Counted from the first letter of the stretch, positions 1 to 64,000 are shown. The stretch: DNA of 64,000 nt from Syntrophobacteraceae bacterium (GCA_013314815.1 JABUEY010000002.1:4192-68191); one strand, 5' to 3'. Numbers and translations are program-made. The notes: generated by a model from the letters alone, not told the origin.

Positions 1-312
1 AAGTTTCACCGACGCCAGCGCCAGCCGCGCTTTTTCTGTCGCTTCATCAAAAGGCCGCCCCTTTTCGACCAGCAGGCCGGCGAGCATATCGATGAGCCGT
101 TTGGTACGGCAGGCAATATCGGCTGCCGAAAGAATATTCCCCTGCACCAATTCGGAGAAGTGCCGTCTGACTGCACGCTTAAGGCACTGGCTGGAAACGC
201 GAGCCCGACGGGTGCCTCCGAAAAACGCATCCTTGGGAGCACCGGTATCGTCACGGTTCAGGTTGGACGGAGCGAAGTTTTGCAGAGCATGAATCTCGAC
301 GATTGTCCTCAT
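1..312 (-). CDS. casC: Type I-E Cascade subunit Cas7e (CasC/Cse4), 5' part only; gene runs off the left edge
   Basis: My own minus-strand translation from ATG 312-310 gives MRTIVEIHALQNFAPSNLNRDDTGAPKDAFFGGTRRARVSSQCLKRAVRRHF..., a canonical Cas7e N-terminus. It has an ATGA start/stop overlap with cse2. It is missing from the ORF track because no stop lies in the window. Confidence 0.85.
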   Translation of the reverse strand, partial: MRTIVEIHALQNFAPSNLNRDDTGAPKDAFFGGTRRARVSSQCLKRAVRRHFSELVQGNILSAADIACRTKRLIDMLAGLLVEKGRPFDEATEKARLALASVKL

Positions 313-827
313 TGGCTGTTCTCCTGATTTGCGAAAGGTTCAGTCCCTGTCCGGCTTTCAAGATCCCGATAGTATTCTCGAGCCCAATTGATCTGTGTCG
401 ACTTAAGTCCGCTGTTCCAGTAGAGGAGCCCCTCCAAGACCTTTCCAAAATCGACAGGCTGCTCTTTGAGCAAGGTAACGATCTGTCGGAGGCGGTGCGG
501 CAGCTGGTCGCTATCCGCATCCAGCAGGGAGATGAAGCGACGTTCAGTGCTGGTTGAGTTGCCTGAGGATTGATGCCTCGCACATGCTCTTGCGATGGAT
601 ATCGGTTTTCCTGTCCGTCCTTCCCGCCAGTGTGACGCCCAAAGGCCGGCTACCAGGTAAAACATTCTCCTCCTCCAGGAATTGTCCTCGTCTTTTACGA
701 AAGGTTCGACGTAAGGGAAGGCGGGAGGGTAACTCCCGGGGTCAAAGGCAAGACTTCGCCTGAGCACAGCTCGTACCCTGCTGTCCTTCTTGCTGACTTT
801 CTCCAGCCAATCAATGAATTCGGTCAT
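309..827 (-). CDS. casB: Type I-E Cascade small subunit Cse2/CasB (Cas11e)
   Basis: 172-aa ORF sitting between cse1 and cas7e. Its size and W/R-rich helical sequence (LVAGLWASHW, LLYWN, WAREYY) are typical of Cse2. It is translationally coupled to both neighbours by overlapping start/stop codons. Confidence 0.8.
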   Translation of the reverse strand: MTEFIDWLEKVSKKDSRVRAVLRRSLAFDPGSYPPAFPYVEPFVKDEDNSWRRRMFYLVAGLWASHWREGRTGKPISIARACARHQSSGNSTSTERRFISLLDADSDQLPHRLRQIVTLLKEQPVDFGKVLEGLLYWNSGLKSTQINWAREYYRDLESRTGTEPFANQENSQ

Positions 828-2353
828 GGAATCTCCTTGTCCGTTCTTTCCGGTTCGAGCTTCCTTATTTCGGCCTGCAGTTCATTCAGCTTGCCAAACA
901 CAAGACTTTCTGCCTTAACCAGGGCACGCATGGCCCAGGCATCTCCTGTTGCAACCGATGCACTGTGCTTTGCCCATGCCTTGCTCAAGGTCGTTCTGAC
1001 GGAGGTCAACCAGGCGTAGCGAATATCGTCGAGATCGCGATCGAGGGTGTATTCTCTTAGAATCTCATGAAAACGGGACTCCAGTGCAGACCAGTACCAG
1101 GCGTTTATCGGCATCTGGTAGGTGAATTTTCTGATGTCTTCCTTGTCGGGCTCTCGATCCCCCCGGCCGAGCAGGTTCCTTGCAAACGATCTGCAGGCCA
1201 GCCACAGAGATTTTTGCGCCTCCTCCGCGTCTGCCAGCAACTGCCGGATTTCACTGCGAACGGAGCGATCGCCGGCGAGTGCTTCAGGGAGGGTGAACCG
1301 TTCCATGCGCCAATACTCGATCTTGGCTTTGCTGTTTGCCTGTCCGAGAATCATCACGGAACTTGGAAAACGATCGCGGTTTGACCGGGTCAACATCGCC
1401 GCATGATCGATTACGCGCGGTGCAAGCCCTGAATGGTCGGGCAGGAGGGAGTCGAAGTCACGCCAGATCCCGCGGTCTCGAAACTGGATGGGCAGTCGCC
1501 CTCTCTTGTCGTCGTTCCTGTAACCGAGCATCGGGTCGGTGTGTTCAGCGGAAGAAGTACCGACCCCGGAGGCAAACGCCACTCTCTCTACCCCCAGCGG
1601 ACCTTTTGGTTCGAGGAGTATGGATCGAGCCCGCCATGTGTACCTGTCGGCAAGGCCGCTTATGGGACGCTCAATACCTCTCTTCAAGTCTGCCACCGAT
1701 TCCGGAGGCCTTTCCCATATCGGCAGGTCGGCGGAGCAGACCTCGCGATTCTGTGGGATGAGGGAAAAGAGCAGGGTATCCATCAGATTGCGACCGAGAG
1801 GGAGCACCAGGACGGCGGTTGCGGAGGGGGCCGTACCGGTGTGCGACAGTTCACTCTTTCCACAGCTGACCGAAAAGGTCTGAGTGGCCAACAGCCAGCG
1901 GACCGCGGCTCCCGGCTGAATCGTCCCCGGGGCTTCGATGGCCACGTGATCGAAAAGCACCTTGGCATTATCTGCGTTGTGTTCGGCAGCCAGAACCGTC
2001 CATGTCCTCCAGGTTTTTGGCGTGAACGAGGGAATCTGTCCGAACGGGTAGGTTTCATGAAAAAGCCAGAATCGATCCCGCCATTTCTCCAGGTAAGAGG
2101 TAATCTTCTCAACCGGCAGGCCTGTTTCGAAGAGGGTCTTGGCTTGATGGATATCGGTTGGACCTTCGAGTGCACGGTAGAGCAGCGCGAGCAGGAATCG
2201 GTGTAATCCCGCCACTACCAGCGGTGATGGATCCTCGACTGCTGCAATCTCCCCGGATCGCAGCAAGGTGTCCCGGATGCCCAGTTCATCTCGCGTTGCA
2301 TCGGGCAGACGAACCGGAATCCATTTTTCATCGATCAGGTTGAATTCCTTCAT
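824..2353 (-). CDS. casA: Type I-E Cascade large subunit Cse1/CasA (Cas8e)
   Basis: The track ORF is 824..2482. The likely true start is ATG 2353, giving MKEFNLIDEKWIPVRL (Cse1 hallmark N-terminus). That start overlaps the cas3 stop as ATGA. About 509 aa. Confidence 0.9.
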   Translation of the reverse strand: MKEFNLIDEKWIPVRLPDATRDELGIRDTLLRSGEIAAVEDPSPLVVAGLHRFLLALLYRALEGPTDIHQAKTLFETGLPVEKITSYLEKWRDRFWLFHETYPFGQIPSFTPKTWRTWTVLAAEHNADNAKVLFDHVAIEAPGTIQPGAAVRWLLATQTFSVSCGKSELSHTGTAPSATAVLVLPLGRNLMDTLLFSLIPQNREVCSADLPIWERPPESVADLKRGIERPISGLADRYTWRARSILLEPKGPLGVERVAFASGVGTSSAEHTDPMLGYRNDDKRGRLPIQFRDRGIWRDFDSLLPDHSGLAPRVIDHAAMLTRSNRDRFPSSVMILGQANSKAKIEYWRMERFTLPEALAGDRSVRSEIRQLLADAEEAQKSLWLACRSFARNLLGRGDREPDKEDIRKFTYQMPINAWYWSALESRFHEILREYTLDRDLDDIRYAWLTSVRTTLSKAWAKHSASVATGDAWAMRALVKAESLVFGKLNELQAEIRKLEPERTDKEIP

Positions 2354-5004
2354 GGGTCCTCCTTTGAATCGTATACAATGCCCAGATCTTCGGTGAGGTT
2401 TACACTCCCATCCACTATCGAGCGTCCCCGGGCATCGAGTTCGAGCGGGAAACAGTTGCGCAAGAGCGCCGATTTCTTCCATCCGGCCGGAATCCCAAGG
2501 TTTCGAAGCCTGTGGATAAGGCCCTTGCGAGAAAGACTGATGGTGCGCAGATAAAGCCGCCTCGCCTGTCTCAAGTCGGGCGTCACTTCAGGGTCAAATC
2601 CATCTGCCGGCCACAGCGGTACCACGACGATCGAGTCGTCTCCAAGCCTGGTCTGGGCCATGAGAGTTCTATGCGGTCCGGCTTCGTCTTCGTCGTAAAG
2701 GATGTATCTGGCAGGTTCGTTCCAGGACTCGTCATCGGGAAAACCGACGATCGCCTGATCGGCCTGCACTCTGCAAGCAATGGCATCTCCCTGTGCGGTC
2801 AGGGAGGCCTTCTCATGTCGTTCCTTCAAAAAATCCGGTATGTCCACCTGTCCATCATAGACTGTCTGTACCAGTGCATCGATGTCGTCAGGAAGAGTCA
2901 GCTGTTGCCTCTGCCGCAAGAGGCACCAGGTTTCCAGCAGGATGTCCTCGCGGTATACGCGTCCCCACCAAAGTGGATCTTGGAAAGATGGTGGCTCATC
3001 TCCCGTAAGGCCCGCAATAAGAAGAATCGGCTCGGCAGCCGGCCTGAATGATCTTGAATGTCGCCACAAACGGCCGGCACGCTGAAGCAGCAGGTCGATG
3101 GGCGCGAGATCGGTCAGCAGCAGATCAAAATCCAGATCCAGGCTTTGCTCCGCCACCTGCGTGGCTATGAGCAGCTTTCGCCCGCAGCGGCTGCCTCCTT
3201 TCCCAAAAACCTCCAGTATCCGATCCTCACGCTGCTGCCTCAGGTCTGCGGGAAATCGAGCATGGAAAAGAAATACCTCCATGCCATCCGGCAGCCGTTT
3301 GCCGACAGGCCGGCCCCTGTGTCGAAGAGCATCACCCTCGGGGAGGAGCTTGTAGAGGTCCTGGGCGCGCTGTACGGTGTTGACCAGAGCAAGTGCCATT
3401 CCACCGCCGGCAAGATGACTTTCAATTGCAGGGCAAATGCCGTCGAGATGAGGCGGGACTCCTCGTATCCGCAGTGTCAGGCGACGGCTGGCATCAGGCA
3501 CGAAGCGTCTCTGCTCCACCTCACCGTGCTGGAAAACAGTAAGGCGCGGGTATGCAGTTTCATGCTCTGGCATTTCGGCTTCCACCACACCTGCCAGTTT
3601 GCGCCGAATGGCGGGCGGAAGGGTTGCCGAGAGAAGCACCACAGAAGAACCCAGGGCCAGCAGCCAGCGCAGCAGATGGACCAGCAGCGTGCCTGTGTAC
3701 ACATCGTAGGCGTGGATCTCGTCAAAAACCACCACACGGTTGGAAAGACCCCACATACGAACGAAGTTATGGCGCACCGGCAAGATGGGCAGCAACGCCT
3801 GGTCCACCGTACCAACGCCGTATTCCGACAGGAGTGCCCGTTTTTTGTGAGTGAACCATTCTCCTGCACGGATTTCGCCGCCCGTTGTCATGTCGTGGAT
3901 GCCCGACAAGCGGAGATTCTGGTAAGCTTCATTAAGCGTTGCCGCTCCGTGGGCCAGTTGCAGATCCAGTTTTCGTCCCGTTCCAAGCCCGCCCAGGAAA
4001 GTCATGGTCCGCATGAACATGGCATTTCCAGTTGCCTTGGTGGGCAGAGCCACGTACATGCCGCGATGCCCGAAACGACGCTGAAGTTCGAGGCAAGCGA
4101 AGAAAGCAGCCTCGGTTTTACCCTCCCCCATGGGAGCTTCCAGCAGGAGGACTGCAGGCTCTTTGATAATGGCAAGAATGTCTGCTGCAGCCTGCTGAAG
4201 GGAGCGTGGCGAAAATCCAAAAACTTGTTCAAAGGTTTTGGGCTCCGCGCACAGCGGAATTCTCGGCTCCCACCCGATGCTGTCCAGGGCAAGTTCTGCA
4301 CGATCTCTGCTCTTTTGAAACCATTCCGCGATGTTCTCACAATCTTCCGGCTTGCCGAAGGGGAACCATGCTTCGTTTGATCCGATCCAGTCTGCAAAGC
4401 TTGTCAGGCCGGACAGCAGTATGAAATCGGGTCCTGAGAGTTGCTGCCTGGTGGGTATCCGTGAAGGCTTGAAGTGGGTTTCGAGGATCTGGACAATGCT
4501 TCGGCGGGCTTCGGACCAGTCTTCCCCTCCGATCGCCCTGGCATCACCTTCCAGTCTGTCGATGGTCGATGGAGTCGCCCGGTTTCCGTGGTGGCACCCC
4601 ACCGCGTCAGCAACCGGCTCTGCCAAACTGGCAGGCCAACCCCGTGCCCGCAGGTTTTCCTCCAGCGCGATCTGACTGACATATGCATGATGGATTCCGG
4701 TGTTTACACTTCGGCGCGTACGAAGGCCGGTCTCCGGAGCGTCCTGCCACTTGCGGTTAAAACCGGGACATGCCTTGCCTAGATCATGGCTCGCGATCAC
4801 CATCATGAGCCATGGCCGTGCATCCTCCCATTCCAATCCCAGGCAGGCTGCGATCCGTTTGCGGGTCGATTCAGGTTCACGCATCAGGATTGCCTCCGCG
4901 CTCGCGGCCACATCCAGCATGTGGAGTATGAGAGGATGCCATCGAAACTCACCATTCCGGCCTGTTTTCGCCCAGATCTTTGCTAACTTGGTATCCATCT
5001 GCAC
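2350..5004 (-). CDS. cas3: CRISPR-associated helicase/nuclease Cas3 (HD + SF2 helicase)
   Basis: 884 aa. It has N-terminal HD motifs (HPLILHMLDVA, SHDLGKACPGF) and helicase motifs (APMGEGKTEAA, VVFDEIHAYD, LSATLP). It lies directly upstream of cse1. Confidence 0.95.
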   Translation of the reverse strand: MQMDTKLAKIWAKTGRNGEFRWHPLILHMLDVAASAEAILMREPESTRKRIAACLGLEWEDARPWLMMVIASHDLGKACPGFNRKWQDAPETGLRTRRSVNTGIHHAYVSQIALEENLRARGWPASLAEPVADAVGCHHGNRATPSTIDRLEGDARAIGGEDWSEARRSIVQILETHFKPSRIPTRQQLSGPDFILLSGLTSFADWIGSNEAWFPFGKPEDCENIAEWFQKSRDRAELALDSIGWEPRIPLCAEPKTFEQVFGFSPRSLQQAAADILAIIKEPAVLLLEAPMGEGKTEAAFFACLELQRRFGHRGMYVALPTKATGNAMFMRTMTFLGGLGTGRKLDLQLAHGAATLNEAYQNLRLSGIHDMTTGGEIRAGEWFTHKKRALLSEYGVGTVDQALLPILPVRHNFVRMWGLSNRVVVFDEIHAYDVYTGTLLVHLLRWLLALGSSVVLLSATLPPAIRRKLAGVVEAEMPEHETAYPRLTVFQHGEVEQRRFVPDASRRLTLRIRGVPPHLDGICPAIESHLAGGGMALALVNTVQRAQDLYKLLPEGDALRHRGRPVGKRLPDGMEVFLFHARFPADLRQQREDRILEVFGKGGSRCGRKLLIATQVAEQSLDLDFDLLLTDLAPIDLLLQRAGRLWRHSRSFRPAAEPILLIAGLTGDEPPSFQDPLWWGRVYREDILLETWCLLRQRQQLTLPDDIDALVQTVYDGQVDIPDFLKERHEKASLTAQGDAIACRVQADQAIVGFPDDESWNEPARYILYDEDEAGPHRTLMAQTRLGDDSIVVVPLWPADGFDPEVTPDLRQARRLYLRTISLSRKGLIHRLRNLGIPAGWKKSALLRNCFPLELDARGRSIVDGSVNLTEDLGIVYDSKEDP

Positions 5005-5355
5005 CTGTCACTAAGCTGAATTCTAATGGTTAGAGAAAATCCCCGGTCATCCCCGAGCTTCTCAAAATCACTCATCACACGAGCCGGAAAGTGCTCAATG
5101 CAAAAAGTCCCCGATAAAGTACCCGAACGAAGTGCCCGCCAGAATACTCATACTCCCACCACTGGGACATCCGACGACCCACCTTGCAAAAAATTTGCGC
5201 CGCGATCAAAAACACCTTTCTGCAAAATCGCTTTCCCTGGTCGTTCCCTGCCGCAGGAGCTTGCGCGCATGTTTCCCTTCGATGCGCCTGCAAATGCCAC
5301 CTCCCGGGGCGGGGCACCCGCGCCCCGTGGGCGGTCCCGGTTCCGGCAGGCCGTG

Positions 5356-6345
5356 TCACGATGACTGCATCGTGCGGTACAGGTCCTGCATCCGGTCGAT
5401 TTCCCGCTCGATTTCGTTTCTCAGCGCCTCGGGCTCGATCACCCGAACGTCGGCGCCGAACTGGAGAATCATCATTCGGACTTCCCGGAAATCGGCGACG
5501 GGAAAGGTGAGTTCAAGGCCGCCGTCGTCCGTTGCCCTGACCTCCTGGGACGGGTGCCAGACCTGTTCGCGGACCCAGCGGGCCCGGAACGGCGTGAAGC
5601 GCAGGGTGACGGGGAGGGTGGCGGCCCCCTGAAAAATGCCGAACGCGCCTTCCACGTGAGGCGCCCATTGCGCGCGCGGGCGTGTTTCGAAGGTTTCGGA
5701 AAGGATATCGAGCCCGTCGATTCGAGACAGGTAGAACTTGCGCCAGTCTTCGCGCAGGCGGCAGTAGGCGATGAGGACCCACGAGGCCATATAATGCTGG
5801 AGGTGGTGAGGTTCGACGACACGCCGGGTGCTTTCCGTCGACCCCGGCGAAGAGTATTCCATTCGAACCGTGCGGCGCTGGATCAGGGCTTCGACCATTG
5901 TCCTGAAGATCCCTTCGCGGGACGGACTGTAGCCGTGCCAGTAGGATGAAAAGGCTTCGTCGAGGCGGGCTTCGTCCAGTCCGAGCGCCGTGATGGAATC
6001 CAGCAGCTTCATGCACAGGCCTCGGAAGGCATCGCCGATGAATCCGCCGGCGGAACGCGAGAGCAGGCGGCGGGCGACGAGAACGGCCAGCATTTCCTCC
6101 TGCGTCGCGGGCAGGCGGGGGAGAAAGAAGGTATCGTCGGTGTAGTAATAGCCCCTGCGGGAGTGGTCGTAGGCGATGGGGGCGCTCATCCGGTCGCGCA
6201 GGAGGCAAATATCGCGCTGAGCGGTCTTGTGGGATATTTCAAATCGTTGAGCAAGGTGGGATGCGTTGGGGTACCTGCGGCGCCTCAAACAGTCGTCGAA
6301 CCAGGTGATTCGTTCGAACTGAGGAAACACGGCCATGACGGTCAC
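5356..6345 (-). CDS. HTH-WYL-WCX family transcriptional regulator, encoded upstream of cas3
   Basis: 329 aa. N-terminal HTH (ASHLAQRFEISHKTAQRDICLLRD). Central WYL-type segment (RVVEPHHLQHYMASWVLIAYCRLREDWRKFYLSRI). C-terminal extension (VRVIEPEALRNEI). Same strand as cas3, 351 bp upstream. Confidence 0.8.
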   Translation of the reverse strand: MTVMAVFPQFERITWFDDCLRRRRYPNASHLAQRFEISHKTAQRDICLLRDRMSAPIAYDHSRRGYYYTDDTFFLPRLPATQEEMLAVLVARRLLSRSAGGFIGDAFRGLCMKLLDSITALGLDEARLDEAFSSYWHGYSPSREGIFRTMVEALIQRRTVRMEYSSPGSTESTRRVVEPHHLQHYMASWVLIAYCRLREDWRKFYLSRIDGLDILSETFETRPRAQWAPHVEGAFGIFQGAATLPVTLRFTPFRARWVREQVWHPSQEVRATDDGGLELTFPVADFREVRMMILQFGADVRVIEPEALRNEIEREIDRMQDLYRTMQSS

Positions 6346-7124
6346 CTCGTCGGCAAAGGAGGGAGGGGGGAACCAGTTCCGGCCGGGGTCGAGCAGCTGC
6401 GGGTTGTGTTCCGGGCCGTGGTTTCCCGGAGAGGGAGCCCGATTCAGAACAGTCGTTTACCCGGCGGCCGGTGCGAAGAGCATGAATCGACGGTCCGGAA
6501 TCCGGGAATCACGCCGGCTAAACCCCGGCACAGTGACCACTCGATTGTCGGTAATTGCCGGGGAAAATGTCAATCAAAAGATGGCCTTGCTGATTCTTTT
6601 TTCACACACGTCAAGAAAAAAGCCGGACAGGCCGCTGAGAAAGCGACCACAAGAAGGACGAAGACCCGGAGTTCATGAAAGCGGGAGTCGTGCCTGAAAG
6701 ATCTCAAAACCTGCCAGGAAATGCGGTCCATTGATTGTGCAACGTTTTCACAGGTAATCCCTTATCGCTGGTTCGATTCTCGCGGGCAGCACTTTTCGGT
6801 GGGGGGTGGAACCCCTGATCGCGGCCCAGGCATCAATGGGTACGTTTGGCATGACGTTTCTGCCGGTCTCCGCCGGTTCGGTCCCTCCGTTGTCGGAAGA
6901 GTGTGCCTGGGGTGCGGGTGTTGTCTGTGCCGCTGTTGTCAACGAACCGCGAAGTTGCTAAGATGGATCAGCCCGGCGTACTGTGTTCTTCGGGCTGGCG
7001 GCGGCGCCGGGCTTTTCATTCGCTGGTGGAGCATATCCGGGCGGCGGGTCGGGGTTTCCGTTCCGCATTGGAGGCATGCCCGGTCGTTGCAGTGCGAAGG
7101 TGTCGAGTAACTCACGGGAATCAG

Positions 7125-8174
7125 ATGAAGATCGAACGGAAGGTCCCACCTCTTAGAATAGGCAACGCCTGCATCTTTCCGCCTCTCGTCCTTGCCCCCA
7201 TGGCAGGGGTTACGGACATGTTGTACCGCCGCGTGATGTCGAGGTACGGCGTCGGGCTGGTGACAACCGAAATGGTGAGTGTCCAGGGGATACTGAGGGA
7301 CCAGCGTCCCTCCTGGGATCTTTGTGCGCCGGATCCTCTTTCGCAGGTTCCCACGGCTGTGCAGCTCTTCGGCCGCGATGCCGCGGGCATGGCTGAAGCG
7401 GCGCGAAGAGTCGAGGCGGGGGGGGCGTTCCTGGTGGACATCAATGCGGGTTGCCCCGTAAAGAAGGTCGTACGACAGGGGGCCGGGGCGAGTCTGCTGA
7501 GGACTCCGGATGTCCTGGCCGGCATCGTGGACGAGGTCAGGAGAGCGGTGAAGATCCCGGTAACGGTGAAGTTGAGGGTTGGCTGGGACCACCGGTCCAC
7601 GGGAATGATCGATCTCGTGCGCATGCTGGCCTCCGCCGGCGCCGACGCCGTTTCGATTCATGGCCGCACAGCCGTGCAGATGTATTCCGGCCGGGCCGAC
7701 TGGTCCTGGATACGCAGGGTCAAGGACGCGGTCGGCATTCCCGTCATTGGAAACGGCGATGTCACCAGTCCGTCGCATGCGGACCGGATGATCGAAGAAA
7801 CCGGCTGCGATGCCGTCATGATAGGGAGGGCCAGTCAGGGCAACCCGTGGCTCCTCGGCGCCATCGCATCGAGGTGGGGATACGTGGGCAACGGAGGGGG
7901 GATGCCGGGCTGGAGGGACTTCGTGGACACGGTGCACGAGCATATCGGGGCATTTATCGAAAGGAAACCCCGGGCCGTCGGGCACCTGAGAAAGCTGCTG
8001 ATCTGGTATTCGAAGGGATGTCCGAATTCCACCGATTTCAGGTATCGCATCAGCCGGGTGGAGGAGCCGGGGCGACTGCTCGGCATATTCGATGAATGGG
8101 TCGAGGGGCTGATGGAGAAAGATGTGGAGTTCCTGCCGTGCAAGGTCCCGGGGATTGAATATCTGAACAACTGA
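7125..8174 (+). CDS. dus: tRNA-dihydrouridine synthase (Dus family)
   Basis: Track ORF is 6903..8174; the probable start is ATG 7125 (MKIERKVPPLRIG). Dus motifs are present: LAPMAGVTD, VDINAGCPVKKV, HGRTAVQMYSG. Confidence 0.85.
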   Translation: MKIERKVPPLRIGNACIFPPLVLAPMAGVTDMLYRRVMSRYGVGLVTTEMVSVQGILRDQRPSWDLCAPDPLSQVPTAVQLFGRDAAGMAEAARRVEAGGAFLVDINAGCPVKKVVRQGAGASLLRTPDVLAGIVDEVRRAVKIPVTVKLRVGWDHRSTGMIDLVRMLASAGADAVSIHGRTAVQMYSGRADWSWIRRVKDAVGIPVIGNGDVTSPSHADRMIEETGCDAVMIGRASQGNPWLLGAIASRWGYVGNGGGMPGWRDFVDTVHEHIGAFIERKPRAVGHLRKLLIWYSKGCPNSTDFRYRISRVEEPGRLLGIFDEWVEGLMEKDVEFLPCKVPGIEYLNN

Positions 8175-8195
8175 AGCGGGCGAGGTTGAGAATCG

Positions 8196-9938
8196 ATGCG
8201 AGTCATTGTGGCCAGGACGGCCGGTTTCTGCAAAGGGGTGAAGGACGCCCTGGAAGTGACCATGGAGGCTATCGAGAAGCGGGAGGACGGGGAGAGAATC
8301 TGCACGTACGGCCCCCTCATCCATAACCGGCAGGTTCTGGCCATGCTGGAACAGAAAGGCATCAGGGAAGAAAACAGGATTGAAAACTGTGCGGGCAGGA
8401 AGGTGGTCATCCGCGCTCATGGGATTCCCCCTCAGGAACGCCAGCACCTGCACAAGGTGGGAGCCACCCTGCTGGATGCCACGTGCAGGAGAGTGGCCAA
8501 GGTCCAGGCGGCGATCAAGAGCCATGCCCGGCGGGGGTACCATACGGTGATCGTGGGGGACGAAGATCACGCCGAAGTCATCGGACTCATGGGTTATACC
8601 GAGGGCAGGGGGGTGGTCATCAACCGGCCGGCACAAGTGAACGATCTTCCCGGCGACTGGCAAAAGGTCCTGCTCGTTGCTCAGACCACTCAGAATGAAG
8701 AAATCTTTCGCGATATTCAGGAACAATTCCTCAAGAAATATCCGAACGGGAAGGTGAGAAACACCATCTGCGACTCGACTCATCAGCGGCAGACGGAAGT
8801 CCGAGAGATGTGCTCCCAGGTGGATGCGATGATCATCGTGGGAGGTTCACACAGCGGCAACACCATGCGCCTTGCCGAAGTGGCCCGGGAGTGCGCCGTA
8901 CCCACCTACCACGTGGAAACCGAACAGGATCTCAACGCCCAGGAACTCGCACGCTATTCGAGTGTGGGTGTTTCCGCGGGGGCATCGACGCCCAGCTGGA
9001 TCATCCGCAATGTGGTGCAGTTCCTCGAATCCATACGGCCCGAGAGGTCCGGCAGAACATACACGAGAAAGCGCATCCTGGAACTGCTGGTCTACGGAAA
9101 CGTCTACGTCGCACTGGGGGCCGCGCTTCTGGCCGTCTTCGTCGATGCACTGACGGACCTTTCCGGGGCCTTCGGCTGCAGCCTCATGGCCGCCTTTTAT
9201 GCATTCTCCATGCACTCCCTCAACATCTACCTCGACCGCAACGCCATCCACCTGAACGACCCGCCCCGGGCCGCGTTCTACAAGAAATGGAAACCCGCCT
9301 TTACGGCCGTGAGTGCCGTCGCCGTGATCTCGGCCCTCGCCATTGCCGCCGGCAGCGGCTTACCGACCTTTCTGACCCTGTTCCTCCTGGTCCTGCTCGG
9401 GATCATCTATACGGTCCCCCTGGCCATCCCCCGCTGGTGCCGCCGCCTGTCCGTCTATAAGCTGAAGGACATACCCACATCCAAGACGTTCTTTATCCCG
9501 ATCGCATGGGCATCGGTCACCGTTCTGCTCCCTCACCTGCACGAATTCGGGCAATTCTTCGGCCGACTGGTGTACGCCTTCTGGGTTGTGTTCCTCCTTG
9601 TACTCATCAGGACTTCGCTGCTCGATCTGCTGGCTGTTCAGGGAGATCGCCTGGTAGGCAGGGAAACCCTGGTCGTTCTCGTGGGTGAAACCCGGGCAGC
9701 CAGGTATACCCTCGGCTTTTTCGGGCTTCTCGTCTGTTCTCTTCTGCTGGGACCCATCGTCGGAGTTGCTTCGTATTTCGCGTACCTGCTTCTCCCCTTT
9801 ATTGTTCTTTACGGGTGGAGCCTCAAGAGAGCGTTTCAGACCCGTCTGAAGGAAGATCCTGTCTTTGAAACGCGCATCGAGGGCATAGTCATGGGAGCCG
9901 GGGGCCTGGCCCTGCTCTGGAACCTGTTGAACGGATAA
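8196..9938 (+). CDS. ispH: 4-hydroxy-3-methylbut-2-enyl diphosphate reductase (IspH/LytB) fused to a C-terminal polytopic membrane domain (UbiA-prenyltransferase-like)
   Basis: The first ~285 aa are typical IspH (MRVIVARTAGFCKGV..., HGPLIHN-like, GGxHSGNT). The last ~290 aa contain many hydrophobic helices plus Asp motifs (LNIYLDRNAIHLND; KLKDIP; LLDLLAVQGDRLVGRETL) that resemble UbiA-superfamily motifs. One uninterrupted ORF. Confidence 0.8.
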   Translation: MRVIVARTAGFCKGVKDALEVTMEAIEKREDGERICTYGPLIHNRQVLAMLEQKGIREENRIENCAGRKVVIRAHGIPPQERQHLHKVGATLLDATCRRVAKVQAAIKSHARRGYHTVIVGDEDHAEVIGLMGYTEGRGVVINRPAQVNDLPGDWQKVLLVAQTTQNEEIFRDIQEQFLKKYPNGKVRNTICDSTHQRQTEVREMCSQVDAMIIVGGSHSGNTMRLAEVARECAVPTYHVETEQDLNAQELARYSSVGVSAGASTPSWIIRNVVQFLESIRPERSGRTYTRKRILELLVYGNVYVALGAALLAVFVDALTDLSGAFGCSLMAAFYAFSMHSLNIYLDRNAIHLNDPPRAAFYKKWKPAFTAVSAVAVISALAIAAGSGLPTFLTLFLLVLLGIIYTVPLAIPRWCRRLSVYKLKDIPTSKTFFIPIAWASVTVLLPHLHEFGQFFGRLVYAFWVVFLLVLIRTSLLDLLAVQGDRLVGRETLVVLVGETRAARYTLGFFGLLVCSLLLGPIVGVASYFAYLLLPFIVLYGWSLKRAFQTRLKEDPVFETRIEGIVMGAGGLALLWNLLNG

Positions 9939-10038
9939 GGGTATCCGGTATTCCTTTTCCATATCTTTGAAACCTCGGTATAGACGTTCGCCCGGCCTGC
10001 CGGGGCCGGCCGAAGCCTTTTCCCGGATCGACTCGGCC

Positions 10039-10920
10039 ATGATCAGCGTGGTGATCCCGACCTTCAACCGCAGCGCCTTTGTCAAGGAAGCCGTAGCTTC
10101 CGCATTGGCCCAGGTGAATGTTGACATGGAGGTGATCGTGGTGGATGACGGATCTACGGACGATACCGGCGAGGTGCTCCGAGATTTTGGAGACAGAATC
10201 ACCGTTTACCGCCAGGAAAACGCCGGGGTGAGTTCGGCGCGCAATACGGGAATCCGCAATGCAAAGGGCGACTGGATCGCGTTTCTCGATTCGGACGACC
10301 TGTGGCTGCCTCGAAAACTATCGGCCCAGTCGAGTTTTCTGTCCGCCCGCCCGGAGCTCGGGATCTGCCAGACGGAGGAAATCTGGGTGAGAAACGGCCG
10401 CCGCGTCAATCCTAAAAAACACCACAAAAAACCGGACGGACACTGCTTCGCCGACATGCTGGAACGCTGCCTGGTCAGTCCGTCGGCTGTCATGATCCAC
10501 AGGGATATCTTTCTCGATGTGGGGTTGTTCGACGAGAGCCTCCCCGCCTGCGAGGATTACGATATGTGGCTGCGCATCGGCCTGCGATACCCCATCGGTC
10601 TGCTTCGGGAGGCTCTGACCATCAAGCGGGGAGGTCACGCGGACCAGCTTTCAGCAAGCACTCCCGCCCTGGACCGCTACCGGATAAGGTCGCTCGCCGG
10701 GCTTCTCGGAAGGGAGACGCTGAACAGAGACCAGCAGGAACTGGTTCTGAGCGTAATAGAGAAGAAATCGCACATTTATGGAATCGGGTGTCTGCGGCGT
10801 GGCCGCGTGGACGAGGCACAAACGGTGCGGTCTCTTGCCCGGAATCTGCGCAGAGAACTGCAGACAGCGGATGCCTCGGCTCCGGCGTGCTGCATCGCAG
10901 GCCGGCCTTTCGGCGAGTGA
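10039..10920 (+). CDS. Family 2 glycosyltransferase
   Basis: Probable start is ATG 10039 (MISVVIPTFNR). GT2 hallmarks are present: VVDDGSTDDT and DSDD (DxD). Confidence 0.8.
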   Translation: MISVVIPTFNRSAFVKEAVASALAQVNVDMEVIVVDDGSTDDTGEVLRDFGDRITVYRQENAGVSSARNTGIRNAKGDWIAFLDSDDLWLPRKLSAQSSFLSARPELGICQTEEIWVRNGRRVNPKKHHKKPDGHCFADMLERCLVSPSAVMIHRDIFLDVGLFDESLPACEDYDMWLRIGLRYPIGLLREALTIKRGGHADQLSASTPALDRYRIRSLAGLLGRETLNRDQQELVLSVIEKKSHIYGIGCLRRGRVDEAQTVRSLARNLRRELQTADASAPACCIAGRPFGE

Positions 10921-12138
10921 TCATCGCCCCTCGATGCTTCTGAATCTGCCTTCCCGGTAGACGGTCGCCTGTACGGACCGTTGTGCTCGGCCCCCTTCAT
11001 CGAACCAGACGGTTCCGATCGATCCGGTCTGGGGTTCTTCTCGGGTGAGTTTTCCGACAAGGGACTGCCTCACATTTTTTCTGGAAATCGAGCCACCCGC
11101 CATTGCGCTGTTTACCCAGCAAGCCGTGTCAGAGCCCAGCGCAGCCAGTTCATCGGGTTCGCGCAGGACGCTCCGCAGGAAGACCGAGCGAAATGCCTTC
11201 GCTTTCTCGTTTTTCTCCGGGTCGAACACGAAGGGCCTCAGTACGATAAACCCTCCCTCGGGGTTGCACGGGAGATCGTCCAGGAACTCGCGTGTGAAGG
11301 TCCGCGGAAGAACCACCTGCCCCTTGAATCCACTCTCGCAAAGGCCGCGAACCATGGAGATTCCCCATAAGGGGGAACCGGCAAGAAAGATTCCCCGGCA
11401 ATCCGTGAGGACTGGAGTCCCCTTCATTCCCTCCTCAATTCGGGTGTTATCCTCCTCATGAGCGGCATGCTGGAATTCAAGCTCTTCCAGCGCGGCTCCC
11501 TCCTTGAAGGCCTCGGCGAGCAGCCTGCCGTATGCACTCTCTTCAGAAACGATGCAGACTCCCTTGCCGGCGGCCGCCTGTTTCAACGTTCGCGCGGCGG
11601 CCAGGCCGTCTTCCCGGTCCGGAGGAACAAAGGACAGTATGCCTGCTTGGCCGGCGAGTTTCTGGTGCGATCCGGCCGGGACCAGGACGACGAGGTTCGC
11701 CCTGGAACACAATGGAACGATCTCCGTGAGCTGAGAAACAGGAAGGTGGGCGACAACCAGGACTGTTTCCCGGTTTGCCGCCAGTTCCCTGACCAGCTCG
11801 AGCAAGTCGGGAGTCGGCCTGTTCCCGTCGTGAAACGAAAAGTTCACGGATGCCCCGGGCTGGTCGGTTTCCCTGAGGGCCGTCTCCATTCCTTTACGGA
11901 ACATTTCACCGTCCTCGGCGAACAGCCCGGAAAGAGGCACAATGACCGCGACCCGGGGCTGGCCGGGGGAAGGCTGAACCGTGTCGAGCTTCTCTTCCAG
12001 GGTAGCAGACCGGTCAGGGGAACCGCCGAACATCAGATAGGACACAACAAGAGCCAGCAGCAGTATCGGGACGCCCACCATGAGCAGCCTCAACTTGTTC
12101 TTCCGGTCGGTAAAGGAAGGGTAAGCCCTGACTTTCAT
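10921..12138 (-). CDS. Membrane-anchored periplasmic-binding-protein type 1 (LivK-like) protein
   Basis: 405 aa. N-terminal TM anchor (LLMVGVPILLLALVVSYLMF), then a PBP1-like start VAVIVPLSGLFAEDGEMFRKGMETAL. The start overlaps the der stop (ATGA). Confidence 0.55.
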   Translation of the reverse strand: MKVRAYPSFTDRKNKLRLLMVGVPILLLALVVSYLMFGGSPDRSATLEEKLDTVQPSPGQPRVAVIVPLSGLFAEDGEMFRKGMETALRETDQPGASVNFSFHDGNRPTPDLLELVRELAANRETVLVVAHLPVSQLTEIVPLCSRANLVVLVPAGSHQKLAGQAGILSFVPPDREDGLAAARTLKQAAAGKGVCIVSEESAYGRLLAEAFKEGAALEELEFQHAAHEEDNTRIEEGMKGTPVLTDCRGIFLAGSPLWGISMVRGLCESGFKGQVVLPRTFTREFLDDLPCNPEGGFIVLRPFVFDPEKNEKAKAFRSVFLRSVLREPDELAALGSDTACWVNSAMAGGSISRKNVRQSLVGKLTREEPQTGSIGTVWFDEGGRAQRSVQATVYREGRFRSIEGR

Positions 12139-13463
12139 TTTTCTCCTCTCTGCCGTCCCCGAAAGACGAGGCGGATGGGTGTCCTGGTCAGGCCGAATTC
12201 CTCTCTGAAGCTGTTTACCAGGTAGCGCTCGTAGGAAAAATGGATCGAATCCGGGTAATTGCAGAAAAGAACGAAAGTCGGCGGCCGGGTGGATGCCTGT
12301 GTCGCGTAGTAGAATTTAAGCCTGCGAGTGCCGGCGTAGGGCGGTTCGTGTTTTGCCACTGCGTGTTCGAGGGCGCGGTTGACGACTCCCGTGGTTATGC
12401 GCTGATTGTATTGGGCGAAGACTTCGAGAACCGTCGGAAGGATTCTTGACACACGCTTTCCCGTCGCCGCGGAGAAGGTCAGGACGGGAGCGAACGGAAA
12501 GAACCGGAAGCGACCGCGCACTTCGTCGAGCAGCCGCCTGGCGAGCCTGGCATCGCTTTCCACGGCATCCCACTTGTTGACGCCGATGATGCAGGCACGC
12601 GAACGTTCCTGGATATAACCGGCTATGTGGAGATCCTGGTCGGTGATTCCTTCCACGGCGTCGAGGACGATAATGGCCACATGGCTGCGTTCGACACTCT
12701 GAAGTGCCCGGATGATGCTGATCCTTTCGAGCTTTTCCTTGGTCCTGCCCTTGCGGCGTATGCCCGCCGTGTCGATGAGCACGTAGCGGCGGCCCTGCCT
12801 TTGAAAAGCTGAATCCACGGAATCGCGGGTGGTGCCCGGCACCGGGCTGACGATGACTCGATGCGATCCCAGGATGCGGTTGACGAGCGTAGACTTTCCC
12901 ACGTTGGGGCGCCCGACGATGGCGATCCTGATCTCGTCGACTTCGGGTTCTTGGCCGGATTCTGCGTCCGCGGCGGGAATGTCCGCGGCGACGTCGGAAA
13001 GGAGTTCAGACACGCCGAGGCCGTGAGCGGAACTGACGGAGTATATCCGGTCGAATCCCAGTTCGTAGAATTCCGAGATGTTGCCGAACTGTTCCGGGCC
13101 GTCCACTTTGTTCACCACGTGGAACACGGGCTTCGAAGAACGGCGCAGCAGGTCCGCCAGAACCATGTCTTCCGGGTGCAGCCCGACCTTTGCATCGGTC
13201 ACAAAGAGCAGCAGGTCGGCCTCGTCCAGGGCCAGAAGTATCTGCTCCCTCGTCTTCTCCTCGATAAACGAACTGTCTGTGCTGATGAACCCGCCCGTAT
13301 CGACCAGGACGAAAGGCCTGCCCTCCCAGTTGATCCGGGCATAGTTCCTGTCGCGGGTGACTCCAGGCAGATCGTCCACCAGTGCCCGGTTTCTCCTGCC
13401 GATCCTGTTGAAAAGAGTTGATTTGCCCACGTTGGGTCTGCCGACAATGGCAACGACTTTCAT
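12135..13463 (-). CDS. der: Ribosome-associated GTPase Der (EngA)
   Basis: Two tandem G domains (GRPNVGKSTLFNR and GRPNVGKSTLVNR, each followed by DTGG/DTAG) plus a C-terminal KH-like tail. Confidence 0.95.
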   Translation of the reverse strand: MKVVAIVGRPNVGKSTLFNRIGRRNRALVDDLPGVTRDRNYARINWEGRPFVLVDTGGFISTDSSFIEEKTREQILLALDEADLLLFVTDAKVGLHPEDMVLADLLRRSSKPVFHVVNKVDGPEQFGNISEFYELGFDRIYSVSSAHGLGVSELLSDVAADIPAADAESGQEPEVDEIRIAIVGRPNVGKSTLVNRILGSHRVIVSPVPGTTRDSVDSAFQRQGRRYVLIDTAGIRRKGRTKEKLERISIIRALQSVERSHVAIIVLDAVEGITDQDLHIAGYIQERSRACIIGVNKWDAVESDARLARRLLDEVRGRFRFFPFAPVLTFSAATGKRVSRILPTVLEVFAQYNQRITTGVVNRALEHAVAKHEPPYAGTRRLKFYYATQASTRPPTFVLFCNYPDSIHFSYERYLVNSFREEFGLTRTPIRLVFRGRQRGEK

Positions 13464-13592
13464 TGAATGATCATTCCCTTACCGGACCGCACCGGTTTTG
13501 CTGTGAATTTCCGGAACACATTCAAGGTTATGCGCTCCGTTCCAAATGGTCAAGATACAAGAATCCCCACTCTGCGGCCGACTGTTCCGGCT

Positions 13593-14255
13593 CTATCCCC
13601 GCAGGGCCATGAGAAAGCGCTGCATGGACTTGTTCGAACACAGAAGGACCAGCACGTCTTCCTGGCGAATCACATAGTCGGCCTTGGGAATAAAGGTCAA
13701 ACGGTTGTCCCTGGAATCGCGGATGGCAATGACTTGGATGTTGAACCGGTTGATCAGGTCCAGTTCCCGGAGATTCTTCCCCTGGAGGCTTTCGATATGG
13801 TCCAGTTCAAAAATTCCGTAATCCTTGATGGAAGGAAGATACTGGAGCATATTGGGATTTTCGATCCGTCCGGCAAGGCTCAAGGCCAGGTCCTTTTCAG
13901 GAAAAAGAATCTCATCGGCTCCGATGCGTTCGAGTATCTGCCCGTGTTCCTCGCTGAGCGCCTTGGCATAGACCCGTTTTACGCCGAGTTCCTTGAGGTG
14001 GAAGGTGGTCAGGATGCTTGCCAGCATGTTGGTGCCGATGGTGACCACTGCGAGGTCCGCCTGGGCGATGCCGAGGGTATGAAGGGTCTCCTTTTCGGTC
14101 GAATCCGCGATGATGGCCTGGCTGATTTCACTCCTCACACGCTGCACAAGCTCCTGCTGGATGTCGAGGCCAATCACGTCGAAGCCTCTTCTGTAGAGTT
14201 CCTTTCCAAGATAGTAACCGAAATTGCCGAGCCCTATCACGGCGATTTGACGCAT
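13593..14255 (-). CDS. trkA: K+ uptake regulatory subunit TrkA/KtrA (RCK_N + RCK_C)
   Basis: 220 aa with a GLGNFG Rossmann motif. It lies immediately downstream of trkH. Confidence 0.9.
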   Translation of the reverse strand: MRQIAVIGLGNFGYYLGKELYRRGFDVIGLDIQQELVQRVRSEISQAIIADSTEKETLHTLGIAQADLAVVTIGTNMLASILTTFHLKELGVKRVYAKALSEEHGQILERIGADEILFPEKDLALSLAGRIENPNMLQYLPSIKDYGIFELDHIESLQGKNLRELDLINRFNIQVIAIRDSRDNRLTFIPKADYVIRQEDVLVLLCSNKSMQRFLMALRG

Positions 14256-14264
14256 TGGCTTACC

Positions 14265-15632
14265 TCATCCGATCATGATACGTTCTTCCGCATAAAGAAA
14301 TTTCCCCTTCCCGCGGGGAGGCTGTATGGCCATGGCGATCACCAGCGGGCCGAGCCTCCCGGTGAACATCAGGATGACCAGCATGAATTTCCCCCACGGC
14401 GACAGCTGCGACGTAACCCCCATGCTCAGACCCACCGTGCCGAAGGCCGAAACCGATTCGAACAGAAGCTCCAGGAACAGTCCGCGCGTTGCGTCGTGGG
14501 GCACGGTCCCCGCCTGGGTGATGACCAGCCCTGCCGTTCCGGTCAGAACGATCACCACCGACAGTACAAATATACCGAAAGCTCGGTTGATCGTCTCCGG
14601 AGAAATGGATCTTTTGAAGGCATGCACGTTGTCCATTCCCGAAAGACGGCTCCGGGTCAACGCGAGAAATACCCCCATAGTCGTCGTCTTGATTCCTCCC
14701 CCCGTCGAACCGGGGGAAGCGCCGATGAACATGAACAAAAGAGTGCCAAGAAGAGTGATGTTGTTCATGGAAGCGTAATCGAGGGTATTGAATCCCGCCG
14801 TCCTGGGTGTGACCGCCTGGAACCACGATGCAAGCAGTTTCCCCGGCAAGGACAGGCCTTCCAGGGCGTTGGACCATTCACTCAACAGGAAGAAGACGGT
14901 GCCTAATGCCAAAAGACTCGAGGTCATGGTGATCACGAGCCTGGAATGCAGGGAAAGGCGATTCCAGTAAGGACCCGGCGACGAGCCTGGCCGTGTTGAC
15001 CTGACGACCTCATGGAGCACCATGAAGCCGATTCCCCCGAGAATGATCAGGACCGTAACGGTCAGGTTGAGCAGAACGTCGCCGCGGTAGTCCATGAACG
15101 AGTTGGAAAAGAGGCTGAAGCCGGCGTTGCAGAACGCGCTGACGGCGTGAAAACCGGCATGGTACAGGGCTTCCGAAGCTTCGAAGCGGTCTTTGAAACG
15201 GAGGTACAGCAGCAGGGTTCCCGCAGCTTCGAAAGACAGAGCAAAGAGGATCACCCGGCGAAGCAGGATGTGAAGGTCCGCCTGTGGGCTGTGTGCGAAG
15301 ATATCCTGCACGATAAAGCGCGACTGGAAAGGGATGGAACGGCCCATTGCGAGCAGGAAGACGGTGGATACGGTCATGGTTCCCAGTCCTCCCAGCTGAA
15401 TGAGGGCGAGGATGGTGAACTGTCCCCACGTGGTGAGTTCGCTGCCGATGTCGACTACGGCCAGCCCCGTGACGCAGGTCGCCGAGGTGGACATGAACAG
15501 GGCGTCCATGAAGGAAAGGTGCGTTCCCGAGGCCGTGGGGAGCGCTTCCAGAACAACGGCTCCGAGAGTGATAACGGTTAGAAATCCGACAACAGGGTAT
15601 AGGGAAGGGGACAGATGAGCAAACTTTCGCAT
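14265..15632 (-). CDS. trkH: K+ transporter TrkH/KtrB family
   Basis: Polytopic membrane protein with repeated selectivity-filter-like GLS/GxG segments (TGLAVVD, GGLGTMT, SAFCNAGFS, TGGGIKT, SAFGTVGLS). Probable start is ATG 15632 (MRKFAHLSPS); the track ORF extends to 15818. Confidence 0.9.
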   Translation of the reverse strand: MRKFAHLSPSLYPVVGFLTVITLGAVVLEALPTASGTHLSFMDALFMSTSATCVTGLAVVDIGSELTTWGQFTILALIQLGGLGTMTVSTVFLLAMGRSIPFQSRFIVQDIFAHSPQADLHILLRRVILFALSFEAAGTLLLYLRFKDRFEASEALYHAGFHAVSAFCNAGFSLFSNSFMDYRGDVLLNLTVTVLIILGGIGFMVLHEVVRSTRPGSSPGPYWNRLSLHSRLVITMTSSLLALGTVFFLLSEWSNALEGLSLPGKLLASWFQAVTPRTAGFNTLDYASMNNITLLGTLLFMFIGASPGSTGGGIKTTTMGVFLALTRSRLSGMDNVHAFKRSISPETINRAFGIFVLSVVIVLTGTAGLVITQAGTVPHDATRGLFLELLFESVSAFGTVGLSMGVTSQLSPWGKFMLVILMFTGRLGPLVIAMAIQPPRGKGKFLYAEERIMIG

Positions 15633-15899
15633 CTTCGGAGTCTCTCCGAGAAACAGGATTGGCCAAAGGGTTCCTCTGCAACCTGGCAGTGACGAACGAT
15701 GGAACAAGAACGACCCGGGAGGGAGCCCCGGGTGCCGGGCCGCCCTGCGGCACGGCCACAAGGCTGTGGACCCCCCGTTCTGTGGAGCAACTTTGTCACG
15801 CGAAAGACAAATAATCAATTGAAGTTTGCTGCATCTTGATTATAAGGATGCTCTGTAATCTTACGAGGTGGTTTATTCCCTGCAGTGATTGGATGGTCC

Positions 15900-17795
15900 A
15901 TGGCCCGTGATCTGGAATCGTCTTCCTCTCCGAAACCGGCTGCAATGGGGCTGTACCTGGGTGCCCTGGGAGTCGTATTCGGAGACATCGGCACCAGCCC
16001 TCTTTATGCCGTCAAGGAATGCTTTCACGGCATTCATGCCATTGCACTGAATCCGACCAACGTCCTGGGTGTGCTGTCCCTCGTCTTCTGGTCACTCACC
16101 ATGGTCATTGCGGTGAAATACCTCACCTTCATCACGCGGGCCGACAACAGGGGCGAAGGCGGTATATTTGCACTTCTCGCCCTTGTCCCTTCCTCGGAAA
16201 GAAAACTGTCCCGGCGCACAAGGTCCGCCGTCGTCTTTGCCGCCCTGGTGGGAGCCTCGCTGCTCTACGGGGACGGCTTCATCACTCCCGCCATTTCCGT
16301 TCTGTCCGCCATCGAGGGACTCGAAGTGGCCACCGATGCCGCTCATGACCTGGTCGTTCCCCTCACCTGCGGAATTCTGCTGGCGCTCTTTCTCGTCCAG
16401 AGCCGGGGAACGTCGGGTATCGGAAAGATCTTCGGCCCCGTCATGCTGGTGTGGTTTATCGTGCTGGCGGCCCTGGGTTTCGGATATATCGTGAAGAACC
16501 CGACGGTGCTTGCGGCGGTGAACCCGGTTTATGCTTTTAATTTTTTTGCAGAAAACAGGCTGCACGGCATCTTGGTGCTGGGTTCGGTGGTGCTGTGCAT
16601 AACGGGAGGCGAGGCGCTTTACGCGGACATCGGCCATTTTGGGCGGGGCCCCATCCAGCTTTCCTGGTTTTCTCTCGTCTTCCCGTCGCTGCTCCTCAAT
16701 TACTTCGGCCAGGGAGCACTGCTCCTCGAACATCCCGAACTCGCCGTCAACCCCTTTTACGGTCTTGTGCCCAGGGCACTCCTCTACCCCATGGTGGCTC
16801 TTGCTACCATGGCCACAATCATCGCATCCCAGGCGATGATCACAGGAGCCTTTTCTCTGACCCGCCAGGCGGTCCAGCTGGGATATTGTCCTCGAGTGAC
16901 CATCGTGCACACGGCGGCTCATACGGAGGGGCAGATTTATATCCCGGAAGTGAACCGGCTGATGATGGTGGTGTGCATCGCACTCGTGATCGTGTTTCGA
17001 AAGTCGAGCGGGCTCGCGGCCGCCTACGGAGTAGCGGTCACGGCGGACATGGCCATCACCTCCATTGTCTACTTTTTCGTGGCGACACGTGCCTGGGGTT
17101 GGTCCACGGCAAAAACGCTGATCCTCGTGGGGCTTTTCCTTTCCTTCGACCTGACATACTTTGGAGCGAACCTGCTGAAGTTTTTCGACGGCGGTTGGTT
17201 CCCGGTGGCCGTCGCCGTGATGGCCGTCACCATCATGATGACATGGAAGGACGGCAGGGCGGAATTGTACCGCCGCATCCTCAATACCTCCATCTCGCTC
17301 GACCTCTTCATCAGGGACCTGGCCGATCACGATGTATACCGGGTCCCCGGAACAGCCGTGTTCATGGCGTCCTCGTCCCAGTTCACTCCGCCCTCCCTGC
17401 TCCACCACTTCAAACACAACCAGGTATTGCACGGGGAGGTGATACTCCTCACCATCGCGTCCATGGACGTTCCCGCGGTTCCTGATGAAAAAAGACTCAA
17501 GGTGGAGGAACTGGGGCAGGGGTTTTACCGCATCGTCGCCGGCTACGGTTTCATGGAAACGCCCAATGTGCCGCAGTTGATGGACAGGGCTTACAAAGAG
17601 GGTCTGATTCCCTGCGTTCCCCCGGTGAGCTATTACCTGGGCCGTGAAACCCTCATCCCCACCGGCGAATCGGGAATGATGAAATGGCGCAAACAACTGT
17701 TCACTTTTCTTTCTCGAAATTCGCAGAGCCCGACCAATTACTTCGGACTTCCTCCCGGGCAGGTGATCGAACTGGGAGTGCAGATCGTCTTCTGA
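15900..17795 (+). CDS. kup: KUP-family potassium transporter
   Basis: Carries the Kup signature LGALGVVFGDIGTSPLYA and is ~630 aa. The start is either ATG 15900 or GTG 15885. Confidence 0.9.
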   Translation: MARDLESSSSPKPAAMGLYLGALGVVFGDIGTSPLYAVKECFHGIHAIALNPTNVLGVLSLVFWSLTMVIAVKYLTFITRADNRGEGGIFALLALVPSSERKLSRRTRSAVVFAALVGASLLYGDGFITPAISVLSAIEGLEVATDAAHDLVVPLTCGILLALFLVQSRGTSGIGKIFGPVMLVWFIVLAALGFGYIVKNPTVLAAVNPVYAFNFFAENRLHGILVLGSVVLCITGGEALYADIGHFGRGPIQLSWFSLVFPSLLLNYFGQGALLLEHPELAVNPFYGLVPRALLYPMVALATMATIIASQAMITGAFSLTRQAVQLGYCPRVTIVHTAAHTEGQIYIPEVNRLMMVVCIALVIVFRKSSGLAAAYGVAVTADMAITSIVYFFVATRAWGWSTAKTLILVGLFLSFDLTYFGANLLKFFDGGWFPVAVAVMAVTIMMTWKDGRAELYRRILNTSISLDLFIRDLADHDVYRVPGTAVFMASSSQFTPPSLLHHFKHNQVLHGEVILLTIASMDVPAVPDEKRLKVEELGQGFYRIVAGYGFMETPNVPQLMDRAYKEGLIPCVPPVSYYLGRETLIPTGESGMMKWRKQLFTFLSRNSQSPTNYFGLPPGQVIELGVQIVF

Positions 17796-17934
17796 AGTCG
17801 GCCCGGGCCGTGACACGGCAGGAAAAAAGGGGCCAGTCCATATTCACATTCGCCGCGGCATGCCGCCCGGCGTTCGTGGAGCGTTCGTCCAATTCCTCAT
17901 CGGCAGGGCAAAAACGTTTGCATCCGGGTTGTGT

Positions 17935-17952
17935 TTGTGTTATTTAGCACAA
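17935..17952. promoter_or_regulatory. Candidate Rex/CRP-family operator (TTGTGTTATTTAGCACAA) upstream of the hdr locus
   Basis: 18-bp inverted repeat TTGTG-N8-CACAA in an AT-rich spacer ~390 bp upstream of hdrC. It resembles the Rex operator (about TTGTGAA-N4-TTCACAA) and the CRP core TGTGA-N6-TCACA. This is a single site and the inner positions deviate. Confidence 0.25.
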
Positions 17953-18340
17953 TAGTCGGGGGTATTGAGGTTTGATCGTACATTTGTGAAAAAAGGGGTT
18001 AAGCGAGGTGCAGAAAAGAGCATTTGGTGCGTCGGGTGATTCCGGGCTCCTGCGCCATAGCTTTTCTGCGGTTCCCGTTTCTTGCGGCCTTCGGGCGGTC
18101 GACGTCCGCCCTGGACAGCGGGAATTTTCGCATATACTTGATTTTCCGGTAGTCTGTCAACAGCAAATATGTTCTAAGATTCATTACAAGTCAATTGCGG
18201 TTCCGCTTTAAGATCGGTCAGTGAATTTCCCGTTCCCGGGTGCGGACGAACGAGAGAGGGGAGGACGAGGGATGGATGCTGACCTGGAAACTTTCTCCAC
18301 TTTCTTACAATAATCTTTCCTCAGGAGACATTTTACTCAG

Positions 18341-18910
18341 ATGCAGCAGACCGGTTTGAGTCCCGATTTTACTTTCCTGGAAAGAGTGGAAGCGGCCGGG
18401 CCTTTTCATGCAACGGAATGCTTCCAGTGTCGAAAATGTACGAACGGCTGCCCTGCTTCGTTTGCCATGGATCTTTTCCCCGATCAGGTGATCCGCCTGG
18501 CCCTGCTCGGGCAGAAGCAGGAGGTTCTGAGTTCACAGACGATCTGGGTGTGTGCCGCCTGTGAAACATGCAGCACGAGATGTCCCAACGGGGTCCGCAT
18601 CGCGGAGCTCATGGACCATCTCAAGGAAATGGCCGTGAAGGAGGGCGTCCCGTCTCCTCAGCCCCAGGTGCTTGCGCTCCATCAAAGCTTCCTGGAGAAT
18701 GTACGGCTTACCGGCCGGGTTTTCGAGGGAGCGCTGCTTCCCGTGTTTCTGCTGCGCAGCGGGCAGATGAGAAGCAAGATCGAGAAGGGCACCTGGCGCG
18801 ACGAAGCGCGCCTCGGCTGGAAGCTCCTCCGTAAGAAACGGCTGTCACTCCTGCCCACCGTGATCAAGGGGAGAGGTGAAATCAGCGCCATTCTTCGCCC
18901 ATCCAAATAA
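18341..18910 (+). CDS. hdrC: Heterodisulfide reductase subunit C-like (2x[4Fe-4S])
   Basis: Two ferredoxin-type cluster motifs: CFQCRKCTNGCP and CAACETCSTRCP. Size and position ahead of hdrB also fit. Confidence 0.8.
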   Translation: MQQTGLSPDFTFLERVEAAGPFHATECFQCRKCTNGCPASFAMDLFPDQVIRLALLGQKQEVLSSQTIWVCAACETCSTRCPNGVRIAELMDHLKEMAVKEGVPSPQPQVLALHQSFLENVRLTGRVFEGALLPVFLLRSGQMRSKIEKGTWRDEARLGWKLLRKKRLSLLPTVIKGRGEISAILRPSK

Positions 18911-18925
18911 ACAGGGATCCTTATC

Positions 18926-19786
18926 ATGAAGGTGACTTACTATCCGGGATGTTCGTTGGAAGGCACCGCGAGGGATTACGCGGATTCCATTCACGCCGTG
19001 TGTTCTTCTTTCGGGATCGAACTGGAGGAGGTTCCCGACTGGAACTGCTGCGGTGCGACGGCGGCTCACAGCATCAATCACAAGGCCGGCGTGGAACTGC
19101 CGGTGCGGAACCTGAAGCTGGCGGCAACGGTGGCCAACTCCGAAATGCTGGTGCCGTGCCCTCTGTGCTTCAACCGTCTCAAGACGGCCGTATGGCAGTT
19201 GGGCGGGGAGAGCAGCAGCCGGTTTCAGGCCGAGGTGGGGAGTCGGGCTCCGCGCATCTGGGACCTGGCCAACTACTTTGCCGGTGAAGAGATGCTCAGA
19301 AAGATGGAGGCCGCCGTTACAAAGCCCCTCGAAAAGCTCAAAGTCGTCTGCTACTACGGCTGCATGGCGAGTCGGCCGCCTGAGATCACGGGGGCTGCGG
19401 ACCACGAAAACCCGCAGAGTCTCGATCTGATCGTGAAGGCTCTGGGCGCCACGCCCCTTGCATGGCCGTACAAGACCGACTGCTGTGGAGCGAGCCTCAT
19501 GATTTCGAGGCCGGACATGGGCTACAGGCTGGTTGGCAAGCTCTATGACATGGCCTTGCGGGTGGGGGCGGAGGCCGTCGTGGTCTCGTGCCAGATGTGC
19601 CAGAGCAATCTCGATATGTACCAGGACAAGATCGAAGCGGAAATGGGAAGAAAATTTTCCCTTCCCATCATTTACTTTACGGAACTGATCGGCCTTGCGT
19701 GCGGGGTGCCGGGCGCTGAAGGATGGCTGTCGCGGCATTTTACCGACCCGCTCCCCCTGCTCCGCAGGACGGGGATTGCATACTGA
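18926..19786 (+). CDS. hdrB: Heterodisulfide reductase subunit B-like (two CCG domains)
   Basis: Begins MKVTYYPGCSL and carries NCCGA and DCCGASL CCG-type Cys motifs. Confidence 0.85.
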   Translation: MKVTYYPGCSLEGTARDYADSIHAVCSSFGIELEEVPDWNCCGATAAHSINHKAGVELPVRNLKLAATVANSEMLVPCPLCFNRLKTAVWQLGGESSSRFQAEVGSRAPRIWDLANYFAGEEMLRKMEAAVTKPLEKLKVVCYYGCMASRPPEITGAADHENPQSLDLIVKALGATPLAWPYKTDCCGASLMISRPDMGYRLVGKLYDMALRVGAEAVVVSCQMCQSNLDMYQDKIEAEMGRKFSLPIIYFTELIGLACGVPGAEGWLSRHFTDPLPLLRRTGIAY

Positions 19787-19838
19787 AGACAACGCGATTC
19801 TTTTGCTGTTTTGATGCCGTTTAGAAGCGAATCCGCTC

Positions 19839-22800
19839 ATGTCACAGCAAGGAAATAAAACAATGCGGAAAGCACAGAAGATCGGTGCAGTCACGGTCGT
19901 CGGGGGAGGGATCTCCGGAATCCAGAGTGCCCTGGATATCGCCAATTCAGGTTTCAAGGTGTACCTGGTGGAGGAGCAGCCAAGTGTGGGAGGGATCATG
20001 GCCAGGCTCGACAAGACCTTTCCCACCAACGACTGCTCGTCCTGCATGATGGGTCCCAAGCTGGTGGAACTGGCCAATCACCCCAATATCGAGATCCTGG
20101 CCTATTCGGAACTGCTCGATGTCAAGGGGGAGCCAGGACATTTTCAGGCGACCGTCAGGAAGAAGGCCCGGGCAGTGGATCCGGAGAAATGTGTCGGGTG
20201 CGGCATTTGTGCATCCAAGTGTCCGACGAAGGTGCCCGACCCGTTCAACGGCGGGTTGAGTGAGCGCAGGGCCATTTATGTGCCCTTCCCGCAGGCGGTG
20301 CCTCTTGTATATACCATAGATAAGGAGCATTGCCGGTATTTTACCAAGGGCAAGTGCCGCATCTGCGAGAAGCTCTGTAAGAACAAGGCAATCAGGTACG
20401 ACCAGGAAGACGAAATCGTCACGCTGGACACGGGAGCGGTCATCCTGGCCGGGGGGTTCGAACCTTTCGATGCGCGGCGCAAGGCGGAATACGGCTACGG
20501 GCTGTGGCCGAATGTAGTGACAAGCCTGGACTACGAAAGAATCCTGTCCGCAGCGGGTCCGTTCCAGGGGCACATCCAGCGGCTCTCGGACGGAAAGACT
20601 CCCGACAGGATCGCGTGGATTCAGTGCGTCGGGTCGAGAGACAGCAGCATCGGCCAGGATTACTGTTCGTCCGTGTGCTGCATGTACGCCACCAAGCAGG
20701 CGATGATCACCAAGGAACACGAAAGGCACATCGACACGACGATCTTTTTCATCGACATGCGTGCCCAGGGAAAAGGGTTCGACAGGTTTTACGAGCGGGC
20801 CCGGGACGAGTATGGAGTCCGGTACGTCAGGTCGATGATTTCGAGGGTCGTCCCTGTGCCCGAAACGGACCGGCTCCAGATCAGCTATGTCGAAGGCAGC
20901 CAATCGCCGAAGCAGGAGGAATTCGACATGGTTGTGCTGTCCGTGGGTCTGTGTGCTCATCCGTCGACCATAGGTCTAGCGGGCAGGCTGGGGATCGACG
21001 TGGATGCTCAGGGCTTCTGCGTTACGGATCCGCTGGATTTCGTGGCGACTTCGAGGCCGGGCATTTTCGTGAGCGGGGTTTTTCAGGGGCCCAAGGACAT
21101 TCCTGATTCGGTTCAACAAGGGAGCAGCGCGGCGGCGGCTTCCACTGCTCTGCTTTCCGAGGCGAGGGGTTCGCTCATACACGTGCCCCCCCGGCCCGAG
21201 GAGAAGGACGTCAAGGGTCAGAAGCCGCGCATCGGGGTCTTTGTCTGCCACTGCGGGATCAATATCGCGGGCGTCGTGAAGGTGGACGAGGTGGCGGAAT
21301 ATGCCATGACTCTGCCGGGGGTCGAATACGCATCGAACTGCATGTTTGCATGCTCGACGGATCAGCAGAAGGAGATCAAGCGGGTCATCGAGGAGAAGCA
21401 GTTGAACCGCATTGTCGTGGCTTCGTGCACGCCCAGGACTCATGAACCGCTGTTCCGCAATACTCTGCGGGAGGCGGGGCTGAATCCCTACCTGTTCGAA
21501 CTGGCCAACATCCGGGAACAGGATGCCTGGGTCCATCAGAACGAACCGGGTTCAGCAACGGAAAAAGCGAAAGACCTGGTGCGCATGGCCGTATCGCGAT
21601 CGAGCCTCCTGGAACCGCTCCACGATTTCTCCTACGAAGTGGTGCAGAGGGCGCTGGTGATCGGAGGAGGCCTGGCCGGCCTGACGGCGGCGCTTTCCAT
21701 TGCGGACCAGGGTTTTCCGGTAGTCCTCGTCGAAATGACGCCGGAACTGGGAGGCAACGCCAGGACGGTTTATTATGCCCAGGGAGGCGGAAAGCCTGCG
21801 GCCCACGTGGAAGAACTCATCGCCAGGGCGGAATCTCATCCCCTCATCACTGTTTATAAAGACGCTTACGTCATGTCCACCATGGGGAGCTGCGGCAATT
21901 TCAATACGATCCTGGCCTGGCAGGGCAAGCACGAGGAAATCCAGCACGGCGTGACCATCGTGGCGACGGGAGGCGAGGAATACAAGCCGGACGAATACCT
22001 GTACGGGCAGCATCCTCGAGTGATGACTCAACGGGAGTTCGAGTCGCTTCTCATCAATGACCCGGCTCGTGCCGCGACGTTCAAAAAGGTGACAATGATC
22101 CAGTGCGTGGGGTCCCGTGAGCCGGATAACCTCTACTGCAGCCGAATCTGTTGTACATCGGCCATGAAGAACAGCATCAAGCTGAAGGAAGTCAATCCCG
22201 GGGCGCAGGTTTCTGTGCTGTACCGCGATATCAGGACGTTCGGGCAGAGGGAAATGGCGTACCAGGAGGCCAGGAAGCGGGGGGTCCGGTTCTTCCGCTA
22301 CGAATGGGAGCGCAAGCCGGAGGTGAAAGCGGACGGCGACCGGCTCAATATTTCTATGTTCGACGCCAACCTGGAGCGCCAGGTCGATATGGATACGGAT
22401 CTGCTGGTGTTGAGCGCGGCCGTGCGTCCCCGGGCCGGCTGCAAGCAGCTTTCGGAAGTGCTGCGGCTGCCCCTGGACGAGGACGGGTTCTTCCTGGAAG
22501 CGCACCTCAAGCTGCGGCCTCTCGATTTTGCCACGGCTGGGTATTTCCTCTGCGGGCTGGCTCAGGGGCCGAAGTTTGCCAATGAAGCCATCGCCCAGGC
22601 TCGGGGAGCGGTGTCCAGGGCCATGACGATCCTGTCTCAGAAGGAGATCGTGGCCGAAGGGGTGGTGACCGAGGTCAATCCCGACCTGTGCAGGGCATGT
22701 GGAGAATGTGAACAAACGTGTCTTTTTGCGGCCATAAAGGTCACGGAAGTGGAAGGTGGACGGAAGCAAGCTGTTGTCACTCAGGCGCTTTGTACGGGAT

Positions 22801-22892
22801 GCGGTGCGTGCAATGCGGCCTGCCCGACGGGGGCGGCGTCGCTGGCCCATTTCCGTGACAAGCAGGTCAACGCGGTGATTCAGGCCCTATAA
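19839..22892 (+). CDS. hdrA: Long HdrA-like flavoprotein (two tandem HdrA-type halves, C-terminal 2x[4Fe-4S]); all-Cys version
   Basis: 1017 aa. FAD motifs VVGGGISGIQSA and VIGGGLAGLTAA. HdrA motif FPTNDCSSCMMGPKL. Several CxxCxxCxxxCP motifs. An alternative start exists at ATG 19863. Confidence 0.85.
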   Translation: MSQQGNKTMRKAQKIGAVTVVGGGISGIQSALDIANSGFKVYLVEEQPSVGGIMARLDKTFPTNDCSSCMMGPKLVELANHPNIEILAYSELLDVKGEPGHFQATVRKKARAVDPEKCVGCGICASKCPTKVPDPFNGGLSERRAIYVPFPQAVPLVYTIDKEHCRYFTKGKCRICEKLCKNKAIRYDQEDEIVTLDTGAVILAGGFEPFDARRKAEYGYGLWPNVVTSLDYERILSAAGPFQGHIQRLSDGKTPDRIAWIQCVGSRDSSIGQDYCSSVCCMYATKQAMITKEHERHIDTTIFFIDMRAQGKGFDRFYERARDEYGVRYVRSMISRVVPVPETDRLQISYVEGSQSPKQEEFDMVVLSVGLCAHPSTIGLAGRLGIDVDAQGFCVTDPLDFVATSRPGIFVSGVFQGPKDIPDSVQQGSSAAAASTALLSEARGSLIHVPPRPEEKDVKGQKPRIGVFVCHCGINIAGVVKVDEVAEYAMTLPGVEYASNCMFACSTDQQKEIKRVIEEKQLNRIVVASCTPRTHEPLFRNTLREAGLNPYLFELANIREQDAWVHQNEPGSATEKAKDLVRMAVSRSSLLEPLHDFSYEVVQRALVIGGGLAGLTAALSIADQGFPVVLVEMTPELGGNARTVYYAQGGGKPAAHVEELIARAESHPLITVYKDAYVMSTMGSCGNFNTILAWQGKHEEIQHGVTIVATGGEEYKPDEYLYGQHPRVMTQREFESLLINDPARAATFKKVTMIQCVGSREPDNLYCSRICCTSAMKNSIKLKEVNPGAQVSVLYRDIRTFGQREMAYQEARKRGVRFFRYEWERKPEVKADGDRLNISMFDANLERQVDMDTDLLVLSAAVRPRAGCKQLSEVLRLPLDEDGFFLEAHLKLRPLDFATAGYFLCGLAQGPKFANEAIAQARGAVSRAMTILSQKEIVAEGVVTEVNPDLCRACGECEQTCLFAAIKVTEVEGGRKQAVVTQALCTGCGACNAACPTGAASLAHFRDKQVNAVIQAL

Positions 22893-22901
22893 GGAATACC
22901 G

Positions 22902-23372
22902 ATGTCTGATACGTTCGAACCGAAGATCGTGGCTTTCTTGTGTAACTGGTGTGCGTATGCGGGAGCCGATCTGGCAGGGGTGGCGCGCATGCAGTACCCC
23001 ACCAACGTGAGGCTCATCCGCCTCATGTGCACCGGTAGAATCAACCATGCGTTTCTGCTCAACGCCTTCCGGGCCGGCGCCGACGGCGTGATGGTCTCCG
23101 GGTGACACATCGGAGACTGCCATTACCTGGGAGGTAATGAAAAGTGTAAGAAGGTGGTGGAGGAGACCTGGAAGGTCCTGAGGCTGCTCGGTGTAGACGA
23201 GCGGTACCTTCGCCTCAAGTGGATTTCCGCTTCGGAAGGGGCCATTTTTGCGGAGGAGATCCGATCCTTCACGCATCTGCTCAAGGAGATGGAAAGGAAT
23301 CCTCTGTCGGAGAAGGACCTCGATGCTTCCGGTGCAGTCGAAGAGGGGGCGCCACAGGCTTCCGCCGTGTAA
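22902..23372 (+). CDS. mvhD: MvhD-type (methyl-viologen-reducing hydrogenase delta subunit) protein with one in-frame UGA (Sec) at 23103-23105
   Basis: Track ORFs 22902..23105 and 23154..23372 are in the same frame with no other stop between them. The joined reading is ...[24 protein letters not shown].... The U falls exactly where MvhD has the conserved Cys of the GCHxGDCHY motif. A hairpin lies 15 nt downstream. Confidence 0.85.
23121..23139 (+). promoter_or_regulatory. SECIS-like hairpin after UGA 23103
   Basis: CATTACC-TGGGA-GGTAATG: a perfect 7-bp stem with a G/U-containing loop, starting 15 nt after the UGA. Confidence 0.5.
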
Positions 23373-23510
23373 TGGCCGCGGGAAACGGCCATGGCATCGG
23401 CAGGCGGTGTCCGTCATAAGGGGTTCGGTTCTGGCGGAAAAAGATCAGAAAAACCCGTTATGCGAAATGATCTGTGCTGCAGGCAGGTGAACTGAAAGCC
23501 AAACGCTTAC

Positions 23511-24641
23511 ATGGAACAGGCTATGAAACTGAGCAAGGAACAGATCGATTATTGCATGGAATGTGGAGTCTGCACGGGAAGCTGTCCCATCAGCCGGTTG
23601 ATTCCGACTTTCTCGCCCCGTCAGATGATCAAACGCGCCCTGATGGATCTGGACGAGACGGTGGTGAAGGGCAGGGAACTGTGGGCATGCCTGACGTGTG
23701 CTCGATGCAGTACCCGCTGTCCGGTTCAGATCGATTTTCCCGAGTTTGCCCGTATCTACCGTGGCAGGGCCAGGAAAGAAGGCAACCTGCCGCAGCTCAG
23801 CCACCACGGTACTCTGCAGGCCGTTACCGCCCTCCAGACGCGCCCCGTCAGGCAGAACAGGACGGAGTGGGCCAGGGAGACGGGCAAGTTTGCTTCCACG
23901 GGCGATTACTTTTTCTTCGTCGGATGTGCACCCTTCTTCGATGCGGCTATCAAGTTCGGGGACACGTCGATGGATACCGTCAAAAGCGTTCTGAAACTGG
24001 TCAACCGCATGGGGATCGAACCGGTGATCAGCGACGATGAATGCTGCTGCGGGCATGATGCGCTCTGGAGCGGTGATGAGGCGACCTTCCGCAAACTGGT
24101 GCGGAAGAATCTCGATGCCATCAGCGGATCCGGGGCGAAAACGGTGTTCTTCAGCTGCCCCGAAGGGTACGCTACATTTAAGCACCATGTACCGCAGTAT
24201 TTCGGCGAACTTCCCTTCGAAGTGCTCCATATCACGGAATTCCTGGCACGGGAACTGCCCGGATCGGGTGTGAAGTTCGCGCCGGCTTCCAATGGAGACG
24301 GAGTCGTCACCTACCAGGATCCGTGCAGGCTGGGTCGAAAAGCCGGGATTTACGAACCTCCGCGCGATCTTTTGAAGCTCGTTCCCGGCCTCCAGATCGA
24401 GGAGATGGGGCTCAACCGCGAAAATGCTGTGTGCTGCGGAACCAGTGCCTGGATGGAATGCTCCAACTGCTCCAAGACGATGCAAACGGAGAGGCTGCTG
24501 GAGGCTCTCGAGACAGGTGCAAAGACCCTCATAACAGCCTGTCCCAAGTGTCGCATCCACCTGACATGCGCTCAAAGCAACACCGATTTGCACATGGACG
24601 TAGCTGACCTTTATACCTTTATTTTGAACCGTATCGAATGA
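23511..24641 (+). CDS. HdrD-like Fe-S oxidoreductase (HdrC-type 2x[4Fe-4S] N-terminus fused to HdrB-type CCG domains)
   Basis: Cluster motifs [12 protein letters not shown] and [12 protein letters not shown], followed by ECCCGHD and [11 protein letters not shown] motifs. 376 aa. Confidence 0.8.
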
Positions 24642-26212
24642 CGGGTGATACAGTAACCCGGAAGGAGATCAGTGTCGTGAATCGGGATGTTCTAGTCATT
24701 GGAGGAGGCATAGCGGGCATCCAGGCGTCCCTGGACCTTGCCGAGATGGGGATCAAAGTGCACCTGGTGGAAAGGCTGCCCAGCATTGGCGGTAAGATGT
24801 CTCAGCTGGACAAGACCTTCCCCACCAATGACTGCGCCCTCTGAATCCTGGCTCCCAAGCTGATGGATGTCGGTCGACATCCCAATATCCGGCTTCTGGC
24901 GTACTCGGAAGTGGAAAAGGTCGAAGGGGAACTCGGGGATTTCAAGGTCACCGTTCGCAAGAAGGCCCGCTACGTGGATGAAAGCAAGTGCACGGGATGC
25001 GGAGCGTGTGCCGAAAAATGCCCGACGGCGATTTCCGATGAATACAACCTGGGCCTGGCCAATGCCAAGGCCATTTATCGGTATTTCGCGCAGGGCATTC
25101 CGTCCACGTACACCATCAACACCAACTTCTGTCGCAACTTTCAGGCGGGCAAGAAGTGTGGAGTATGCGCCAAGGTGTGCCAGGCCGGAGCCATCGACTA
25201 CAAGCAGCAGGACCAGGTTCTGGAAGTCGAGGCGGGAGCCGTAATCCTGGCCACGGGGTATGAACTGTTCGACGCCCGAAGAATCCCGGAATACGGGTAC
25301 GGGCGCCTGCCGAACGTGGTGACTGCTCTCGAGTTCGAACGGTTCCTGTCGGCCAGCGGACCGACTCACGGGCATGTGTACCGGCCGACGGACCTGGCCC
25401 TGAAGGAGTCGCTGCCCGAACTCGAGAAGTCCCGGCAGAAGGCCTTCAAGGCTCTGGAGAAGTTCGAAAAGCAGTTCGAGAAGACCTCGGACGAGTTCTA
25501 CCCCCTCTATGAAGCGGGGGAGCTCAAAGGGGAGGACTACGAGAAGTGGGCTGAACAGGTCAGGGCATTCCGGGACCTCGACGGCGAAGTCCAGGCCAGG
25601 AAGGAAAAGGTGGCTTCTCTCGAATCCGCTCACCGGCTGGCCTTCATACAGTGCGTGGGATCGAGGGACATCAGGTTCAACCGCTACTGTTCCGGCTTCT
25701 GCTGCATGCATGCCATCAAGGAAGCGATCATAGCCCGGGAGCACGATCCGCAGGCGCAGGTTTATATTATCGGCATGGATATACGGGCTGTGGGCAAGGG
25801 GTTCGAGGAGTACCGGAACAGGGGCGCGAAGGAATCCCACATCGAGTATGTCCGGAGCCGTGTGGCGGAGATCACGGAGGATAAGGATCATTCCCCGGTG
25901 ATCTGGTATGAAGACACCAAGGAGAGGGTGGTCAAGAGCCTGCCCGTGGACCTGGTCATCCTGTCCACGGCCTGTGAACCGAGTCCTGCCACGAGGATTC
26001 TGGCAGACATCATAGGTTTGGAAGTCAACGACTTCGGCTTTTACGCCACGGATCCCTCCCAGCCTCTGGATACATCACGCCCGGGCATCTTCGTGTGCGG
26101 GTGTGCTCAAAGTCCCATGGATATTCCGGAATCAGTGGCTCAGGCCAGCAGCGCCGCCGCCCGGGCGGCCCAGGTTCTGTCAGGTTCCGGGACGCTGCGT
26201 CTCGCATCCTGA
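24638..26212 (+). CDS. hdrA: HdrA-like flavoprotein (N-terminal-half paralog) with in-frame UGA (Sec) at 24842-24844
   Basis: Track ORFs 24638..24844 and 24863..26212 share a frame. The joined reading [24 protein letters not shown] aligns residue-for-residue with FPTNDCSS-C-MMGPKLVELANHPNI of the upstream paralog. The ATG overlaps the previous stop (ATGA). Confidence 0.85.
24865..24882 (+). promoter_or_regulatory. SECIS-like hairpin after UGA 24842
   Basis: GGATGTC-GGTC-GACATCC: 7 bp plus a GGUC tetraloop (8 bp if the loop is closed further), starting 20 nt after the UGA. Confidence 0.45.
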
Positions 26213-26226
26213 AGGAGAACAGTTGA

Positions 26227-27924
26227 ATGAGCGGACATGCCATGAAGAAAGGTAATGCAGACGCGCAGGAGACGAGAATAGGCGTATTCATCTGTCACTG
26301 CGGTTCGAACATCGCCGGCTACCTGGATTGCGAGGCGGTGACCAAGTATGCGACGACCCTCCCCGGCGTGGTGTACGCCAAGAACAACCTGTACACCTGT
26401 TCCGAAGCGGGTATCGGAGAAATCAAGTCGGCCATCGCGGAGCATAAGCTCAACCGAGTCGTGGTGGCTTCCTGTTCTCCCCGCACTCACATGCCCCTGT
26501 TCAAGAGTGCGTGTGGGGAAGCGGGCCTGAATCCTTACCTGTTCGAGATGGTGAACATCAGGGACCAGTGTTCCTGGGTTCATATGCAGGAGAGGGAGGA
26601 AGCGACCGGAAAAGCCATGGACCTGGTTCGCATGGGGGTGGCCAAGGCGACCTTCCTCGAACCCCAGGAAGACATCGAGTCTTCGCTGGTTCGCAGGGCG
26701 GTGGTGATCGGAGGAGGCATGGCCGGACTCTCCGCCGCCGAAGCCCTGGGTGACATGGGGATGGAGGTGATCCTGGTGGAGAGGGAGCCCCGGTTGGGCG
26801 GCCTGCTCAGGCGGATCAACCGCATCGCTCCGCGGGGAGGTTCGGCGGCGGAGCTTATCGAGGAGCGGATATCCAGGGTTCAGTCCAGGGACAACATCAA
26901 GATCTGCCTCGAATCGGAAGTCACCGCCGTCGGCGGCTACATCGGCAACTATGAAGTGACCGTGCGCGATCGTGCAGGGCAGGAAAGCCAGGAGACGGTC
27001 GGCTGCATCGTGGTGGCGACGGGGGGAGTCCCCCTCGTGCCCGAGGGTCTGTTCGGCTACAACGGCAGGAACGTGATCACTCAGATCGAGCTGGAGGAGA
27101 GGCTCAAAAGCGGCCCTCTGGACGCCACACGAGTGGTGATGATCCAGTGCGCGGGAGCCAGGTCCGCCGAACGGCCCTATTGTTCCAGGATCTGCTGTCT
27201 TACAGCCGTAAAGAACGCCATTTACATCAAGGAGCAGAATCCCGAGGCGGATGTGCATATCCTTTACCGGGACATCCAGATGTACGGAGCCGAGAACGAA
27301 AGGCTGCTGTGGGAGTCCAGGGGAATGGGAGTGCGATACGATGTTTACAACGTCGAGCGTCCCCCCGTTGTGAAAGAGGATGTGGTGGAGTTCTACCAGC
27401 CGCTGATGGGGCAAGTCTACGATCTGCCCTACGACCTGGTGGTTCTGTCCACGCCCGTGGTGGCCAGGGAAGACGCTCCGGCCATTTCGCAGCTTATGCG
27501 CATCCCCATAGACCAGAACAACTTCTTCCTGGAAGCGCATGCAAAGCTTCGTCCTCTCGATTTTGCCACGGACGGCATCTTTCTGTGCGGATCGGCGCGA
27601 TATCCCGCCACGGTGGGGGAAGCTCGCGCCCAGGGGCTTGGAGCCGCATCGAGGGCGGGGACGGTCCTTTTCAAGGACAAGCTCGTTACCAGCGCCCTGG
27701 TGGCGGCCATCAACCCCGAGACCTGCGTGGGCTGCCAGGGATGCCTGATGGTTTGTCCGTACGGAGCCATCCGGTTCGATACGCAGAGAGGTGTATGTGA
27801 AGTCAACACCATTTTGTGCAAGGGCTGTGGCAACTGCGCATCCACCTGTCCTTCTCAGAGTGTTGTTTTGAAGGGATTTTCACCCAAGCAGCTTCTGTCT
27901 CAGATACGGGTCATGCTGAGCTGA
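26227..27924 (+). CDS. HdrA-like protein corresponding to the C-terminal half of the 1017-aa paralog (FAD domain + 2x[4Fe-4S])
   Basis: RIGVFICHCGSNIAG...LNRVVVASCSPRTH...VIGGGMAGLSAA...CVGCQGCLMVCP/CKGCGNCASTCP is collinear with residues ~470-1017 of ORF 19839..22892. A GAAGGAG SD lies 7 nt upstream. Confidence 0.8.
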   Translation: MSGHAMKKGNADAQETRIGVFICHCGSNIAGYLDCEAVTKYATTLPGVVYAKNNLYTCSEAGIGEIKSAIAEHKLNRVVVASCSPRTHMPLFKSACGEAGLNPYLFEMVNIRDQCSWVHMQEREEATGKAMDLVRMGVAKATFLEPQEDIESSLVRRAVVIGGGMAGLSAAEALGDMGMEVILVEREPRLGGLLRRINRIAPRGGSAAELIEERISRVQSRDNIKICLESEVTAVGGYIGNYEVTVRDRAGQESQETVGCIVVATGGVPLVPEGLFGYNGRNVITQIELEERLKSGPLDATRVVMIQCAGARSAERPYCSRICCLTAVKNAIYIKEQNPEADVHILYRDIQMYGAENERLLWESRGMGVRYDVYNVERPPVVKEDVVEFYQPLMGQVYDLPYDLVVLSTPVVAREDAPAISQLMRIPIDQNNFFLEAHAKLRPLDFATDGIFLCGSARYPATVGEARAQGLGAASRAGTVLFKDKLVTSALVAAINPETCVGCQGCLMVCPYGAIRFDTQRGVCEVNTILCKGCGNCASTCPSQSVVLKGFSPKQLLSQIRVMLS

Positions 27925-27960
27925 TGTGAGAGAACCATTTTACCCGAGAAAGGAATTTGC

Positions 27961-28401
27961 ATGAGCGACGACGGGTTCGAACCGAAGGTGCTGTGCTTCC
28001 TCTGCACGTGGTGAGCATACGCCGCTGCTGACCTGGCTGGGGTCAGTCGTATTCAGTATCCGACCAATGTTCGGATCATCAGGGTGATGTGTTCCGCCGG
28101 TGTGTCGCCTCATCACATACTCCGCGCCTTCCAGCAGGGGGTCGACGGAATCTTTGTGGGTGGATGACGCCTCGGTGACTGCCATTACCTGTATGGTAAT
28201 TACTCGACCAAGAAGCGCGTTCAGTTTTTGAGGCAGTTATTGAGTTTCAGCGGAATCGAGGAGGAAAGGCTGAGATCCAGGTGGGTATCCTCGGCCGAGG
28301 CTCCCGAGTTTGCGGCTGAAATCAAGGAATTCATCGAAGAACTGCGAGCCATGGGACCGTCTCCTTTGAAGGCTCGGGGCAAGACCGGCAAAGCCGCCTG
28401 A
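27961..28401 (+). CDS. mvhD: Second MvhD-type protein with two in-frame UGA (Sec) codons at 28012-28014 and 28165-28167
   Basis: Not in the ORF track at all. My translation is MSDDGFEPKVLCFLCTW-U-AYAAADLAGVSRIQYPTNVRIIRVMCSAGVSPHHILRAFQQGVDGIFVGG-U-RLGDCHYLYGNYSTKKRVQFLRQLLSFSGIEEERLRSRWVSSAEAPEFAAEIKEFIEELRAMGPSPLKARGKTGKAA. It is collinear with the first mvhD ([15 protein letters not shown]; VSG-U-HIGDCHY). AAAGGAA SD upstream. The 441 nt have no other stops. Confidence 0.8.
28028..28046 (+). promoter_or_regulatory. SECIS-like hairpin after UGA 28012
   Basis: CTGACC-TGGCTGG-GGTCAG: a 6-bp perfect stem starting 13 nt after the UGA. Confidence 0.4.
28184..28200 (+). promoter_or_regulatory. 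SECIS-like hairpin after UGA 28165
   Basis: ATTACC-TGTAT-GGTAAT: a 6-bp stem starting 16 nt after the UGA. It is positionally equivalent to the hairpin at 23121. Confidence 0.45.
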
Positions 28402-28512
28402 GAATGCTCGGGCGGGAGGAGCCTCGACCGGAGGGAGGCCGCCCGGCCTTCGATGCCCGGTGTACGCAGATGTTGGACACTGTTGCTTTCAGGAAAAATA
28501 TAAAGGCAGACG

Positions 28513-29310
28513 ATGAAACAAAAAGTCATTGATCGCGTGAAGGAACTTCTGGAAGCGGGGAAAATTCAGGGCTTTGTCGGGCTTCGAGAAAGCGGGGGCC
28601 ATGTGAGTCCCTACGTTTTCACCAAGGCCGAAGAGCTTGCGGAACTCAGTCTGGGAGACCACGAGAAATCCGGTGACGCGCGCTATCCGCTGAACAAGGT
28701 GCTCATCCGCCTTGCCCGGTCTTATCCCGATGCAACATTCGCGGTCCTGGTGCGCGGTTGCGATGAACGAGGCCTGATTGAACTTTTCAAATGGAACCAG
28801 CTGGCCCGGGAACGGGTAATTTCCGTGGGCATTACCTGCCCGCCGGACCTGGCTGAGGCGTGCTCATGCACCCGTCCATACCCCGAAGAACCTGTCGCGG
28901 GGGACAAAGGGAATGGTGTCGCCCAAAGCCCGGCCCTTGAAAATATCCAGGCTATGGCGACTCAGGATCGGTTCAGGTTCTGGATGGACCATTTCGACCG
29001 ATGTGTGAAATGCTACGGGTGCCGCAATGTCTGTCCCATGTGTTTCTGCAATGAGTGCAGCCTCGAAGAAGACGAACTCGTCGAGACGGGAGTTCTCCCC
29101 ACGGAGAATCCCATCTTTCACCTGACCCGTGCTGTTCACATGATAGGCCGGTGCATTGACTGCGGTCTTTGTGAAGAGACCTGTCCTGCGGACATCCCGC
29201 TCAGGACACTCTACAAAAAAGTGGCCGAAATCGTTGCGGAGCAAACCGGATTCCGTCCAGGTGTGGATCCGGAAGAAAAATGTCCGTTCAACATATACGG
29301 CGACACGTAG
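28513..29310 (+). CDS. 4Fe-4S dicluster protein (AsrA / hydrogenase Fe-S subunit-like), last gene of the hdr/mvhD locus
   Basis: 265 aa with CVKCYGCRNVCPMCFC and CIDCGLCEETCP motifs. Family placement beyond 'Fe-S dicluster protein' is uncertain. Confidence 0.7.
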   Translation: MKQKVIDRVKELLEAGKIQGFVGLRESGGHVSPYVFTKAEELAELSLGDHEKSGDARYPLNKVLIRLARSYPDATFAVLVRGCDERGLIELFKWNQLARERVISVGITCPPDLAEACSCTRPYPEEPVAGDKGNGVAQSPALENIQAMATQDRFRFWMDHFDRCVKCYGCRNVCPMCFCNECSLEEDELVETGVLPTENPIFHLTRAVHMIGRCIDCGLCEETCPADIPLRTLYKKVAEIVAEQTGFRPGVDPEEKCPFNIYGDT

Positions 29311-29332
29311 CCAAAGAACCGCCAATCCGTTT

Positions 29333-29381
29333 CCGGCGGGCCGGTCTGCAGCTTTCTTCGACAGGCATTCCGGCCCGCCGC
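29333..29381 (+). terminator. Candidate terminator hairpin after the hdr/mvhD locus
   Basis: CCGGCGGGCCGG ... CCGGCCCGCCG: an 11-bp GC stem with a ~25-nt loop, 23 nt after the stop at 29310. It is followed by only a weak U-rich stretch (GCGTTTCCTTCC). Confidence 0.35.
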
Positions 29382-29987
29382 CTGGCGTTTCCTTCCTTGC
29401 CACTGGTCTTTTCAGGAGATATCCCTTCCCAGCTCGTCCCAAATCCTTCCCGGATCTCAGGATCCCCGTGATTCCTTTGCGGGCCGACTCGATCTCTGCG
29501 CCGGGGATTCTCTGTCACCCGGAATTGCCTGTGAGGATACCGAAGTCAAAACACTTCGTTGCGAGTCACCTGTCCGGGTTGGACGAGGACGCCTCGCCCT
29601 CCGGTCCCAAGGATTCCGGCCGATATTCGCCGAAGGTGATTGACGTCCGGGACCGATCTTCCTTGTCACACCGGCCGCATTCTGATATGAATGACGGACG
29701 CAATCGGGTGCTCAATTCGGAGTTCCCCGGCGCTGAGTCTCGAATCAAGAACAAAACAGCGGCGTTAAAAGAGGGGTGCTCCGCCTCCGTGCGGAGCTGT
29801 AAAAGCTTCCTCCTCCCTTTGCGGAGAGGCAGGGAGCAAGGAGTAAACTTATCTTTTTGCAGGCTGGAATATAACCGCCCGGCAGGCGGTTTCTCCGGAC
29901 AGGGGTCAGGGAAGCTGAATTCCTGTTCAAGTGATGAACCTGCCGGGACTGATCCATCGGGGTTTTCAATCAGGAGGTGAGTGAAGA

Positions 29988-31031
29988 ATGAAGAGGAAGA
30001 ATCTGTGTATTGCACTGGCCCTTTCGGCAGTATTGTTCTTCGGCCTGTCGGTGGTGCTGGAATCCTATGCATGGGCGAGGGCCGGAGGCGGTCGTTCGAT
30101 GGGGAGCCGCGGCAGTCGTACTTTTTCGACCCCAAGCACGCCAACCAGGCCGACTACGCCGGCTCCGACACCATCGAGCCCGGGAATGAGCACTCCGGGG
30201 CGCCAGCAGACGCCCGGAAGCCAGCCGGCAACGGGCGGCACATTCGGCAGAAGCCCGTTTCTCCAGGGACTGGCGGGTGGTCTTGCAGGCGGATTTCTCG
30301 GCAGCATGCTCTTCGGCGGCATGGGACATGCGGGTGGAGCCGCGGGACAGAGTGGCGGCGGCGGAATCGGGTTCCTCGAAATACTGATCATAGGTGCGGG
30401 TATCTATTTCCTCATGAAGTTCTTGAGAAGGCGGCGTGAACAGACGGCTGAAGCAGGGTACTCGAGTCATGCAGGACGCATGGAGATCCCTTCGTCGACT
30501 CCGTCGGGGACGCCTGCGTATCTTGGAGGTTCGTCCGCTGAACCGGTTCGACCATACGATGAGGTCGAGAAGGGCTTCCAGGATATCAAACGCTTCGATC
30601 CGGGCTTCGACGAAGAATCCTTCAAGGAGACGGTCCAGGACATCTTCTTTCGCATTCAGGCCGGTTGGATGAACAGGAGCTTGGACGGCATCGGAAGATG
30701 GCTCACCTCGGAGATGGCGGAGAATTTCACTGCCGAGTTTGACAGGTTGAAGCGGGAAGGACGGAGCAACCGGCTGGAGAACATAGCGGTGCGGAAGGTG
30801 GAGCCGAGCGAGGTGTGGCAGGAATCGGGCAAGGAGTATGTGACGGTGCTCTTTACGGCAAACCTGCTCGATTACACGGTTGACGACCGGACGGGTGAAG
30901 TGGTGAGCGGCAGCAAGCTCGATCCGGTCAAGTTCCAGGAATTCTGGACATTCTGCCGGGATATCGGGGCTTCTCAGTGGCAGCTATGCGCCATCAACCA
31001 GGTCGATGAACAGGCGCCAGGTATCCATTAG
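29988..31031 (+). CDS. Tim44-like domain membrane protein
   Basis: Signal/TM segment, a Pro/Thr/Gly-rich linker, a second TM (GFLEILIIGAGIYFLMKFL) and a C-terminal Tim44-like domain (FDPGFDEESFKETVQDIFFRIQAGWMNRS...EYVTVLFTANLLDYTVD). A strong AGGAGGTGA SD is present. Confidence 0.75.
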   Translation: MKRKNLCIALALSAVLFFGLSVVLESYAWARAGGGRSMGSRGSRTFSTPSTPTRPTTPAPTPSSPGMSTPGRQQTPGSQPATGGTFGRSPFLQGLAGGLAGGFLGSMLFGGMGHAGGAAGQSGGGGIGFLEILIIGAGIYFLMKFLRRRREQTAEAGYSSHAGRMEIPSSTPSGTPAYLGGSSAEPVRPYDEVEKGFQDIKRFDPGFDEESFKETVQDIFFRIQAGWMNRSLDGIGRWLTSEMAENFTAEFDRLKREGRSNRLENIAVRKVEPSEVWQESGKEYVTVLFTANLLDYTVDDRTGEVVSGSKLDPVKFQEFWTFCRDIGASQWQLCAINQVDEQAPGIH

Positions 31032-31640
31032 TCTTTTCAGATCCAGTGAACGCACGAAATCCGGATCATTCATGAAGAAATCGCACTCGTCCTCTTCGAA
31101 GATCCGGCAGGCCAGGGATCGCCACGGGTGAATGGAACAGAGGCTTCCGCCGCACCGTTCCTCCCAGAGAAACGGGCAGAAGCGGTGGCCTCTACCAAGC
31201 CCGAGGCCGAAGATAAATTTCCAGCGGTCCGGGATGTCCGAATCTGTCGGAAATTCGGGCAGACCGCTGGAAATCTCGCAACATCCTCCACAATGGCTGC
31301 AGTAGGAGACCCCGTCACCTGCAGGCTGCAGGTATTCAACGCTCGACCGGACAAGGGGAGTGCAGGCCAGCCGGTCTTTCCGCCATTGTTCCACCCGCAG
31401 GTAAAAGACGCTCCTTTCCAGGATCATTTTCCTTGCCCTGGCCTTCTTGAGGCGAGGAGACAATCTTTCCCACCATGCCTCGTCCTTCAGAACCATCAGG
31501 TTGCGAACGACGTAAGTAAGGGGGAAAAAACGCCTTGATACCGCCTTGCGCGGGATTCTTGAGTGCCTCCCGCCTGTCCTGGAAGAGCGTACGAGTCTTC
31601 TTACGGTCAGCGTGACGGTTCTGAGATTCTTGATGGCCAT
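30984..31640 (-). CDS. YkgJ-family (CxxCxxCC, UPF0153) zinc/iron-chelating protein
   Basis: Probable start is ATG 31640 (MAIKNLRT). It carries the YCSHCGGCCE motif typical of the YkgJ family. The 3' end overlaps the convergent Tim44-like gene by 48 bp. Confidence 0.55.
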   Translation of the reverse strand: MAIKNLRTVTLTVRRLVRSSRTGGRHSRIPRKAVSRRFFPLTYVVRNLMVLKDEAWWERLSPRLKKARARKMILERSVFYLRVEQWRKDRLACTPLVRSSVEYLQPAGDGVSYCSHCGGCCEISSGLPEFPTDSDIPDRWKFIFGLGLGRGHRFCPFLWEERCGGSLCSIHPWRSLACRIFEEDECDFFMNDPDFVRSLDLKRLMDTWRLFIDLVDGA

Positions 31641-31704
31641 GGTTTCCGTTCCCGGTTCGAGGGCAGGTTCCAGATGGGTTACAGGGGGAGACGCCTCCGG
31701 CCTG

Positions 31705-32421
31705 TTATGAGTGAAGGGTTCGCAGGTTCGGGTTGAGATGCGGGTTATTGAGTTCGGCTTCCGACGGGCGGATATAGAGGGGGACACTGGTGAGTGGGTC
31801 GTCTGCCGCTCCCTCGATGAACTTCCTGTGTGCCAGGTACCCGACGAAGCCTGCCCGGAGGATATGAAAGGGAGCGGGAGCTTCCACTGCACGGGTTCCC
31901 AGGCGCTCCCGGAAAAATTCCCTGTACATCAGCCACCCGTCGCCGCAAAAGACGGTGCTGCCCGGGACATGCGGCAGCACTCCTTCCGGGGGCAGTACCC
32001 GATAGGAGCCCGCGCGCTCGAGATTGCCCGCTTCGTCGGGTTCGTAACGTGCGAAAAAGACCTCTTTCTTGTAGGCATTCAGAATGCAGCAGACGGGAAG
32101 CGGGGAGAAGGCAAGGGGAGCCGCGAGGGCATCGAGGGTGGGTATGCCCGCGAAGGGCTTGCGCATTGTCCAGGCGAGGGTCTTTATGGTGGTGAGGCCG
32201 ATCCGCAGACCCGTGAAACTCCCGGGACCGATAGTGACGGCGAAGCCGTCAAGACTTTCGACGGTCCAGTCCACTTCGTTGAGGACCGTGTCGATGGACT
32301 TGAGCAGTCGACGGTTGTGGGTCTGGGCCGACTGTAGAGTCCATTCGCACAGGATTCGGGAGTCTTCCGTAAGAGCGACGCTGCCCGAAGTGGTGGAAGT
32401 GTCGACAGCGAGTATCTTCAT
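31705..32421 (-). CDS. tsaB: tRNA t6A37 biosynthesis protein TsaB (YeaZ)
   Basis: Begins MKILAVDTSTTSGSVAL and contains GPGSFTGLRIG. Confidence 0.85.
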   Translation of the reverse strand: MKILAVDTSTTSGSVALTEDSRILCEWTLQSAQTHNRRLLKSIDTVLNEVDWTVESLDGFAVTIGPGSFTGLRIGLTTIKTLAWTMRKPFAGIPTLDALAAPLAFSPLPVCCILNAYKKEVFFARYEPDEAGNLERAGSYRVLPPEGVLPHVPGSTVFCGDGWLMYREFFRERLGTRAVEAPAPFHILRAGFVGYLAHRKFIEGAADDPLTSVPLYIRPSEAELNNPHLNPNLRTLHS

Positions 32422-32443
32422 GATTTGGAGGCAGTCCGAGCGG

Positions 32444-33532
32444 TCATGGCAGAAAATCCGGCTTTCTGCCCGGTATCAGCCGCATGATATCGTTGTAGAA
32501 GACAACGATCATGAGGGCCAGCAGGACAAGCATCCCTATCTTCTGAGCCGCTTCGATCTTCTTGACACTGATGGGCCTCCGAAAAACGGCTTCGATGGTG
32601 AAGAACAGCAGGTGCCCGCCGTCGAGTACGGGAATGGGAAGCAGGTTGAGGACGGCGAGATTCACGCTGATGAGGGCAATGAAATGGATCAGGTGGAGAA
32701 GGCCTTCTTCGGCCTGCTGACCGGCCATCTGGGCGATCAGGATGGGGCCGCCCAGGGTTTGAAGAGGCACGACTCGCTCGATGAGCTTCCAGACGGTGAG
32801 CAGAAAGAGCTTGCTCAGGTGTATGGTCTGCGTAACACCGTAATAGCCTGCAAGAAGAGGATTGACCTTGTTGACGGTGACCTTCCCCGAGGCGGTGACC
32901 CCGATGACGGGTCGCTTGACAGTCTCCCCGAAGATGTTCTTCACCTCGGTGACGGACGGAGTCACCTGGACGGCCAGGATGTCCTCGCCTCGCCTCACCT
33001 CCAGTGCCAGGGGCCTCTCACCGAATTTCTCGATAGTCTGAGACAGATCCTCCCAGTTCCTGATGGCGTTGCCGTTGATAGATACGACCTGGTCGCCCGG
33101 CTTGATCCCGGCCTGTTCAGCGGGTGAACCGGAGGTGACGGAACCCACCTCGGATGTGAGTTCCGGCATGCCCGCAAAGGCGAACATGAAGGTGAAGATG
33201 ATGATCGCCAGGATAAAGTTGGACAACGGACCAGCCAGCACAATGCCCATACGGCGGCCCACGGGCTGAGAGGAAAAACTGCGGGCGCGCTGGTCTTCGG
33301 TGACGTCTTCTTCCCCATCCTCTCCCAGCATTTTCACATACCCGCCAAGGGGGATGAGGGACAGCCGGTATTCGGTTTCACCGCGCGTTACGGATATCAG
33401 TTTCGGCCCGAAGCCGAGGGAGAAGCGCAGAACCGTGACGTTGAACCACTTGGCCACGAGAAAATGGCCGAGTTCATGAACAAAGATCAGTATGCCGAGA
33501 ACTACGACAGTGGAAAAGGCAGTTGTGAGCAA
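32444..33532 (-). CDS. rseP: RIP site-2 metalloprotease RseP
   Basis: HELGHF zinc motif in the first TM, a central PDZ domain and the C-terminal LNLLPIPVLDGG motif. Confidence 0.9.
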   Translation of the reverse strand: MLTTAFSTVVVLGILIFVHELGHFLVAKWFNVTVLRFSLGFGPKLISVTRGETEYRLSLIPLGGYVKMLGEDGEEDVTEDQRARSFSSQPVGRRMGIVLAGPLSNFILAIIIFTFMFAFAGMPELTSEVGSVTSGSPAEQAGIKPGDQVVSINGNAIRNWEDLSQTIEKFGERPLALEVRRGEDILAVQVTPSVTEVKNIFGETVKRPVIGVTASGKVTVNKVNPLLAGYYGVTQTIHLSKLFLLTVWKLIERVVPLQTLGGPILIAQMAGQQAEEGLLHLIHFIALISVNLAVLNLLPIPVLDGGHLLFFTIEAVFRRPISVKKIEAAQKIGMLVLLALMIVVFYNDIMRLIPGRKPDFLP

Positions 33533-33604
33533 GATATCTCCCTTATTTATTATAGATGATAACCCGGACGGTGCCGAAAATCCAGCATACCTCGATGTCC
33601 GGAT

Positions 33605-34771
33605 TCAGAATTCCGCCATGATTTTCAGGGCTTCATGCCTTGCCCATTCATCCGCCATGACCACGGCGTCGAGGTCGAGAGCAGCGGGCGGTTGATGCAC
33701 CTTCATAACGGCCTCGATAAGCCTCGATATGGAAGAAAAGCCGATCTGCTTTTCGAGGAACGCATTCACAGCCACTTCGTTGGCGGCATTGAGCACGGCC
33801 GGGTAGGTGGAGCCTCGTCTGCACGCTTCGTACGCCAGGCGAAGGCAGGGGAAGCGTTCTTCGTCGGGTGGATAGAAGGAGAGTTTTTCGAGGTGGAAGA
33901 AGTCGACGGGAGGCCCTTCAACGGGAAGCCTTTCTGGATAGGCGAGGGCATAGGCGATGGGTATCTTCATATCAGGTATGCCCATCTGTGCAATAACGGA
34001 CCCGTCGATGTATTCGACCATGGAATGCACGATGCTCTCAGGGTGGATGTGCACGTCGATGCGGTCGACAGGGACTCCGAAAAGCCAGTGCGCCTCGATG
34101 ACCTCGAGCCCCTTATTCATCAATGTCGCGGAATCGATGGTAATCTTTCTTCCCATGGACCAGTTCGGATGGCGTAGAGCCTCTTCCGGAGTGACGGCGG
34201 CCAGTTCTTCGGATGACCTGCGGAAGAAGGGGCCTCCGGAAGCGGTGAGCAGGATGCGTTTCAGGGCATTCCGGTGATTGCCCTGCAGAGACTGGAAGAT
34301 GGCGCTGTGCTCACTGTCGACCGGAAGAATGCGGATGCCCTTTCGAACTGCCAGGTTCATAACGATTTCACCGGCGATGACCAGGGTTTCCTTGTTGGCG
34401 AGCGCCAGGTTCTTTCCGGCCTCGATGGCCGCAAGGGTCGGCAGCAATCCGGCGGCTCCCACCATGGCGGAAACGAGCATTTCGGCTTCGGGGTGCGAAG
34501 CCACCCGTTCGTATCCCTCAGCACCGAAGGCGATCAGCGGTTTGTATATACCTGGTGCGAACGATTCGTTCAGCCGGTCGGCCAGTGATTCGTCGAACAC
34601 CGAAACGAGCAGGGGTTTGAACGCGTCGATCTGCTGCCTGAGCAGGACAATGTTGTGTCCCGCAGCCAGTGCGACCACTCGAAACCGGTCGGGAAATTGA
34701 CGCACGACCTCCAGGGTGCTCACCCCGATAGATCCAGTGCATCCCAGTACGCTGATATTTTTGACTTTCAT
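33605..34771 (-). CDS. dxr: 1-deoxy-D-xylulose 5-phosphate reductoisomerase
   Basis: Start is ATG 34771 (MKVKNISVLGCTGSIG). Motifs LANKE, VDSEHSA and NAANE are present. Confidence 0.95.
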   Translation of the reverse strand: MKVKNISVLGCTGSIGVSTLEVVRQFPDRFRVVALAAGHNIVLLRQQIDAFKPLLVSVFDESLADRLNESFAPGIYKPLIAFGAEGYERVASHPEAEMLVSAMVGAAGLLPTLAAIEAGKNLALANKETLVIAGEIVMNLAVRKGIRILPVDSEHSAIFQSLQGNHRNALKRILLTASGGPFFRRSSEELAAVTPEEALRHPNWSMGRKITIDSATLMNKGLEVIEAHWLFGVPVDRIDVHIHPESIVHSMVEYIDGSVIAQMGIPDMKIPIAYALAYPERLPVEGPPVDFFHLEKLSFYPPDEERFPCLRLAYEACRRGSTYPAVLNAANEVAVNAFLEKQIGFSSISRLIEAVMKVHQPPAALDLDAVVMADEWARHEALKIMAEF

Positions 34772-34799
34772 GTGAGATCCGAACCGGAAATAGACCACG

Positions 34800-35624
34800 T
34801 TACCGAATCAAGGCCAGAACGAACCATGCCATGGGGAAGGCAAAAAGCATACTGTCCAGCCGGTCCATAATGCCTCCGTGGCCGGGCAGCAGATTGCTCG
34901 AGTCCTTGATACCTCCCACTCTCTTGAGCATGGATTCGACCAGGTCTCCCAGTTGACCTGTTACAGCCAGGAGAACACTGAACAGAACAAACACCCACGG
35001 GGAGATACCGTGTATGAAGAGAACCCCGAAAAGTGTTCCCGCCAGAACGCCGAAGAAGAGCCCCCCCGCAGATCCTTCGATGGTCTTCTTGGGGCTGACG
35101 AGTTCGTAGAGCTTGTGTGTTCCGAGGCGTCTTCCGCAGTAGAATGCAGCGATATCGTCGACGACGGTTACGACAATCACAAAAAGCAAGAGGGCTCTGC
35201 CCTGTTCCAGTTGACCGATGAGCAATACATAAGACAAAAGGTAGGGTATGTAAAGACACCCGAGGCTGAACCGTGCCAGGCGGCTGCTTTCACGAGCTTC
35301 GAGGGGAGAACAGAAAAGAACGAGGAGGAATCCACCGAACAGGCTCAGAAACAGCGCAAAATGGAGGCCGATCTGGCCGCCGAGGGCGGCTCCCAGCGGA
35401 TGCACGAGCCCCGCTGCAAGGAAACAGGCGCGCCACCGAAGCGGCAGAGTGTCTGCAAAGACAAATCGCTGGAATTCCAGGAGGCCGGCACACGAGGCGA
35501 GAGCCACGAGCGGAGTCCAGGACCACCAGGGGCCCGCGACGATCACGGCCAGGAGGGGAGCGGCGATGAGAAAACCGGTGATAAGCCTTTGCCTGTGTGA
35601 ATCCCAATGGGGAATATTCAACAT
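34800..35624 (-). CDS. cdsA: Phosphatidate cytidylyltransferase
   Basis: Polytopic protein with the C-terminal CdsA signature SMLKRVGGIKDSSNLLPGHGGIMDRLDS. Confidence 0.9.
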   Translation of the reverse strand: MLNIPHWDSHRQRLITGFLIAAPLLAVIVAGPWWSWTPLVALASCAGLLEFQRFVFADTLPLRWRACFLAAGLVHPLGAALGGQIGLHFALFLSLFGGFLLVLFCSPLEARESSRLARFSLGCLYIPYLLSYVLLIGQLEQGRALLLFVIVVTVVDDIAAFYCGRRLGTHKLYELVSPKKTIEGSAGGLFFGVLAGTLFGVLFIHGISPWVFVLFSVLLAVTGQLGDLVESMLKRVGGIKDSSNLLPGHGGIMDRLDSMLFAFPMAWFVLALIR

Positions 35625-35693
35625 TATTCGATCCGGTATTCGGGAAGGCGGTATCTGACGGGGTGGATAAACACCTCAGATGAATGCAGCCTG

Positions 35694-36449
35694 CTAAAGC
35701 GCCCGGCATGATTTCGTATCCTGCACCTGGTCACTCGTCCTCCCGAAACGCCGCTCCCTTTTCTGAAAGTCGTACAGAGCCTCCAGGAACTGATCCCTGC
35801 GGAAATCCGGCCAGAGGGTCTCCGTGATGTAGAGTTCGGCATAGGCCAGCTGCCAGAGCAGAAAGTTGCTCACCCTGTATTCACCGCCTGTACGGATCAC
35901 CAGGTCGGGATCAGGGAGCTCCTTCGTGAACAGGTATCGTGAAAACAGCTCGGGGGACAGATCTTCGGGTTTGTGCAGTCCCGCCGCTACATCCTTTGCA
36001 AACAGCGCCGCTGCCCTGGCTATTTCCTGCCTTCCTCCGTAGTTCACGGCAAGGCTTAACACGAGCTTGTCAAGTCCGGCCGTTTGATCCACAGCCGCCT
36101 GGAACTCTCTTCGCACATCATGGGGTATGTCTTCAGTGTCTCCGAGGTGAAGAAGACGTACTTCCTTCTCCACCAACTCGGGAAGCTCAGACCTCAGGAA
36201 CCTCTTGAGCAGGTTCCACAAAGCCTTGACCTCGGCCTCCGGCCTCTGCCAGTTCTCCTTGGAAAACGCGTACAGGGTCAGGTAGGAAATTTCGAGTTCA
36301 CGACAGGTTCGTACCACGTCGCGAACCGACCTGGCCCCCTCGTCGTGGCCGAAGACCCTGTTGCGCATTCGCGCCCGGGCCCAACGGCCGTTGCCGTCCA
36401 TAATGATGGCCACATGACGTGGAAGCTTCTGCGGATCTAGCTCATGCAT
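35694..36449 (-). CDS. uppS: Undecaprenyl (isoprenyl) diphosphate synthase
   Basis: Motifs HVAIIMDGNGRWA, FSKENWQRP and RTGGEYRVSNFLLWQ. Confidence 0.95.
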   Translation of the reverse strand: MHELDPQKLPRHVAIIMDGNGRWARARMRNRVFGHDEGARSVRDVVRTCRELEISYLTLYAFSKENWQRPEAEVKALWNLLKRFLRSELPELVEKEVRLLHLGDTEDIPHDVRREFQAAVDQTAGLDKLVLSLAVNYGGRQEIARAAALFAKDVAAGLHKPEDLSPELFSRYLFTKELPDPDLVIRTGGEYRVSNFLLWQLAYAELYITETLWPDFRRDQFLEALYDFQKRERRFGRTSDQVQDTKSCRAL

Positions 36450-36451
36450 CC

Positions 36452-37009
36452 CTATACTTCCAGGATCTCTTTTTCCTTGATGCTGTACACCGCGTCGATC
36501 TTCTTTATATAATCATCCGTGATCTTCTGGATTTCTTCCTGAGCGCGGAACTGATCGTCCTCGGAAATCTCTTTTTCTTTCTTCAGTTCCTTGATCATTT
36601 CATTGACGTCCCGTCGAATGTTTCGCACGGCGACCTTGGTTTCCTCCGCCTGCTTCTTGATGACCTTCACCAGTTCGCGGCGGCGTTCGGCGGTGAGAAC
36701 GGGAATGTGGATACGGATCACTTTCCCGTCGTTCATGGGAGTAAGGCCCAGTTCCGACTTGAGGATGGCCTTTTCCACATCACCGATGATGGTAGTGTCC
36801 CATGTTTGTATCATAATGGTGCGCGGTTCGGGAATCGTCAAAGTCGCCAGCTGGTTGAGGGGGGTGGGCGTTCCGTAGTATTCGACCTTGATTCCGTCCA
36901 CCAAAGATACCGCCGCCCTTCCCGTACGCAGTCTTCTGAATTCACCCTCGAGGCTTTCGACGGCCTTGGCCATACGATCTCGGGCGTCCGCATAGACATC
37001 ATTGATCAT
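36452..37009 (-). CDS. frr: Ribosome recycling factor
   Basis: Start is ATG 37009 ([32 protein letters not shown]). Confidence 0.95.
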
Positions 37010-37736
37010 GATCGAATCCCTCCACCACGGTTCCAATGGATTTGCCCAGAATGACTCGCTTGATGTTCCCTTTTGTTCTCAGATCGAATACCACGATCCG
37101 CATGTTCTGATCCCGGGCAAGGGATATGGCCGTGGCATCCATGACTCCGAGGTTCTTCTGAAGAACCTCGGAAAAACTGATCCGGTCGAACCTCCTCGCG
37201 GTAGGGTCTTTATTGGGGTCCGTGGCGTAGACCCCGTCCACTTTCGTGGCTTTCATGAGGACTCCCGCACCGATTTCAACGGCACGAAGGGCGGCGGTGG
37301 TATCCGTCGTGAAGAAGGGAAGGCCTGTTCCCGCCGCGAAGATGACGATCCGCCCTTTCTCCAGGTGCCTTATGGCGCGGCGCCGGATGTAAGGTTCAGC
37401 CACTTCCTTCATGTCTATGGCCGACTGCACCCGGGTGGGTATGCCGTGCTTTTCCAATGCCTGCTGAAGCGCCAGGGCGTTCATGACGGTGGCGAGCATT
37501 CCCATGTAGTCGGCGGTGGAACGATCCATGCCCTGCGAGGCTCCGGATATTCCTCTGAATATGTTTCCTCCTCCGATCACCACGGCGATTTGAACTCCGA
37601 GTTCGTGCACTTCAGTAATCTCTTCGGCGATCTGTTCGAGCACAACGGGATCAATGCCGTAAGCCTCACGGCCCATGAGAGCTTCGCCGCTCAGTTTCAG
37701 CAATATCCGGTGGTAAAGAGGAGTCTCGTGACTCAT
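36999..37736 (-). CDS. pyrH: UMP kinase
   Basis: Start is ATG 37736 ([20 protein letters not shown]). GGGNIFRG motif present. Confidence 0.95.
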
Positions 37737-37799
37737 GGAGTCATCCGTTCTTCCTGAAATATGCCGGGGCATGCACTTCACGGTCCACCGTGGATAGCG

Positions 37800-38411
37800 C
37801 TACTCGGCGCCCAGCTGAAAGCGGGCAAAGCGGCGCACGATGATCTTCTCGCCGATCTTCGCTACCAGCTCGTTCAGGTAGTCCTGAACGGTTTTGTCGG
37901 GGTCCTTCACATACTTCTGCTGAAGCAGAACGGAATCTTCGTAGAACTTGCGCATCTTTCCGTCCACCATCTTTTCGAGAATATTGTCCGGTTTCCCGGA
38001 CTCTTTTGCCTGGGCCATGTAGATCGCCCTTTCGCGTTCGACGACTTCCGCGGGAACGTCTTCAGGACTGATGCCCAGTGGACCGGTGGCGGCGATATGC
38101 ATGGCGATGTTCTTGACGAACTCGATAAAATCTTCGCTCTTGGCCGCGAAGTCCGTTTCGCAGTTGACTTCGATCAGAACCCCGATGCGGCCGCCCGAAT
38201 GGATGTAAGAATGCACCATGCCTTCGGATGCTTCCTTTTCAGCGCGCTTCATGGCCTTCGCAAGCCCTCGCTGCCTCAGCAGGTCGATGGCCTTTTCCAT
38301 GTCCCCGCCCGTTTCCTGGAGGGCCTTCTTGCAGTCCATCATGCCGACGTTTGTCTTTTCCCTCAGGTCTTTGACCATTGCAGCCGTGATTTCCAATGAT
38401 TCCTCCTGCAC
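37800..38411 (-). CDS. tsf: Elongation factor Ts
   Basis: EITAAMVKDLREKTNVGMMDCKKAL N-terminus. Confidence 0.95.
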   Translation of the reverse strand: MQEESLEITAAMVKDLREKTNVGMMDCKKALQETGGDMEKAIDLLRQRGLAKAMKRAEKEASEGMVHSYIHSGGRIGVLIEVNCETDFAAKSEDFIEFVKNIAMHIAATGPLGISPEDVPAEVVERERAIYMAQAKESGKPDNILEKMVDGKMRKFYEDSVLLQQKYVKDPDKTVQDYLNELVAKIGEKIIVRRFARFQLGAE

Positions 38412-38560
38412 AACAATGATAGATATCTGAATTCAGAGACAGCCGATTGTTGTCTCCAAGGACTCGAACTTTTCCCCCTGGCACAGATGGGAGACCCCCC
38501 CCCCGTGCGGCCCGGAGCCGTCTTCAGGTTTTGCGTTCCGGGACCCTCAGGACATAAACG

Positions 38561-39382
38561 TCATTCGCTCTTTCCCGGTTCGTCGGCGGGATTGACGATT
38601 TCCACAACAGGCCCGCTTTCTTCCTCCTTCAGCAACTGCCCGGCGGGAACTTCCTCGAGTTCCATCTCCTTGTCGCGGTCCGCCTGCTGCGTTTCCATGT
38701 ATCTTTCCCTGCCTTCGACACAGGCGTCGGCGATCTTGGAGGTAATGAGGCGGATCGCTCGGATGGCATCGTCATTGCCAGGAATGAGATAGTCGATGAG
38801 GTCAGGGTCGCAGTTGGTGTCCACGATGGCGACCACGGGGATACCCAGGCGATTGGCTTCGAGGACGGCAATGTTTTCGCGGTGCGTATCCACGACATAC
38901 ATTGCGCCGGGGAGCCGGGTCATGTCCTTAATGCCGCCCAGGTTTTTCTCGAGCTTGATCCGCTCGTTCTGCAGCTGAAGGATTTCTTTTTTCGGGAAGC
39001 GGTTGATGCTTCCGTCTTCGATCATGGCATCGAGTTCCTTCAGCCGGTCGATTCGCAGCTTGATGGTCTTGAAATTGGTGAGCATTCCACCCAGCCAGCG
39101 CTGGTTGACAAAGTGCATTCCACAGCGTCGTGCTTCTTCGAGGATGGTGTCCCGGGCCTGTTGCTTTGTCCCCACAAAAAGGACACTCTCTCCCGCGGCC
39201 ACGGTTTCGGCCACGAACTGATACGCCGTGTGGAAAAGACGCACGGTGCGCTGCAGGTCGATGATGTAAATGCCGTTGCGTGCCCCGAAGATGTATGTTT
39301 TCATCTTGGGGTTCCATCGGCGCGTCTGGTGCCCGAAATGAACCCCCGCTTCCAGCAACTGCTTCATGCTGACTACCGCCAT
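38561..39382 (-). CDS. rpsB: 30S ribosomal protein S2
   Basis: Start is ATG 39382 ([27 protein letters not shown]). It has an acidic C-terminal extension. Confidence 0.95.
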
Positions 39383-39721
39383 TTCAATCTCCTTCTGGTT
39401 GTCCCTCCACCCCTGTCCATCCGCGCAAGCCTTTCGCTCAGCGGACACCAAAAGGTTCAAGGGGAGTGCGATTTTGGTAAAACCGAACTTCTTTAACATG
39501 TTTGCTCAAAGAGTGGCAACAGAAAAAAGGTCAGAACAAGGCGGGCAGAGCAGGTAAAGCGGCAGTTGGATGCGCGCGCCTGCGGCGCGCGCAGGGTCTG
39601 AATTCTTCCCCGGAAGAGGGGGACAATGGGTGCGAAGGATGACGGCTCGAACTACACAACAGCCGCGCCCGATGAGCGATCCATCCGCAGCGAACTCAAA
39701 TCACGACAGGCTTCACGGTGC

Positions 39722-39946
39722 CTAACACCAGCACCAGATGATCCCTCCGCTCTTGATGCAACAGGGACTGTGTCCCGGCTTGCTCAATACCTGGATGATC
39801 TTTATCTTGGTGACTCCCTCCGGAATGTGGCTGCCAATATCCACCGGATCCTCGACCTTGGCTCCTTCCGGCGGTTCGACACCCACAACCTTGCCGTTCC
39901 TGTCTATCAGTATCTTGAAAAAGCAGCTCGCTTCTTCTGTCGACAT
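39722..39946 (-). CDS. Small (74 aa) hypothetical protein with Cys/Trp-rich C-terminus (..SPCCIKSGGIIWCWC)
   Basis: The ATG is preceded by a perfect AAGGAG SD at 7-nt spacing (39954-39959 on the plus strand). Codon usage looks coding. It lies downstream of, and on the same strand as, the FecR-TPR gene. I recognise no family. Confidence 0.6.
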   Translation of the reverse strand: MSTEEASCFFKILIDRNGKVVGVEPPEGAKVEDPVDIGSHIPEGVTKIKIIQVLSKPGHSPCCIKSGGIIWCWC

Positions 39947-40211
39947 GGTTGTACTCCTTGTCGGGTTCGGAAATCCATTCAGCTTTCCCAGACGATCGTC
40001 GAGAACTCACAGCCGATTTGTCCGCCTTGTCTCCACCTCCCTTCCGCCTGCACGGCTCAGACACAGCTTCAAAAAGAATCGGCATAAGTCGAAAAACACT
40101 TCGACAGGCAGAGTCCGCGGACTCGAAGGCGGGAACCGGCCTTCTCGATGCTGCCGTTGCCGGTTCCGCTTCTCGTGGAGGCGACGCCTGTGAAGAGGGC
40201 TTTCCAGGCTG

Positions 40212-43200
40212 TCAGAACTGCAGCGTGAGTCTCAACAGGATGAGGCGCTCAGGATAGATCACAGGGTTCGAGGGATCCGTGTCCTGAAAATTGAATCCTT
40301 CGTCCAGCAGGTTTCGTGCCTCGAGAGTAATCAGGCCGAATCTTTTGGGAAGTCGATATCCGAGAACGGCATCCAGTACGAAGAACTGGTCACTGCCCGG
40401 ACGGAATCCAGATAACGGATTCCCGTACTCGCCTTTCTGGTCGACGTAGGTGGCCCGGAATCCGGCCAGAAGCCCCGAACGGTGGAAAAGGTTGATGCCG
40501 AGAGGGATCCGGTGAGTCTTGATCTCAACGAAGTCCTCCGTACCCGCAAATCCCCCTTCCCTGTCGAAGCGTTCAAACTGGTATTCCGCCGAAAGAGCGA
40601 GCCAGTCTTGGGGTGTCCAGTAAACATAGGCACGGGCCAGCTGCTCCCTCCAGTCCTCTTCCAGGGTGCGGAGCACAGGCCCCGAACTGACATAAGGGAC
40701 CTCCAAGTCTCGTCTTGAAAGCTCCACGCCCCCAAACAGCGAAGAAGTGATCTTCTGATCGATGCCCGCACCATAACGCCATGATTCGGTACCGTCGGCA
40801 TCGTCGAAATACTGGTTAAAACCCGCCACCTGTGTGGGTTCCAGCGTTTGATCCTGGATGAGGGGCCTTTTCAACACTCGAAATGCCGCTCCCCGCAGCG
40901 TTGTGCCCGAAATGGGGGACCAGGTCACTCCGAACTTCGGATTGAATTCGTCCTTGCGGTCGATTTCATCGAAAAAGTCTCCGCTTCCTCCGATCACCCA
41001 CGTAATATTACTGGGATAGTGGATGAGCGAATAGATGTACATGTTGGCGTTCCTGACGGCGATGTCGGATTCCGGCGGGAAGCCCGGCAGGTTGGTCGTC
41101 GATTTCTGATTTCCTCCAAGATAACCCGCGCCGCTGATGAGATGAAAATTCGAGGAACGGAACAGGTGCTGCACTTCCGCCATGTACCCTTCGATGTCCG
41201 TGGAAAGGAACCTGTTGGGAAAGATCTTTGACAAGGGAGGCGGGAAGATGTTGGTCGAGTCGTCGCTCAGGTTGCGGTAGATGAATGAAGCAAGCAGATC
41301 GGAACCGGGTGAAAAGGAATGGCGAAAGCCGAAACGCCCCGATTCCATCCTCTCGTTCTGCCTGATGGTCGGGAGGTAGTCATCCGGATCGAACCTCAGA
41401 GACAGGTCGCCTTTTTCGGATTCCGAGTATCTGAATTCCCCCTGTATGCTGGTGGCGGGAGACAGGCTCGCCTGGGCAAAGACGTTGTAAAGGTCCTGCA
41501 CGAGGTCGTTGTTTCTCCTGAATCCGTCCGTTTCATAGTGGTATTGTCCCAGACTGTAGGACATCCTTCCCCATACTCCGCTCTGGATGACCTCGTCTCC
41601 GAAGGTGCTGTTCCCGCCGGCGATTGCGCTTGTCTGGAGTGCGAGTCGGTCCCGGTTGAACAGTGTGGTGTATTCGTTGAAAGAAAGGTCTGAAGGACCA
41701 GCCCCCTGGAGGATAAAAGACCTGCTTTGAGCGAGACGGGGCTGCACGGGATATATGTTGACCGGTTGCAGAAGCTGGGACTGCAGAATTTCACTGACTC
41801 TTGCGATCTCGTGGCGAGGCAGGGACGCATAGGAATCAGCCAGAAACCTGTGTGCTGAATGGCTCGCCGGATCCACGCTGAGAGACCTGGAAGCCTCCGC
41901 GAAGGCCAGCTGTCCGAATCCCAGGTCGTCATACACGCGGGCAAGGCTCGCACCGCGCGCGGCCAGGTCTTCGTCCAGCTGAAGCCGGGACCTGTACACC
42001 GCCCTGTTGTCGTTCAAAGCCATGGACTGCTGCAGGTCCTTCAATGCCTCGACGGGGCGGTTGACGGTCTGTTTGAGGATTGCGTCGTAGAACCACGGGG
42101 TAGGATCCCTGGGGTCCAGCTCCTTTGCAATGGCGAGCTGCTGCCCGGCTTGTTTTTCCCGTTTTTCTTCGAAGTAGGCCTTGCCCAGGTAACTGCGCAG
42201 AAGAGAGTTGGCGGGATCGAGACCCACGGCGATTTCAATCTCGATACGCCCCTCTTTCAGGTCTCCCTCCCTGATCTTGGCCAGGCCGAGGCCGAGCCGG
42301 GGCAGGGGGTCCGCCTGGTCCATGCGGATGGCTTTCCGGAAGGCGTTCTTGGATTCCTTGATATCGATGCGTGCCAGGTAGGCGAACCCGAGTACCGTCT
42401 GGGTGCGAGAGAGTTCCGGGTTGAGATCGGCCGCTCTTTGAGCCGCATCCAGGGCACCGTTCAGGTCTGCGACGCAGAGGCGCAATTCGGCCAGCCTTGC
42501 CCAGGCGAGAGCGTTTGTCGGTTCGAGTCTAACGGACTCATCCAGGTTTTCCAGGGCGCCCTTGAGATCGAAATGCGCCTGCAGGGCATAGGACAGGGCA
42601 ATGCGGGGTACAGGAGAAGCGGGATCGAGGGAAATCGCTCTCTGAGCGAGTTCAAGGGCCTCATCCTTGCGGTTTCGAGTCAGGGCGATGACGGACTGCA
42701 GCGCTGCAGCCTGTCCGTTCGAGGGATCAAGTGCCAGCGCTGCCTGGATCTCCACATTGGCGGAGCCCGTGTCGCCGACCGTCAGGTACAGCGCCGCTCG
42801 AATGATGTGCAATCTCGGATCGGCCGCATCTGCCGGAGCCTTTTCCAGGCTGGAGAATGCGGAAGCCAGGTCGCCCCGCCGGTAGAATTCGACGGATCTG
42901 CGCAGCAGGGCTTGCAAGCTGTCCGGGGGATCGGGAGAGAAATCATCCGGCTGGTAATGGATCACAGGTGGATAATAAAGAGCCCACTGCACGGCGTCTC
43001 TGGGCTGCAGGACCGTGCGAAGCATGGGCGGCTGGGTAGCCTGTGCCGACAGGGACTGACCCCTGGTGATGGATAGGCTGCCAAGATCGTTCGCTGCCGC
43101 GACTTTCCCTTCATAGACGGTGACTATCGTCTGTTCGCGGTCTACCTGCACAAGGAATTCGGTCCCCTCGACATTGGCGTTCACATACGGAGTGAACACC

Positions 43201-43577
43201 TTCAATGCCCGGGGGAAGCGGCTGAAAAACATGGCCGCTCCCGAGAGAATCTTGAACAGGGAAGTCTCCTTCTTTTCCACGCCGAGAAACGCTACGGACG
43301 TTCCCTGGTCCAGGCGCACAAAGGTGTTGTTGTGCAGGAGGAGTCCTGCGCGGCCTTGTCGTCCGACACGAATCATGTCTCCTTGAAAAAACGTATCGTC
43401 CAGTTCCACTCGAACCCACTCCCTGTAATCTCCCCTCCTGACCTGGACGTCTCCCTGCACCGACACCGCCCTGGCCATCCAGTCGTCCCGCTGTTCAGCG
43501 GCGTGACTTCCCAGGGGAAAGAGGCAGCACAACGAACACACAAACAGAAACAACATCAAAGCCGCTTTTGATCGCAT
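40212..43577 (-). CDS. Secreted FecR-domain / multi-TPR / C-terminal outer-membrane beta-barrel protein
   Basis: Probable start is ATG 43577 with a signal peptide (MRSKAALMLFLFVCSLCCLFPLGSHA). FecR-like region (VSVQGDVQVRR...GDMIRVGRQGRAGLLL...VEGTEFLV). About 10 TPRs follow. The final ~480 aa are rich in alternating beta-strand patterns and end in ..LRLTLQF (terminal Phe OMP signal). Confidence 0.75.
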   Translation of the reverse strand: MRSKAALMLFLFVCSLCCLFPLGSHAAEQRDDWMARAVSVQGDVQVRRGDYREWVRVELDDTFFQGDMIRVGRQGRAGLLLHNNTFVRLDQGTSVAFLGVEKKETSLFKILSGAAMFFSRFPRALKVFTPYVNANVEGTEFLVQVDREQTIVTVYEGKVAAANDLGSLSITRGQSLSAQATQPPMLRTVLQPRDAVQWALYYPPVIHYQPDDFSPDPPDSLQALLRRSVEFYRRGDLASAFSSLEKAPADAADPRLHIIRAALYLTVGDTGSANVEIQAALALDPSNGQAAALQSVIALTRNRKDEALELAQRAISLDPASPVPRIALSYALQAHFDLKGALENLDESVRLEPTNALAWARLAELRLCVADLNGALDAAQRAADLNPELSRTQTVLGFAYLARIDIKESKNAFRKAIRMDQADPLPRLGLGLAKIREGDLKEGRIEIEIAVGLDPANSLLRSYLGKAYFEEKREKQAGQQLAIAKELDPRDPTPWFYDAILKQTVNRPVEALKDLQQSMALNDNRAVYRSRLQLDEDLAARGASLARVYDDLGFGQLAFAEASRSLSVDPASHSAHRFLADSYASLPRHEIARVSEILQSQLLQPVNIYPVQPRLAQSRSFILQGAGPSDLSFNEYTTLFNRDRLALQTSAIAGGNSTFGDEVIQSGVWGRMSYSLGQYHYETDGFRRNNDLVQDLYNVFAQASLSPATSIQGEFRYSESEKGDLSLRFDPDDYLPTIRQNERMESGRFGFRHSFSPGSDLLASFIYRNLSDDSTNIFPPPLSKIFPNRFLSTDIEGYMAEVQHLFRSSNFHLISGAGYLGGNQKSTTNLPGFPPESDIAVRNANMYIYSLIHYPSNITWVIGGSGDFFDEIDRKDEFNPKFGVTWSPISGTTLRGAAFRVLKRPLIQDQTLEPTQVAGFNQYFDDADGTESWRYGAGIDQKITSSLFGGVELSRRDLEVPYVSSGPVLRTLEEDWREQLARAYVYWTPQDWLALSAEYQFERFDREGGFAGTEDFVEIKTHRIPLGINLFHRSGLLAGFRATYVDQKGEYGNPLSGFRPGSDQFFVLDAVLGYRLPKRFGLITLEARNLLDEGFNFQDTDPSNPVIYPERLILLRLTLQF

Positions 43578-43676
43578 CGTTATTCTATCCTTTTCCACCT
43601 GTTCACCTGTACGTTGAATCGGGCCGCCTTTTCGACAAGACGGAGACTGCCTGTCGAGGGCTTTTTCGACGGCCTG

Positions 43677-45938
43677 CTACGACTTCCCCATGTGAATGAA
43701 CCCATTCCATGCAGGATCGGGAGGTTCGACGGAATAGCTCCGGCACAGCCTGAGATAAAAGAGGGACGGGCCGTCGTTTTCCCGGATCCTGAGGCACTGG
43801 TTGAACAAGCCGGCCGCTTCGCTCCATGACCTGCGGCTGAAGGCATCCATGGCCTCGGCAAAGACTGCACACAGGTCTCTTTGCGGCGGGCTCGATTCCT
43901 CCGCACTGCATATCAACTCGTGGACCTCCACGGCTTTCGATTTTCCCGCGACCAGGAACGCTCCGAGTCCCCTCGTGAGAAACATGTCCACCTGGTGGAG
44001 AACCTCCGAAGACAGGAGTATCCGTGTTCCAAGTTCCTTGTTGAGTCCTTCCAGCCTTGCGGCGGTGTTCACTGCGTCTCCGACGGCACGGTACTCATAG
44101 TGATCCATGCCTCCGACGTTGCCCAGAGTCACCGGCCCGCAGTGGAGGCCCAAGCGTGTCGGGAGGCGAAATTTTCCGGACTGCCTGTTGAAGCGTGACA
44201 CGGCCCTGGCGACATCGACGGCCGCCATGCAGGATTTTATCTTGAGTCGGGTGTCCGGGTTGGGGCCTGCCCAGATCGCCATCATGGAATCCCCGATGAC
44301 GTCCGTTATGATTCCTCCATGTTTCCTGACCGGCTCGAAGATGGTCTCGTAGTACCTGTTCATGAACTGGCTCAACTCCTCGGGGTCGAGCTGTTCCGAC
44401 AGAGCGGCATACTGCTCCCCGTCGCTGCACAGGACCGACCCGAAAACCGGTTTCGAGGATCTCGTGATTTCATCCGCTCCCTTCGAGAGCCGTTCGACAA
44501 CCTCCTCGGGCACAAAGTACCTGAACGCCGTTCGAATGTTCTGACGTTCACGGGCGGCTTCCAGGTATTTCCAGATCAAAGTGCCGAAGAATGCCACAGG
44601 GGTTTGTACAAGCATCGGGACCGCTATGTGAAACCATCTGGCCGTGCCTGCAAACTGATGATATGCCGCCATCGTATAAAGGCCTGCCAGCAGGATGATG
44701 CTCATCGTCGAGGCCGCTGTGGCGAGATAATGGCAGACGGCGGCCACAAGAAACGCCCAGGACACCATCACGATAATTGGGTAAGGGAGCGGCAGCGGCC
44801 GGACGGGCATGTCTTCGACCAGGTTTCCAAAGGCCGTTGCGGCGATTTCGACTCCACTGATGTCCAGTCCCGCCGGCTGGGAGAAGACCGTATGGAACCC
44901 GTCCTTCTGTTCCATCTCCAACGACCCGGACAGGCCGATGAAAACGGCTTTCCCTCGTATATCCGGGGCAGGTTGTGTCAAAGGATCCGGATATTCGGAC
45001 GAATCGATCATCCGGTGGAAGGGGACGGTGGTGATAATGCCGGGAGGTCCGTAAAAATTGAGTACCATGCTGTCCGGCCCATCATACATGCGGATGAGGG
45101 ATCTGAGGATTTTCCGACGGTATGCTTCCGCGGGAGGGGCATCGCCGCCGTTCAGATCAGCCAGCATCCTGTCGGCCAGGCCGGGGTTTTCAGTGAAGAT
45201 CTCCCTCAATGTTCGAGTCAGGCTCGTGACGGCATGGTTTGCCAGGATCTCATCCCTGTCCAGCGGGAGCCCTGAAAGCGCGTCAGGCAAATGCCTGCCG
45301 ATGAGCGACCGGAAACTACTGTAGACATCGAGGGCGAAAACCTGGAACATTACAACGGGCAGGGTCGGCTCATCACCGGCGTCGGTTTTAAAGAGCCAAC
45401 ACTGGTTGACTCGAAGGGGAATCCTGGGGAGCGGAAAGGGGGCGGAAGCTGCGGCCGATTCTGCAAGAACGGGTATGGGCGGCACAAGCCTCTGAACGTA
45501 GATCTCTCCCTTCTGTTGTCCGCCGGCTTCGGCCACGGGCAGGACTTCCTTCCGAAATGCCTCGCAGAGCACGACGTTGCGAGCCCTGGCCAGCGCATCC
45601 GCAAGTTGAGAATCTTCCTGCTCGGAACGAGCATTCTGGAACGTCATGTCGAAGCCGACAGCCGCCGCTCCCTGTCCTGAGAGCCGGTCGACCAGCCGGG
45701 CATGCAGATCCCTCGGCCACCTGTCCGGGTTGCGCGGCACTCCCAGGCGATCCGCTGAAATTTCGTCGATGCTCACCACGGTGATTTCAGGCGGGGCGGG
45801 TCGAGCCCCTCTCAGGTTGAAAAGCAGGTAAAGCCCCAGGCTTTCTTCCAGGTCCATCCCGGGATGGGAGAAGGTGACCAGCAGACCCAGCAGGGCTGTA
45901 AGCAATCCCATCATTGCAGGCCTGGGCACGCCGGTCAT
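43677..45938 (-). CDS. CHASE2-sensor class III adenylate/guanylate cyclase
   Basis: 753 aa. N-terminal TM plus a periplasmic CHASE2-like region, three TM helices, then a cyclase domain (VLCSDGEQYAALSE...DVIGDSMMAIWAG...LHCGPVTLGNVGG...YRAVGDAVNTAARLE). Confidence 0.85.
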   Translation of the reverse strand: MTGVPRPAMMGLLTALLGLLVTFSHPGMDLEESLGLYLLFNLRGARPAPPEITVVSIDEISADRLGVPRNPDRWPRDLHARLVDRLSGQGAAAVGFDMTFQNARSEQEDSQLADALARARNVVLCEAFRKEVLPVAEAGGQQKGEIYVQRLVPPIPVLAESAAASAPFPLPRIPLRVNQCWLFKTDAGDEPTLPVVMFQVFALDVYSSFRSLIGRHLPDALSGLPLDRDEILANHAVTSLTRTLREIFTENPGLADRMLADLNGGDAPPAEAYRRKILRSLIRMYDGPDSMVLNFYGPPGIITTVPFHRMIDSSEYPDPLTQPAPDIRGKAVFIGLSGSLEMEQKDGFHTVFSQPAGLDISGVEIAATAFGNLVEDMPVRPLPLPYPIIVMVSWAFLVAAVCHYLATAASTMSIILLAGLYTMAAYHQFAGTARWFHIAVPMLVQTPVAFFGTLIWKYLEAARERQNIRTAFRYFVPEEVVERLSKGADEITRSSKPVFGSVLCSDGEQYAALSEQLDPEELSQFMNRYYETIFEPVRKHGGIITDVIGDSMMAIWAGPNPDTRLKIKSCMAAVDVARAVSRFNRQSGKFRLPTRLGLHCGPVTLGNVGGMDHYEYRAVGDAVNTAARLEGLNKELGTRILLSSEVLHQVDMFLTRGLGAFLVAGKSKAVEVHELICSAEESSPPQRDLCAVFAEAMDAFSRRSWSEAAGLFNQCLRIRENDGPSLFYLRLCRSYSVEPPDPAWNGFIHMGKS

Positions 45939-46730
45939 CGTTGCTCCTTGGAATTCATGGAGAGATGAAGACGTTCTCTCTGTGATCCGTTGTCAAAGTA
46001 ACACGACTTTGTTACGCGAGAGATCTACCAGTCGATTCAGAAGCAGCGCGCTGCGCCTTCAAAAGAACACTCAGTCAAAGGAGCCTTGAAGATTCCGATA
46101 TGGACAAGAAATTCTATAGTTGCCAGTCCCTTTTTGGGATATATGATTATGCCAATTCAGGTTTTATTTCAATACACTTGATCCAGAAAAAAATCGTTTG
46201 CGCATAAGACAGCTCTTCCAGGAACGAATGACCCTCAACAACAGGCAATCTTATGCCGATCGCTTGGCAGCAGCCGACAGAGGCTGCCTGAAGGCAGGCA
46301 GGCCTTTGCCTGCAGCTGAGATTTAAGCTTCATCAATAAAACGAGTACCTCCGGTATTTTTCATGCATCCGTTGCTTCTCGCTCAAAGGATCGATGGCCT
46401 CCCAATGTAATCCTGCCTCCCAACGTCACTCTCGGGAAAACCACAACGTCCTTCCCGCAAAAGGCGGGAATCCAGTCAACAGCCTGCCAAGTGCAGACCG
46501 TGCCATAAAGATCTCTCCTCCCGGGATTGCCCTGCTCCATCCATCCTGTCTTCCAGGCTCATTGCCATCACTTGAAACTGTTTTGCCATGCACGGCTATC
46601 TTTTTGCGGGAATGACATTGCTGCGGGAATGAGAGGAAATGAAAACGCGGCGGGAAAGCGGGGCTTCTGATCCTGTATGAGCGGATTCCCGGGATGAACC
46701 GGTCCGCTCACGGGAATTTCGTTGATGGTT

Positions 46731-47369
46731 TCAAGCGGAAAGAGCGAATAGGAATGCGCGCAGTGAAAAGGCGGCTCCAATGCCTCCCATCAGGACCATG
46801 CCGCCGTAGAAGGCCCATTTAAGCCTTCGTTCCCGAATGACAAGGGATACCGCGCCGACGACCAGGCAGAGCTGCAGGAAGAGGACAGCGATGTCGAACA
46901 CGTCGCCTGCCCTGCCAAGAGCTTCCAGCCTTTTTTCATATTCCCTTGCACCGACGATCCGGCCCAGTTCGCCGTCGAGTTCCTGGACCCAGTTTTCTTC
47001 CCCGACGGCTTCCGAGCCGAGCAGAAGCTCTCTCTTTTCCATCCTGTAACGGTCGATTTCCTTCTCGAGTTTCTGCACGTGGTGTTGGAGGTTCGAAAGC
47101 TCCTCCTCCCTGATGGCCCCGGAGGTCATGAGGGTCAGAATCAGGTCCCGCTGTCCTTCCACCAGGCTCTGTTTGACACTCTTGGCCTGGTACCATGCAT
47201 AGACATTGGCCTTCGCATTGGTTCCGATGATTTCTTCGTCGCCGTACTTTCCGGCTCCAAGATCCGTCATGGCCAGGAGAGCTGCAAAGACGGCAAGTGT
47301 GAGAGCTGCGAAGATTTCAAATCTTCTGCCGGAGCCGTTATCCTCCGGTTCAAAGGATGGAATTTCCAC
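46731..47369 (-). CDS. DUF4337-like membrane protein
   Basis: One N-terminal TM (FEIFAALTLAVFAALLAMTDL), a coiled-coil middle and two C-terminal TMs, which is the DUF4337 architecture. The likely start is GTG 47369, preceded by GAGGGAGGA; the track ORF extends to 47414. Confidence 0.65.
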   Translation of the reverse strand: MEIPSFEPEDNGSGRRFEIFAALTLAVFAALLAMTDLGAGKYGDEEIIGTNAKANVYAWYQAKSVKQSLVEGQRDLILTLMTSGAIREEELSNLQHHVQKLEKEIDRYRMEKRELLLGSEAVGEENWVQELDGELGRIVGAREYEKRLEALGRAGDVFDIAVLFLQLCLVVGAVSLVIRERRLKWAFYGGMVLMGGIGAAFSLRAFLFALSA

Positions 47370-47482
47370 CCGTGTGTCCTCCCTCGTCAGATGGTTCGAC
47401 CGAAACTGCCGCACATGGGTTCATCCATGCGAGTGACACTCCGTTGATCCGGGCGAATAGCTTATTCGGCGACGCCTGAATG

Positions 47483-47770
47483 TCAAAGGTCGTTAAAAGC
47501 CTTGTGCAGCTCGATGAAGTAATTTTCCGGGAACGGGGGAGTCCGATTTCGGGAATGTGCACCGAGGCGAAGAGTTTCATGCGGCGGCACGCGATTGGTC
47601 TCGAAAGCAGGTGCGAATTGCGCCCCAAACCAGAGATATTCGGCAGGGTGAGTGTCCCTCCGATCACGGTGCCATGCGGCGTGTTCGATATCCCGACGAA
47701 TGAGGGATAGTCCGCTGGGAGCATTCCAGGATGTCTCGTTTGCCGGATGAACCAAAATTGCTCTTGACAT
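47483..47770 (-). CDS. Possible 95-aa hypothetical protein (weak)
   Basis: Reading from the internal ATG 47770: MSRAILVHPANETSWNAPSGL...YLWFGAQFAPAFETN...ENYFIELHKAFNDL. There is no clear SD and no recognised family. Confidence 0.25.
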   Translation of the reverse strand: MSRAILVHPANETSWNAPSGLSLIRRDIEHAAWHRDRRDTHPAEYLWFGAQFAPAFETNRVPPHETLRLGAHSRNRTPPFPENYFIELHKAFNDL

Positions 47771-47817
47771 TGGAATGCGGTTTCCGTTACAAGATGCATA
47801 ACGAGAAGGAGAAGTCC

Positions 47818-47916
47818 GTGCAAGGATACGACCGCAACGACAAGCAGGCATGTTTCTGGCGCTGGTGGTGGAAGGCTGGCAGGAGGGAGTGCTCCGACCT
47901 GACCCGGACTTGCTGA
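47818..47916 (+). CDS. trpL: Trp-operon leader peptide candidate (..ACFWRWWWKAG..; four Trp codons in five positions)
   Basis: GAAGGAG SD lies 6 nt before GTG 47818; an in-frame ATG 47794 is also possible. The codons TGG CGC TGG TGG TGG occupy 47857-47871. The stop is at 47914-47916, 28 nt before a strong intrinsic terminator and ~180 nt before aroF-trpE. Confidence 0.6.
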   Translation: MQGYDRNDKQACFWRWWWKAGRRECSDLTRTC

Positions 47917-47944
47917 TCCATCAGCTTGTTTGAATGATATAGGG

Positions 47945-47980
47945 ACCGTGGGCCACTCCTGGCCCACGGTTCTTTTTTTT
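47945..47980 (+). terminator. Intrinsic terminator (attenuator candidate) after the Trp-rich leader ORF
   Basis: ACCGTGGGCC-ACTCCT-GGCCCACGGT (10-bp perfect stem) followed by TCTTTTTTTT. Confidence 0.8.
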
Positions 47981-47984
47981 GGCT

Positions 47985-48030
47985 AAAAAAGGGGACTGTG
48001 GGAAAGACCTCCCGCAAGTCCCCTTTTTTT
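47985..48030. terminator. Second, bidirectional-type intrinsic terminator immediately upstream of aroF
   Basis: AAAAAA-GGGGACT-GTGGGA-AAGACC-TCCCGC-A-AGTCCCC-TTTTTTT: about a 13-bp interrupted stem flanked by an A-run and a T-run. Confidence 0.7.
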
Positions 48031-48093
48031 GTGCGGTGTGGAAATGATGCAGTGAGGAGAGCCTTCGGGCTCGATGCAGTGGGGGAGAGAGCG

Positions 48094-49119
48094 ATGCTGG
48101 TGGTAATGGACAAGAAAGCGACGGCTGAACAGGTTGACGCGGCCGTTGCCTTGATCGAATCGAGAGGGTACACGGCGCGCCCGATACCCGGGGGACAGCG
48201 CGTGGCCATATGCATTCTTCACAACCACGGTCCGGTGGATGCATCTGTGTTTCTGGGGCTGCCGGGAGTAAAGGAAGCCATACCCGTGACACACCCGTAT
48301 AAGCTTGTGAGCAGGGAACTGCAGCCCGAGGACAGTGTGGTCGATGTGCGGGGCGTGCGTATCGGAAACGGGCATCTTACCGTCATGGCCGGTCCTTGCG
48401 CGGTGGAGAGCGAGGAACAGGCGCTGACGATCGCTCGACTCGTGAAGAAGGCGGGTGCGCACCTGTTCAGGGGCGGGGCGTTCAAGCCGCGAACTTCGCC
48501 CTATGCCTTCCAGGGTCTTGGCGAGGAAGGATTGAAGATCCTGGCGAAGGTGCGCGAGGAGACCGGGATGCCCGTGGTCACGGAAGCCATCGATCACGAG
48601 GTGTTCGATCTGGTCGAGGAATACGCCGACGTCGTGCAGATCGGCGCGAGGAACATGCAGAATTTCAGCCTGCTGCGCCGTGCCGGCCGTTCTGACAAGC
48701 CGATTCTGCTGAAGAGGGGGCTGGCTGCTACCATCGAAGAATGGCTGATGGCTGCGGAATACATCATGGAAGGGGGAAACACGGGAGTCATCCTGTGTGA
48801 AAGAGGGGTTCGGACCTTCGCACATCACAGCCGCAATACCCTGGATCTTTCCGCCATTCCAGTGGTCCGCAAGGAAAGCCACCTCCCGGTGATAGTGGAT
48901 CCGAGTCATGCCGCCGGGCGGCGCAACCAGGTCATTCCACTCAGCCGGGGAGCCGTCGCCGTCGGTTGCCATGGACTCATGGTGGAGGTGCACCACCAGC
49001 CCGAGCGTGCTTTGAGCGACGGTGCGCAGTCGCTCTTTCCCGAGCAGTTCGAGGATCTGCTGCGGCAGATCAAGGCGATTTTCGAGGTCTACTGCAGAGC
49101 GAACGGCTGTGGAGAATGA
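48094..49119 (+). CDS. aroF: 3-deoxy-7-phosphoheptulonate (DAHP) synthase, class I-beta with N-terminal regulatory domain
   Basis: Start is ATG 48094 after GGGGGAGAG (MLVVMDKKATAEQVDAAVALIESRGY). Catalytic core motifs MAGPCAVESEEQ, FRGGAFKPRTSPY, IGARNMQNF and DPSHA are present. The track ORF start (47998) lies inside the terminator. Confidence 0.9.
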   Translation: MLVVMDKKATAEQVDAAVALIESRGYTARPIPGGQRVAICILHNHGPVDASVFLGLPGVKEAIPVTHPYKLVSRELQPEDSVVDVRGVRIGNGHLTVMAGPCAVESEEQALTIARLVKKAGAHLFRGGAFKPRTSPYAFQGLGEEGLKILAKVREETGMPVVTEAIDHEVFDLVEEYADVVQIGARNMQNFSLLRRAGRSDKPILLKRGLAATIEEWLMAAEYIMEGGNTGVILCERGVRTFAHHSRNTLDLSAIPVVRKESHLPVIVDPSHAAGRRNQVIPLSRGAVAVGCHGLMVEVHHQPERALSDGAQSLFPEQFEDLLRQIKAIFEVYCRANGCGE

Positions 49120-49167
49120 CCGGCGATACGGATTGAATCAACGTGTTTTCATTACAAGGTGGAAATA

Positions 49168-50670
49168 ATGAATCTAAACCTGTACCCCGATAAGAGCGAG
49201 TTTCTGAAGCTGGCGGAACGTGGGAACCTTGTGCCGGTGTATCTCGAGATCCTGGCGGACACGGAGACTCCCCTGTCGATGCTGGCCAAGATCTACAAAG
49301 GAGAGGGGCCGGTCTTCCTGCTCGAAAGCGTCGAGGGCGGCGAGCGCTGGGGAAGATACAGCTTCCTGGGAATGTCGGCGCGTTCCACTGTCCGGGTGTT
49401 TAGAGAAACGGTCGAGGTGGAAAACGGGAACCGCGTGGAGACGATACCTCACCACGGCGACCCGCTTGCGGTGCTTCGATCCCTGACGGCAGCCTTCAGA
49501 CCCGTGGCGGTTCCAGGGCTTCCCAGGTTCTGGGGGGGGATGGTGGGGTTTCTGACCTACGAGGCCGTTTCCTTCTTCGAGTCGATTCCCGTCTATCTGC
49601 CCGAGCAAACCCCGCTGGCTCATTTTGTTGTACCCGAACAGCTGTTCATCTTCGATAACGTTCGCCACACACTGACGCTGGTCGCCTATGGCTTCCTGGG
49701 GGAAGACAGCCCTGAACAGGTGTACGGGGAGGCTCTGGCGCGCCTGCGTGAAATGCATGACCTGCTGGCCATGCCGATGCCTGAATGCAGGACGGGTGTC
49801 AGGTCACCGGTCCGCATGGAACCGGTTGTCGACCCGGAATCCTTCCGATCCCAAGTGGCGAGAATAAAAGAATACATCACCGAAGGAGATGTCATCCAGG
49901 CGGTGATTTCCCAGCCCTTCGTCTGTTCGCCTCCCCCCGACCCCTGGTCCCTCTACCGGGCGCAGAGGTACATCAACCCCTCGCCTTATCTTTTCTTTCT
50001 GCATTTGGGTGACACCGTGCTCGTCGGATCGTCTCCCGAAACCATGGTCCGTCTTGAAAACGGCATCGCCACGCTGCGCCCCATCGCCGGAACGCGGCCC
50101 CGAGGCAGAACGGAGCAGCAGGACCGGCTTCTTGCGGACGAACTTCTCCAGGACCCGAAGGAAAGGGCCGAGCATCTCATGCTGGTCGATCTGGGGCGAA
50201 ACGACCTGGGCCGGGTGGCCGAGGTCGGTTCTGTCCAGGTGACCGACCTGATGGTTGTGGAGCGTTATTCCCACGTCATGCACCTGGTTTCGAATATCAC
50301 GTGTGACCTGGACAAGGGCCTGGATGCCTGGGATCTCCTTCGGGCCACATTCCCCGCCGGGACACTTACGGGAGCGCCCAAGGTGCGTGCGATGGAAATC
50401 ATTGCGGAACTGGAAACGGAGCCCAGGGGGCCCTACGGAGGGGCCATAGGCTACGTTTCATTCACGGGGAACATGGACCTGGCCATCACCATTCGTACGG
50501 CCTGCATCACCAACGGGCAGCTCACGGTAAGAGCCGGCGCAGGGATAGTAGCCGATTCCGATCCCGAGAAGGAACGGCAGGAAACCGTCAACAAGGCCAA
50601 AGCCATCCAGAGAGCCCTGCAGTTGATCGAGCGCAGCAGGGAAATCTTTGGGCGGGAAGAGCAACCATAA
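49168..50670 (+). CDS. trpE: Anthranilate synthase component I
   Basis: Motifs [15 protein letters not shown] and [25 protein letters not shown]. The ATG 49168 follows AAGGTGG. Confidence 0.95.
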
Positions 50671-50675
50671 GAAAG

Positions 50676-51281
50676 ATGGAGGCGGCCATGATTGCTGTAA
50701 TCGACAATTATGATTCCTTTACCTATAACCTGGTGCAATATTTGAAGATGCTTGGTGCTGAAGTTCGAGTGGTTCGCAACGATGCTGTTACGGTCGAGGA
50801 GGTGTGCGGCTGGAATCCCCGGGGTATTGTCATTTCTCCCGGACCGTGCAGACCGGAGGATGCGGGGATTTCCATTCCCCTGATCCGGGCCTGTTCCGGA
50901 AGAGTACCCATCCTGGGTGTCTGCCTGGGGCATCAGGCGGTTGCTGCGGCATTCGGAGGAAGTGTGGTGCGAGCGAAACGACTGATGCATGGGAAGGTCT
51001 CGACCGTGACAGCCGACGGACGGACTCTCTTTTCCGGGATAAGAAGTCCGTTCCAGGCCATGCGTTACCATTCCCTCGCTGTTGCCGCCGAAGACCTTCC
51101 GGGTTGCCTCGAGGTAACGGCTGAAGCGGAGGACGGAGAAATCATGGGAATCCGGCACCGGGACCATCCCACCGAAGGGATCCAGTTTCACCCGGAATCC
51201 ATTATGACTCCCGTGGGTAAGCGATTACTGCGCAACTTTCTTGCGGGAATCACGGGGCAGAGAGGAGGCAACGGTCAATGA
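50676..51281 (+). CDS. trpG: Anthranilate synthase component II (glutamine amidotransferase)
   Basis: Motifs [25 protein letters not shown] and QFHPES. An alternative start is ATG 50688. Confidence 0.95.
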
Positions 51282-52294
51282 TACAGGAGAGCCTGAAGAA
51301 GATCATACGTCGTGAGGATCTCGATGAATCGGAAATGTCCGACGTGATGGATGAAGTCATGTCCGGGGGTGCCACAGATGCCCAGATCGGAGCACTCATG
51401 GCGGCTCTTGCCACCAAGGGGGAGACCTTTTCGGAGCTGGCCGGGGCCGCCAGGGCCATGCGGCGCAGGGCGACGAAGGTCCAGACTACGGCAGACACGG
51501 TGGTGGACACGTGTGGTACGGGAGGAGACCATTCGCAGACCTTCAATATCTCCACCACCACCGCATTTGTGGTTGCCGGATGTGGAGTGTCCGTCGCCAA
51601 GCACGGGAACCGGTCCGTGTCGAGCAGGTGCGGGAGCGCCGACCTGCTCGAGGCACTGGGGGTCCGGCTGGATGTCGCACCCGAGGTGGTCGAAGAGGCG
51701 ATTCAGGAGGTGGGAATCGGCTTCCTTTTTGCACCGCTCTTTCATGGAGCCATGAAGCACGCCGCCAAAGCCAGAAAGGAAGTGGGAATCCGGTCCGTGT
51801 TCAACATGCTGGGGCCTCTCACCAATCCGGCCGGCGCCAACTGCCAGTTGCTCGGAGTATACAAACCCGAACTTACCGAAATGTTCGCCCAGGCTCTCCG
51901 CCTGCTCGGCAGCCGGAGAGCCTTCGTCGTCCACGGACACGACGGGCTGGACGAGATCACGGTCTGCGCTCCCACGCGCGTTTCGGAGCTGAAGGACGGA
52001 CTGATCCGCACCTATGATATCACTCCCGGGCAGTTGCTGGGCAGAGTTGCCGAGGAACGCGACCTTGCGGGTGGGGGACCGGAGGAAAACGCCCGCATCA
52101 CCAGGGCCATCCTCGATGGAGAGAAAGGTCCAAGGAGAGACGTGGTGCTGCTGAATGCCGCCGCCGCCCTCATGGCCGCCGGTGTGGCGAGGGATTTCGC
52201 TCAAGGCATTGCGCAGGCGGAAATCGCCATCGACACCGGGGCGGGCAGGGCGAAGCTCGATGGACTTGTCCGGTTCACCGGCGAAAACGGGTGA
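51278..52294 (+). CDS. trpD: Anthranilate phosphoribosyltransferase
   Basis: Motifs [17 protein letters not shown] and [10 protein letters not shown]. Confidence 0.95.
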
Positions 52295-52423
52295 TGTGCG
52301 TACGCTACCCTTCTGGAAAAAACGGGTCGACGGGCGACTTGGGTACACCGATGCAGGTGGAAAGACACCTGCGGCCGGTGACGACGCCAAACTTAGAGAC
52401 CTGCGCAGGAGATGGGAATTTCC

Positions 52424-53266
52424 ATGGCGGATATTCTGACGAAAATACTCGATACAAAAAGACTGGAAGTGGAGGACGCCCGGAGGAGAGTTCCCGAGGA
52501 ATCCCTGGAGGTTCTTGCCGAATCGGCACCAGGGCGAAGAGGATTCCTGGAAAGGCTCTCGCGGCCGGGCCCGTGCGGCGTGAATATCATTGCCGAAATC
52601 AAGCGCGGTTCACCATCCCTGGGAACCATCCTCGATAACCTCGATCCAGAAAACCTGGCACGCTGTTACGAGCACGGGGGGGCTGTCGCGCTGTCCGTGC
52701 TGACAGACCGTACTTACTTCCAGGCAGCAGCGGGAGACCTGGCCAGGGCACGCGCCGCCGTTCGGTTGCCTGTCCTGAGGAAGGACTTCATTGTCTCCAC
52801 CTATCAGGTCTATGAATCAGCGGTCATGGGAGCGGATGCAGTGCTGCTTATCGTGAGAGCCCTCTCCCCCGCACTCCTCCAATCCTGCCTGGATCTGTGC
52901 GGAAGACTCAACCTGGATGCCCTTGTAGAGGTGCATTCGGAAGAAGAACTGGATCTGGCGTCCGAGGCGGGCGCACGAATCATCGGCATCAACAACCGCG
53001 ACCTGGCCACTTTCCGTACGGATATCCGGAAGTCCGTCAACCTGGCAAGAAAACTTGTTCCCGGCCAGATAGCCGTTGCAGAAAGCGGCATTCATGAGCG
53101 TGCCCAGGTGGAAACGCTGCTCGATGCAGGAATCCGTAATTTTCTCATTGGAGAGAGCCTGGTCAGGTCGGTCGATCCGTCCGCCTTCCTGCGGTACCTT
53201 TGTGGTCTGCCGGCCGACCATGATCCGGAATTCAAGGGAAATCCAGGTTCGAACCCCGCTGAATAA
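52424..53266 (+). CDS. trpC: Indole-3-glycerol phosphate synthase
   Basis: Start is ATG 52424 (MADILTKILDTKRLEV). Motifs IAEIKRGSPS, LRKDFI and GINNRDL. Confidence 0.9.
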   Translation: MADILTKILDTKRLEVEDARRRVPEESLEVLAESAPGRRGFLERLSRPGPCGVNIIAEIKRGSPSLGTILDNLDPENLARCYEHGGAVALSVLTDRTYFQAAAGDLARARAAVRLPVLRKDFIVSTYQVYESAVMGADAVLLIVRALSPALLQSCLDLCGRLNLDALVEVHSEEELDLASEAGARIIGINNRDLATFRTDIRKSVNLARKLVPGQIAVAESGIHERAQVETLLDAGIRNFLIGESLVRSVDPSAFLRYLCGLPADHDPEFKGNPGSNPAE

Positions 53267-53375
53267 TGAATCATGCATATATCGAGAAGGACGGCTTTTC
53301 TCTCATGCACATTATTTTTTGGAATACAATATTTTATGACTATGTAACAAATTTTTGTGATAATGGAGTTATCTT

Positions 53376-54083
53376 GTGAAAGGAATTGGAGGTCGATCCG
53401 ATTCGAGGCTGCCTGATTCGAGGGGTGTCTCTCCCCAGGTCAAGATCTGCGGGCTTACGAGCGCTGATGAAGCCGCAGCCTGTGCCGAACTGGGGGCTCA
53501 TGCCGTAGGCTGTGTGTTTTACCCTCCAAGCCCCCGCTTTGTAAGCGATCGAACAGCGAGGGAAATTTGTGAACGCCTGCCTTTGGGGGTGAGCGGTGTG
53601 GGGGTTTTCGTGAATGCGGGGTTGCCGGAAATCCTGGAAAAGGTGAAAGGCTGTGGTCTGAAGGCGGTCCAGTTGCACGGTCAGGAGTCGAACGAGCTTG
53701 CGGGGGAGCTCCAAAAACTTGGGATTGTGGTCATTAAGGCTTTTTTCCAAAAGGGAGATCCGCCCCTGGAGTCCGCGGGAGAATATGATGTGTCGGCGTA
53801 TCTTTTTGAATGCGGAGGCGGGCTTTTGCCGGGTGGCAATGCACTCGCCTGGGATTGGGGCGCGGCTCATCGGCCGGCAAATGAAACTCCCGTGATCCTG
53901 GCGGGCGGACTTACGGTTGGAAACGTTGCACAGGCCATAGAACTGGCTTCCCCCGATGCGGTGGACGTCAGCTCCGGGGTTGAACGGATTCCGGGCAGGA
54001 AGGATATGGACAAGGTGAAGGTGTTCTTGGAAACAGTGGCCCGGAGCGGCTGTTCCGGTGAGCCGAGGAGGATATTCCGATGA
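53376..54083 (+). CDS. trpF: Phosphoribosylanthranilate isomerase
   Basis: GTG 53376 follows GGAG. Motifs [16 protein letters not shown] and DVSSGVE. Confidence 0.85.
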
Positions 54084-55318
54084 GAGTGGAAGGGCATGCA
54101 GCTTACGATTTCAAACGACAGCAGGATGCGGGAGCGTTTCCTGACGGTCGAGGTCATTTCGGTGCATTTGGGGGCCGGTACGTGGCAGAGACTCTCATGC
54201 CGGCGATTCTTGAACTGGAAACAGCGTACAGGCGAATTGCGGCAAGAGAGGATTTCCAGGTGGAGCTGGGAAAGCTTTTGCGGGATTATGCCGGGCGCCC
54301 GACGCCTCTTTTTCTTGCCGGGCGTCTGAGCAAGAAGATCGGCGGAGCGTCCATCTATCTGAAAAGGGAAGACCTGGCTCACACGGGGGCACACAAGATC
54401 AATAATACCCTGGGCCAGGCGCTTCTCGCCCGGTGGATGGGAAAGAAGAAGGTCATAGCTGAAACGGGAGCAGGGCAGCACGGAGTGGCAACGGCCACGG
54501 CGGCTGCATTGTTCGGTATGGAATGCAAGGTTTTCATGGGTACGGAAGATGTACGTCGCCAGGCGGCGAATGTGCAGCGCATGCGGCTTCTCGATGCGGA
54601 AGTCGTGCCCGTGGCATCAGGGACGGGCACGCTGAAGGACGCCATGAATGAAGCTCTCCGCTACTGGGTTTCGGCGGTGCGGGATACCTTCTACATCATC
54701 GGCTCGGTAGCCGGGCCTCATCCGTATCCGATGATGGTCCGCGATTTCCAGCGCATCATTGGAGACGAAACCAGGTCCCAGATCCTCGAGGCGGAAGGGC
54801 GCCTTCCGGATGTCCTCGTGGCTTGTGTGGGAGGGGGCAGCAACGCCATGGGGCTTTTCTTCCCGTTCCTGGAAGACGCGGTGGAGATGATCGGAGTGGA
54901 AGCCGCCGGTCTGGGGATTTCAACTGGAAAACATGCGGTTACACTGGGAGCGGGGTCTGTCGGAGTGCTCCACGGTTCCAAGTCTTATGTATTGCAGGAT
55001 GCGGACGGCCAGATCCTGGAGGCGCATTCCATATCCGCGGGCCTCGATTATCCCGGCGTCGGCCCCGAACACGCCTTTCTGAAGGAAACAGGCAGGGTGC
55101 GTTATGAATCGGTCGAGGACGGAGCCGCCCTGGCGGCCTTCAAGGAACTCTGTGCCATGGAGGGGATCATCCCGGCTCTGGAAAGTTCACACGCGCTGGC
55201 TCATGCCTTCATCGAGGCTCGAAAGCGCTCCTCGTCGGACCTGATCGTTGTCAATCTTTCGGGGCGTGGAGACAAGGACCTCGGGATCGTGTCCGGATTC
55301 GGGGCGGGTGGGGAGTGA
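54080..55318 (+). CDS. trpB: Tryptophan synthase beta chain
   Basis: Motifs [24 protein letters not shown] and GGGSNAMG. Confidence 0.95.
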
Positions 55319-55403
55319 CCGTGAGATCCAAAGTCGATGTGCCGCCTTTGCGAAGGCGGTGACGGTGGGGCAGGACGATAACCAATGACATGGAAGAGAA
55401 GCC

Positions 55404-56201
55404 ATGAACAGAATAGAATCTTGTTTCAAAGGATTGAATGCCAGGGGGGAAAAGGCGCTTGTGGGCTTTGTAACGGCTGGAGATCCTTCCATAACCGAGT
55501 CGATCCGCATCATCCGGGCGATGTGCGAAGCGGGGCTGGACATCTTGGAACTGGGAGTCCCCTTTTCCGATCCAACGGCCGATGGCCCGGTGATCCAGAG
55601 ATCTTCCGGGCGCGCACTCAAAGCGGGAATCACCCTGGCCCGGGTCCTGGAAATAGCCGAGGACCTGCGCCGGTCGACCGAAATCCCTATCGTGATCTTC
55701 AGTTACTACAACCCGATCCTGGCGTATGGAGGAGATCGCTTTTACAGGGATGCAGCGGCTGCGGGAGCGGACGGAGTCCTCATCGTCGATCTTCCTCCAG
55801 AGGAATCCGATGAATTGACTGGGACCTGGCCGGGAAAGGAGCTGGCTTTCATTCGCCTTGTCGCCCCGACGACCCCCCACGAACGAATGGCGGCAATCGC
55901 CCGGGGAGCTGCGGGATTCCTTTACCTGGTTTCCATGACAGGGGTTACGGGAAGCGGCGGACTGGACCTGGATGAAATCTCGGGCGTCGCAGGCCGCCTC
56001 AAAGCCTGTTCCGACGGTACGCCGGTCTGCGTGGGTTTCGGAATCTCTACCGCCGACCAGGTGCGTTCTATTGCGTCCTTCTCAGACGGCGTTGTGGTGG
56101 GAAGCGCCTTCGAGCGCATGATCGAGGATCATCTCGACGATCCGGACCTTCCAGCCAGGATGGCCGGGATGGTGAAGGTCCTGAAAGATGCCACCCGATA
56201 A
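55404..56201 (+). CDS. trpA: Tryptophan synthase alpha chain
   Basis: Motifs [18 protein letters not shown] and GFGIS. Confidence 0.95.
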
Positions 56202-56283
56202 ACGCATGCCGTCCTCTTCACCGGTGGTCTCAAGGGTGAGAAAGAAAGATCGGCGCAGACAGTCGGGTTGCCTCGGCAAGTCG

Positions 56284-56338
56284 AAAAAACCGGCGCGATC
56301 CGGCCTGCTGAAATCCTGCACGCAGGCCGGATCGCGCC
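56284..56338 (-). terminator. Intrinsic terminator for minus-strand transcription (may also stop trpA read-through)
   Basis: 17-bp perfect stem GGCGCGATCCGGCCTGC / GCAGGCCGGATCGCGCC (56292-56308 / 56322-56338). On the plus strand it is preceded by AAAAAA, which is a U-tract on the minus strand. Confidence 0.65.
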
Positions 56339-56460
56339 ATGGTTCGGCAAACCCGGGAACTTATTCGGTCTTCGGCTTCGATCAGGCCGCCGGCCGGCAT
56401 CTTTGTGAAGCCGAAAGCCCGACGGGATGAAGTCACACCTTATTAGACTTCGGTTCCTGG

Positions 56461-56571
56461 TTAATGAGGATTATCCGCCTTGGATTTCTTCCTGTCCGGT
56501 CCCATTTTATAAAAAAAGGTTACGATGATAACAACTAAGACTCCAGCCATGACGTAATCGTAGAATTCCAC
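56461..56571 (-). CDS. 36-aa hydrophobic mini-protein (single TM helix + Lys-rich tail)
   Basis: AGGAGG SD (56580-56585 on the plus strand) lies 8 nt before GTG 56571. The peptide is VEFYDYVMAGVLVVIIVTFFYKMGPDRKKSKADNPH. A terminator lies ~120 nt downstream. Confidence 0.45.
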   Translation of the reverse strand: MEFYDYVMAGVLVVIIVTFFYKMGPDRKKSKADNPH

Positions 56572-56906
56572 CGGTCTCACCTCCTTCAATGAATGCAAAC
56601 ACAACAATGTGGACAAAAAGACCGTTCGCGGCCCGGCCGGGCAGCCCGGCCCTGAACGGCGTATGAAAGCCGGTTGATACCAATCCGCCCGGAACAAGGA
56701 AAGCACCCCGGTGTACCTCCCCATTCCGGTTGCATGTTGACACATTCGGTTCATTTTATTAGAATTTTGTCTCTCTGTCGCCGCTGCACCGGGGCGAATC
56801 TGTGCAAGTTGTGCTTATGTCAACATTTTCATGTTATTTATGTTATATTATATTGTGGAAGTCAACAAGAAAATATGCGTAGAGGCTTGTTTTTTTGGAG
56901 GGAGGA

Positions 56907-57620
56907 ATGGTATCGCTTGGAGAACGGCTCGAAAGTCTGAGAGGCGGTCATTCTATAGCGGAATTCGCGGAGATGTTCGGAATTCACAAGAACACGTACA
57001 CGAATTATGTGAAAAGGAAGAATGCTCCGGATTCGAAGTTCATCACTTCAGTGTGCCAGAAGTTCGGTGTGAACGCCAACTGGCTGCTGATGGGTGTCGG
57101 CCCCAAATTCCTCGACAAGCATGGTATACATCCCGATGACACCATGGAGTATCCGGGCGAAGAACGATTCGTCATGATCCCGCTGATCGAAACCTGGATT
57201 ACGGACCGGGAAGGGGAGATCATACACGACGGCGTGGTAGACTATCTTCCTTTCAGCAGGGGCTGGTTCAAAACGGTTATTTCTGACGGCGATCAGGACC
57301 GGCTGAAATTCTTCATTCTCACGAGGGTTCGCAGTGATTCGATGTCTCCCACCATCAATCGCGGCGATATTATACTGCTCGATACATCCAGGGATGTGAG
57401 AACCTTCGTCAGAACAGGGGATATCTTCCTGGTGAGGCTTCCCGACGGGGAGCGGGCTCTCAAGAGGGTGGCGGTCTGTTCGGAGGAAGGCTTTTGCAGA
57501 GTGGTTTTCTTTTCGGACAATGTGATTCAGCACCAGCCTGTCGAGTTCAGAGTGGAATCCACGGAAGAGATACACCGTTTTCTGCTGGGGCGCGTGCGTT
57601 GGATGAACAGGGAGTTTTGA
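56907..57620 (+). CDS. XRE-type HTH + S24 peptidase (phage CI/LexA-like) repressor
   Basis: ATG 56907 follows GGAGGGAGG. HTH: LGERLESLRGGHSIAEFAEMFGIHKNTYTNYVKRKNAP. The S24 domain has the catalytic Ser context VRSDSMSPTI and a Lys (ALKRV). Confidence 0.8.
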   Translation: MVSLGERLESLRGGHSIAEFAEMFGIHKNTYTNYVKRKNAPDSKFITSVCQKFGVNANWLLMGVGPKFLDKHGIHPDDTMEYPGEERFVMIPLIETWITDREGEIIHDGVVDYLPFSRGWFKTVISDGDQDRLKFFILTRVRSDSMSPTINRGDIILLDTSRDVRTFVRTGDIFLVRLPDGERALKRVAVCSEEGFCRVVFFSDNVIQHQPVEFRVESTEEIHRFLLGRVRWMNREF

Positions 57621-57740
57621 GGGTCGCTTTACTGCGTGGCCGTAGCGGGGAATGCATGATAGAATAGCAAAAAGGAGAGTCGCACGGCGGATGGGCTTGC
57701 CGCCAGCGTGCTTATGCGTTTCAAGCGGGAGGGAGAGAGA

Positions 57741-58055
57741 ATGTTCTTCTTCATAGGGGGAGTACAGCCCAGGACGGTAACCCTGGACGACACTCCCAGG
57801 CTCTGCGCCGCCTGCGGTCTGGCGCAGGCTCGATTGAAGCGAGTGGATCATTACCTAAGCCTGTTCTTTGTGCCGTTGTTTCCGGTGAAGCGTGGAGAAC
57901 CCGTTCTGCTCTGCGATCGTTGCGGCGCCGTGTCGTCGCCGGACCAATCGAGCGATGCCCCTTTTCGTGCAGCGCAACGGCATGTGTGCCCGCGATGCGC
58001 AATTTCCGTCGAACCGTCATTTAAGTATTGTCCCCACTGCGGAAGCCGGATATAA
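57741..58055 (+). CDS. Zinc-ribbon domain protein
   Basis: Start is ATG 57741 (MFFFIGGVQPRTV). Three CxxC pairs plus CPHC: CAACG, CDRCG and CPRC...CPHCG. Confidence 0.6.
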   Translation: MFFFIGGVQPRTVTLDDTPRLCAACGLAQARLKRVDHYLSLFFVPLFPVKRGEPVLLCDRCGAVSSPDQSSDAPFRAAQRHVCPRCAISVEPSFKYCPHCGSRI

Positions 58056-58082
58056 GGCAGACTGGCAAGAAACAGATCGCGG

Positions 58083-58820
58083 GTGAACATGATGAAAAAC
58101 AGCAAGAAGGTCTTGAATTTTCCGACCGTAGCCGTGCCCAGTATCGAGGATGTGCTTTCCGAGTTTTTGAGAGATCAGCAGAGACGATTGAAGACCAGGA
58201 CTTTTCATCGCTACGAGGAAGTAATCGATCTTCTGCGCCACTGCCTGAACGGATATGGATACCACGAGTTGGATAATTCTGCCGAAGTGGCGCTGTACGA
58301 GAAGCTCTATTTCCAGAAGAACCTGGAGTTCTGCTTCATCTTCGGACCGGATAAGATACTTCCGTCTCTCTCCAATTTCCTCAATTATTTCATGATACGC
58401 AAGGTCATGGCCTCGGAGGCTCTGCTGCAGTCCACCGGAACTGTGGCCAAGAAACTGATCAGGTGGCTGGAGGAGCGAGGATACATCGACAGGGAACAGG
58501 CACTGAGGGGAATTCGCATCGCCTCGGAAGCCGCGAGAGAGCTCCCCGCCGCCGAGCGCCTGGCGCGCCTTCTTTATGAATATGCGCAGAATCATGCACC
58601 CCGTTACTGGACCTCGGAACTGGATGACTATTTCACCATCGACACGGTGCACCCGGGAATCCTGATTCTTTCGGGCTCCAGCACTTCGGGAATCGTAGAG
58701 GTTCGGGTTCCCAAGGAGATCACCGACCATTGCAGGGTCGGCTGGCAGGTCAACCTGCTTCTGGGAAAGACACGCAACGGATGGTGCATCCTGGAAACGG
58801 GGAACGTATATCCCGTGTAA
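58083..58820 (+). CDS. Hypothetical protein (245 aa), no family recognised
   Basis: Clean ORF on the same strand, 27 bp after the zinc-ribbon gene. The N-terminal helices (LSEFLRDQQRRLKTRTFHRYEEVIDLLRHCL) faintly resemble an integrase SAM-like core-binding fold. No catalytic domain is present. Confidence 0.55.
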   Translation: MNMMKNSKKVLNFPTVAVPSIEDVLSEFLRDQQRRLKTRTFHRYEEVIDLLRHCLNGYGYHELDNSAEVALYEKLYFQKNLEFCFIFGPDKILPSLSNFLNYFMIRKVMASEALLQSTGTVAKKLIRWLEERGYIDREQALRGIRIASEAARELPAAERLARLLYEYAQNHAPRYWTSELDDYFTIDTVHPGILILSGSSTSGIVEVRVPKEITDHCRVGWQVNLLLGKTRNGWCILETGNVYPV

Positions 58821-58970
58821 AGGCCTGAGTGTCGGCCTCTGCTTCGCCGGTTTGAATGGACCCGCTGCGGGATGAGGAAGGTTCCCCCGCCGGCGGCGGG
58901 GGGATCGGTTTCGATGCCTGCCGCCGCAAGGCGGGAGGCATCAGGGGCCTTATCGTGCCCGATGTGCGTC

Positions 58971-59564
58971 TCAGGCGAGGCAGGAATTGACAAAATCCCA
59001 GTGGATCAGCTTTTCGACGAAGGTGGCCAGATAGTCGGGTCTTCTGTTTTGGTAATCCAGGTAGTAGGCATGTTCCCACACATCGACAACCAGGATGGGC
59101 TTGACCCCGTGGGCGATGGGAGTATCTGCGTTGGCGGTCTTGGTTACCTGCAGCTTCCCGTTGTTTAGAACCAGCCACGCCCATCCGCTGCCGAACTGGG
59201 TTGCTCCCGCATTCTTGAATTCCTCGACGAATTTTTCGTAGCTTCCGAAGTCGGCAATGATCTTCTGCGCAACAGCCCCGGTCGGCGGGCCACCTCCATT
59301 GGGCTTCATGCAGTTCCAATAAAAGGTGTGATTCCAAACTTGGGCGACATTGTTGAAGATGCCGGCTTTGGATGCGTCTCCTGCGACCTTCCTGATGATC
59401 GATTCCAGATCCTGGTTTTCGAGTTCCGTTCCCGCGATCAGCTTATTGCCGTTGTCGACGTAGGCCTTATGATGTTTTCCGTGATGGAATTCCAGGGTTT
59501 TTGCGCTGATGTGCGGTTCCAGAGCGTCTTTTGCGTAGGGTAGATCGGGTAATTGGATAGCCAT
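58971..59564 (-). CDS. sodB: Fe/Mn superoxide dismutase
   Basis: Start is ATG 59564 after AAAGGAGG (MAIQLPDLPYAKDALEPHIS). Motifs EFHHGKHH and DVWEHAYYLDYQNRRPDY. Confidence 0.95.
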   Translation of the reverse strand: MAIQLPDLPYAKDALEPHISAKTLEFHHGKHHKAYVDNGNKLIAGTELENQDLESIIRKVAGDASKAGIFNNVAQVWNHTFYWNCMKPNGGGPPTGAVAQKIIADFGSYEKFVEEFKNAGATQFGSGWAWLVLNNGKLQVTKTANADTPIAHGVKPILVVDVWEHAYYLDYQNRRPDYLATFVEKLIHWDFVNSCLA

Positions 59565-59805
59565 GTTTCCTCCTTTGATTGTCTCGAAATTTCCGGTGAT
59601 CACAGGTGCCGGAAGGCACGAAAGAAACGATCCTGCTTCGGTGGTCTGCACCGAAACGAACCGAATATTGCAGGAGAATGAATGCCGGTGTTTCTCCAGG
59701 TTCGGTCCTCTCTATCATTAAGCACGGTTGCTGTTAAACTCAACGGTCTTTGAAAAAAATGCGCAGAGCCGGCTCCAGTCGGATGCCTTCGCTCTTTCTC
59801 CGGGA

Positions 59806-61086
59806 TCAAGCCAGGGTCCTGTCCAGGCAGGGGTTGAAATAACCGAGTTGAAGGTGCGGAAAGTTTTCCTTGAGCCGGGTGATGAGGTGCCTGATGCCAA
59901 GGGTCTTTCCGGGCCGGAAATCAATGGATTTCAGGTACCATTCGGGGTCGATGTTCAGGTTGCGCATCTGGATGAAGTCCGGGTGAGTTTCATCGACGAG
60001 TCGGCAAAGGGCCTGGAATTCGTTCACGTCATCGGTGAAGCCCGGAAGGACGAAATAATTGATGGAAGCAAAGGCTCCGTTCGACTTGGCGGAGAGAATG
60101 GATGCCTTGACGTCCTCGAAGGTGTAGCCCCGCGGGTTGAAATAGGCGGTGTAGAAGTCTCGACGAGCGCTGTTCAGGCTGACCCGTATGCTGTCGAGGC
60201 CCGCTTCACACAGGGCGGCCACTCTTGCGGGAAGGCTCCCGTTTGTATTGAGGTTGACGGTCCCTCTGCCCGTGGCTCTTCTCATGGCTGCAATGGCGGC
60301 CCGGATCGTATCGGCCTGCAGAAGGGGCTCTCCCTCGCACCCCTGGCCGAAACTCACAACGGCCCGTGGCGCCTGTTCGAGGTGTGGTATGGCGACGCCG
60401 CAGATTTCATCGGGAGTGGGAACGAAGGATATGCGATCCTGTGTGGCGCAGAGGTCTGTTCGCTCCTGCAGGCTGATGCATCCGAGGCATCGGGCGTTGC
60501 ATGCGGGGGAGGTGGGCAGGGGGGCTTCCCATCGGTTCATGAAGAGATTCCGAGCGGCCGGGCAGCCGTAGGTGATAGCGCATTTACCCAGGTGCCGAAT
60601 CAGCCGGTTACGGGATTCGCGGTCCATGCGCCTGCGAGCGTTTCTTTCGATTTGCCGGGGGTCGAAGTGCCTGAGGTCCTGCCTTTCGTCGGAATCGATG
60701 CGAAGCCCCGCGGCGACGAACCGGCCGTTCAGCCATCCCACGGCCGTGTACGAAAAAAGGGGCAGCAACCTGGCGTCCGGCTTCGACCGGTAGGCGGCCG
60801 TGAAGATCTGGGTGTGTGCGGGTGCCATAAAGGCCGCAACGGCCTGAACCGGTATTGATGGATCGAAGGGATCCCGGGACAGGACTTCAAATTGCCGTTT
60901 CCTGGGATTGTATCCGACGGGGAAACGATCGGGCAGCAGGAAAAGATCGCTGCCTTCAGGAAGAGGCATCCAGTCTTCGGGTTGAATGCGGTGCCACCGT
61001 TGTGCGCTGCTTCCCACCATTTCCAGTTCGGGGAAATCGAAAATGCGGCCACTGGAGTCGGCATAGACCAGAGCCGGCCTATTCAT
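59806..61086 (-). CDS. Radical SAM protein with a ~190-aa N-terminal domain of unknown function
   Basis: The CNARCLGC (CxxxCxxC) cluster motif sits mid-protein, followed by GEPLL and a TIM-barrel-like region. 426 aa. Confidence 0.8.
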   Translation of the reverse strand: MNRPALVYADSSGRIFDFPELEMVGSSAQRWHRIQPEDWMPLPEGSDLFLLPDRFPVGYNPRKRQFEVLSRDPFDPSIPVQAVAAFMAPAHTQIFTAAYRSKPDARLLPLFSYTAVGWLNGRFVAAGLRIDSDERQDLRHFDPRQIERNARRRMDRESRNRLIRHLGKCAITYGCPAARNLFMNRWEAPLPTSPACNARCLGCISLQERTDLCATQDRISFVPTPDEICGVAIPHLEQAPRAVVSFGQGCEGEPLLQADTIRAAIAAMRRATGRGTVNLNTNGSLPARVAALCEAGLDSIRVSLNSARRDFYTAYFNPRGYTFEDVKASILSAKSNGAFASINYFVLPGFTDDVNEFQALCRLVDETHPDFIQMRNLNIDPEWYLKSIDFRPGKTLGIRHLITRLKENFPHLQLGYFNPCLDRTLA

Positions 61087-61975
61087 TGGCGCCTTTGTCC
61101 AGGATTTCTCTGAAATTCATGACGCGGGCTCGATTCCGGTCTCCGAAAAGGCAAAGCAGTTCGTCCAGAAATTCGAAGGCGAAATGGGTCATCCGCTGGT
61201 GATGAATCATGATCCCCGCAGGTTCCTTTTTCCCGGGAAGGGAACTCAATTCTTCGAGCAGATTGTTGAAGTCGGATTCGGCATCCCTGTTCTTGCGGGT
61301 GTGGAGGTCCACGTGGATCTTGAGATTGACCAGGGGAAGAGGAGGTTTGATGCCCCTCGGAAAGGGGCCGGCCAGGGATACGCCGTCGAATTTAAGGTTA
61401 TGGAGAATCCTGAGGGTGGAGTTGGACAGCCTGTTCCACGGGGGAGTAAAAACGGATACAAGATGGCTGCCGAACAGGTCCTCCATCTTCTGGCGGCCCT
61501 GCCATATATCACGCCACTGCTTTTCGAAAGGGCGCTGCTCTCCAAATTCCGATTTCTTGCCGCTTCGCTGCCAGTTGACATGCCTCCACCCGTGCTGATG
61601 CCAGCTCCAAAGCGATTCGTCGACGGGAGCTGCGGCGAAGAGCCGCGTCCTGCGAACGTCGCTGAGCCAGGCGGGGACCACGGCCATGCCCAGGGGCATA
61701 TCGTGGTGACGGAAGAGCCTGCACAATGCCTCGAAAGCGCGGCCTCCTGCTCCGATATCGTCCGCCCGGAAGAAGATCGTGGCAGGCGAACTCCCGCATG
61801 CCCGATCGAGTGCGCCGGCAAGCTGCTCGCGCCAGCCTTTCGCGGATGTCTGCCACAGGGGAGAGAACTGTCGAGGACGGTAATCGGCGGGCACACCGAA
61901 GCGCGTCGAAACAGAGCTTCCATTTCTCAATGTAAACAGCTCCTTCCATTCTCGATAAAAGCAGACTTGAGACAA
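61079..61975 (-). CDS. Polysaccharide-deacetylase (NodB)/DUF2334-like protein
   Basis: 298 aa with FFRADDIG, WHQHGWRH and FTPPWNR, which are reminiscent of NodB-fold metal-site motifs. Its stop overlaps the radical SAM start by 8 bp. Confidence 0.5.
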   Translation of the reverse strand: MSQVCFYREWKELFTLRNGSSVSTRFGVPADYRPRQFSPLWQTSAKGWREQLAGALDRACGSSPATIFFRADDIGAGGRAFEALCRLFRHHDMPLGMAVVPAWLSDVRRTRLFAAAPVDESLWSWHQHGWRHVNWQRSGKKSEFGEQRPFEKQWRDIWQGRQKMEDLFGSHLVSVFTPPWNRLSNSTLRILHNLKFDGVSLAGPFPRGIKPPLPLVNLKIHVDLHTRKNRDAESDFNNLLEELSSLPGKKEPAGIMIHHQRMTHFAFEFLDELLCLFGDRNRARVMNFREILDKGANE

Positions 61976-62182
61976 CCGATAACATGAAACGGGAAGTTCT
62001 GTAATCGATCCTTTGTGGTAAAGATCAAAGTGGAGATATAATCAACCCCTCGACGGCAGAGAGAACACCATCGGGAAAACATTATAGGAGACCCCGGCGT
62101 TCGTCAAGTCGTTAGCTCCCGTGTATTCGAGGCTCCCGACGGTATAATCCATTTCGTTATAAAGAAATAGGGAAATTACTCG

Positions 62183-63391
62183 ATGAAAGAACCGGATTCG
62201 TCAAGCCAGAAGGCATTTCAACGCCGCATCAGAAGGCATGTTCTGGGCCCCGACCACCGCTTCGCTGTCATTACTCCTCCTGAACTGTCGGCGCTGTGCC
62301 GGGACGAACTTCGAGGTCTCGGCATTACGGAAACGGTTGTTACACAGGCAGGCATCGAGTATTCGGGCGACCTGGTTTCATGCTACCTCTCCAACCTGCA
62401 TCTGAGGACGGCGAGCCGTGTGCTGTGCCGCTTCAGTACCTTCAGGGCGGGAGTGGTCGGGGAACTTCTGCACAAGGTATTAAATCTAAAATGGGAGCTG
62501 TGGCTGAACCCGCGCATACTTCTGCAGGTGGAAGCTCATGTGGAACATTCGCGCATCGGTCATGAGGGCCTGGTGGCCGACACGGTTTTTTCCGGAATCC
62601 GCAAACGTTTCGGGATGCTGGGCCTGCCGCTTCCTGAATTGCGGGGATCAGCAGCTGCTGCCGAACCCGGCGACCGGCAGCGCATCATCGTGCACCTTAC
62701 GCACAACCACTGCGAACTCAGCCTGGACACCACCGGGGCACACCTTCACCAGCGGGGTTACCGGACCACTCACGCCGTCGCTCCAATGCGCGAAACCCTG
62801 GCCGCCGCGCTGCTTCTGAAGAGCGGCTGGAACGGAAGCACCCCCCTGGTGGACGGAATGTGCGGATCCGGCACCTTCCCCGTTGAGGCGGTTTGGATGG
62901 CTCGACGGCTTCCTCCCGGATTGAGGAGACGCTTCCTCTTCCAGGAGTGGCCGTCGTTCCGGCAGAAGACCTGGGAATACTTGTGCCGCAGGGCGGTGGA
63001 AGCGTCCACGGACTCATGCCCCATGCCTGTCATCGCCATGGACATCGATGCGGAGGCCCTTTCGACGGCAATGAAGAACGCTGAACGGGCGGGAATTCAG
63101 AAGGACATCACGTGGATGGAAACCGATTTCCTGGAATTCATTCCGCACAGGCATGGGCTTTCGCCAGGCCTGCTTGTCCTGAATCCGCCTTATGGGAAGC
63201 GCATGGCGGAAGGCGACGACCTTCTTTATCGGCGCCTGGGAGATCACCTGCGCACTTACTTCGCGGGGTGGCGGGTCGCCGTTCTTGTTCCCAGCCGATC
63301 GCATGCCTCCCAGCTGAATATGCCTTCTATCCGTCTGTGGCGCATCGTGCACGGAGGCCTTCCCGTCTTCGCAGCCATGGGGAGGCTGTGA
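62183..63391 (+). CDS. THUMP-domain class I SAM-dependent (RlmL/UPF0020-type) methyltransferase
   Basis: N-terminal THUMP-like region, SAM motif DGMCGSGTF and catalytic LNPPYG. Confidence 0.85.
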   Translation: MKEPDSSSQKAFQRRIRRHVLGPDHRFAVITPPELSALCRDELRGLGITETVVTQAGIEYSGDLVSCYLSNLHLRTASRVLCRFSTFRAGVVGELLHKVLNLKWELWLNPRILLQVEAHVEHSRIGHEGLVADTVFSGIRKRFGMLGLPLPELRGSAAAAEPGDRQRIIVHLTHNHCELSLDTTGAHLHQRGYRTTHAVAPMRETLAAALLLKSGWNGSTPLVDGMCGSGTFPVEAVWMARRLPPGLRRRFLFQEWPSFRQKTWEYLCRRAVEASTDSCPMPVIAMDIDAEALSTAMKNAERAGIQKDITWMETDFLEFIPHRHGLSPGLLVLNPPYGKRMAEGDDLLYRRLGDHLRTYFAGWRVAVLVPSRSHASQLNMPSIRLWRIVHGGLPVFAAMGRL

Positions 63392-63399
63392 ATGCGTCG

Positions 63400-64000
63400 T
63401 CAATGCGTGCGGGGAGCCATGAACTCGGGGCCGATGGGATTCTCGATGTGTCTTGTCAGGATCTCTTCCACTCTGTTCAAGTCAGCGGCGTCTATGTGCC
63501 AACCCGAGACCCCCGCATTGTCCTCGACCTGAGCTGCGGTTCGGGCGCCGGCGATGACCGTTGTCACTCCAGGCTGCTGCAGAGCCCATCGCAGAGCGAA
63601 TTGAGCCGGGGTTTTTCCGTATTTCGCCGCAATTTCCCTGAACTCGTTCACTGCGCTGACATAGTTCTTGAAGCGGTCCGGCTTGAATTTCGGATCTCCC
63701 CGGCGGAGATCCCCCCGGGGGAATCGTTCGCTGCCTTCGAACTTTCCCGTGAGCAATCCCCGGCAGAGGCCTCCGTAAACGAGAGTTCCAATGTTGTTTC
63801 CCTGGCAGAAGGGAAGAATGTCCTTCTCCGCCTCGCGTTCGAAAAGATTAAAGGGCGGCTGCAGGCTGTGGACAGGCCCGTGGCGCAGGCATTCTTCCAC
63901 CTGTTCGCGATTGAAGTTGCTCAACCCCACCCAGCGGATTTTCCCCTGCCGCTGCAATTCGATCATGGCTTCCATGGACTTGGCGAAAGGCACATTGAAG
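63400..64000 (-). CDS. Aldo/keto reductase, C-terminal part (gene continues beyond the right edge)
   Basis: GKIRWVGLSNF, LQPPFNLFERE and IAGARTAAQVEDN are typical AKR C-terminal motifs. The reading frame is open to position 64000. Confidence 0.85.
   Translation of the reverse strand, partial: FNVPFAKSMEAMIELQRQGKIRWVGLSNFNREQVEECLRHGPVHSLQPPFNLFEREAEKDILPFCQGNNIGTLVYGGLCRGLLTGKFEGSERFPRGDLRRGDPKFKPDRFKNYVSAVNEFREIAAKYGKTPAQFALRWALQQPGVTTVIAGARTAAQVEDNAGVSGWHIDAADLNRVEEILTRHIENPIGPEFMAPRTH

Follow-up and report, generated by a model that had tools for sequence, protein, structure and literature searches.

We propose that mvhD2, a gene of 441 nt in a 64,000-nt stretch of DNA (hereafter the window, with positions counted from its first letter), is intact and encodes an MvhD-type [2Fe-2S] adaptor belonging to a flavoprotein complex of the HdrA type, and that both of its internal UGA codons are decoded as selenocysteine (Sec), a reading to which we give a probability of roughly 90%. 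The gene is genuine and intact and encodes a small iron-sulfur electron-carrier protein (MvhD), and its two apparent stops almost certainly encode Sec, judging from profiles, orthologs and codon usage. The features of the gene are as follows.

27961..28401, + strand: mvhD2 coding sequence, 146 aa, with predicted Sec at residues 18 and 69 and its own stop TGA at 28399-28401 (from translation, Pfam, PDB and orthologs)
27950..27954, + strand: Shine-Dalgarno-like AAGGA, 6 nt 5' of the ATG at 27961 (read directly from the sequence)
28012..28014, + strand: predicted first Sec codon, UGA, residue 18, in the CxxU motif C15-T-W-U18; an invariant Cys in MvhD structures and Cys homologues
28027..28047, + strand: putative SECIS 1, GCUGACCU-GGCUG-GGGUCAGU; 8 bp, 5-nt loop starting GG, fold of -11.6 kcal/mol
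28165..28167, + strand: predicted second Sec codon, UGA, residue 69, first Cys of GC(H/R)xGDCHY; an invariant Cys in MvhD structures
28184..28200, + strand: putative SECIS 2, AUUACC-UGUAU-GGUAAU; 6 bp, 5-nt loop, G-U at loop positions 2-3

Read through the TGAs at 28012-28014 (codon 18) and 28165-28167 (codon 69), the frame holds 146 sense codons followed by a terminal TGA, with no other internal stop. This is the 146-aa product that a first-pass annotation of the window had proposed, and the motifs quoted there, FLCTW-U-AYAAAD, in which a Cys of the paralog faces the first UGA, and GG-U-RLGDCHY, are exact. When Cys was substituted at both TGA positions, the product matched the FlpD profile (PF02662) over positions 1-123 of 123, with an E value of 9.3e-52 and 174.7 bits against a cutoff of 22.3, and the match spans both UGAs, which answers the profile check proposed by the first-pass annotation. 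Among PDB structures, MvhD/VhuD chains with six distinct sequences match the product as well, at E values from 1.9e-47 to 4.7e-32. The best of these, chain D of 5ODC (MvhD of Methanothermococcus thermolithotrophicus), aligns over residues 6-138 with all five Cys columns in register, but it has Cys at both positions of interest and belongs to a [NiFe]-hydrogenase/HdrABC complex. In all five printed PDB alignments Cys faces both TGAs, the first facing the last Cys of CNWC and the second the first Cys of GGCHxGDCHY. The family has five conserved Cys columns (CxxC, C, CxxxxC); by alignment with the five PDB chains and with Cys homologues, they correspond to C15, U18, C44, U69 and C74 of mvhD2. These five columns bind or flank the [2Fe-2S] cluster in the MvhD family.

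mvhD2 is the penultimate gene of the string hdrC-hdrB-hdrA1-mvhD1-hdrD-hdrA2N-hdrA2C-mvhD2-orf265, which contains two further predicted selenoprotein genes, mvhD1 (TGA 23103) and hdrA2N (TGA 24842).

18341-18910, + strand: hdrC, head of the gene string
18926-19786, + strand: hdrB, likewise at the head of the string
19839-22892, + strand: hdrA1, 1017 aa, a fused double HdrA with an all-Cys CxxC
22902..23372, + strand: mvhD1, paralog 48% identical to mvhD2, with one predicted Sec (TGA 23103, site 2)
23121-23139, + strand: mvhD1 hairpin, CAUUACCU-GGG-AGGUAAUG
23511..24641, + strand: hdrD-like gene with two [4Fe-4S] motifs and two CCG domains, BamD/HdrBC-like (Pfam CCG, Fer4_8)
24638..26212, + strand: hdrA2N, the N-terminal half of hdrA2, with a predicted Sec at TGA 24842 in CxxU (from translation and the paralog motif TNDCSSC)
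24865-24882, + strand: hdrA2N hairpin, GGAUGUC-GGUC-GACAUCC (from the fold)
26227..27924, + strand: hdrA2C, the C-terminal half, a second HdrA-like unit plus a ferredoxin domain (Pfam and NCBIfam HdrA2 matches, synteny)
28513..29310, + strand: orf265, a 2x[4Fe-4S] protein whose N-terminal half is uncharacterised, found 3' of mvhD2 in nearly every related locus

The collinearity of mvhD2 with the gene at 22902-23372, also claimed earlier, holds; that this paralog carries an in-frame TGA of its own, at the second position, is an observation that the first-pass annotation did not contain. HdrA2 has the architecture of HdrA1 split over two genes, and its TGA at 24842, kept in 59 of the 59 related loci that cover it, occupies the canonical HdrA CxxU position, as does Sec197 of Methanococcus maripaludis HdrA. 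The NCBIfam matches of the hdrD-like gene, which are of TfrB/HdrC type, all fall under their cutoffs. hdrA2C ends at 27924, 36 nt 5' of mvhD2; the order of hdrA followed by mvhD is kept in related loci, and the synteny hdrA2N-hdrA2C-mvhD2-orf265 in almost every one of them. Homologues of orf265 are named 'formate dehydrogenase (F420) beta subunit' or 'ferredoxin' by JGI. An ORF at 29156-29980, which overlaps the end of orf265 and finds matches in none of the related loci, was treated as spurious.

Cys and TGA alternate at both columns among the orthologs. We scanned one genome per species and kept the best 80 loci, all from Thermodesulfobacteriota, as well as 80 metagenome contigs, and read the codons at both columns, for the genomes from in-frame alignments.

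TGA at both sites: 31/80 genomes, 19/80 metagenome contigs
TGA at the first site, TGY at the second: 1/80 genomes, 3/80 metagenome contigs
TGY at the first site, TGA at the second: 48/80 genomes, 56/80 metagenome contigs
TGY at both sites: 0/80 genomes, 1/80 metagenome contigs
First site outside coverage: 0/80 genomes, 1/80 metagenome contigs

When the 160 related loci are pooled, TGA stands at both sites in 50, at the first only in 4, at the second only in 104 and at neither in 1. The first site is TGA in 54 of the 159 loci that cover it and TGY in the remainder; the second is TGA in 155 of 160 and TGY in five. The alignments begin at residue 1-6 and nearly all of them reach residue 136-146, a normal C-terminus, without further stops or frameshifts, so the alternation that the first-pass annotation had asked about is found and the frame decay is not. 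That annotation had left open how frequent a two-Sec MvhD might be; in this ortholog group it appears to be common rather than rare (31 of the 80 best-matching species genomes). Among the genomes with both TGAs are Desulfobacteraceae, Desulfatiglandales (strain NaphS2 being one), Syntrophobacteraceae and Desulforhabdus, and the closest named relatives of the mvhD2 locus are Syntrophobacteraceae, in particular Desulforhabdus. The identical MvhD2 protein is encoded by three metagenome contigs from other samples, which rules out a local assembly error. On these codon counts, a sizeable bacterial clade would carry both Sec in MvhD, while the form with a single Sec at site 2 is the commonest in bacteria. 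In a neighbor-joining tree with Sec masked as Cys, which is weak, being built on 125 residues, all 41 distinct sequences whose first site is TGA group together in a single exclusive clade, and this suggests that the site-1 Sec was gained once and that the site-2 Sec was lost at least twice.

In bacteria, SelB must bind a hairpin located just 3' of each UGA that is to be decoded as Sec. For this reason mvhD2, if both its UGAs are so decoded, would hold two separate SECIS elements within its own coding sequence. SECIS 1 starts 12 nt past the first UGA, with its loop 20 nt past it, and lies in the codons for AADLAGVS; SECIS 2 starts 16 nt past the second UGA, with its loop 22 nt past it, and lies in the codons for HYLYGN. 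The first-pass annotation had placed a stem-loop 13-16 nt after each UGA; both stem-loops stand, and the distance needs correction for the first. The bacterial SECIS consensus comprises a loop of 3-9 nt, a stem of 4-16 bp, a G among the first two loop positions, a UGA-to-loop distance of 16-37 nt and a minimum free energy of -7.5 kcal/mol or lower. SECIS 1, with 8 bp, the loop GGCUG, 20 nt and -11.6 kcal/mol, agrees with all four constraints of this consensus. SECIS 2 fits in its 6 bp, its loop UGUAU and its 22 nt, and falls below -7.5 kcal/mol only with its flanks: its energy is -4.7 kcal/mol alone and -13.7 kcal/mol with flanks, the fold being forced, and an alternative overlapping fold is slightly more stable.

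At neither site did the sequence by itself fold significantly better than its shuffled versions (z = +0.22 at site 1, -1.55 at site 2), and we therefore turned to a comparative analysis of codons, expressing the variability of synonymous codon choice as an entropy scaled to its maximum, at codons whose amino acid is conserved. Among the 44 distinct two-Sec sequences, the entropy of hairpin 1 (codons 22-29) is 0.08, compared with 0.80 for the rest of the gene, where the minimum is 0.36. The same codons reach 0.79, with amino acids unchanged, in the 96 distinct sequences that have Cys at site 1 and Sec at site 2, where the rest of the gene stands at 0.86. For hairpin 2 (codons 75-77, 79 and 80), whose UGA is present in both groups, the values are 0.01 in the 44 two-Sec sequences and 0.00 in the 96 Cys-site-1 sequences. 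The Tyr codon 78 in the loop of hairpin 2 varies freely in both Sec groups (0.88-0.95), which favors SECIS 2 over the overlapping fold, as the latter needs that base to be paired. In four out of four independent homologues with Cys at site 2 (L030, L091, L103/L107 and L148), hairpin 2 has been lost through synonymous changes, the codons that abolish it including CAC, UAU, CUC/UUG and GGC/GGA. Moreover, the hairpin-2 motif occurs twice in the 64-kb window, in mvhD2 and in mvhD1, each time 16 nt past the site-2 TGA, where 0.01 occurrences would be expected by chance. By the measure of codon choice, each hairpin is under selection at the nucleotide level exactly when its own UGA is present, which fits the prediction for a bacterial SECIS, and on this comparative evidence we read the two hairpins as two bacterial SECIS elements within one 441-nt gene. 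As the stems are nearly invariant, true compensatory covariation is almost absent, and the argument is one of frozen synonymous sites; the few changes in the stem of hairpin 1 (C to U opposite G, A to G opposite U) keep the pairing as G-U. Rfam gave no match at the gathering threshold over the entire window, and a permissive scan of 27900-28450 returned one chance match to a snoRNA (E = 1). Taken with the profile and the orthologs, the hairpin constraint supports what the first-pass annotation had proposed, namely an MvhD paralog with two Sec codons and SECIS-like stem-loops.

Could mvhD2 instead be a decaying pseudogene, a duplicated mvhD that acquired two nonsense mutations? Two in-frame stops within 146 codons, a paralog 5 kb upstream and the fragmentation of the gene by automatic callers would all be expected of one. 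However, both TGAs occupy identical columns in 50 independent loci, the orthologs being 44 distinct DNA sequences rather than assembly copies of one; protein identity of 66-80% extends to the end of the gene without frameshifts or other stops, and synonymous variation is high everywhere except at the two hairpins, the mark of purifying selection. We consider decay extremely improbable on these grounds, and equally little weight can be given to the idea that UGA has been reassigned to Trp or Gly (genetic codes 4/25), making mvhD2 an ordinary ORF. What speaks for reassignment is that the best matches in the protein database, P0001-P0008, show Trp at both Sec positions; these proteins come from contigs of 0.5-1.4 kb, on which a metagenome caller can pick code 4, and we read them as probable code-4 translations of the two-TGA gene. 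Both columns are invariant Cys in the family, and UGA ends at least five genes of the operon (hdrB, hdrD, both halves of hdrA2 and mvhD2 itself) at positions that fit the lengths of their homologues. Since UGA ends genes of this very operon, a general reassignment is excluded.

Two further alternatives concede part of the case, and we regard each as very unlikely, though less remote than decay or reassignment. One holds that only the second UGA encodes Sec, the first ending a leader of 17 codons, with the protein starting downstream and lacking C15 and U18. It draws on four database entries (P0018, P0041, P0042 and P0044) that begin with MQYP, after the first site, and on the prevalence of the single-Sec, site-2 form among bacteria. 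Yet the window has no start codon there (it reads RIQYP), the 17 codons before the first UGA are kept at the protein level, the cluster motif FLCTW among them, and the truncated product would be without one of the five conserved Cys; in addition, hairpin 1 is frozen only where the first UGA is present, and Sec at the CxxU position has been observed in the cryo-EM structure of BamF. The other would make the frozen hairpins some different mRNA feature, such as a pause, a stability element or a regulator, with the UGAs read through otherwise. The lack of an Rfam match, the lack of real covariation in the stems and the weakness of hairpin 2 are compatible with this, but each hairpin is present exactly with a UGA 12-16 nt upstream and is lost when that codon is Cys, its position, loop size and loop G match the bacterial SECIS consensus, and the hairpin-2 motif also follows the Sec codon of the paralog mvhD1. 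The evidence thus continues to favor Sec at both UGAs of an intact mvhD2.

Decoding of this kind depends on a Sec machinery that we assume the host of mvhD2 to possess. No tRNA was found in the 64-kb window, and selA, selB, selD and tRNA-Sec were likewise not found in the window, in the 21 kb beyond its 3' end on the contig or in 1.3 Mb of related loci. The assumption has indirect support in the three predicted selenoprotein genes of a single operon, and the full set is present in Desulfobacterium autotrophicum, which belongs to the same broad group.

Sec-containing MvhD proteins form an established selenoprotein family (MvhD/FrhD/VhuD), as the first-pass annotation had stated, and two-Sec members have been known in archaea, as VhuD, since 1997. 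The archaeal VhuD proteins (Methanococcales, Methanopyrus, Lokiarchaeota) resemble mvhD2 in Pfam family, in their length of about 150 aa, in having hdrA as a neighbor, in the CxxU motif and in the spacing of the two Sec, about 50 codons compared with 51 in mvhD2. They differ in that a single SECIS in the 3' UTR serves both UGAs, whereas mvhD2 has an intragenic hairpin for each. We rejected membership in the archaeal VhuD equivalog, since mvhD2 scores 132.1 bits against NCBIfam NF045873, under the cutoff of 215, and the host is bacterial (Syntrophobacteraceae-like); a Pfam scan and the JGI calls revealed no Vhu hydrogenase genes near mvhD2. For bacteria, a 2007 survey described a single Sec per MvhD homologue and none with both, and a 2026 review, in which the family appears with two Sec and a CxxU motif, mentions multiple Sec for archaea only. 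Our literature search for a bacterial two-Sec MvhD returned only the archaeal cases and the one-Sec-per-homologue statement of 2007. Bacterial single-Sec MvhD/FrhD proteins, such as those of Olavius symbionts, MvhD1, 2, 3 and 5 of D. autotrophicum and the mvhD1 product of this window, share the family, host group and hdrA/hdrL association of mvhD2, but carry Sec at one of its two columns, where mvhD2 and 50 related loci have TGA at both.

A further point of comparison is BamF of the class II benzoyl-CoA reductase of Geobacter metallireducens, in which cryo-EM places Sec19 near the [2Fe-2S] cluster. Like mvhD2, BamF is a [2Fe-2S] adaptor of the MvhD type that has its Sec at the first site, and its partners are a double HdrA (BamE) and the HdrD-like BamD, so that the locus order hdrD, hdrA2N plus hdrA2C, mvhD2 mirrors BamD-BamE-BamF. 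Sec18 of mvhD2 would correspond to BamF Sec19, the two being equated by numbering and the CxxU motif rather than by alignment. In contrast to the 146 aa of mvhD2, a canonical MvhD length, BamF is longer by more than 100 aa, having an additional Rossmann domain and a winged helix, and only one Sec has been described in it, where two are predicted for mvhD2. The genes for BamB/C (a tungsten AOR) and BamGHI were not found within ~10 kb of the locus (Pfam families over 9839-32892 of the window, and JGI calls). The length and the missing bamB/C and bamGHI rule out mvhD2 as a BamF proper. In BamE, a fused double HdrA, a CxxC pair near the bifurcating FAD is thought to join in thiol/selenol chemistry, and Sec197 of M. 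maripaludis HdrA, also in a CxxU motif, forms an Se-S bond near the FAD.

From these sequence comparisons we infer the insertion of Sec itself, the partners of MvhD2 and the redox role of each Sec. The ribosome would insert Sec at residue 18, in the CxxU next to the cluster, and at residue 69, and would end at the UGA at 28399. The most likely docking partner of MvhD2 is the split HdrA2, whose genes lie immediately upstream and which has a predicted CxxU Sec of its own, and the HdrD-like protein and the 265-aa FeS protein could be the other members of the complex. Based on a gene order like that of BamD-BamE-BamF, on BamF Sec19 and on HdrA Sec197, we infer that MvhD2 may provide the HdrA2 module with its [2Fe-2S] adaptor, and that the step from cluster to flavin may be tuned by the Sec residues of MvhD2. 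Published structure papers gave us no ligand assignments for the MvhD cluster. As there are five conserved Cys and the first-site residue of BamF lies near the cluster without ligating it, Sec69 may be one of the four [2Fe-2S] ligands, an assignment reached by elimination among the five conserved Cys columns rather than from coordinates.

It would be tempting to go further and to regard U18 and U69 of MvhD2, together with the CxxU Sec of HdrA2, as a selenium electron relay, in which Sec69 would be a direct selenolate ligand of the [2Fe-2S] cluster and Sec18 would shuttle between the cluster and the Cys-Sec pair of HdrA2 via Se-S or Se-Se bonds. This idea is speculative, and we think it rather unlikely. 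Recent cryo-EM papers leave unexplained a gap of ~28-33 Å between the MvhD cluster and the bifurcating FAD; a selenium relay, if true, would address this gap of 28-33 Å and give a reason for one bacterial clade to bear the cost of a second SECIS. For the path between the MvhD cluster and the bifurcating flavin, thiol/selenol chemistry is suspected in two recent cryo-EM studies, and the extra selenium predicted in MvhD2 would sit exactly there. The interesting question is what two Sec at one [2Fe-2S] cluster, and a third in the partner flavoprotein, would do for electron bifurcation. The ortholog group also amounts to a natural experiment in which a putative SECIS comes and goes with its own UGA, and this coupling of gain and loss within one group recommends it for training and testing programs that find bacterial SECIS elements.

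Genes of this kind are poorly served by automatic annotation. The window belongs to the JGI metagenome contig Ga0181298_100026 (109 kb), on which the JGI calls split all three TGA-containing genes of the operon, leaving of mvhD2 a 53-aa C-terminal fragment only; on this point the first-pass annotation needs correction. The antisense ORF that it reported at 27940..28185 is present, and an antisense ORF of 169 aa was called over the ortholog in one genome assembled from a metagenome. Its expectation that standard callers would annotate nothing, or an antisense ORF, holds for Prodigal-type calls but not for the GenBank record of Desulforhabdus amnigena. More generally, three genes of this operon come out of Prodigal-type callers fragmented or inverted, and public protein catalogues contain mistranslated versions with Trp in place of Sec, which distorts inventories of Hdr/Mvh modules in sulfate reducers and syntrophs. 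The Sec-containing MvhD family, the archaeal two-Sec VhuD and a full-length call in D. amnigena were already known, and mvhD2 is a metagenomic member of this group. The D. amnigena ortholog (GCA_027925305.1, BSDR01000001.1; locus L166, 8339-8770) is annotated as one protein of 143 aa across both TGAs, and the same record reads through the TGAs of mvhD1 and hdrA2N. It shares with mvhD2 the operon, both TGAs and the hairpin-encoding codons, but comes from a different species, the adjoining orf265 being 72% identical. D. amnigena is a cultured relative with the same two-TGA gene.

The paralog of mvhD2 in the window, mvhD1, is also a selenoprotein gene, with Cys at the first of the two MvhD Cys columns and TGA at the second, and a further in-frame TGA lies in the N-terminal gene of the second HdrA copy, hdrA2N. 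The two genes are as follows:

22902-23372: mvhD1, paralog of mvhD2; TGA at 23103-23105, hairpin at 23121-23139
24638-26212: HdrA-like gene (hdrA2N); TGA at 24842-24844, hairpin at 24865-24882

The hairpin 3' of the mvhD1 TGA reads CAUUACCU-GGG-AGGUAAUG, and the JGI gene calls break this gene into two pieces of 67 and 72 aa. In hdrA2N, whose initiation codon shares bases with the stop codon of hdrD (ATGA), the Sec position falls within a CxxU motif, and the paralog HdrA1 has CSSC at the same place. The TGA is retained in all related loci that cover the site (59/59), and the ORF list holds only the portion of the gene 3' of it (24863-26212).

The double-HdrA architecture of BamE is common to both copies in the window. 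Copy 1 (19839-22892) encodes the BamE-like double HdrA as a single 1017-aa gene; in copy 2 (24638-27924) it is divided between two adjoining genes of 449/525 aa and 565 aa that do not share a reading frame, and many related loci keep this split. A fused double HdrA appears to be present in some relatives with Cys at the first position.

The Desulfobacula-type two-Sec orthologs of mvhD2 (L008, L010, L016, L018, L029 and L036) carry HLSECNY or HKGECNY after the second Sec instead of HLGDCHY, so that the conserved Asp and His beside the last cluster Cys are replaced. Both TGA codons and both hairpins are kept despite this altered motif.

The 2x[4Fe-4S] protein gene orf265 (28513-29310) follows mvhD2 in nearly all related loci. 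Its matches to known families are confined to the C-terminal 2x[4Fe-4S] part, with none over the first ~150 residues, and within the complex it may act as the donor or the acceptor module. Between orf265 and a Tim44-like gene lies a gap of ~680 nt (29311-29987) with no JGI gene call, which is filled by one ORF:

29156-29980, + strand: 274-aa ORF with a TTG start

A tblastn search with this ORF gave no match in any of the ~160 related loci.

Eight full-length homologues in a public metagenome protein catalogue (P0001-P0008), from contigs of 0.5-1.4 kb, have Trp at both Sec columns of mvhD2. This Trp most likely reflects TGA read by the gene caller under genetic code 4, and these entries are thus most likely mistranslated selenoproteins within a public protein collection. 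In the GenBank record of the isolate Desulforhabdus amnigena (BSDR01000001.1), the two-TGA ortholog of mvhD2 (L166, 8339-8770) is annotated as one protein of 143 aa, and the calls for mvhD1 and hdrA2N also continue across their TGAs. In the metagenome-assembled genome GCA_030153565.1, which has the same orf265 protein, the ortholog site is occupied by an antisense 169-aa ORF (L164, 8285-8794, - strand).
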